Below are positions 1-37,192 of a stretch of 37,192 nucleotides of DNA, piece after piece. Origin of the DNA: an uncultured archaeon (GTDB taxonomy: Archaea; Asgardarchaeota; Lokiarchaeia; Sigyniarchaeales; SOKP01); the NCBI GenBank assembly GCA_964388035.1, contig CAYLZE010000045.1, positions 1 to 37,192 on the forward strand. The letters are read 5' to 3'. The position numbers and the translations under genes are program-made. A model generated the notes under the pieces. The model saw only the letters and a list, made by a program, of their open reading frames with translations, was not told where the DNA came from and ran no database searches. Numbering within the stretch: the first letter of the stretch is position 1; the number at the start of each line of letters is the position of its first letter.

Positions 1-5
1 ATTTT

Positions 6-1292
6 TTATTCTTTATTAAGATATTTTTTATTTCCCATATATTTTTGCACCACTTTTGGAATAGCAACCGATCCATCCTCTTGCTGATAATTTTCCAAAA
101 TGCAACATATTACTCTTTCTGTTGCAATTGCAGTAGAATTTAGGGTATGTACTATTTGTTTATCTTCCTCGCTTCCTACCTTTCCCATTCTTACTTTCAA
201 CTTTCTTGCTTGATAATCCAGGCAATTACTACAAGATACTAATTCTCTATATGTTTTAGACGCCGGAAACCATCCTTCAAGATCATATTTCTTAGATGCA
301 TTATCATTTAACTCCCCAGAGGCAATGCTTACAATTCTATAAGGTAATTCCAATTTTTTATATATTTCTTCGGCATTTTGTATTAGCTCCTCGTGATATA
401 TCCAAGAATCCTCGGGTTTACAAAAAATAAACTGTTCCACTTTTTCGAATTGATGAATTCTAAAAATTCCTAGCGTATCCTTTCCGTGAGAACCAGCTTC
501 CCTCCTAAAGCAAGAAGAAATTCCCGCATATTTTAACGGTAACTTGTCGGGATCGATAATCTCATCGTAATGATATGCAGCAAGGGTTTGTTCTGATGTG
601 GCAATCATGAATAGGTCTTCATCCTGGATCTTATAAAGCTGCTCTTCAAAATCTGCCAGTTCAGCGGCGGCTTTTATAATTTCATGTTTGATAAAAAAGG
701 GCGTCCACATGGGAAGAAAATTCTTTTTTTCCAATTGTTCTAACGCGAATCTTAACAGAGCGAGATTTAATAATACTAAATCTCCTTTGAGATAGTAAAA
801 TCGCGATCCGACCACTTCAGCCGCTTTTTTAGTATCCGCTCCATTAATTAATTCAACCAATTCCACATGGGAGGAAGGTGTAAAATTAAATTTTGGTAAT
901 GTACCTACCTCCTTGATGATCTCATTTCCCTCTTCCGTTTCAGAGATGGGTACAGATTCATGTACGATATTTCCTACAATATAGCGATACTCTTCTCGCT
1001 TTTCTAGATGCTCTTTTTGTTGAACCTCAAGATCATCGATTTTTTGTTTAATTGATTTAGATTCTTCAATAGCATTATCAGCTTCTTTGTTCTTTTTTTC
1101 TTTCTTGTATTTTGCAATGAGATGAGAAATCTCATTTCTTTTTTGCCTTAAATCTTGTATCTCTCCTAACGCTTCTCTCCATTTCTTATCATATTCCGCA
1201 ACTTTCTCTGCATTTGAAGGATCTTTAAACCGTCTTTTTTCAGATTCCTTTATTTCATCTAAATGATTTCTAAATAATTCAATATCAAGCAT
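6..1292 (-). CDS. serS: Serine--tRNA ligase (class II, type 1)
   Basis: N-terminal coiled coil plus the motifs ATSEQ, CFRREAGSHGKDTLGIFRIHQFEKVE, ELVSCSNC and HTLNST. ATG at 1292 (MLDIELFR) is preferred over the TTG at 1325. Confidence 0.97.
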   Translation of the reverse strand: MLDIELFRNHLDEIKESEKRRFKDPSNAEKVAEYDKKWREALGEIQDLRQKRNEISHLIAKYKKEKKNKEADNAIEESKSIKQKIDDLEVQQKEHLEKREEYRYIVGNIVHESVPISETEEGNEIIKEVGTLPKFNFTPSSHVELVELINGADTKKAAEVVGSRFYYLKGDLVLLNLALLRFALEQLEKKNFLPMWTPFFIKHEIIKAAAELADFEEQLYKIQDEDLFMIATSEQTLAAYHYDEIIDPDKLPLKYAGISSCFRREAGSHGKDTLGIFRIHQFEKVEQFIFCKPEDSWIYHEELIQNAEEIYKKLELPYRIVSIASGELNDNASKKYDLEGWFPASKTYRELVSCSNCLDYQARKLKVRMGKVGSEEDKQIVHTLNSTAIATERVICCILENYQQEDGSVAIPKVVQKYMGNKKYLNKE

Positions 1293-1390
1293 GTTTGTAA
1301 CCTTAATTTTGTACTCTTTCTGCAAAAATCTCTCTTTTATTGAGAGATCCCTTAAAATACTATTTATTGAATAAATTATTTACAACACCA

Positions 1391-1846
1391 TCAATGGTGA
1401 AGGCGTGAAGCTAAATTTGAACGTAAGATTCCCGTTTTTATCTTGGCTTTATCCCATCCAACGGTATCCATTATGCGCATGATTTTTAAACGGGCTGCTT
1501 TTCCTTTCATTCCCTCTTCTTCCATTATTTCTCCTGCAAAATCTTCCTTTGCCTTTCGCTTGAAATATTCTTCTTTTAATTTTTCGCGATCAAATCCGAA
1601 CTTATCCATGAATTCCATGAGAGTATTTCGAATAGCTAATCCTTGTAAACTCAATTCGGCCATGAGATCCAAAACAAATTCTTCCTTCTTCTTGAAATCT
1701 TCATGCGCTTCCTTTAATTTCTCCTGATCTAATCCCGTTATTGCAATTAATTTTTTAATTTCGTTTAATATGGGTTTTCCTTCCAAGTGCTCCGTTTCCA
1801 TAAATTTTATCGCAAATCGTTCAATTTGCTCTTGCTCTTCTCCCAT
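1391..1846 (-). CDS. Hypothetical helical protein with three ~46-aa repeats
   Basis: ORF from MGEEQEQ. Repeats ERFAIKFM..GLDQEKLK / EEFVLDLM..GFDREKLK / EDFAGEIM..GWDKAKIK. The upstream extension in the ORF track looks like AT-rich intergenic DNA. Confidence 0.75.
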   Translation of the reverse strand: MGEEQEQIERFAIKFMETEHLEGKPILNEIKKLIAITGLDQEKLKEAHEDFKKKEEFVLDLMAELSLQGLAIRNTLMEFMDKFGFDREKLKEEYFKRKAKEDFAGEIMEEEGMKGKAARLKIMRIMDTVGWDKAKIKTGILRSNLASRLHH

Positions 1847-2108
1847 AGATGGTTTAATGTAGGATTCAAAAAAAAAATTGCTTTTATTTTGAAGAAAAAT
1901 CATAAAAAGTAAGGGCAATAGGAAGTAATCATGGTTTTTGAAAAAGGTACTGCACGACTTGGATCATTGATTTAAGAAAACGGGCAATGAATTATTATAA
2001 TCACAAAATATTTTTTGTCTACTTAATTCAAACTATTAAAGATTTTTCATTTTTCAATCAAAGGAATTAGAATTTAAAAATTTGGTGGTTTATCCAAGGA
2101 GCAAGGAA

Positions 2109-4112
2109 ATGTCTGATTCACAGACCAATGAAAAAGGAGAACTTCGTATTGGAGTCTTCATTTGTGAGTGAGGCGTAAATATCGGATTACACGTTGATTG
2201 TCCTGCATTGCGAGAATTTGCGGAAGCGCAACCAAACGTGGTCGTGGCGAGGGTGAATAAATTTACCTGTAGTGACCCGGGACAGCAGCTTATAAGAAAT
2301 GACATCTTACAATTTGATTTAAATAGAATTGTAGTTGCGGCATGCACTCCTAAAATTCATGAACCAACCTATCGTGCAGTGCTCATCGAAGCAGGTTTGA
2401 GCCCCTATTACTTTGAAATGGTAAACATACGAGAGCAGTGTTCTTTTGTTCATCAAGGAGATAAAGAAGCAGCTACTGAGAAAGCAAAGCGTTTACTGCT
2501 CGCAGGAATAAACAGGGCACGAGAATTAGAATCTATCCCGAGGAAGGAAATCCCGATAACAAAATCTGCTCTGATTATCGGGGCGGGAATTGCAGGAATG
2601 AATGCTGCCTTAGATTTAGCCGAACAAGGAATCGAAATATACTTGGTTGAAAAGGCCCCCACTATCGGAGGAAAAATGGCTCAATTAGACCGAATTTTTC
2701 CTACCGATGATTGTGGCATCTGAGTATTAGCGCCCATCATGGTAAACGCTTCAAGGCATCCCAACATCAACCTCCTAACTTATAGTGATATTTTAGAATT
2801 TTCGGGAATTACCGGAGAATATAATGTAAAAGTCAGAAAAAATCCGAGATTTGTAAATGAAAAAAAATGTACGGGTTGTGGTTTATGTACTATTAAGTGC
2901 CCCATCAAGGTTCCTGATGAATTCAATCGCGGTATTGGTGAACGAGGGGCAATTTATATTCCTTTTCCTCAAGCCGTGCCTAAATATGCTGTCATTGATA
3001 AAGAAACATGCATTAATTGTCGAAGTTGCGAACGAGAATGTCCTGCAGAAGCAATTAATTTCCAACAAGAAGAAGAAATCATTGAGTTGAAAGTGGGAGC
3101 CATCATCGTGGCAACGGGTTGGGATGAATATCCTATTATTGAATCGAATGAATATAACTATGGGATCTATCCCGATGTCATTACTCAAATTGAATTGGAA
3201 CGCATGTTAAGTCCCATTGGACCAACTGACGGACACGTGTATCGCATATCCGATGGAAAGACCCCTAAAAAAGTCGCAATGATTCAATGCGTTGGCTCCC
3301 GTTCCTTGAGAGCTAATTCATATTGTAGTGCAGTATGCTGTAACGTGTCCCTTAAAAATGCTCAGCTTCTCAAGCAGGAATATCCCGAGATGGATATAAC
3401 TATCTTTTACATCGATATAAGAACATGGGATAAAAATAATGAAGAATATTATCGAAATATCCGTGCTCAGAACATAAATTTTATAAAGGGAATACCTGGA
3501 GATATCAAGTTAAACGAGGATGGAACGCTCCGGTTATTTTTTGATCTTTCTCTCGAAAATACTGTAATCTGGGAAGATTTTGACTTGGTAGTATTATCCA
3601 CGGGCATCGTTCCTTCTAAAGGCACGAATGAAATCGTAGAAATCCTGGGGCTCAGCAAGGGACCAAATGGATTTTTATCGGAAGTACATGGATGCTTAAA
3701 ACCAGTAGAGACAAAAGATACGGGAATTTATATTTGTGGATGCGCAAGTGGTCCTAAAAACATCCCATATTCCGTCTCGTCTGCTTTAGGGGCAGCCAGC
3801 AAGGCGGGTACCCTATTATCTAAGGACACCTTAAATCAAGAATTATTAATTGCCGAAGTTGATGAAGCGCTTTGCATGGGGTGCCATAGATGCGAAAAAA
3901 CGTGCGATTTTAATGCTATACGCGTGAATGAGAAAGGAATTGCAGAAGTAAACGATTTAAAATGCAAAGGATGCGGTGCTTGTATCACAAATTGTCCAGC
4001 TAGCGCAATTGATTTAAAATATTATAGAGATAATCAATTTGACGCCGAAATAAAAGGCATTACTGGTGTAGAAATTAAAATTCAAGCGGAGAAAAAATCT
4101 ATTGAAGGTTAA
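2109..4112 (+). CDS. hdrA: Heterodisulfide reductase subunit A-like flavoprotein, selenoprotein (667 aa; Sec21 and Sec205)
   Basis: ATG 2109 gives MSDSQTNEKGELRIGVFICE-UGA(2169-2171)-GVNIG, matching the HdrA motif RIGVFxCxCGxNI. The frame continues through GAGIAG (FAD) to FPTDDCGI-UGA(2721-2723)-VLAPIM, then into ORF 2739..4112 with ferredoxin motifs, QCVGSR and CSAVCC. All three segments share one frame. Confidence 0.93.
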
Positions 4113-4126
4113 AAATAAGGGTGATA

Positions 4127-4567
4127 ATGACAACGTCAGAAATAGGAAAAACTATGAAAAGAAACATCATTGCATTTGGCTGCGAAAAATGAGGCTATGC
4201 AGTTGCCGACTTGACGGGCACTACTCGGAAATCGTACTCGACTAACTTCCATTTAATACGGGTGAGATGCACCGGACGGGTTGGTATCCATTTGATAATG
4301 GATGCGTTTTTGAATGGTGCTGATGGAGTAGCAATTATCTCGTGCCACGAAGGAGAATGTAACTTTGGAAATGCTAACATGAATACGAATGCTCATGTTC
4401 AAATATTAAAAAAAATATTTGAAAAACAAGGCATTAATCCAGATAGAATTCAGCAATACTTTTGCGCAGCAGCGGAAGTGGAAAAGTTCGTCTCTTCTGT
4501 TGAGGATATCACAAAGAAAGTCATTGCGATGCCTCCTCTTCCAAAAAAAATGTTAATTCCAAAATAG
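4127..4567 (+). CDS. mvhD: MvhD/VhuD [2Fe-2S] subunit, selenoprotein (146 aa; Sec22)
   Basis: ATG 4127 gives ...NIIAFGCEK-UGA(4190-4192)-GYAVADLTG, matching the MvhD motif CxxCxYxxADxxG. It is in frame with IRVRCTGRV, GADGV and CHEGEC. An alternative ATG lies at 4154. Confidence 0.93.
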
Positions 4568-4568
4568 A

Positions 4569-4604
4569 ATGATTCCCTCAAAAAAATTATAGTTGAGGGG
4601 AGAC
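4569..4604 (+). promoter_or_regulatory. SECIS element, eukaryote-like AUGA_AA_GA type
   Basis: AUGA (4569-4572), then UUCCCUCAA (4573-4581) pairing with UUGAGGGGA (4593-4601), an A-rich loop AAAAAUUAUAG, and GA (4602-4603) forming tandem G.A pairs. It lies directly after the mvhD stop. The lower helix is weak. Confidence 0.85.
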
Positions 4605-4671
4605 TGCCCTGCGTGGGATTTTGGAAATTGTAAATAATAAAATTAATGCTTAAAAATAAGAATTAGCAAAA

Positions 4672-6180
4672 ATGACTCAAGAAAATAAAATCACTTGGGA
4701 AATCTTGAAGGATTTATCAGATGCTTTAGATTCGTACAGAGTTAAAGCGTTGATAGATGCAAAAAAAGATATTTTAACTGCGGGAGTATATTCAGAACTC
4801 CAGTATTTTTCCTTATTATTTAAAATGGTGGAAGAAGAAAAATTAAAATATGCTCTTTTTAATCAAATCAAACTAGGTAAAATCTTCCGCTTTCACCATT
4901 TAAAGAATTTTTCAGAAAATCATTCCATTGAATTAAACAGGGTATTTAGCCTGTTAAAACTCCTGCAAATGGAAAATCTAATTGACATTGAAAATGAATA
5001 CGATGATGTGAAAACAGAAGCACCTGATCTGAACGCTACTGAAAACATTCTTAATGAGAATGATATAAAAATACGCACCCTAAATCCTGATTTCCTAAAA
5101 GTGCGGTCGATTTATGAACCCGTCAGAGTCATTTTTGATGCTAAAATTTGTTCGGGATGCGGCATGTGCGTGAGCGTGTGTCCCGTGAACTGTCTTGATG
5201 TGCTCAATGGATTCGGAAAGTTTGACGAGGAGAAATGCATAAAATGTGGCCTTTGTTTTTATACCTGTCCTCGTTCCTATTTACCCATCGATGCCCTAAA
5301 CATGGCATTAGATGATGCTTCCGAACTCAAGCACTATTCTCAAATTGGATCATACCTCCAAATTTTTTCCGCACGGAGTAAGATCAAAGAAATAGCGGAA
5401 AAGTGCCAAGATGGAGGCATCACCAGTACCCTCCTTTTTTATCTTTTTGAAAAAGGGCTCATCACTCATGGAATAGGTGCTAAAATGAGCAACACTACAT
5501 GGAGACCGGAGCCCATCGTATTAAAAAATAAAGAGGACGTCCTTCTGACCTTGGGAACGAAATATGTCAATAATCCATCTCTAAAGGTATTAAAAACCGT
5601 CATGGAAGAAAATAATGCTTCCATCGCGGTAGCGGGAGTCCCCTGCATGATGCAGGCACTACTAAAATCAAAAGTTTATGATATCAATTTACCTGCTCTA
5701 AAAAACATACGATATCGAATCGGAATTTTTTGCATGGAATCCTTCTCTTACCAAAATCTTTTAAAAATTTGCGAGAAAATGAACGTGGCAATAAATGAAG
5801 TGAATAAAATGAATATTAATAAAGGAAAGTTTTTCGCTCATGCAAAAAATGGACAAGAATTAAATATCCCCATGAAAGAGATAACCCATCTCGCTCGAGA
5901 AGATTGCGAAACATGTTTTGATCTCACTTCTGAATCTGCAGATATTTCCGTGGGCTCGATTGGATCGCCGTCGGGATGGAATACGGTAATTGTTAGAACA
6001 AAAACGGGGATGGCTCTCCATGAGCAATTGATTAAAGAAAATCTGATCGAATCGAAAGAAATGAAGGACGTGGAGCCAGGATTACCCCTATTATTGAAGG
6101 TTGCAACCTCAAAAAGGAAAAAATGTAATGAACACATCAATTTAAAGAAAGCAGATCAAGCAAGATATCCTCGATATTAA
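4672..6180 (+). CDS. FrhB/FdhB-family (F420-interacting) subunit with 2x[4Fe-4S] ferredoxin domain and an extra N-terminal helical domain
   Basis: Ferredoxin motifs CSGCGMCVSVCP and CIKCGLCFYTCPR. FrhB motifs QDGGITS, GTKY, GVPC, IGIFCME, C..C.D and ADISVGSIGSPSGWNTVIVRT. Confidence 0.9.
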   Translation: MTQENKITWEILKDLSDALDSYRVKALIDAKKDILTAGVYSELQYFSLLFKMVEEEKLKYALFNQIKLGKIFRFHHLKNFSENHSIELNRVFSLLKLLQMENLIDIENEYDDVKTEAPDLNATENILNENDIKIRTLNPDFLKVRSIYEPVRVIFDAKICSGCGMCVSVCPVNCLDVLNGFGKFDEEKCIKCGLCFYTCPRSYLPIDALNMALDDASELKHYSQIGSYLQIFSARSKIKEIAEKCQDGGITSTLLFYLFEKGLITHGIGAKMSNTTWRPEPIVLKNKEDVLLTLGTKYVNNPSLKVLKTVMEENNASIAVAGVPCMMQALLKSKVYDINLPALKNIRYRIGIFCMESFSYQNLLKICEKMNVAINEVNKMNINKGKFFAHAKNGQELNIPMKEITHLAREDCETCFDLTSESADISVGSIGSPSGWNTVIVRTKTGMALHEQLIKENLIESKEMKDVEPGLPLLLKVATSKRKKCNEHINLKKADQARYPRY

Positions 6181-6384
6181 TAAAAGTTTTTTAGTTGTGA
6201 AAATTGCCATATAATCCAAAGTCCTCCCGAATTTTCCCTTTTTTATCTGGAACAGTTCTCTATCATGAATGGATTGTATTTTAAATTGCATTAATTCATT
6301 CATTAAAATTATAACGTACCCTATTTTTTAAAAGATAATTAATTTTGTTTTAAATAATAATAAATTTCGCATTAATCGAGTAAA

Positions 6385-7752
6385 ATGGAAGAAAATAGAT
6401 TTAGCATTTTCCAAAAAATTTCATTCTCTACTGGCTCCTTTTCGCAATGGTTTGTCAATACTGCCTTTAACACGTGGGTATTTTCCTTCTATTACACGGC
6501 AGTGGGCTTAAATGTTAATCTAATAATGCTCGCCTACATTTGCTGGACAATATGGAACGCGATCAACGATCCCTTATTTGGTTACATCTCGGATAGGACC
6601 CATACAAGATGGGGGCGTCGGAAACCCTTCATCATGCTAGGAACGATTCCCGTTGTAATTATTGAGATAATACTTTGGATCCCTCCCACATCAAGTCAAT
6701 TTATCACGTTTATATATCTCCTTATAATGCTCATGTGTTATGACACGTTTTACACGATGATAACGTTTTTTGATGCGTTATTTCCCGAGTTATACGTTTC
6801 TATCAAAGAACGAGCTCAAGTTAATACCATGAAACAAATATTCGCTACTGTGGGATTATTATGTGCTTTTTTAATACCTGGGATATTTATTGGAGATCTT
6901 TCTGCAAAAGGAGGGTATTTTATTAATGGCATTGTCTCGTCTATCATTGTTGGCGCATCATTGCTCATTGCAATAAAATGGGGCGTAAAGGAAAAGGCAG
7001 AATATAAGTTTGATTCCAAGCATGAATTTAGTTTCCTCAAAGGATTGAGTTATACATTTAGTAACAAGGGATTCGTGCTCTATACCATCATGTTTTTTCT
7101 CTATGAATACATTACTCTCGTTTTAGCCACTACGGTTCCCCTTTATGCCCAGCATGTACTTGGGATCAGCAATACTTTTCAAACTTCGCTAATTCTTGGA
7201 GTGATGTTCATAATGGGAATAGTCACGGTTCCTTTATGGAGATATTTAGACGTGAAAATTGGCAGCAAGAAATCTTTTGCGCTCTCTCTCGTTCTCTACG
7301 CATTTACTAGCATTCCCCTTTTATTCATTAATAGTTTCGGGACGGCGGTTATAACCGTTATATTCATGGGCATAGGATTTGGGGGAATGCTGTATTTCGT
7401 TTATTTACTCATCAGTGACGTCATAGATTCGGACGAATTAAAGACAGGAGTGAGACGGGAAGGCACATTCTTTGGAATTACTAATTTTTTCATGCGTTTA
7501 GCCATGATTCTTTCCATCATAACCATTGGGACGGTTTTTAACACTACGGGATGGGAGGAATACGTTCCAAATCCTAATGTAAACGCAATTCTAGGATTAA
7601 GACTTTTAGTGTTCTTATTCCCTGCCGTTGCTGTAGGAGCTACCTTGATCTGCTTATATTTCTATCCCTATCCTAGGAAAAGAGTATTAGAGATGAAGAA
7701 AGAATTAGAGTCACTCCACGATAAGAAAAGAGAAAGACTTAGTGAATCTTAA
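6385..7752 (+). CDS. MFS transporter, GPH (glycoside-pentoside-hexuronide:cation symporter) family
   Basis: About 12 hydrophobic segments, NDPLFGYISDRTHTRWGRRKPF and DELKTGVRREG. Confidence 0.9.
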   Translation: MEENRFSIFQKISFSTGSFSQWFVNTAFNTWVFSFYYTAVGLNVNLIMLAYICWTIWNAINDPLFGYISDRTHTRWGRRKPFIMLGTIPVVIIEIILWIPPTSSQFITFIYLLIMLMCYDTFYTMITFFDALFPELYVSIKERAQVNTMKQIFATVGLLCAFLIPGIFIGDLSAKGGYFINGIVSSIIVGASLLIAIKWGVKEKAEYKFDSKHEFSFLKGLSYTFSNKGFVLYTIMFFLYEYITLVLATTVPLYAQHVLGISNTFQTSLILGVMFIMGIVTVPLWRYLDVKIGSKKSFALSLVLYAFTSIPLLFINSFGTAVITVIFMGIGFGGMLYFVYLLISDVIDSDELKTGVRREGTFFGITNFFMRLAMILSIITIGTVFNTTGWEEYVPNPNVNAILGLRLLVFLFPAVAVGATLICLYFYPYPRKRVLEMKKELESLHDKKRERLSES

Positions 7753-7845
7753 ATATGAAATTAATTTTTCCACTTTTTTTCTTTATTTATTAAATCCTAT
7801 ATCTTAATAAAGGTAAAATTAGAAAAATTTCCTTTTTTTAATTTT

Positions 7846-9123
7846 TTAGAGTTTTGAAAGGGCTTGATCCAGGTCATCGATGATGTCATCTGCATTTTCT
7901 AATCCTACCGAAAATCTAAAATGCGTGCTTGGTATTTCCATTGCCTTTCTTTCCCAAGAAGCCAAATCAATACCCGTCATGAACGGAGTAAATTGAATTA
8001 GAGAGGTGGTATCCCCTAGGGAAACGCCTACTTTAATCAATTTAAATAGCTCCATCAGTTTTTTACAATCGTCTTGGTCGTCTAATTCGAAACCAATCAT
8101 CCCGCTATAGTCGTGCATCTGATGCTTTGCAATCTCGTGGCCGGGGTGCGATTCTAGTCCAGGGTACACCACTTTTGAAACTTTAGGATGTTTTTCCAAG
8201 TATTGACTTACTTTCAACGCGTTGGACGAATGCCATTTCATCCGCATGTTTAGCGTTTTAATTCCTCGAAGAATCAACCACGCATTAAAGGGACTCATGA
8301 CTTGACCTTGTAATTCTTGCCAGAAGTAGCGTATATTTCGTATTTGGTTCTTTTCTCCAATAATGGCTCCTCCCAAGCAGTCCCCGTGCCCGTTTATGTA
8401 TTTCGTGAGACTTTCCACCACTACATCTGCTCCAAATTCTAAAGGACGTTGGAGGGCGGGGGATGCCCATGTATTATCCACCACTAATTTTCCTCCTACT
8501 TCATGGATCAATTTTGAACATCCCTCGATGTCAATAATATCCACCGTGGGATTTGCAGGAGTTTCAAAAAACACCATTTTGGTGTATTCATCTATTGCTT
8601 TTTCCAAGTTTTTTAAATCCGTTAAATCTACTTTTTTGGTTTCAATACCCATTTGACAGTATAAATTAGTGAAAAGACGATAAGAGCCTGTATATTGATT
8701 CTTATGGCTGATTATATTTGGCTTTTTATCGGGATTGGATTGTGGATAATATTTTTTAATTTTTTCAGGTCGCATGCGTTCGATGCGTTCTTGTAAGATA
8801 CTGGAACAGGCTAAATGAATTGCCCCCATGCCGGAAGCCACGGAGATTGCAAATTCACCCTTGTGTAGGGTGGCTAATTTCTCATCTAAGGCATATAGCG
8901 TGGGATTTTCTGTTCTAGAATAGAAAAAATGATTTTGAAGTAATTCAGAGAGGCTAGAATAGGTATAGGACTTGGTGGCATAAATCGGTGGTCTTAGACT
9001 ATGAGAAGTTTCTGGATAAGGATCTTCTCCCGCGCGTAAAATCTGGGTTTCGAACCTCATCTTTTCCCATTTTTTTTTATTTTCCTCTCTTTCACGAGAG
9101 TAATCTCTTTCTTCCTTACTCAT
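7846..9123 (-). CDS. PLP-dependent Cys/Met metabolism enzyme (cystathionine/methionine gamma-lyase family)
   Basis: YSRTENPT, SGMGAI, FETPANPT, VVDNTW, ESLTKYINGHGD (PLP Lys), VSLG and RFSVGLE. Confidence 0.92.
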   Translation of the reverse strand: MSKEERDYSREREENKKKWEKMRFETQILRAGEDPYPETSHSLRPPIYATKSYTYSSLSELLQNHFFYSRTENPTLYALDEKLATLHKGEFAISVASGMGAIHLACSSILQERIERMRPEKIKKYYPQSNPDKKPNIISHKNQYTGSYRLFTNLYCQMGIETKKVDLTDLKNLEKAIDEYTKMVFFETPANPTVDIIDIEGCSKLIHEVGGKLVVDNTWASPALQRPLEFGADVVVESLTKYINGHGDCLGGAIIGEKNQIRNIRYFWQELQGQVMSPFNAWLILRGIKTLNMRMKWHSSNALKVSQYLEKHPKVSKVVYPGLESHPGHEIAKHQMHDYSGMIGFELDDQDDCKKLMELFKLIKVGVSLGDTTSLIQFTPFMTGIDLASWERKAMEIPSTHFRFSVGLENADDIIDDLDQALSKL

Positions 9124-9200
9124 GTTCGCAGCTTTTAGCTTATTTATTTTGTGATTATTGAGTTAGAATGGTAGAAAATTAATGAATGCTTCTAAAAGGA

Positions 9201-10709
9201 TCAAGCTCCCGGTAGATCTATTGATCCTTCGGATGAATCAAATCCTTCTGCCAGGCGATATTCCTCCATTGTTCGCTTCGCTACCATTTTTATATAGTCT
9301 TCTATTCCTTTCTCCACTTCAGGACTTAATCCTGGACCTTTTTGAGTGCTAAGGATCTGTTCTACTTTTTCTCGGGCTTTATCCATGATGTCTAAAGCAC
9401 CTTCTCTCAACCAAATTCCTCTTCGTTGCCTGTTCGCTAATGCGGGTACTACCAGTTCCTTTCTCGTGTTTTTGGCAGTATGGCGAAGACTCAAGTAATT
9501 CTTCCCTGTTTTCGCCACTTCCATGATTTCTTTCACCGCAAGCGCTTCTTCGTCCATTCTAATACCTTCCAAACCCCTATTAATGATACTGATAAGTTCA
9601 TCATCAATTACCAATAATTCAAATGCCTCTGAAAGAGAACTCTCATAGGTTCCCGCACAGGTAATGTAATTAATCCCCGCTTGGGCAGAACAGAATAAAG
9701 TCATTAACCGTTCATACCCATTCTGGATATCGAAACATTTTGATTCCGTTACTGCTCCAGGACCCCGGGAGGGGATATTATAATGACGAGCCAGTTGGGC
9801 CATGCCTGCGGTGATCAGTCCAGTTTCAATCGATCCCCATGCAACATTTCCTGTAACGGGGTCCATGGGAGCAGACATGGTTGAAAAAAAGATAGGTGTT
9901 CCGGGATTAATGAGTTGCGTAAGCACGATAGATGATAAAATTTCCATGTTAGATTGTATCAGAAGACCTCCTAAAGTCACGGGGCCTGTCGCACCTGCAC
10001 TCGCAGCGGGAGCAATGATGAGGGGTTGCTTGTAATGGGCAAAAACAAACATCCCATTTAACATGATCCGAGTAAGGAATAAGGGACTGGTAGGATTAAA
10101 AAAACCTATTAATCTCGGGTGATTTTTAAGCTCGTTCTCTCCTCCCACGATTAGAGAAACGATATTCATCATATCTTGGGAAGCTGTTTTTCCATAACAG
10201 CCCAATCCATAGGGTTTTAAGCTATGTCTTGCCCATTCTCTGATGGCATGACAATGCAATTCTGTAAAATTAACGTCATTAGGCCATACATCCACGTGGC
10301 TCGCCACGATGTTTTTAAGGCTGTCCACGATGCGGATCTGCTTGATTGTATCCTCTAGAAGGGACTTTCTCACACCCTTTTTTTTGGTATTATCATAAAC
10401 GTTTACGGGAGTTCCCACTGTAGCATAATGAACGGATTGTGTGTCTATTTTAACATTATACGATCCATCCGAACCCCATAAAGTAAATGAATCGGGTACT
10501 TTTTTCAATTGTTCCGTTACTAACCCTCTAGGAAATTTGATATACAAGCTATTTTCTTTAGAATCTTGAATTGCACCGTGTTTTTTCAAAAGTTCTCTCG
10601 CTTCTTCTGTTTCCACCTTAATGCCGACTTCTTCCAATAAGTATAGGGTACTTTCGTGTACTTTTTCAATCTCTTGTTCCGAAAGTACTTTCATTTTGCT
10701 CATTTTCAA
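9201..10709 (-). CDS. Trimethylamine methyltransferase (MttB) superfamily protein, non-pyrrolysine
   Basis: KVLSEQEIEKVHE, NPTSPL, GATGPVTLGG, GSIETGLI, SK..D.Q.GYE and LVIDDE. No in-frame TAG. Confidence 0.9.
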   Translation of the reverse strand: MKMSKMKVLSEQEIEKVHESTLYLLEEVGIKVETEEARELLKKHGAIQDSKENSLYIKFPRGLVTEQLKKVPDSFTLWGSDGSYNVKIDTQSVHYATVGTPVNVYDNTKKKGVRKSLLEDTIKQIRIVDSLKNIVASHVDVWPNDVNFTELHCHAIREWARHSLKPYGLGCYGKTASQDMMNIVSLIVGGENELKNHPRLIGFFNPTSPLFLTRIMLNGMFVFAHYKQPLIIAPAASAGATGPVTLGGLLIQSNMEILSSIVLTQLINPGTPIFFSTMSAPMDPVTGNVAWGSIETGLITAGMAQLARHYNIPSRGPGAVTESKCFDIQNGYERLMTLFCSAQAGINYITCAGTYESSLSEAFELLVIDDELISIINRGLEGIRMDEEALAVKEIMEVAKTGKNYLSLRHTAKNTRKELVVPALANRQRRGIWLREGALDIMDKAREKVEQILSTQKGPGLSPEVEKGIEDYIKMVAKRTMEEYRLAEGFDSSEGSIDLPGA

Positions 10710-10902
10710 GAAAAGTGCACCATATTTGTAAGGTTTTTAATTTTTTAAAAGCAAGTTGATTAGAAATTACAATTCCTATTTATTATTGTGTAAAATTGTA
10801 TTCAAGTTTTCAAGTTTGGCTTTTTTAAAAAAATTTTTTTATCAATGGAATCAATTGAATATTAAAGAACATGCTAATAACTAAGTTGAAGAGTTAAGAA
10901 AA

Positions 10903-11553
10903 ATGACTTTAGAAGAAGATATTGAAAGTTCAATTTTAGACTTTGATGAGGAGGGATTGAAAAGCAGGTGCACTTCCGCCCTTTCCAATGGAGAAGCAAA
11001 TGCTCTTGAGATTTTAAATATCATTGGCAAGGTAATGACATTAGTTGGCAAAAAATTCGAAAGCGAAGAATATTTCTTGCCAGAGTTAATCATGAGTGCA
11101 AATATTGTCAAATCTGTCATTGATAATGTGTTAGATCCCGCCTTAAAACAAATGGGCCAGAAAAAGGAGAGTTTAGGAAAAGTAATAATTGGAACCGTGG
11201 AAGGAGACGTGCATAGCATCGGGAAAGACCTCATCGGTTCCTTCTTGTTTTCAAATGGGTTTGAAGTGTTTAATTTGGGCGAAGAAGTTCCTGCAGAAAA
11301 GTTTATCGAGACCGCAGAAAAAGAAAATGCTCAAGTTATCGGACTCTCTTCACTCCTCACCATGTCAATGGATTTCCAGAGACAAGTGATCCAAGAGCTA
11401 GAACATAGGGGACTCAGGAATAAATACAAGGTAATTGTGGGCGGTAGTCCCACGTCAGAAGAATGGGCCGAAATGATCGGAGCGGATGGTTGGGCGGATG
11501 ATGCCCTTGAAGCGGTTTCGCTGGTAAAAAAATTACTGAACATTGAAATTTAA
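10903..11553 (+). CDS. Corrinoid (B12-binding) protein, MttC/MtaC family
   Basis: Cap domain (EYFLPELIMSA) plus GTVEGDVHSIGK (DxHxxG), GLSSLLT and VIVGG. Confidence 0.95.
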   Translation: MTLEEDIESSILDFDEEGLKSRCTSALSNGEANALEILNIIGKVMTLVGKKFESEEYFLPELIMSANIVKSVIDNVLDPALKQMGQKKESLGKVIIGTVEGDVHSIGKDLIGSFLFSNGFEVFNLGEEVPAEKFIETAEKENAQVIGLSSLLTMSMDFQRQVIQELEHRGLRNKYKVIVGGSPTSEEWAEMIGADGWADDALEAVSLVKKLLNIEI

Positions 11554-11581
11554 ACACTACAGGACAAAGGGAGAAGTTAAA

Positions 11582-13111
11582 ATGAAATTTAAAAAAATAG
11601 ATTTATTCTCTAGTGATGAGATTGAACAGATCCATTCCACCAGCATGCAATTATTATCGGAAGTGGGCATTAAAATCGATTGTGCTGAAACGAGAGCATT
11701 ATTGAGCAAAAATGGAGCTGAAGTAGATGATAACAGTACCTTTGTGCGATTTCCCGAATCGCTTATTAAGGAAAAGCTGAAGTCCGTTCCTAAGTCTTTC
11801 ACTCTACATGGACCTAAAGATTCCTTCCATTTTGAAGTAAACACCGAGACCACGCAATTCGCAACGATTGGAACTCCTGTCAAAATTTACTCGCCAGAAA
11901 GCAAAAAGGGAGTCCGTAAAACCGTAATGGAAGATACTATCACCCAGATCCGCATCGTGGATAGCCTGAAAAACATCGTGGCGAGCCACGTGGATGTATG
12001 GCCGAATGACATCAATTACCTTGCTCTCCATGTTCATTGCATTTATCAATGGGCTAAGAACACGAGAAAAGCTTATGGTCTGGGATGTATTGGTAAATTA
12101 GCAAGTCAAGACATGATGAACATGGTAGCAATCGTTGTGGGGGGCGATGAGGAATTAATCAATAAACCGCGCCTCATCGGATTCATGAATCCTACTTCCC
12201 CACTTCATTTGCCCCAAATAATGACAAATGGGTTTTCAATCTTTGCAAAATATAAGCAACCCACAATCATCGCTCCAGAAGCTCTGGCAGGAACGTCTGC
12301 TCCCGTGACCATCGCGGGACTCCTCGCTCAAACGAACGCAGAAATTGTAGGAAGTGCCGTACTTTCTCAGATTTATAATCCTGGAGCACCCATCTTTTTT
12401 GGAACGGTTTCCCACGCGACAGACATGAGGTCTGGCAATTCTGCTTTAGGCTCGGTTGAAACAGGGTTAATCACCGCGGGTATCGCTCAATTAGCACGTT
12501 TTTATCACATCCCTTCTCGGGGGCCAGGTGCAGTTACGGATTCTAAATTATTGGATTTACAGAACGGATATGAACGGATGCAAACATTAATGTGGGCGGC
12601 TTTAGCGGGTATTAACTACATTACGTGTGCGGGAACGTATGAAGCAACCCTGAGTGAAGCTCTTGAATTGCTGGTAATTGACGATGAATTGATAGATATG
12701 ATTAAAAGAGCGTTAGAAGGGGTATCCGTGAGCGAAGAAACGTTGGCAATAGATTTGATCAAGAAAGTGGCGTTAAGCGAGAAAAAAGGCTCAAACTTCT
12801 TAGGAGAAATGCACACTATTAAATTTAGTAAAAAAGAATTGGTAATACCCTCCTTATCAGATAGAAATAGAAGAAATACGTGGTATAAAAAAGGTTCGAA
12901 AGATATGATCTCCGTTGCCCGAGAAAAAGTAGATGCTCTGCTCCAGAATTATACTCCCCCCCAACTTGATTCCGGCATCGAAATGCAATTAAAAGAGTAT
13001 ATTAAAACTGTAGAAGGGAGATCTTTTGACTATTATAAGCAAGTGGAAGGAATTAGCTCTGGCACGGTTTCGATTAGCGGCGTTGGAGAAATTAAATCAG
13101 AGGATAAGTAG
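11582..13111 (+). CDS. MttB superfamily methyltransferase, non-pyrrolysine (paralog of 9201-10709)
   Basis: Same motifs as the paralog, with shared blocks QIRIVDSLKNIVASHVDVWPND and GINYITCAGTYE. ATG 11582 is preferred over TTG 11543. Confidence 0.9.
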   Translation: MKFKKIDLFSSDEIEQIHSTSMQLLSEVGIKIDCAETRALLSKNGAEVDDNSTFVRFPESLIKEKLKSVPKSFTLHGPKDSFHFEVNTETTQFATIGTPVKIYSPESKKGVRKTVMEDTITQIRIVDSLKNIVASHVDVWPNDINYLALHVHCIYQWAKNTRKAYGLGCIGKLASQDMMNMVAIVVGGDEELINKPRLIGFMNPTSPLHLPQIMTNGFSIFAKYKQPTIIAPEALAGTSAPVTIAGLLAQTNAEIVGSAVLSQIYNPGAPIFFGTVSHATDMRSGNSALGSVETGLITAGIAQLARFYHIPSRGPGAVTDSKLLDLQNGYERMQTLMWAALAGINYITCAGTYEATLSEALELLVIDDELIDMIKRALEGVSVSEETLAIDLIKKVALSEKKGSNFLGEMHTIKFSKKELVIPSLSDRNRRNTWYKKGSKDMISVAREKVDALLQNYTPPQLDSGIEMQLKEYIKTVEGRSFDYYKQVEGISSGTVSISGVGEIKSEDK

Positions 13112-13230
13112 AAATAAAGAAATTCTTAATCAAGAGTATTCACTTTCTTTTCAATTTTCATTTTAAAATTTTGTTTTCCCAAACCTTATTGACTCATTTT
13201 AATATTAGTATCATTTAACTAATCCCATCC

Positions 13231-13247
13231 AAAAAATTAATATTAAA
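13231..13247 (+). promoter_or_regulatory. Putative BRE/TATA box of the uS13-uS4-uS11 operon
   Basis: AAAAAA-TTAATATTAAA about 25-35 nt upstream of ATG 13272. The AT-rich background lowers specificity. Confidence 0.4.
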
Positions 13248-13271
13248 CTCAGTATTTTATATTTTTACAAC

Positions 13272-13786
13272 ATGTCATATTGGTGCATTTATTGTCAGTA
13301 ACTCCTATTCGACCTTCGAATTTCAAGGAAAAAGTCTTTTTTCGTAAACTAAGAACCCAAGTGGATGGAAATAGCAAATTAGAATTTGCTCTAACTCAAA
13401 TTAAAGGGGTAGGAAAGAGATTCGCTCAAGCCGTCATAAAAGTCTCTGAAGTAGATCCCAGAATTCGAATTGGCACCATCTCAGAACGGGATTTAAACGA
13501 ACTTGAAGAAATCATCATGGCGCCCGCTGAGCATGGGATCCCATCTTACCTATTGAATCGTAGAAAAGACCCTAGAACAGGCACCGATTCGCAAATCCTC
13601 GGCAGTCAATTAGAAATTTCCGTGAAACGAGATATAGATAAAATGAAGAGGATTAAAAGTTATAAGGGAGTGAGACATCACCTGGGACTAAAAGTAAGAG
13701 GACAGAGGACTAAAAGCACGGGCAGACACGGATTAGTTGTTGGTGTCGTCAGAAGAAGATTAGCACAGAAAGGAAATAAAGCGTGA
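13272..13786 (+). CDS. rps13: 30S ribosomal protein uS13; proposed join(13272..13278,13317..13786), otherwise TTG start at 13280
   Basis: LTQIKGVG, SYKGVRH and LKVRGQRTKSTGR make the identity certain. The 5' structure is uncertain (see findings). Confidence 0.93.
13279..13316 (+). other. Candidate 38-nt intron with degenerate BHB geometry in rps13
   Basis: UGUC-AU^A ... GACC-UU^C, with 3 of 4 central pairs. Removal yields MSSNFKEK in frame. The flanking helices are poor. Confidence 0.45.
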
Positions 13787-13797
13787 GGGTTTAAATT

Positions 13798-14316
13798 ATG
13801 GGAGATCCGCGTAGATTAAGAAAAAAATATAAGAAACCACGTCATCCTTTTCAAAAAGCCCGAATTCTAGAAGAACTCGAATTTGTTGGAAAGTATGGCT
13901 TGAGAAATAAAACGGAATTTTGGAAGATGCGCTCCAAATTAGCAAATTGGAGAGATTTGGCACGACAATCCCGAGCTCTACCTGAAGAAAGAGCAAGAGA
14001 AGTACAACAGATCTTATTAAAAAAATTGAATAGATTAGGAATAATCGGTTCTGAAGCGCAATTCGATGATATTTTGCTTTTAACCGTTGAAGATGTCTTG
14101 AAAAGACGACTACAAACATTAGTTTTTGAAAAAGGACTAGCTAGAACCATTTATCACGCAAGGCAATTGATCGTACACGGGCACATTCAAGTTAGGGCTA
14201 ATAAAATAACTGCTCCTTCCTATTTGGTTAAATCAGATGAAGATGATTTGATTTTATTTGCGGCAAACAGTCCCTTTGCCGGAAAGAAAGTAGAACAAGC
14301 CACAAGAGGTAAGTAA
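13798..14316 (+). CDS. rps4: 30S ribosomal protein uS4 (archaeal type)
   Basis: [24 protein letters not shown] and [10 protein letters not shown]. Confidence 0.97.
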
Positions 14317-14317
14317 A

Positions 14318-14710
14318 ATGAGTAAAAGAATCCTTTGGGCAATCGTGCATATTTTTAGTAGCTACAACAATACGCTCGTGACGGCCACTGATCTCTCAGG
14401 AGCAGAGACCTTTTCTAAATGTAGTGGAGGAATGGTGGTTAAAGCAGACCGGGATGAATCTAATCCATACGCTGCCATGCAATGTGGTTTTAGAGTAGCA
14501 AATGATTTGATGGATAAAGGAATTAGAGGGGTTCATATAAAAGTGAGAGCACCGGGAGGAAATAAGTCTCAAACTCCTGGACCTGGAGCCCAAGCATGTA
14601 TTCGAGCTTTAGCTAGAGCTGGTCTTCATGTGGGTCGAATTGAAGAAGTGACTCCCCGATCACACGACCATTCGCGAAGAAAAGGCGGGCATCGTGGCAG
14701 AAGAGTTTAA
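14318..14710 (+). CDS. rps11: 30S ribosomal protein uS11
   Basis: [32 protein letters not shown] and RRKGG.RGRRV. Confidence 0.97.
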
Positions 14711-15011
14711 AAAAAGAATGTACGGAATTATTTCTTATTGAATAAATTTCAAGTCTTGAGATTTCTATTCTTTTTCCTATTTGTTTTTGATTATACCGAA
14801 ATCATTTTTTAGATTCATGACTCCTCTCATGCGTGGAGTTTAGTTACCATCAGATACATTTTTAGATAAAGAAATGAAAAAAACCTCCCTATAAATGCAA
14901 TTGGTTAAAAAGTAGAGTCAAAGTAAATTTAATTAAGTATCTCTTAAATTATAACTTATTAGTTTTAAATTACTTCAATATATTTAGAATTAACCTGTAT
15001 GGGAATTAAAT

Positions 15012-16178
15012 TTGACAAGTAAAATTGAATCAATAAAATTGACCCCCATCCACGTTCCCTTTAAGCCTGCTGTAAGAAAAGCCATGGCGGAAAGTGAAGG
15101 GGGACTAGGAATGGCAATTGGAGCCGAGGAAGCGTGGTTGGGGGGCGATTTCGTCACATGCCAAATGGCAGATAATCAAGGTAATGAGGGGTTAGGGGAA
15201 GTATTCTTATGGTTACCTGAAACGGGTATTTCTCCCGAGCAAGTTATTGATAGTATTGAAAAAAGTTTGTCTAAATATATCATCGGAGAAAATCCCTTTA
15301 ATATTCAAAAAATCAATCATAGAATGGACATCAACCTTGCCCGTAATGACGTGGCGAAAGGCCTGCTGGACATGGCATGTTATGATTTAATGGGAAAAGC
15401 TAAAGAAGTACCTGTTTGTGAGCTAATTGGAGGAAGAAATGTCGAAAAAATTCCTTTAGCGGCGCTCATTCCCCTTGGAGAACCAATGTTAATGAAAGGG
15501 TTGGTGAGAAGTTATTATAAGAAGGGGTATCGGACCTTTCGATTAAAATTGGGAAAAAGCGTTCAAAAAGATGTAGAAATTGTGGATACCATTAGGAAGA
15601 CCTTTGGGAATGAAATCCGTTTACGCGTGGATTATAATCAAGCTTATACGCCACAAATGGCCATCAAAGCTATTGAAGCCATTACTCCCTATCAGATTGA
15701 TTATGCGGAACAACCCGTAAAAATCGTGGATTATATTGGAATGGCTCACGTTCAAAAAAGTGTCAAAGTTCCTTTATTATCTCATGAAGGATGTTTTTCA
15801 TTGCAGGATTTTGTCACCTTAGTAGAGCTGGGGGCGGTTAAAGTGTTAGGAATTAATTCTGAACGTCCCGGAGGCATTACTAAAGCTCTTAAAGCTTTGA
15901 ATTATGCGGAAATTAGAGGGTTGGGAGTAGTTTTTCATAATCAACCACTTGGAATCTCGTCTGCATTTCAAATTCACATGGTAGCTTCTCATATTTATTC
16001 AATAGAGCATGCTACGGAACTATTTGGACAAGAAATGCTTGAAGATGATTTAATTGTTAAACCTTTGGAGATATCAGATGGAATGGTAAAGGTTCCAGAG
16101 GGTTCCGGATGGGGGATTCAATTGGATGAAATAGCCATGAAAAAATATATTACAAGTTCTCCTTTGACCTTGGAATAA
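15012..16178 (+). CDS. Enolase superfamily enzyme (mandelate racemase/muconate lactonizing subgroup)
   Basis: LDMACYDLMGK, RLKLG, RVDYNQ, EQP, HE and VKVPEGSGWGI. Confidence 0.88.
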   Translation: MTSKIESIKLTPIHVPFKPAVRKAMAESEGGLGMAIGAEEAWLGGDFVTCQMADNQGNEGLGEVFLWLPETGISPEQVIDSIEKSLSKYIIGENPFNIQKINHRMDINLARNDVAKGLLDMACYDLMGKAKEVPVCELIGGRNVEKIPLAALIPLGEPMLMKGLVRSYYKKGYRTFRLKLGKSVQKDVEIVDTIRKTFGNEIRLRVDYNQAYTPQMAIKAIEAITPYQIDYAEQPVKIVDYIGMAHVQKSVKVPLLSHEGCFSLQDFVTLVELGAVKVLGINSERPGGITKALKALNYAEIRGLGVVFHNQPLGISSAFQIHMVASHIYSIEHATELFGQEMLEDDLIVKPLEISDGMVKVPEGSGWGIQLDEIAMKKYITSSPLTLE

Positions 16179-16450
16179 AAATATTTAAAAATCATTTATT
16201 TTCAATTGATCTTATCCATTCATTCTTATCTTTCTACATTGCTCATTATTGGATTTTTAAATGACCTTATTCATATTATCAACGTGATAATCAATTTAAT
16301 AAAGCAAAATTTCGATGATTTTTTTTACATCTTTACAAAAAAAGATATATTGCTACTATTCTTACATTAAAGTGTAATTAATATTCAATTTCATCATATA
16401 ATCAATATAAAATTATACAAATATTAAATTAAATCAACATAAAGCGATAG

Positions 16451-18526
16451 ATGAGTGAAGATTTAAATTTTCAATCCTTAATAGCGGAAGTAAAAGAACT
16501 CCATTCTTTACTAACTAAAGGAGAACCTACTCCCGATGAGGAAATAGAAGCAAGGGATAAATTTATTCAATTATTCGAAAATCTTAGAGCGGTTGCTACT
16601 GAACCCAAGATCCAAACTCTTATAGAAGAATCTTTGGAGAAACTTGAATCGTGGGATGCCTTGGAGCTATGGTTCAATGAAGTACCGGATCTTTCGAAAA
16701 AGATTAATCAATTAATTAAAGTCACGGGAATAGAGCTATCAGGTCCTTCCTCTCCGCTTCAGGAATCTCCCGGGAGTCAAGTCACGGAAAAATCGAGGGA
16801 ACCTGCGAATATTGATGTAGAACAAGTGGTTGAAAAAGTATCAGAACAATTTAAAAGTGAAATTTCTGCTCTAAAAGATGAAATTAAAAGGCTTCAAGGC
16901 GAATTCACCCAAAAAGAGTCAATTATTGAAGAAGATAGAGAAACAAGTAGAAAACCAACGATTCCCATTAAAGAACAAAGTGGTAAAAAAGAAGAAATTA
17001 AATTGACGCCCCCAGAAATAAAGATACCAAAGCTCATCCTTCCAAAAAAGTCAACACCCTTTAAAAGGGAATTTTCTACTGCAGAAAAGATAGAAGAAGC
17101 TAACGTGGTTCAATTAGAAGGTATAGAAGAAGAGAAAGGGCATTCAGATAAATTAACTGATCGCGTAAAGAAGTTGGAAGAATTGATATCTCCGATTAAG
17201 AAAGAGATCCCAGATGAAGAAAAGCCATCTGAGGAATTTCCACTTATTACTCAAGACGAAATTCAGTCTTTTGAAGAACCCACAAATTTAAAGAAAGTCG
17301 AGCAGCTTATTCCTCCAGACATTAAAAAGCAATCTATTCTCGATAAAGATTTACGCGAGATGATTCAGGAAAAAGAGTCTACAGACATTATTTCTGAAAT
17401 AACCAAAGACTCTCTCGAGACTGGTCCATCGCTTGAAAGCACTGATAAAGACCAAATTTCTTCTGGAGAGTTTGAACAACCAAAAATTCCCGACTTTGAA
17501 GTTTCAGAAATTTTCCGAGAGCCCGAATTTGTCCATGAATCCATTCAAAGCTCCACAGAACAAAGCCTAGATCAAGGTAATCCTCCGAATAAAATAATTG
17601 ACACGGAACTAAATTCGATAGAATCTCAAATAAAGGGTCCCCCTCCTCCCATAATTTTCAAATCCACAGAAAAGTTATCTCCTATACCTGTAGATCCAAC
17701 AAAGGCAAAAACTAAGTCAGAGAATCTGAGTCCCGTTCCAGAAAAACCAGACATGCACTCATCTGACTTACCCGCTAAAAAGTCAAAAATAACTCTTGAA
17801 GTAAGGGAAGAACCCACCCTCAGAGAAGAATCGACTACGGTTCCCTTTATTGCCGCACAGAAAAGTAAGAAGCATGTTTCTATAGTTTCTGAAGTTATAG
17901 AAGAAGCTTCACCAATGACAAAGGATGCGGCTGGCCCTTTCGTTCAAAAAAAGGTATCTAAAAAGGATGCCGACCAAGCACTTCCAATGTCAACAACGGA
18001 TAAAAAATCTGACAAGGAAAAAGAGGACGCTACAGCTATTCCCTTCCTATTAAATATCCAAAAAGAAAAAAAAGGCGATCAGGGTCGTGATCTTTCTAAT
18101 CACCTAAAAACAAGTGGATCGACTTTATATAATACCTTTGCTTCACTTGGAAAGGAATCTCCTATATTAGATACTAAAAAGAAAAAAGAAACGCCTCCAT
18201 CCTCAAAAACGTCAATTAATTCTAAAAAAACCTCACGTATTCAGACTAAAGGTGGCGACCAAGGGGAGCGGGCTATTAGCGAGGACGTTATTCCCCTCGA
18301 TATTAATGCTTTTCCTCGTGATAAAGATAAGTTGTATCAAGAACTCATTTCTTTTGAAGGAAAAAGATACAACATAGAAAAGAAGCATAAAGAATTAGAA
18401 GAAAAACATAATAATGGCTTGCTGGACGATTTTGAATTCAATAATGAAGCAATGAAATTAAAAAAAGCACTTGATACTATCACGAATACCATAAATAGCA
18501 TTCGACAAATCATCTCGAGTCTTTAA
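16451..18526 (+). CDS. Hypothetical protein with helical termini and a long E/K/P/S-rich disordered middle
   Basis: 691-aa ORF with a coiled-coil-like segment near the N-terminus, a low-complexity centre and a helical C-terminal domain. Confidence 0.8.
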   Translation: MSEDLNFQSLIAEVKELHSLLTKGEPTPDEEIEARDKFIQLFENLRAVATEPKIQTLIEESLEKLESWDALELWFNEVPDLSKKINQLIKVTGIELSGPSSPLQESPGSQVTEKSREPANIDVEQVVEKVSEQFKSEISALKDEIKRLQGEFTQKESIIEEDRETSRKPTIPIKEQSGKKEEIKLTPPEIKIPKLILPKKSTPFKREFSTAEKIEEANVVQLEGIEEEKGHSDKLTDRVKKLEELISPIKKEIPDEEKPSEEFPLITQDEIQSFEEPTNLKKVEQLIPPDIKKQSILDKDLREMIQEKESTDIISEITKDSLETGPSLESTDKDQISSGEFEQPKIPDFEVSEIFREPEFVHESIQSSTEQSLDQGNPPNKIIDTELNSIESQIKGPPPPIIFKSTEKLSPIPVDPTKAKTKSENLSPVPEKPDMHSSDLPAKKSKITLEVREEPTLREESTTVPFIAAQKSKKHVSIVSEVIEEASPMTKDAAGPFVQKKVSKKDADQALPMSTTDKKSDKEKEDATAIPFLLNIQKEKKGDQGRDLSNHLKTSGSTLYNTFASLGKESPILDTKKKKETPPSSKTSINSKKTSRIQTKGGDQGERAISEDVIPLDINAFPRDKDKLYQELISFEGKRYNIEKKHKELEEKHNNGLLDDFEFNNEAMKLKKALDTITNTINSIRQIISSL

Positions 18527-18679
18527 AACTTGAATTCTCTATTGTTAAGTATACTCAAAACTCTTTTCTCATGTGTATTAGCCTATTTTACACCTTTATA
18601 TAGTAAATCACTATGATATCTGCAAGGGCAATGGTTCAATTTTCCATAATTTTTAAATAACCGAAAAGTTAATTAGATC

Positions 18680-19471
18680 ATGCGAAAATTAAATTATGAA
18701 AAACTAGTCCTTGACATTTCAAATTGGATGAAGGAGTATACCATTGCTGCTCAATCAAAAGGGATAGTAGTTGGACTCAGTGGAGGTATCGATTCTTCTG
18801 TTACAGCAGCACTTTCTGTTAAAGCTTTTGGCACAAAAAACGTACTTGGAGTGGGGATGCCCTGTAATTCTATACCTCAAGATTTAATGGATGCTAAACT
18901 AGTAGCTCAAGAATTAAACATTCCTTTTTATGATTTTGATTTAACCTCCGTATATAGGGAATTACTTGCTCAATTGCATGTAAAAGAAGAGGAACGTGAT
19001 CTTGCACTTTCAAATATTAAACCACGTTTACGAATGACAGCTTTATATTATTTGGCACAATCAAAAGATTATTTAGTAGCGGGCACTGGAAATAGGACAG
19101 AAATACTGATCGGCTATTTTACCAAACATGGTGATATTGGAATGCAAATCGGATTTCAACACTAAGGAGGAGTAGATCTGGAGCCTATTGGGGCACTGTA
19201 TAAATGTGAGGTCAGGGAACTAGCAAAACTCTTAAACATACCTACCAAAATCATTACAAAACCCCCCTCTGCTGGATTATGGAAAGGTCAAACGGATGAA
19301 GGGGAAATTGGCATGACGTATAATGAATTAGATGAGATTTTATACCGGCTGGATCATAGCTTAGATTTAAGTGATAATCTTCCTCACATTTTAGAAAAAG
19401 TTCAAAATATGATTAAAAAGTCAGAACATAAACGAAAACTCCCCCCCATATTTCCCATTAATGGAGAGTAA
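18680..19471 (+). CDS. nadE: NH3-dependent NAD+ synthetase, join(18680..19135,19166..19471), 253 aa
   Basis: Exon 1 has VGLSGGIDSS, NIKPRLRM, GTGNRTE and GYFTKHGD. Exon 2, in the same frame, has GGVDLEPIGALYKCEVRELA, KPPSAGLWKGQTDEGEIG and SEHKR, with TAA at 19469-19471. Confidence 0.93.
19136..19165 (+). other. Candidate 30-nt bulge-helix-bulge (BHB/BHL) intron in nadE mRNA
   Basis: Central helix GGUG/CACU, 3-nt bulges AUA and AAG, and 7-bp intron stem UUGGAAU/AUUUCAA. Canonical cuts restore GD-GGVD. Confidence 0.8.
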
Positions 19472-19647
19472 GAAACGGTTTTTTACAAAATGTGTTTTTT
19501 TTAATTAAATTCCTTGAATTGAAGATGATTTGGTAATTAAATAAAAAGTTTCTTTTTCTATATCATATAATTTTTATTTACTAACTCTAACTACATATAT
19601 AAATGATTTAAAATTATAATTAATATAAATGAATTAGAGTAATTATC

Positions 19648-20067
19648 ATGAGTGAAGAACTTAAAAAAATTATCGATTCATCATATGATAATGGAAATCC
19701 TATATGGATTTATACTCCTGATTATATATATGGAATGGTTCCGGCAGATCCTGATGAAAATCGATGGAAAGAAGTTGTATATACCTTTCAAGAAGATGAA
19801 GAACCTCTCATTAAACGAGAAAGGAATGCCGATCTCTCTTATCAATTTTTACTGGAAGAAATTGAAAAAGGACTAGCATTCTTTATAGAAGATTTAAATG
19901 TTTTAAAATTAAAAGAGTTCGCAGCAACGATTGAAAGCAAACCAGGACCTGAAAAAGTTAAAGCATTGATAAGCGAAATAGTAACAAATGCTGGCTCCTA
20001 TTCGGCAAATCTTCCAATAATCAAGTCTAAAGATGAGATAGGAAAATTAAAAGAAAAATTAAGTTAA
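19648..20067 (+). CDS. Hypothetical protein
   Basis: 139-aa ORF with protein-like composition and no recognised motif. Confidence 0.75.
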   Translation: MSEELKKIIDSSYDNGNPIWIYTPDYIYGMVPADPDENRWKEVVYTFQEDEEPLIKRERNADLSYQFLLEEIEKGLAFFIEDLNVLKLKEFAATIESKPGPEKVKALISEIVTNAGSYSANLPIIKSKDEIGKLKEKLS

Positions 20068-20101
20068 ACCCCTATTTACTTTTTTCCCTACCCGTAATAA
20101 A

Positions 20102-20605
20102 TTAAATAAATAAGCCGTCTCTCTGAGGGTGTTTTTTAACAAATTCCGCATCAACTTTTCTTCGGAGGACATGAGAAATGTTTGGGTCTCTTTCTGTAAT
20201 GATCTTCTTTAAATAATTTCCATGATTTTGGCTGTATTTTTCAATTCCCGCTGCAACCACACTTTGATCATTTATTGGTACGATCATTCCGAATAATCGC
20301 AACATGTCATCTTTTGACATGTTTTTTCCAATTTTTTCATCAATATCTCTATCTATATTTCTCACTACGGTCCCCATCGAAAGGGCAGAATAAGGACTTA
20401 ATGCTTTAGATTTTAACCAATAAGAATTCGGTTTTTTATTGATAAACGTGTCATTATTTCCATGTTCATCTGAACTGCTAATTACATTCCATCCTTTTGA
20501 GTCTTTATCATACTCTTTTTTAACTTGCTTAATGATGGCTTGAATAGATTCTACTCCGTGATAATCCTTTTTCTCTTCTTTTTTATCTGTCATTATCTCT
20601 AACAT
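20102..20605 (-). CDS. Hypothetical protein
   Basis: 167-aa soluble ORF with no recognised motif. The start may be the second Met. Confidence 0.75.
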   Translation of the reverse strand: MLEIMTDKKEEKKDYHGVESIQAIIKQVKKEYDKDSKGWNVISSSDEHGNNDTFINKKPNSYWLKSKALSPYSALSMGTVVRNIDRDIDEKIGKNMSKDDMLRLFGMIVPINDQSVVAAGIEKYSQNHGNYLKKIITERDPNISHVLRRKVDAEFVKKHPQRDGLFI

Positions 20606-20759
20606 ATAAAATAAAAAAAAGTATAAAAACTTAAAGAAAAAAAAGGATTAGAGAAAATTAACGATCATGGATTAATTCATAATAAAAAACTTTAATAGAA
20701 TAAATTCAATTTTATAAAGGCTTTCAAATACATCATTTCAATCTTAAATTTAAAGGACG

Positions 20760-22682
20760 ATGGAAATTAAAACCCAAGAATTCTCATTAAAAGAAGTTTC
20801 CCTAGATATCCAATATTCCCTTAATACTCCCAAACCGGCTAAAATCAATTATTATTTAAAGAATTTGGCTGAAATAGAAGCAAAATTTTTGGAAGTATAT
20901 GATAAAAAGAAAAAAGAGGGCGTGTTTTTTACGAATACGAAAATCTCTCAATTCATGGTGAATCGAGCTTTACTCACGTGTATCAATAAATTTCTAAGAG
21001 AAAAAGTAATAATTTCCGAAGTAATAGGCAAATTAGAAGATCTCGAGGGACTCGATAATCAAGTTAAAAATAGAGTGTTTGATTTTTTATTGCAGTTGAC
21101 AATTTGCGATCCTTCTTGTGGCACCGGGGTTTTTCTGATTACTTTTGCTTCATCGCTAATTAATATTCTTTCAAAATTAAAAAGTGAAGTAAATGAAGTA
21201 AATGAAGTAAATGAAAGACCCCTCAAAAAAAGAATTGTAGAAAATTTATTTGGCCTTGATATAAATCCTCTCTCGTTAAATCTTTGCTCCTTAAAATTAT
21301 TAAAATGGTATTTTAATAATAGATATCCAGAAGACTTGGAAATTATTTCATGTTTAAGGAAGAATTTAAGAATAGATAATACCATAATGTCAGACAATTG
21401 GATTCAATTACACTTTAACCATAATTCCTTTGACGTCATTATTGGAAATCCTCCTTACGGAAACATTTTAAGCGATAAAGAAAAACAAATTTTAAGAGAG
21501 CAAAAAACGTATTATCAAGATATTTATATTATCTATTTAATAAAAGCGATTAATTGGATTGATGAGGGACTTGTTTGCTTTTTAGTTCCTAAAAGTTTCC
21601 TCTTGAGGCAAGGATATGTTCAATTTCGGAGACACTTATTAAAAGAGGTTAATTTACTAGAAATTCACGATCTTGGGTCGAGTATTTTTCCAGGAGCAAC
21701 TAATGAAGTTCAAATATTAATCTTTGAAAAATCAAAGGGGGAAAAAAAAGATTTGAGGATTTTTGATTATCCTGGGAAATTGATAAACACCCTTACCTCT
21801 CAAGATGTCGATCGATTGAGAATGTGCATGAATAAAAAATGTAAGTTTAATTCACTCGCCAAGAAATTTTTTGTATATACCATGAAATCCAGATGTCCTT
21901 ATTGTAATTTGGAAACCAATCTCATGCATCGAATTCGAATAAAACCCAATGAAGTTAATATGAGTTTAATCAGCAAAATTGAATCGATAGGAGATTTAAA
22001 TTTTTTAAACTTAATAGAATTTCCAAAGTTAATTCGTGGAGAAGAAGATCACGGATTAAGGGAGGTCAGAAAAAAGGTAGAAAACAATACCAATAATTCT
22101 TGCTTTTTTATCGATGCTAAATACGATTTTCACTATTATTTCTTGGATTTTAATAAGAGCGTGAATCTAAACATGATGGATGCCTCCCTCCTTAAAGGAA
22201 AAGAAAAAGAATTCTATCTAAAGCCTAAATTGTTGATTAAGCACAATAATATCATCCCTGAAACCATATACACCGAAATTCCCGTGTGTTTTACATCATC
22301 GGTCTATTCCTTACTTCATGAGGATGCCACCGTATTACAATTTCTATGTGGGCTCTTAAACTCAAGTTTAATGCAATTTTATTGCATATATGGAATAAAT
22401 AACCAAAAAGATACCACGATCAATTTAAATCAGTACATGATCCGGCATTTACCCATTATTCGAGCAAATGACCAAAAAAAAAGGGAAATTGGATCAAGAG
22501 TAGCAGAGATTATTCAATTGAATGAAAAGAACAAGGATAAATTGAATAATCAGGTCATTAAATTAATCCAAGAAAATGATGAGTTAATTTTTGACCTATA
22601 TTCCATCACTTTAAAGGAAAAAGAACAGATTATTTACGAAGTTAAACAACAAATTGAATTCTTTAAAAAAGTGCATAAATGA
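20760..22682 (+). CDS. DNA amino-(N6-adenine) methyltransferase, TaqI/Eco57I-like, with C-terminal specificity domain
   Basis: Motif X GVFFT, motif I ICDPSCGTGVF, FGLDIN and motif IV FDVIIGNPPY. The C-terminus resembles TaqI_C (FLCGLLNSSL..., IRHLPI). Confidence 0.88.
   Translation: MEIKTQEFSLKEVSLDIQYSLNTPKPAKINYYLKNLAEIEAKFLEVYDKKKKEGVFFTNTKISQFMVNRALLTCINKFLREKVIISEVIGKLEDLEGLDNQVKNRVFDFLLQLTICDPSCGTGVFLITFASSLINILSKLKSEVNEVNEVNERPLKKRIVENLFGLDINPLSLNLCSLKLLKWYFNNRYPEDLEIISCLRKNLRIDNTIMSDNWIQLHFNHNSFDVIIGNPPYGNILSDKEKQILREQKTYYQDIYIIYLIKAINWIDEGLVCFLVPKSFLLRQGYVQFRRHLLKEVNLLEIHDLGSSIFPGATNEVQILIFEKSKGEKKDLRIFDYPGKLINTLTSQDVDRLRMCMNKKCKFNSLAKKFFVYTMKSRCPYCNLETNLMHRIRIKPNEVNMSLISKIESIGDLNFLNLIEFPKLIRGEEDHGLREVRKKVENNTNNSCFFIDAKYDFHYYFLDFNKSVNLNMMDASLLKGKEKEFYLKPKLLIKHNNIIPETIYTEIPVCFTSSVYSLLHEDATVLQFLCGLLNSSLMQFYCIYGINNQKDTTINLNQYMIRHLPIIRANDQKKREIGSRVAEIIQLNEKNKDKLNNQVIKLIQENDELIFDLYSITLKEKEQIIYEVKQQIEFFKKVHK
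21185..21215 (+). repeat. In-frame 9-bp tandem repeat (TGAAGTAAA)x3.4
   Basis: Exact repeats encoding EVNEVNEVNE. Confidence 0.9.
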
Positions 22683-23245
22683 ACATCATGGCGCCCAAAA
22701 TATCTTACCCGCAATTCATTAATTCCGATTTTTATTCCTTTTTCAATTTAGAGGAAATTGATCGAAAAGGTGGAGAACATGGTGTTATTTCTTATTATTA
22801 TAAGCCGGGGGGATTTCAAGAATATATTGATCTCAATTTTATAATGAAAAATAATGATATCCTCCAAGGTATTTTAAAAATCGATCGAATATGGCTTGGA
22901 GATATAAATCACCTCAACATGTTTGCCAAAGATATTACAAAAAGCTTTTTAGAACTTCTAATTCCAAATGATCTAAAAGAATTCAAGCTTTTATTGATTC
23001 AAAATATTTGGAACATGAAAGGAAATGAGGATCGGGTGATTTGTTGGGATGAAGTAGTAAAATGTTGGGAGGACTATTCACCCGAAGTTAAAACATTTTT
23101 AGACGTATATCGTGGAATTAGCAATTTTAGCCAAAAAGTCTTTGAAGATGCCACGATTTTAATGGAAAATCAACCCAATAAAGAGGAGAATAAAATCTAT
23201 TTTATTACTTCAGTTTATTGGAATGAAATTGACCCCAATCTATAA
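22679..23245 (+). CDS. Hypothetical protein coupled to the methyltransferase
   Basis: 188-aa ORF with an ATGA overlap with the upstream stop codon. Confidence 0.75.
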   Translation: MNIMAPKISYPQFINSDFYSFFNLEEIDRKGGEHGVISYYYKPGGFQEYIDLNFIMKNNDILQGILKIDRIWLGDINHLNMFAKDITKSFLELLIPNDLKEFKLLLIQNIWNMKGNEDRVICWDEVVKCWEDYSPEVKTFLDVYRGISNFSQKVFEDATILMENQPNKEENKIYFITSVYWNEIDPNL

Positions 23246-23296
23246 AATAGTAAATCTTTTCTCGTTTTAAAATTAAAAGTAAAATGGCATGTTCTC

Positions 23297-24340
23297 TTAA
23301 TAGATACCTAGATAATCAGTTAAAGCTTTTGCCATGCCTAAATTCCTGCAAGCCATCTCGAAAGGCTCCCAGGGCCATTCGCATCCCGCAGCATACATGT
23401 ATTTGCCGCCTGGTTTTCCTGCTTTGATCGTTGATGCAATGGCTTCTAAGACTTCCTTGGGTGAATAAGTAAGGGAACCTAATATTTGAGTATTGGTATT
23501 TCCCCGAATGCAATTAAGTCCTTTTAATTTCTCTTTTGCTTCTTTCAAGTTTACTTGATAATCAAGATCTAAAATTGTTGCATTTGTATTCGAAACTAAT
23601 TTTAACATGTCATGGCCTTCTCTATCTATTTTTGAATTATCTCCGCAAATATGATAGAGAACGGGAACTTTCTTTTGAATCTCTGCGAACAATTCTTTTG
23701 TGGCTTTTAGGCAACATCTTTCATACCGCATGGGACCAATCTGAGAAATGGCCGAGTCTCCTGCCCCAATAATGTCTGCCCCTGCTTCTATTTGAAGCAG
23801 CGCAAATTCTCTCTGTATGGGAAGTATTCTCTCAATTAAGCTTCTTATTTTTTTATCCCAATCGGGATATCTGCATAATAAAAGTACATTTATGATATCG
23901 AATAAACAACAAATTTCTGCAAAAGGAGCTTCAATCCACCCAATAATGCATTGCTCTCCACCGACTTTTTCACGTAATATTTCAACTGCTTTAATCCGAT
24001 TCTGTATTCGTTCATTTTCTAAGATGTCTGGAGCTTCTAGGGACTCGAATTCTTGGATACTTAAAGGCGTTTTCGCTACGGGCGTATGGCCATTCCAATT
24101 TATTTGCACCCCCCAAGCATTTGCTTCCCTATATGCATCCGTGGAAACGTTCACATGATCGATCCCAAACATCCTTGAACACTTGATTTGAGCTTCTGCT
24201 AAAATTGTTGGATTTTGACAATAATCATGATTATAATCCACTCTTGCTAAAGAAGCTGCAAAATGCATGATAAAGGGATTAAAAGGAATTTTTTCGGGGA
24301 TTCCTTTAATTGCTGATAATGTTAAATCCAGAGAATTCAT
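23297..24340 (-). CDS. MtaA/CmuA (uroporphyrinogen decarboxylase-like) family methyltransferase
   Basis: GWIEAPF, QIEAGADII, HICG and a C-terminal AGCE (Zn ligands). Confidence 0.88.
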   Translation of the reverse strand: MNSLDLTLSAIKGIPEKIPFNPFIMHFAASLARVDYNHDYCQNPTILAEAQIKCSRMFGIDHVNVSTDAYREANAWGVQINWNGHTPVAKTPLSIQEFESLEAPDILENERIQNRIKAVEILREKVGGEQCIIGWIEAPFAEICCLFDIINVLLLCRYPDWDKKIRSLIERILPIQREFALLQIEAGADIIGAGDSAISQIGPMRYERCCLKATKELFAEIQKKVPVLYHICGDNSKIDREGHDMLKLVSNTNATILDLDYQVNLKEAKEKLKGLNCIRGNTNTQILGSLTYSPKEVLEAIASTIKAGKPGGKYMYAAGCEWPWEPFEMACRNLGMAKALTDYLGIY

Positions 24341-24415
24341 GTTAGATGTATTTTATTCTAATAACGAGAATTGTTATATATATTAATAAAATACTTTTTA
24401 TTTATCCTTGATCCT

Positions 24416-25435
24416 TCATTTTTCATTCAGAATGAAATGAAAATCACAAATTTCATCTCCCGCCCCAATGAATCGCTTTCTCACCAGCTTTATGTTTGAA
24501 TTGTATTCTTCTATAGCAGGTAAAAAGAATGGAACGCACATGTCTTTGCAAATTGATTCCATTTTGTCATGCCGTTCAGGATTACGGTCCATCCCGGCCA
24601 TATAAGGGCATAAAGTTACTAATAAAATTGCTTCTTCAGAATCGTTTTTAATGACTTTATATTCATAACCTTCCGCCGTGAAGCAGAAAATAAGAATTTC
24701 CATTAAGTTCTGCAAGTTTTTCTCTTGAATCTTTAAATATTTAATTAATCTTCGAAAAATTATCTGATAAAGTTTCTGCCAAACTAGTATGTCTATTTTG
24801 AGAGCTTTGTCAAATCCTAATTCATTTTCCGTCTCAACCATCCAAAGCCCATCCAAAGTGAGGAAATGATGTTCAAAATAAAACAATTTATCCTCTAATG
24901 TGAGCTCTCTTACTTCCAACTCTTCTGTTGAAAGATTAAGCTTTCCTTGAGCGGAAAACTTGAAATGGCATAATGGATCCCCTAACCCTTGAAATTGATC
25001 GCGATTAATATTGATGTCGGGATTAAATTCGTGTACTATTTCTTTATAAAAAGGCATGCACATATCCCGGCATATCAATGGAATTTTGTCATGACGCTCG
25101 GGATTACGTTCCATGGCTGCTTTATAGGGACAAGTTTTTACTTCTACAATAATCTCATTTAATTCATTCTTGATTATTTCATAGTTCCATCCCTCTATGG
25201 TCCATCGGAACGTGAGGATCTGTAATAAATCTTGAAGCGTACTGGATTTAATTCCTAAATATCTTTTAAGACGCCGAAAAATTGTCTTCAAAAGTCTTAT
25301 CCAGACTATTGTATCGATCTTTAATGCAATTTCCCAATTTGATTCCTCCTCAGTTAAAATCATCCACAAGCCATCCAACGTGAAAAAGCTTCTTCCCAAA
25401 TAAAAAAGTTTATCCTCTTTTGTAAGTTCTCTCAT
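24416..25435 (-). CDS. Protein with two tandem V4R-like (DUF6125/ATC-hydrolase-like) domains
   Basis: Internal duplication: RELT.EDKLFY, FTLDGLW, CPY...RNPERHDK..IC.DMC and GD..C.F.F each occur twice. Confidence 0.75.
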   Translation of the reverse strand: MRELTKEDKLFYLGRSFFTLDGLWMILTEEESNWEIALKIDTIVWIRLLKTIFRRLKRYLGIKSSTLQDLLQILTFRWTIEGWNYEIIKNELNEIIVEVKTCPYKAAMERNPERHDKIPLICRDMCMPFYKEIVHEFNPDININRDQFQGLGDPLCHFKFSAQGKLNLSTEELEVRELTLEDKLFYFEHHFLTLDGLWMVETENELGFDKALKIDILVWQKLYQIIFRRLIKYLKIQEKNLQNLMEILIFCFTAEGYEYKVIKNDSEEAILLVTLCPYMAGMDRNPERHDKMESICKDMCVPFFLPAIEEYNSNIKLVRKRFIGAGDEICDFHFILNEK

Positions 25436-25644
25436 CTAGCTCCCATTTATCCTAGCAATCCTAATAAATTGTTAAATGTAAATGTATAATTCTTAATATT
25501 CTTAATGTTGTAGAGAATAAAAAAATAGAGAGATTCTTCAAGAAAGCTAATATAATTATTTTCTTTTTCAGCCGAATAGTTTTAAAATGAATGATTCATT
25601 TATAAATTTCATGATTTTTTAACCAAAAAATCAATGAATTAAAA

Positions 25645-26634
25645 ATGAAAAGGAAATCATTGTATTTGCATAAGACTTTATTTGCATTCTCGATCATGGG
25701 GTTGTTCATTTTCCCATTATCATTTATCCTTTCCATGGGAGATATTACATCTATCCCTAATTCCTGTACAATCTTTACGGTATCTAAAGGAGACAAGGTA
25801 ATTTTTGGAAATAATGAAGATTATCCTCTAGAACATGGTAGGATATGGTTTCTCCCAGGAGCCTCGGGGAAGAATGGACTATCGTTAGTTGGTTATGAGT
25901 TACATAATAATTTGGATATTCCTGTTGGGGGAATGAATGATCAAGGGCTGGTCATTGATATGAACGCATTACGTTCTCAATCCATGAAAACAGATCCTGC
26001 TAAAAAAGATTATATGGGAAGTTTTATTCAGCAAATGCTCGAAGAATGTGATAATATTATCGAAGTGATAGATTGGATAAAGGATTATAACTTATTTATT
26101 TTAGAGACAAATCAAGTACACATTGCCGATAAATTTGGTAATGCGATTGTGATTTCATTAGATTCCAATGGTGGAACAACTATTACTAAAAAAACGGGAG
26201 ATTTCTTAGTTTCTACTAATTTTAATCTCGCACAAGAAAAACAACAATGCAACCGATATGAAACGGCTACCACCATGTTGGAGAACATGAAAGAATTATC
26301 GGTTGAGTATTGCCGACAAATTCTAAAAAGTACGGGCAGTCCTTCCTATACCATGTATTCTAATATTAATGATTTAAAGAATGGACTAATATATCTTTAT
26401 GCCCATGGAGATTTTGATCGATCTGCTGTTATTAACTTAGCGGAAGAACTTTCTAGAGGTTCTCATTCTTATGACATTTCAACCATCGTTAATCAGCAAA
26501 CTGGATCTTTTGGGGATGGACAAATATTCAGCATTATATTTTCTTGCTTGATCATTGGCTTTGCATTCTTGGGATGCCTATTGCTCATTCTGGTAAAGCT
26601 AAAAAAAATACATGTGAAACAAGATATTGAATAA
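25645..26634 (+). CDS. Membrane-anchored Ntn-hydrolase (C45/choloylglycine hydrolase-like)
   Basis: Signal/TM segment, nucleophile S-CTIF, GNNED, GGMNDQGL, TNF, RY and a C-terminal TM helix. Confidence 0.82.
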   Translation: MKRKSLYLHKTLFAFSIMGLFIFPLSFILSMGDITSIPNSCTIFTVSKGDKVIFGNNEDYPLEHGRIWFLPGASGKNGLSLVGYELHNNLDIPVGGMNDQGLVIDMNALRSQSMKTDPAKKDYMGSFIQQMLEECDNIIEVIDWIKDYNLFILETNQVHIADKFGNAIVISLDSNGGTTITKKTGDFLVSTNFNLAQEKQQCNRYETATTMLENMKELSVEYCRQILKSTGSPSYTMYSNINDLKNGLIYLYAHGDFDRSAVINLAEELSRGSHSYDISTIVNQQTGSFGDGQIFSIIFSCLIIGFAFLGCLLLILVKLKKIHVKQDIE

Positions 26635-26694
26635 GTTTGTCAAAAAATATTTTCTATTGAAATTAATTAAAAATATATATTTTGGAAGAAAATT

Positions 26695-27315
26695 ATGACA
26701 GTTAATGAAGAAAAATCTAAGAATGATGATACACCTGATAAAAAAGATGAAAAAGTAGACTTTCGCAAGTTTTTTATCACTTTAATTATTTTCACGGGAT
26801 TGGTCGCCTTTCTTTCTGCTTTTATAAAAATACCAATCACATTGAATCTCTATTGGATTACTTTGACTTATTATTTATACTTCACCCCGCTTCTCATCTA
26901 TACCATTGGAATCATGTTTAGGTCCTGGATAGCATTCGTCATGGGTACTCTTGGAGTCATTTTAGGAGAAATGATATATTGTTTGGCATATGGATGCAGT
27001 GGAGAATTACCCTATTATTTGATTTTTGCATTAGTATCTCGGGGAGCTGAAGTTTTATTAATCTCCTTGCTCCGAAAGAAGAATGAGTTATTAGCAATGC
27101 TAGTTGGTGGATTATGGGTACTTATAGGATTACTTTTGGTTTATTATCTATATTATTATCGCTTTCTATATTGGGATTTAACCTTCGTGATCCTTTATGC
27201 CATTATTTCTGCCCTACTTGACTTGATCTTTATCCCCTTTTCCTTCCTTCTCAACATGGCACTCCGCAAGGCATTGAATGTAAAATATCTCGAGGAATTA
27301 TTATATAATACCTAA
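26695..27315 (+). CDS. Integral membrane protein, ECF S-component-like
   Basis: About 6 TM helices in 206 aa, with a G..LGE motif. Confidence 0.6.
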   Translation: MTVNEEKSKNDDTPDKKDEKVDFRKFFITLIIFTGLVAFLSAFIKIPITLNLYWITLTYYLYFTPLLIYTIGIMFRSWIAFVMGTLGVILGEMIYCLAYGCSGELPYYLIFALVSRGAEVLLISLLRKKNELLAMLVGGLWVLIGLLLVYYLYYYRFLYWDLTFVILYAIISALLDLIFIPFSFLLNMALRKALNVKYLEELLYNT

Positions 27316-27665
27316 AAAGTGTGAATACTCCTTTTTTTTATTAATTTCATTTATTAGGGGTTCCTTATTTTTCTTTTCCGCCATTCATTGGTATCGTAGC
27401 GGGAATGTTCCTGATGGCCTTGAGTCTTTCTTTTCTCACCTTCTAAATCTTAATGAAGATCATTTTCTTAAAATATAGTTCAGAAAAATAACTTGATTGT
27501 ACGTGGAAAAATTCCAAAACCTATTCACTCATGCTTTTTTTAATTAAAATAAGCTCCGCATCATATCAATTAAGCTATTATACAATCAAAGTAGGAATAA
27601 AAAAAGATTCCTTTAAATGAAATGATCTTTCAAAAAGGGGATATGTAATTAATATACTTGAAATC

Positions 27666-28550
27666 TTGCTTACGATCATTTTTCCTATCTTTCTGATGAT
27701 AGGAATTGGAGTAATTCTGGATAAAGCTTTCGAATTGGACTTATCTACCTTATCCAAGATCAATTTCTATGTTTTTGTCCCTGCTTTATTATTCATAAAG
27801 ATTATTTCTACAAATATCAGTTTAAACGAAATGGTTAGCGTGGTAATATTTAGCGTCATCCATTTCGCACTTTTGTTGTTTATTTCAATTCTCCTTTTTT
27901 CTCTAATATTTTTTAGGGAAAATAGAAATACGCTTATTTTAGGGACGATCTTAACCAATGTGGGAAATTATGGCATCCCGTTAGTTTTATTTGCGTTTGG
28001 AGAATCCTACTTGGATATCCTCGCTGTTTTGATAATGATACAAAACATACTCACTTTCACTCTCGGTCCTTATTTATTAAAAAAGGAAGGAAGAAATATC
28101 AAGGAGCTATTGAAAGAATTTCTTAAAATCCCTTCCCTATATGCAATTATTATTGCTCTATTCTTTAATGCTTATGATATCAAACTGATTCCCCTCATTG
28201 AAAATCCATTAACAATAATTGCTGACGGGTTGATTTCCATGGCCCTCATAACTTTGGGGATTCAATTATCCCGAATAAAAATGAAAAAAAATCTCCGCGA
28301 AATAAGTAGCGTGGTAATATTAAGATTAGTTATCTCTCCCCTCTTGGCTTTGGCGGTAGCATTATTGCTCGGACTTTCTGAATTACTTTCGGTCGTCTTA
28401 ATCATTGCGTCAGGGTTTCCCTCGGCAGTTAACTCATATATTTTAGCATTAGAGTACGATAATAATTTTGAATTGGCAAGCCAGTTAATCTTTTGGAGCA
28501 CCATATTAAGTGCTATTAGCATTCCCATCCTAATTTTAGTCCTAAATTAA
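27666..28550 (+). CDS. AEC (auxin efflux carrier/malate permease) family transporter
   Basis: FYVFVPALLF, NVGNYGIP, LITLG, LRLVISP and PSAVN. Confidence 0.9.
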   Translation: MLTIIFPIFLMIGIGVILDKAFELDLSTLSKINFYVFVPALLFIKIISTNISLNEMVSVVIFSVIHFALLLFISILLFSLIFFRENRNTLILGTILTNVGNYGIPLVLFAFGESYLDILAVLIMIQNILTFTLGPYLLKKEGRNIKELLKEFLKIPSLYAIIIALFFNAYDIKLIPLIENPLTIIADGLISMALITLGIQLSRIKMKKNLREISSVVILRLVISPLLALAVALLLGLSELLSVVLIIASGFPSAVNSYILALEYDNNFELASQLIFWSTILSAISIPILILVLN

Positions 28551-28566
28551 TGGTTTCATGTGATGA

Positions 28567-29421
28567 TTAGGAAAGACCAAAAATTCTCTTAGCATTTTTA
28601 AAAAAAATATTTTCGTAAAAACCTCGAGGTAAATCCAATTTTAACAATCCTTCTGTCGAAAATTCATAATGATAAGGAATATTTGGAAAATCACTTCCAT
28701 ATAAGATACGATCTTGATAACTGATCAATTCTTCTGGTGTTGGACGCTGAAGCTTTCTCTCGGGAAAGATATTATCGGGAATATAAATCATGGCCGTATC
28801 TAAATAAAGATTCGCGTATTTATCTAACAAATTTAAGAATTTCTTGTATTCGAACGCTCCCAGATGAGCAACAATTACTTGCACGTTTGGATATTTCTCT
28901 AAAAACGGGACAAAATATTTATATCCCACATATTGATTACGATAGGGGGCCGTCCCTACGTGAAAGCATATCCATTTGCCTTTATCCACGATTAAATCAT
29001 AAATTCTGAGCATTCTCTCATCTAGGGGAAAAAAATTCTGAACTAATAATTGTAATTTAATCCCATAGAAATTATACTCATCAAACATCTTGGATACATA
29101 TTCCTCCTTGTCATGATCATCCGGCCAGACACACCCAAAGGGAATAGCCTCTTCATGTGCCATGGCACATTCATGAGTCCAATTATTAATATATTCAGCA
29201 ACTCCTTGCTTATGAGCATAATTGTAGATGGTATAATTTTTAACATTCTTACTCCATAAAACAGATATTAATTGCTCAGGTGATAATTTATAATGGATGG
29301 GCCATCCTTTCACGACCCCTTTTTCAGGTCTTTCGAAATAATTCCAAATTGCCTGAAAAATCTTTGGGGGAAATAAATGAACGTGAGCATCAATGAATTC
29401 GAAATCACCATGAGTATACAT
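28567..29421 (-). CDS. Amidohydrolase_2 family metal-dependent hydrolase
   Basis: IDAHVH, GIKL, FHVG, VAHLG, LYLDTA and ILYGSDFP. Confidence 0.92.
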   Translation of the reverse strand: MYTHGDFEFIDAHVHLFPPKIFQAIWNYFERPEKGVVKGWPIHYKLSPEQLISVLWSKNVKNYTIYNYAHKQGVAEYINNWTHECAMAHEEAIPFGCVWPDDHDKEEYVSKMFDEYNFYGIKLQLLVQNFFPLDERMLRIYDLIVDKGKWICFHVGTAPYRNQYVGYKYFVPFLEKYPNVQVIVAHLGAFEYKKFLNLLDKYANLYLDTAMIYIPDNIFPERKLQRPTPEELISYQDRILYGSDFPNIPYHYEFSTEGLLKLDLPRGFYENIFFKNAKRIFGLS

Positions 29422-29606
29422 TATAGGATAAAAAACGGGCTATTTTATAATTGTTATTATTTCTATTCAATAAATAAATCCCTATATTACAATTTTTTTC
29501 TTATTCAAACATAGAAAAAATTTAAAGATACTTCCATTTCATAAGGACTTCGATTCTTTACAACCAAAATAGAAAATAAAAAGGAAAGAAAAAAAAAGAC
29601 TTAAAT

Positions 29607-29762
29607 TTACTCTCTTCTTGCTATAGATGTCAACTCTGATTTTAAAAGGTCTCTAATAGCAATTCTTATTACTTCTGATCGGTTTGGATACAGGTTTTGG
29701 TTTACTAATCTCTCTATTCCGTCAATATATGCTTCGGGAATATGACAGGTTATCAGTTTCAT
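29607..29762 (-). CDS. Ribbon-helix-helix (CopG/CdrS-like) DNA-binding protein, 51 aa; absent from the ORF track
   Basis: Manual translation gives MKLITCHIPEAYIDGIERLVNQNLYPNRSEVIRIAIRDLLKSELTSIARRE, with AAGGAG upstream. Confidence 0.88.
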   Translation of the reverse strand: MKLITCHIPEAYIDGIERLVNQNLYPNRSEVIRIAIRDLLKSELTSIARRE

Positions 29763-29916
29763 GAATATTGTGCTCCTTATTTAGTTTAATTTTATTTCGT
29801 TAATTCAATGATGTGAGTATAGGGATAAATATTCATATAATATAACGATAATACTGATTTGCTCTGGTTAAATAGTTGAAAAAAATTGAAATAAATTAAA
29901 GAATAAAAAAAAATAC

Positions 29917-30909
29917 TTATTGATTTATCTTAGGGGAAGGAGTTGGGTTAGGTATTTTATTCTTTTTCCAGTACTTATGAATATAGTAAATGGCAACTAA
30001 TCCTATAAAGGGGATAATGAGGTAAAGGCTCACTGTTATGGCTAAATTGCCGGAATAAGTGCTCGTAATTTTATACACGACAGTTCCATAAACATCCTTT
30101 ACTGTGAACGTATCTAAAGTACCTTGACTTCCAAAGGTCACATCCACTTCTAGAAGAGCTTTACCCAATTTCCGGAATATTAACGTATTCCCATCAACTC
30201 TTACATTAGCACTGCAATCCAGAGCTCCAACCAAGTTTATTAAGTAATCGCTAATCGGTTGGGCAAGAATTAATCCATTTAGAACTAGTTCCCATAGAAA
30301 TTCATCAGGAGTGAATCTGGGAAGTTCTAAGTCGAGGAATCTGATTAAATATTTTCTATTAATATCCGAGATTAAATCATTATAAGAATTCAAAGCATAA
30401 CCATAATCTTCCGGATTCTGAAAAACAGCCATTGAATATCTGGTATTATTTGCCGTTTCATTAAAACTTCCTCCGACAAAATCCCATTTGGATTGGAATA
30501 AATTCCAGATGGGAAAGGTTCGATCATACGTATCATTTATGTATTCTCTATCAAAATCTAAACTCGCAACTAATGCAGCTACCATGAAAGAAACTTCTGG
30601 ACCATAAATCATGGGAAGAAATAATTGTGAAAACACATCATACATTCCCCAAGACCAGTTATATAATCCTCGAGTTGTCGCTTTACTCCGTGCTCCACTT
30701 TTATTACAATCCCCCACAAACCAGCCTGTAACCGTCTTTGCCCACTCTTTTTCATTATATGGTTGAACTTCATACGTTTGAGTTCCTTTTTTTACTGCAA
30801 TTTCATAATATGATTTTTGACCCAATACATTAGAAGCCATTCCTATTGCCATCATAAATAATAAAAGAATGCAAGTTGCTTTCTTGAGCTTGCTTTTTTT
30901 ATTTCTCAT
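29917..30909 (-). CDS. Secreted protein with C-terminal membrane anchor
   Basis: Basic N-terminus plus signal peptide, C-terminal TM and basic tail. It is the last gene of the ABC operon. Confidence 0.75.
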   Translation of the reverse strand: MRNKKSKLKKATCILLLFMMAIGMASNVLGQKSYYEIAVKKGTQTYEVQPYNEKEWAKTVTGWFVGDCNKSGARSKATTRGLYNWSWGMYDVFSQLFLPMIYGPEVSFMVAALVASLDFDREYINDTYDRTFPIWNLFQSKWDFVGGSFNETANNTRYSMAVFQNPEDYGYALNSYNDLISDINRKYLIRFLDLELPRFTPDEFLWELVLNGLILAQPISDYLINLVGALDCSANVRVDGNTLIFRKLGKALLEVDVTFGSQGTLDTFTVKDVYGTVVYKITSTYSGNLAITVSLYLIIPFIGLVAIYYIHKYWKKNKIPNPTPSPKINQ

Positions 30910-30926
30910 TTCTTAGATCCTCCATA

Positions 30927-31772
30927 TTATAATTGCCTCCTCGTAAAAATTAATGTAGCTACCACCAAACATATTATCATGTACAGAAGCATTACTATAA
31001 TTCCCGTTTCAATGGTTGGAACTATCCACGTTCTTATCCTGAAATTTTGATTTCCAAATTCCATGTATCTATCCTCTGTTTTCGTTGGAAACTTTAATTC
31101 TAATACGTACGGGATTAGATTGCTTATGTAAGATAAATCCCATATCGGTTCAATATCTGGATTGTTGAGTACAACAATTTGACTTACGATGCTGTACACG
31201 ATTAATAACAAGATGATAGTAATTACGATGGTCAAATTTACATTTGGCATGAAGGAACTGAAAAAGGTGACAAAAGAAGTCACTGCTAACAAATATAAGA
31301 AAGCCATTAGAAAGGATAGAAAAAAACGAGAAATGATAGGACCGCCATAATAGTATATTCCGATTACTCCTAAAACAAGGTAATAAAATCCAATGACGCC
31401 TGTCAACAAGGTCAAATTGCCAAAATACTTACCAATTGCAAGTTTATACTTGCTAATTTTAGGAAATACAATAAATCCCGTTTTATCACTATATTCTGAG
31501 CAGATGATTCCCGCGTAAAAGAATCCGCCTCCAAAAATAATAAACCAATTCATGAAGCCCAAACCACTTTGAAGATAAATCCATTGTGCAGAAGAAATTT
31601 CATCTTGAGGAACAATTGCGTAAGGCACTATTCCTGTTAAAATTAATATGGCTACTGTGACGATTAAAAATACTAAAAAGTGTTTTTTATGTTTTTTTAA
31701 CTCAAAAATATAAGTATGATAAATTGGTTTAACTATATAATAGGGTTGCCTTAAAACATCTTTGACGTTCAT
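30927..31772 (-). CDS. ABC-2 type transporter permease
   Basis: 6 TMs, ICSEYSDKTG...KISKYKLAIGKY and C-terminal FTRRQL. Confidence 0.88.
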   Translation of the reverse strand: MNVKDVLRQPYYIVKPIYHTYIFELKKHKKHFLVFLIVTVAILILTGIVPYAIVPQDEISSAQWIYLQSGLGFMNWFIIFGGGFFYAGIICSEYSDKTGFIVFPKISKYKLAIGKYFGNLTLLTGVIGFYYLVLGVIGIYYYGGPIISRFFLSFLMAFLYLLAVTSFVTFFSSFMPNVNLTIVITIILLLIVYSIVSQIVVLNNPDIEPIWDLSYISNLIPYVLELKFPTKTEDRYMEFGNQNFRIRTWIVPTIETGIIVMLLYMIICLVVATLIFTRRQL

Positions 31773-32815
31773 TTTTTCCTTCCCCCTTTCTTGTTTTCTG
31801 CTTTTTCATCATCATCCGTTATCATTTGGGAATAAATTTCCTCCAATTGAGAGGTTCTCGGTCTAGTATAGGATACTACCGTAAAATCTGATTCAAAATC
31901 CTTGATTAAAACTTTTAAAATTTCCGCTCTCACATCTTTTGAACCATCATAGAATATTTGAAAGATTTGTTCTTGCGGAACGTATTTTATTGGAATCTTA
32001 GAAACATTAGGATCTAAAGTTTTATCCAAGTAAGGGTCCAGCGCAGTAGTTAGACGTTTAATTATATTTCCCAAATTTTCAGGAACGATGGGATTTAATA
32101 CTTCACATTCAATTTCCCTTCTCTTAAGAGTCTTATCGAGATTTTCTATGGTATCAAATGCCACTATTTTTCCGTGGTTGAGCAAGGCTATCCTATCACA
32201 TACCTCAGAAATCTCATATAATAGATGTGATGCTACAAATATGGTTTTTCCTTGACCATGAAGAAATTTAAGAAATTGCCTCACTTCAATTCTTGCTTTC
32301 GGGTCCAATCCAGTTTGGGGCTCATCTAAAATGATGAATGATGGATCATGTATTATGGCTTGAGCAATTCCCAACTTTTGTTTCATTCCCTTCGAAAATT
32401 TACCCACCTTTTTATGTTTCCAATCCGTTAAACGAAATAGGAATAGAAGCTCATCAATACGCGCATCTATTTTACTTCTTGGATAATTTCGAAGTAAAGC
32501 AAAGTATTTTAGTAAATCATTGGCTGACATGTCATAAAATTCAGGAATATCAATTAAGAACCCTGTCTCAATCAAATTTCGGGAATGTAAACGCAAGTTT
32601 TCTAATTCACCGCCCCGACTTTTTAGTAATATTCTTCCAGAACTGGGACGCAACAATTTTGCAATCATCTTGATCGTGGTGGTCTTACCGGCTCCATTTG
32701 GACCAACTAATCCTATAATTTCTCCCTCGTTAACCTCCAAGTTGATATTATCTACAGCTTTCAAATCTCCAAAGTTTTTTGAAAGATTTTCTAACTTAAT
32801 TACTGGTACGGACAT
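31769..32815 (-). CDS. ABC transporter ATP-binding protein
   Basis: GPNGAGKTT, FSKGMKQK, ILDEP and SH. Confidence 0.95.
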   Translation of the reverse strand: MSVPVIKLENLSKNFGDLKAVDNINLEVNEGEIIGLVGPNGAGKTTTIKMIAKLLRPSSGRILLKSRGGELENLRLHSRNLIETGFLIDIPEFYDMSANDLLKYFALLRNYPRSKIDARIDELLFLFRLTDWKHKKVGKFSKGMKQKLGIAQAIIHDPSFIILDEPQTGLDPKARIEVRQFLKFLHGQGKTIFVASHLLYEISEVCDRIALLNHGKIVAFDTIENLDKTLKRREIECEVLNPIVPENLGNIIKRLTTALDPYLDKTLDPNVSKIPIKYVPQEQIFQIFYDGSKDVRAEILKVLIKDFESDFTVVSYTRPRTSQLEEIYSQMITDDDEKAENKKGGRKK

Positions 32816-33104
32816 TTGTACATTGATTTCTTTTTTTTTATTAAATTTATTATATAAATCATTTAATATTTTAATGAAATATTGTTAAAATATTAGTAGT
32901 CCAATATTTCATAATAATTTTATCGTATTGGATTTGCACACTAATTCAATATTAAATGACTTTTTATAGTACTTTACTATGTGCCAAAATTAGTGTGAAT
33001 ATAAATGATTCTATTTTAACTTAATAACTTCTTTACATTCCAATTAAAAATTAATTAAACAATGTAAAGGAAAAAAAAGGAGTGTGCCTTAAAGTGTAAT
33101 GAAA

Positions 33105-34016
33105 CTATTTCATCTCCAAATCTTTAATCCTTCTGGTTTCCTTTTTTGCCTCCTTATGAGTAGGATCCATCTGTAGTACCTTTTGAAAGCATTCCATTGC
33201 TTCTTCATTTTTCCCCAGTTCACTAAGAGCTAATCCCTTGTTGAAAATGGAATTTTTATGATTAGGATCAATTTCCAATGCCTTTTCATAGCATTCAATC
33301 GCCTCCTTCCATTCTCGTCTCATCGCATGAGCATATCCGAGGTCATTCCACATGTTAGGATCTAATGGTTTGATTTCAATTGCTTGTTTGAAATACTTTA
33401 TCGCTTCCCGTTCATCTTGTCGGATGGTTAAGGCAAGTCCCATGTTATATAAGATTTCGGCATCATTAGGAGCTAAATTTAATAACTCTTTAAACGTTTT
33501 TACTGCTTCTTTTCCTTTCCTTTCACCCAAGTAATAACTACCTAGTCGCTTTAAAACAGATTCGTTGGTTGGATCTAAGGTTATCACTTTTTCATAATTT
33601 AAAATAGCATTACTTTTATCATTTAAATCATCATACAAGAGAGCTAAGTTGAGGAATGAGTCTTTATGCTTAGGATCCAGCTCTAAAACTTTTTTAAACG
33701 CTTCTATTGCTTTCTTTTTATCCCCTGCCTTGTTATAAGCAACTCCTAAATTATACCATGTTTCCTTATCATCTGCTTTAATCGTTATTATTTTTTTATG
33801 ACAATCAATTTCTTTGTTGAATTCTCCCAATTTATTATAACATAACCCCAAATTGTTTAGAAAATCCACATTTTCGGGATAAGCTTTTAGGACTTCTTGG
33901 AAACACTTGGAAGCTTCATTAAAATTATTTTCCTCAAAGAATTTAATTCCTAATTCTGCCCATTCAGAAATGGTTTTTCCATCAATTTTATTACTAATAT
34001 CAATCCCTATTTTCAA
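33105..34016 (-). CDS. Tetratricopeptide repeat protein (~8 TPRs)
   Basis: Repeated W/Y..LG..Y......A...F/Y.KA/V.E.DP units with 34-aa period. Confidence 0.93.
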   Translation of the reverse strand: MKIGIDISNKIDGKTISEWAELGIKFFEENNFNEASKCFQEVLKAYPENVDFLNNLGLCYNKLGEFNKEIDCHKKIITIKADDKETWYNLGVAYNKAGDKKKAIEAFKKVLELDPKHKDSFLNLALLYDDLNDKSNAILNYEKVITLDPTNESVLKRLGSYYLGERKGKEAVKTFKELLNLAPNDAEILYNMGLALTIRQDEREAIKYFKQAIEIKPLDPNMWNDLGYAHAMRREWKEAIECYEKALEIDPNHKNSIFNKGLALSELGKNEEAMECFQKVLQMDPTHKEAKKETRRIKDLEMK

Positions 34017-34133
34017 ATGAATAATGAACTATAAAAGAAGTAAAATTTAAAACTTTAATATATTGGGAATTCTAGAAATAATCAGAATTCTTATTAATGA
34101 AAAGAAGAATTAATTTCAAAGTAGATGTGAATT

Positions 34134-34970
34134 ATGAAATCAAATTCAAAGTTAAATATTCTTGTAATTATAGCTCATCACGATGATGCAGCCTTCGTTT
34201 GTGGAGGGACCCTCGCAAGATGGGCAGAAGAGGGACATGATATACATGTAATAAGTGTAACAAGTAGTGATATCGGAACCTTAAAAACCGGCATTTCGAA
34301 AAAAGAGCTCGGAGAAAAGTGCGAGAAAGAGCTGATAGCTGCCAATGAAATTCTTGGTATAAAAGATACGATTTTCTTGCGATTTCCGGATGGTGGTTTC
34401 ATTGATGGCGCAAAATTGCGGGAAAGATTGATATATCACGTGAGGAAACTTAAAGCAGATCGAATTTTAACTTTAGATCCATGGCAGCCTTATGAAGTGC
34501 ATCCCGATCACACGATAGTAGGACGAATGGCTTCTGAAGCAGGAGCTTTTGCCGCCTTTCCATTATTACATGAAGAGCATCTTCAAGAAGGAGTAGAACC
34601 TTATAATTGTTCGGAAGTGTGGTTTATGGGAAGACTTGGTCATTCTCCGAACTATTATGTTGATATTTCTTCCACTTTTGAAAAAAAAGTGGAACATGCA
34701 TTAAAATTTGAATCCACTTTTGAATTACTCTCCATATTTTTTTCTTCCGAAGTCGATCCACTTCACGTTACTCAAGAAGATCTGAAAAAACTTAAAAAGC
34801 TGGCGAAAAACCTATTGAATGCATTAGCTTCTGCTCTCGGTAAAAAAGTTGGCTTGAAAATAGCAGAAGCTTTTTTTATTCAAAAAACCTTACCCGGACA
34901 TTTTGATAACTTTAGGGAGATGACTTTAGAGATGCTAGGAACTCCTCCTGAAAAGCCAACCGTTGAATAG
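34134..34970 (+). CDS. PIG-L/LmbE family deacetylase
   Basis: AHHDD, GGTLA, FPDG, HPDH and YVDIS. Confidence 0.9.
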   Translation: MKSNSKLNILVIIAHHDDAAFVCGGTLARWAEEGHDIHVISVTSSDIGTLKTGISKKELGEKCEKELIAANEILGIKDTIFLRFPDGGFIDGAKLRERLIYHVRKLKADRILTLDPWQPYEVHPDHTIVGRMASEAGAFAAFPLLHEEHLQEGVEPYNCSEVWFMGRLGHSPNYYVDISSTFEKKVEHALKFESTFELLSIFFSSEVDPLHVTQEDLKKLKKLAKNLLNALASALGKKVGLKIAEAFFIQKTLPGHFDNFREMTLEMLGTPPEKPTVE

Positions 34971-35522
34971 AGACTGCATTTTGAATTTTTGGATGGAACA
35001 AGAAGATTTTTTCCCCGACTAAATTCCTATTCGTTTAAATCCTCATCTCGTTCTGAAAATACATGGCATCTATAGTAAAATGTACCTCTTATAAGAATAA
35101 TAAGAAAAAATGGGATTACTAACTTTTTTCCGATTTCTCACCACGTACCTTTAATATTTTTCCAAACTTTTTAGTTGCATTGGGAGGTTGATTTTCCAAT
35201 AGAGCCCTTCTGAGCTGGAACTGATCCTGCTGCCACCCAAGCGTCTAATCGTTCGGGAATATATATCATGCTATTCGTGCTGGGGCTGTATTCCATGAAG
35301 ACCGGACTAACCTCTCCAAATAAATGTTCAAAAGGAGGAATTAATTGAATTTTTTTTATTTCATCTGAGCCCATATCTTTCATTCTTCCCCCAGTAAGTT
35401 CGCAGGAGCTTTGAATTTCAACTGCTGTTTTTAAATCGTTTTAATTAATGTTTATGAATCATTAAAACTTCTTGCCCATAATTACTTTCATAATTGAATA
35501 ATAATTGAAATTTCTAAATTAA

Positions 35523-36362
35523 ATGGGATATTATGGTGAAATGAAAAATATGGATGAGCAAAAACAAGGGAAAATGATTCTTGTATTATCTCTTCTTGTA
35601 TTAATATTACTTTTTATAACAAGTTATGCAGGAATTTTTATTCCGGAGACTTACGCCAGAAATACGCAATCCTTCAGAGCACAAGGAATTGGTCAAGATA
35701 TCGTGAACTTATTTATTATTATTCCTCTTTTTTTGATTGCCACTATTTTGTACTATAAGGGAAATAAAAGAGCGATTTTAATTTGGGGTGGAGTTCTACT
35801 CTATTTAATCTATTCCTTCGTAATATATTGTCTTGCGCAACCTTTTAACTTTTTATTCTTGGTATACTGTGCTATTCTCGGGTTATCATTTTATTCCGGA
35901 TTATATTTCATGCTCACAATGATTAATAAACCGATAAAAAGCTGGTATAAAGGGGAGATTCCCGTAAAACTGGTTAGTACTTTCTTCATTGTGGTTGCCA
36001 TTTTATTTTATTTTGTATGGCTCTCGGAAGTGATCCCCGCTTCAATCAACAATGAAGTACCCCAGAGCGTGATTGAGAATGGCGTTAACACTAATCCGGT
36101 GCACGTATTAGATTTGAGCATTCTATTACCTGCTTTATTAATAACGGCAATATTATTGCTAAAAGGTCACAAATTTGGATATTTATTAACCCCGATCTTA
36201 CTTATATTTTTTATCTTGATGACATTGGCAATCTTAGGAATGGTCCTTGCAATGAGTCTTGAAGGTGTAGCTGCAGATATCGGATTGACCGTTATATTTC
36301 TGGTGATTACCGTGATTAGTGCATTAATTGCTCTGGTCATCTTTAAACCTATTAAGAATTAA
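35523..36362 (+). CDS. Multi-pass membrane protein of unknown function
   Basis: About 8 TMs, AQGIGQD and NPVHVLDL. Confidence 0.8.
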   Translation: MGYYGEMKNMDEQKQGKMILVLSLLVLILLFITSYAGIFIPETYARNTQSFRAQGIGQDIVNLFIIIPLFLIATILYYKGNKRAILIWGGVLLYLIYSFVIYCLAQPFNFLFLVYCAILGLSFYSGLYFMLTMINKPIKSWYKGEIPVKLVSTFFIVVAILFYFVWLSEVIPASINNEVPQSVIENGVNTNPVHVLDLSILLPALLITAILLLKGHKFGYLLTPILLIFFILMTLAILGMVLAMSLEGVAADIGLTVIFLVITVISALIALVIFKPIKN

Positions 36363-36530
36363 TGATTTTTTAAAAGAGATTAAATAATTAGCTGAGTATT
36401 AAAAATTTAAATAATTTTTTTTTAAAATCCTAATTTCTATTCGATTTAAGGCTTAAGAATTAAGTAATTAATCACATGAACTACGGGAAAAATTAAAAAG
36501 AATTAAAAAAAAAGTAAAACTATAATATTA

Positions 36531-36603
36531 GGAGTGCTGTAAAAAAGTTGGGTTTAATCATGCGGCCCATGATGTATTTATACCTCACACTTTTAGGCAC
36601 TCC
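36531..36603. other. Long imperfect intergenic hairpin
   Basis: Nested inverted repeats GGAGTGC/GCACTCC, AAAAGT/ACTTTT, TGGGT/ACC(T)CA and ATCATG/CATGAT. Confidence 0.6.
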
Positions 36604-36625
36604 ACTTCTATTATAATCTTGATAA

Positions 36626-37087
36626 TTAATTATTCTGGGTATTATCAAATTCATTATCTTGTACTTCAAGCATTTGCTGTAATCTTTTTTCAAGTTTTAT
36701 TTCTAAGATTCCCTTGTCAATACGTGACTTAATCGTTTGTAAGTCCACGTCTGGAGGTAAGGGAATGTCCATGTTCACATCAATGAATTCAAAAAATTGG
36801 CGGGCATATTTGAACTTTTGATTCTCGTCTACCTTTTCAATTGGCGCATTTTTCCTGGTCCGCTTCGGTTTTGCTGCTTTAACATTCAGCAAATTACCAA
36901 TTAATAGCACCTCAATGTCCTCCTTCGTGCGTCCTGGTAGTAATACCTGTATTAAATATTTTTTTCCTAGATCTTCCATGTTATAGGGGACGAATGATCC
37001 TTGTTTTACAAAGTATTTTCTCATGTATTTCCTCGCCATTGGAGTTATGATCGCAATATTTTGGCAATCATATTTTAAATCGTGCAT
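36626..37087 (-). CDS. Small heat-shock protein (Hsp20/alpha-crystallin family)
   Basis: Y.I...LPG.TKEDIEV, IPLP.DVD...IKS and GILEIKLEK. Confidence 0.88.
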   Translation of the reverse strand: MHDLKYDCQNIAIITPMARKYMRKYFVKQGSFVPYNMEDLGKKYLIQVLLPGRTKEDIEVLLIGNLLNVKAAKPKRTRKNAPIEKVDENQKFKYARQFFEFIDVNMDIPLPPDVDLQTIKSRIDKGILEIKLEKRLQQMLEVQDNEFDNTQNN

Positions 37088-37192
37088 TTTTTATTTACCT
37101 CGTGCTCTTTTTTAACTTTTTAAAACAATTCAAAATATTTTTACCACCCTAAAAAAAATGAAGATAGAAGTGTACTCAAGCTAAATAAGAAT

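Follow-up and report, generated by a model that had tools for sequence, protein, structure and literature searches.

A candidate tRNA-type intron in nadE and a set of similar inserts in protein genes of a Lokiarchaeial genome

Inserts in nadE and rps13

The window analyzed here is a 37,192-nucleotide stretch of contig CAYLZE010000045.1 (assembly GCA_964388035.1) from an uncultured archaeon of the Lokiarchaeia, in which rps13 and nadE carry short inserts (Table 1). The original prediction took both inserts for candidate introns with an identical 5' junction, and the two strings are exact as described (i.e., GGTG-AT-ATTGGAATGC at 19130-19145 in nadE and TGTC-AT-ATTGGTGC at 13273-13286 in rps13). 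Both unspliced frames also contain the premature TAA noted originally; it lies at 13299-13301 when rps13 is read from its ATG and forms the final three bases of the nadE insert (19163-19165). The 4-nt helix claimed for both sites is present in nadE, but in rps13 no complement to the UGUC strand lies where one would be needed.

Table 1. Features of the rps13 and nadE loci (positions are those of the window)
Feature	Position	Strand	Evidence or remark
TTAATATT box upstream of rps13, probable TATA box (putative function)	13237..13244	+	Conserved upstream in most family relatives
Ancestral rps13 ATG, now a 9-codon frame closed by TAA	13272..13301	+	Sequence
Direct repeat TGTCA (5 nt), first copy (second copy, 13293-13297)	13273..13277	+	Sequence
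rps13 insert, 20 extra bases relative to a same-genus relative	13278..13297	+	Relative reads ATG TCA GTA ACC..., uninterrupted
rps13 read from in-frame TTG, giving M-SVTPIRPSNF... (conserved N terminus)	13292..13786	+	Family relatives
nadE, insert included	18680-19471	+	Stop codon, 19469-19471
nadE exon 1, 152 codons, C-terminal ...TKHGD	18680..19135	+	Pfam NAD_synthase 4-143, E 1.4e-42
Central 4-bp helix, 5' strand GGUG (exon)	19130..19133	+	Pairs with 19160-19163
5' bulge of three bases, AU^A (cut predicted after 19135)	19134..19136	+	Unpaired in fold of 19126-19175
nadE insert, 30 nt, in frame, read as a bulge-helix-bulge (BHB) mini-intron	19136..19165	+	Absent from aligned relatives; BHB geometry scan; fold
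Hairpin within the intron, with a 9-nt loop closed by a 7-bp helix (19137-19143/19153-19159)	19137..19159	+	Fold and scan
Central helix, 3' strand CACU (intron)	19160..19163	+	Fold and geometry scan
3' bulge of three bases, AA^G (cut predicted after 19165)	19164..19166	+	Symmetric to 5' bulge
nadE exon 2, N-terminal GGVD...	19166..19471	+	Pfam NAD_synthase 144-242, E 3.9e-28

The first exon of nadE can be aligned with 21 family relatives as far as the residues GD. The insert was absent from these 21 relatives and from 80 metagenome homologs (approximately 100 uninterrupted sequences), and the metagenome scan returned only matches of ≤50% identity, every one of which was uninterrupted. The insert folds as a hairpin (−9.1 kcal/mol; z, −2.05), and the central helix (GGUG/CACU) consists of G-U, G-C, U-A, and G-C pairs. 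With the site fixed at 30 nt, a fraction of 4.4e-5 of genome positions shows 4 central pairs combined with 7 or more inner pairs. The canonical EndA cleavage position is after the second base of a bulge. Cuts at these positions would join 19135 to 19166 and restore GD|GG, with the Pfam NAD_synthase profile continuing from position 143 to 144 across the exons. With its central helix, both bulges, and a predicted functional product after the cuts, the nadE insert is a convincing candidate for a 30-base tRNA-type (BHB) intron. Regarding the flanking helices, the inner one (h') has 7 bp; the BHB is counted as a relaxed form because the outer exon-exon helix has a single pair (G-U), and it would need a broad-specificity EndA.

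The genome encodes two EndA (tRNA_int_endo) paralogs, located at C146:8038-8646 and C33:37574-38176. The C146 paralog is nearest to the A. pernix catalytic subunit 3p1z_B, and in the C33 paralog a Ser takes the place of the EH-motif His of the aligned structure 5x89. On the basis of these sequences, the EndA is predicted to be of the (alpha-beta)2 architecture, composed of a catalytic and a noncatalytic paralog. Enzymes of this architecture have broad specificity and accept relaxed motifs (PMC5829648). RtcB is encoded at C23:14016-15323, and the genome thus has both an EndA of the relaxed-motif type and RtcB. In the proposed mechanism, the last exon bases of the nadE transcript (GGUG) would pair with CACU near the 3' end of the intron, with the bulges AU^A and AA^G flanking this central helix and the 7-bp intron hairpin stacking on it. 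The BHB geometry is observed, the protein sequence is recovered exactly by the predicted cuts, and the genes for both enzymes are present; we infer that EndA would cleave each bulge behind its second base and that RtcB would join the exons to give ...TKHGD|GGVD....

Inserts of the same architecture across the genome

Genome scans identified at least 16 inserts besides that of nadE (28 to 37 nt) with BHB geometry in conserved genes, for a total of at least 17, with a modal length of 30 nt. The interrupted genes include those for E2, an FGGY kinase, a CinA-like protein, an epimerase, TFE, ACAD, a thiolase, and pyrG. The inserts lie exactly where Pfam profiles or paralogs run continuous (FGGY 78|79, MoCF 66|67, UQ_con 62|68, GDP_Man_Dehyd 143|146, TFIIE_alpha 67|69, and CTP_synth_N 62|70). 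For insert lengths of 28 to 34 nt, the 3-4-3 geometry was found at 15 sites, versus 3 to 6 sites for decoy geometries. A structure-blind census of paralogs recovered the E2, epimerase, ACAD, and thiolase genes, each with an insert of ~30 nt.

The bulges are A-rich, with an AA ending in 14 of the 17 inserts and an A beginning in 13. At the sequence level, these bulges and the length near 30 nt are the only features that the inserts have in common. The protein-gene inserts resemble the genome's own tRNA introns (23 to 33 nt, also with A-rich bulges). The shared architecture and bulges, together with the lack of a shared sequence, fit recognition of structure by EndA. The nadE and CinA-like inserts, which were the two tested, are absent from a same-genus relative and are hence read as recent gains. 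On balance, we favor the view that about 20 stereotyped 30-nt BHB introns were recently acquired in protein genes, both informational (TFE and DnaG primase) and core metabolic (pyrG), which would imply an active intron-creating mechanism. The suggestion that the genome contains a class of short protein-gene introns is therefore one that the further BHB inserts (at least 16, 28 to 37 nt) support, through evidence other than that originally offered for it.

Several candidates were discarded. Relaxed structural scans without coding filters gave thousands of false positives at operon junctions, such as the S4/S11 junction (14304-14341), and an antisense false positive at 17655-17698. In the genome G012, masked N bases account for the shortened reading frame of the CinA-like gene. 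In the paralog census, apparently split HdrA/MvhD pairs reflected neighboring genes that are fused in the matched paralog, together with in-frame TGA codons, and are not introns.

Could nadE instead be a recently inactivated pseudogene, in which a 30-nt mutational insertion folds by chance? A second NAD synthetase homolog (552 aa) is encoded at C37:38378-38770, so nadE is not demonstrably essential and might be a fresh pseudogene. In addition, the insert occurs in none of the relatives compared, and a search of sequencing runs over positions 13200-19500 listed no RNA run with this organism. Against this, the two halves of the gene are otherwise intact and have strong profile scores, and the exact BHB geometry coincides with the boundaries defined by homology (chance, ~4e-5). 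Moreover, 16 or more further genes are interrupted by inserts built in the same way and cannot all be dead; they include the only pyrG locus found and the only TFE copy above the Pfam cutoff. We consider inactivation of nadE unlikely. Far less probable still is that the inserts are assembly artifacts or that the in-frame TAA undergoes read-through or recoding. The sequence comes from a metagenome bin (7% contamination), but a Logan contig of run X1 covers 18856-19500, nadE insert included, with no differences, and no indel or joint was reported at the nadE or rps13 site in four runs. Read-through would place 10 residues in the invariant GDGG motif of a gene that itself ends in TAA.

The rps13 start and the shared heptamer

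The rps13 insert lies directly after ATG TCA and consists of a 15-nt filler and the 5-nt duplication TGTCA; owing to this repeat, its boundaries slide within 13273-13297. None of the independent DNA contigs listed extends across 13272-13297, and no further copy of the insert sequence was found in the genome. Among all cut pairs linking the ATG frame to the S13 frame, none forms a BHB. The originally predicted pair (13278/13298) has two of the four central pairs, and the best equivalent 20-nt pair has three, two of which are G-U; neither has an inner helix. Judged by its sequence, the rps13 insert does not belong with BHB introns such as that of nadE, and the original candidate thus failed validation as one of them.

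The N terminus of S13 reads MS..(P/A)IRP in all family relatives. Translation from TTG is the likelier course because the in-frame TTG at 13292 regenerates this conserved N terminus. The TGTCA duplication would recreate an in-frame TTG TCA, at which S13 would start, and the old ATG would head a 9-codon upstream frame. Based on the sequence itself and on one TTG-starting ortholog (that of the genome G008, in which TTG is the sole possible start), the most probable start of S13 translation is TTG 13292, a moved start codon. A translational bypass from UCA to UCA was set aside: the take-off site has no stop and is preceded by just two translated codons, and a hairpin is lacking. An apparent TAA inside S13 of the genome G007 is an ordinary stop codon.

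Excision of the 20-nt insert from the transcript, as a non-BHB intron or a very relaxed one, would make the second case of the original prediction genuine. The insert does exist and displaces the reading frame of the ancestral ATG, which keeps a 27-nt distance from the conserved TTAATATT promoter box, equal to that in the same-genus relative; introns are clearly tolerated in essential genes of this genome, and an (alpha-beta)2 EndA accepts relaxed motifs (PMC5829648). However, no cut pair combines a 4-bp central helix with any adjacent helix, nothing in the region folds stably (z, +0.92), the A...AA bulge bases are missing, and 20 nt is outside the 28- to 37-nt range of the family. The TTG start yields an identical protein without splicing, with a precedent in G008. 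Overall, removal of the insert seems improbable. A role of ATATTGG as a mark of common descent of the introns, or as a sequence element of the splicing machinery, would accord with its presence at both sites and with the 5' bulge AT^A in 3 of the 17 introns (nadE, ACAD, and thiolase), yet we give it very little credence. The predicted enrichment of the heptamer was not observed in the window (7 occurrences versus 10.1 ± 3.3 in shuffles) or in the genome (1560 versus ~1260 expected from base composition). It is carried by 1 of the 17 accepted introns, that of nadE, and a heptamer that is not common to the family points to neither the common origin nor the sequence-guided recognition originally suggested. 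The intron sequences are mutually unrelated and are not repeated in the genome, and a BHB-like site that starts with ATTGG (C23:12256-12293; preceded by T) belongs to genuine coding sequence of CutA1.

At 33% G+C in this genome, the ATATTGG common to the two sites is coincidental. We conclude that the joint explanation is a likely one, with nadE containing a BHB intron that belongs to the set of at least 17 inserts, rps13 restarting at TTG, and the heptamer matching by chance.

Implications and known systems

A shared junction heptamer in an AT-rich genome is no evidence of an intron; what marks the introns is a 4-bp helix between exon and intron, together with A-rich bulges and a length near 30 nt. 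If the inserts are spliced, this one Asgard genome, in which many of them lie in essential genes, shows that splicing by EndA and RtcB can handle large numbers of mRNAs in archaea related to eukaryotes, that introns of this type are gained quickly, and that standard gene callers will split or truncate the interrupted genes. If there are indeed about 20 introns, then an active mechanism would be making introns with a 3' end complementary to the local exon, and mRNA expression in this relative of eukaryotes would routinely require the machinery of tRNA splicing.

Three known systems offer comparisons. In the Asgard tRNA-gene introns (bioRxiv 10.64898/2026.10.13.758758), the recognition motif and the inferred two-subunit EndA are the same as those described here, whereas the hosts are tRNA genes rather than genes encoding proteins; in that report, the term "mRNA" is absent and the single use of "protein-coding" refers to neighboring genes. 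The HVO_1309 mRNA of Haloferax volcanii has a BHB intron in its 5' untranslated region (PMC7714728). It is a target of the archaeal splicing endonuclease other than tRNA and rRNA, as the nadE mRNA would be, but its intron lies in the untranslated leader and interrupts no reading frame. The rps13 insert is likewise at the start of a message, yet without a BHB.

A further parallel is the BHB intron of cbf5 pre-mRNA in Crenarchaeota (Watanabe 2002; Yokobori 2009, PMC2738675), beyond which no BHB intron in a coding sequence is reported in the literature that could be searched. As proposed for nadE, a short intron lies in an archaeal protein-coding sequence with a BHB at the exon-intron junctions. 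The cbf5 intron is removed by an (alpha-beta)2 tRNA splicing endonuclease, the type predicted here, and it was gained and lost between close lineages, much as the two tested inserts here appear to be recent gains. In contrast, cbf5 is one gene of thermophilic Crenarchaeota, whereas the inserts described here, candidate introns by sequence, occupy at least 17 different genes of one Asgard genome, including nadE, and differ from the cbf5 intron in their A-rich bulges and a length stereotyped at ~30 nt.

The nadE insert and its predicted splice motif

The nadE open reading frame (ORF) is interrupted, and the same frame resumes with GGVDLEPIG.... In an alignment with nine relatives, exactly ten additional codons separated the invariant GD and GG, and exons 1 and 2 matched positions 4 to 143 and 144 to 242 of the Pfam NAD_synthase profile. 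All 21 family relatives having an orthologue had open frames of ~255 to 290 aa (162 aa here), and in 80 more remote metagenomic homologues no interruption was seen at this site. A Logan contig from an environmental DNA run matched the region with zero differences, and the insert-less form was not seen in four DNA runs. No further copy was found in the genome, and the same-genus relative lacks the intron.

The RNA is predicted to form the motif known as bulge-helix-bulge (BHB). Both fold and scan paired GGUG with CACU as the central helix, with 3-nt bulges (5', AUA; 3', AAG) and a stacked 7-bp intron hairpin. The canonical cut of the archaeal tRNA splicing endonuclease (EndA) follows the second base of each bulge; in nadE, these cuts are the sole pair restoring GD-GG. 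A fraction of 4.4e-5 of genome positions showed four central and seven or more inner pairs at a single fixed 30-nt site. The motif lacks the outer exon-exon helix and is therefore of the relaxed kind. We infer that the insert is excised by splicing.

Short inserts in protein genes across the genome

The genome was scanned for a 4-bp helix with 3-nt bulges and an adjacent hairpin whose excision joined two open coding-like frames; decoy geometries had bulges of 2, 4, or 5 nt or central helices of 2, 3, 5, or 6 bp. Sites of 28 to 34 nt at -5 kcal/mol or better numbered 15 for the true 3-4-3 geometry versus 3 to 6 for the decoys, an enrichment. Eight inserts were validated by inspection, Pfam, and paralogue comparison; eight further ones had partial profile support or only a motif read by eye, bringing the set with nadE to 17 (see the table). 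This enrichment and the continuity of profiles and paralogues support the original prediction of a genome-wide class of short protein-gene introns, each of which would be spliced. The census favours good hairpins and genes with paralogues or Pfam domains, and the actual intron number is probably higher.

Decay of the host genes was considered as an alternative. The interrupted TFE gene is the sole TFE match above the Pfam cut-off in the genome, and thus the inserts are not all pseudogene lesions. The nadE gene alone could, with low probability, be a very recent pseudogene, as a second NAD synthetase homologue is encoded.

Of the 17 introns, 16 measured 28 to 32 nt, and 10 of these were exactly 30 nt long. 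Introns began with A in 13 cases and ended with AA in 14 (~11% expected for AA with A at 0.33); the exon base directly 5' of the 5' cut was usually A too. Outside the bulges, the sequences were unrelated. The family is thus not uniform: in pyrG, the BHB is much weaker (central helix of one C-G and three G-U pairs), the intron boundaries slide over a GGTA repeat, and the bulges are not rich in A. The CinA-like intron is absent in the same-genus relative. The tRNA introns called by ARAGORN (23 to 33 nt) have the same bulge style, and this common pattern is what structural recognition predicts. ARAGORN called only 22 tRNA genes in the whole genome, 15 with introns, and probably missed many owing to multiple or non-canonical introns.

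Other irregularities were also recorded. In two MvhD-like genes lying downstream of HdrA-like ones, an in-frame TGA (..C-W-K-TGA-G-Y-G..) occupies the position of a Cys in a paralogue on contig C57 (..C-N-W-C-S-Y-A..); rather than introns, these probably mark selenocysteine. A frameshift (sequencing error or real) affects a P-type-ATPase-like gene: its reading resumes in the +1 frame, the two open frames overlap, and there is no insert. Spurious scan matches fell on the short high-G+C contigs C191, C197, C200, and C204, likely contaminants (reported contamination of the bin, 7%).

Features located in this analysis and support for the 16 further inserts. G000 is the genome under study; positions without a contig refer to the window.
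Feature	Location	Observation
nadE ORF	18680-19165	Start to end of interrupted frame
nadE central helix	19130-19133, 19160-19163
nadE intron hairpin	19137-19143, 19153-19159
nadE predicted cuts	After 19135 and 19165
Logan contig match	18856-19500
nadE junction string	19130-19145
rps13 junction string	13273-13286	Upstream of S13 body
Originally proposed rps13 cut pair	13278/13298
rps13 in-frame TTG	13292
S13 orthologue L045 (G008, another genus of the family)	G008:C8, upstream of 17584
691-aa ORF	16451-18526	Glu/Lys/Ser-rich, low-complexity stretches; between enolase-superfamily-like gene and nadE
MvhD-like genes	G000:C32:4122-4170; C4:112161-112233	In-frame TGA
P-type-ATPase-like gene	G000:C12:66808-66831	+1 frame
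pyrG insert	G000:C37:627-659	CTP_synth_N profile continuous, 62/70
FGGY kinase insert		Pfam profile continuous, 78/79
CinA/MoCF insert		Pfam profile continuous, 66/67
E2 (UQ_con) insert		Pfam profile continuous, 62/68
NAD-dependent epimerase insert		GDP_Man_Dehyd profile continuous, 143/146
TFE insert		TFIIE_alpha profile continuous, 67/69
ACAD insert		Paralogue continuity; ~30-31 nt
Thiolase insert		Paralogue continuity; ~30-31 nt
Zn-ADH insert		Partial profile support or motif read by eye only
Prismane/CODH-like Fe-S protein insert		Partial profile support or motif read by eye only
Roadblock insert		Partial profile support or motif read by eye only
Nucleoside phosphorylase insert		Partial profile support or motif read by eye only
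DeoC-type aldolase insert		Partial profile support or motif read by eye only
SCP2 protein insert		Partial profile support or motif read by eye only
DnaG insert		Partial profile support or motif read by eye only
PorB-like protein insert		Partial profile support or motif read by eye only

The rps13 insert and the junction 7-mer

The original prediction had named rps13 as a second candidate intron sharing the junction AU^AUUGG with nadE. In the same-genus relative, rps13 starts ATG TCA GTA ACC GCT ATT... (MSVTAIRPKNF); in the window, ATG TCA is followed by 20 additional bases and then GTA ACT CCT ATT... (..VTPIRPSNF). From this comparison, the interruption is real and frame-shifting. It has a 5-nt direct repeat (TGTCA) at its borders. 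When all cut pairs joining the ATG and S13 frames were enumerated, the proposed pair had two of four central pairs and the best equivalent 20-nt pair had three (two of them G-U), both lacking an inner helix. No stable fold was predicted for the region (-2.8 kcal/mol; z, +0.92), and 20 nt is outside the intron family's range. A T precedes the second TGTCA copy, giving an in-frame TTG TCA GTA... that encodes exactly the conserved MS..PIRP N terminus of S13; any base but C ahead of the duplicated TG would have yielded a start codon. TTG is also the only possible start of the S13 orthologue L045. Given the absent BHB pairing and fold, the in-frame TTG, and this TTG start, we interpret this as a short insertion that duplicated its target and relocated the start codon, the old ATG now heading a 9-codon frame. 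Removal of the 20 nt from the RNA by splicing appears improbable.

Both junction strings exist as quoted, and their match is real but of no statistical weight: the window has 7 copies of ATATTGG (10.1 +/- 3.3 in dinucleotide-preserving shuffles), and the two strands of the 5.47-Mb genome together have 1560 (~1260 expected from 33% G+C composition). Only the nadE intron among the 17 carries the 7-mer, and three (nadE, ACAD, and thiolase) have AT^A as their 5' bulge. The proposal of sequence-guided recognition or common origin is therefore unsupported.

Splicing machinery and known BHB introns

The genome encodes the ligase RtcB and two tRNA_int_endo paralogues, each of ~200 aa. For the paralogue on contig C146, the best match is the Aeropyrum pernix heterotetramer's catalytic subunit (3p1z_B; E, 1e-35), and their alignment preserves the Tyr of vY.., the His of.Hs, and the Lys of vrKkf; the paralogue on C33 has Ser at the position of the EH-motif His in the aligned structure 5x89. 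Together, they fit an (alpha-beta)2-type EndA, an architecture that most Asgard genomes are inferred to have (bioRxiv 10.64898/2026.10.13.758758). Non-canonical introns are reportedly cut by the (alpha-beta)2 and epsilon2 types (PMC5829648).

Full-text literature searches for BHB introns in coding sequences returned cbf5 only (PMC2738675). One 5'-UTR BHB intron is described in Haloferax, in a paper that gives cbf5 as the only other example reported (PMC7714728). The putative nadE case is added here.
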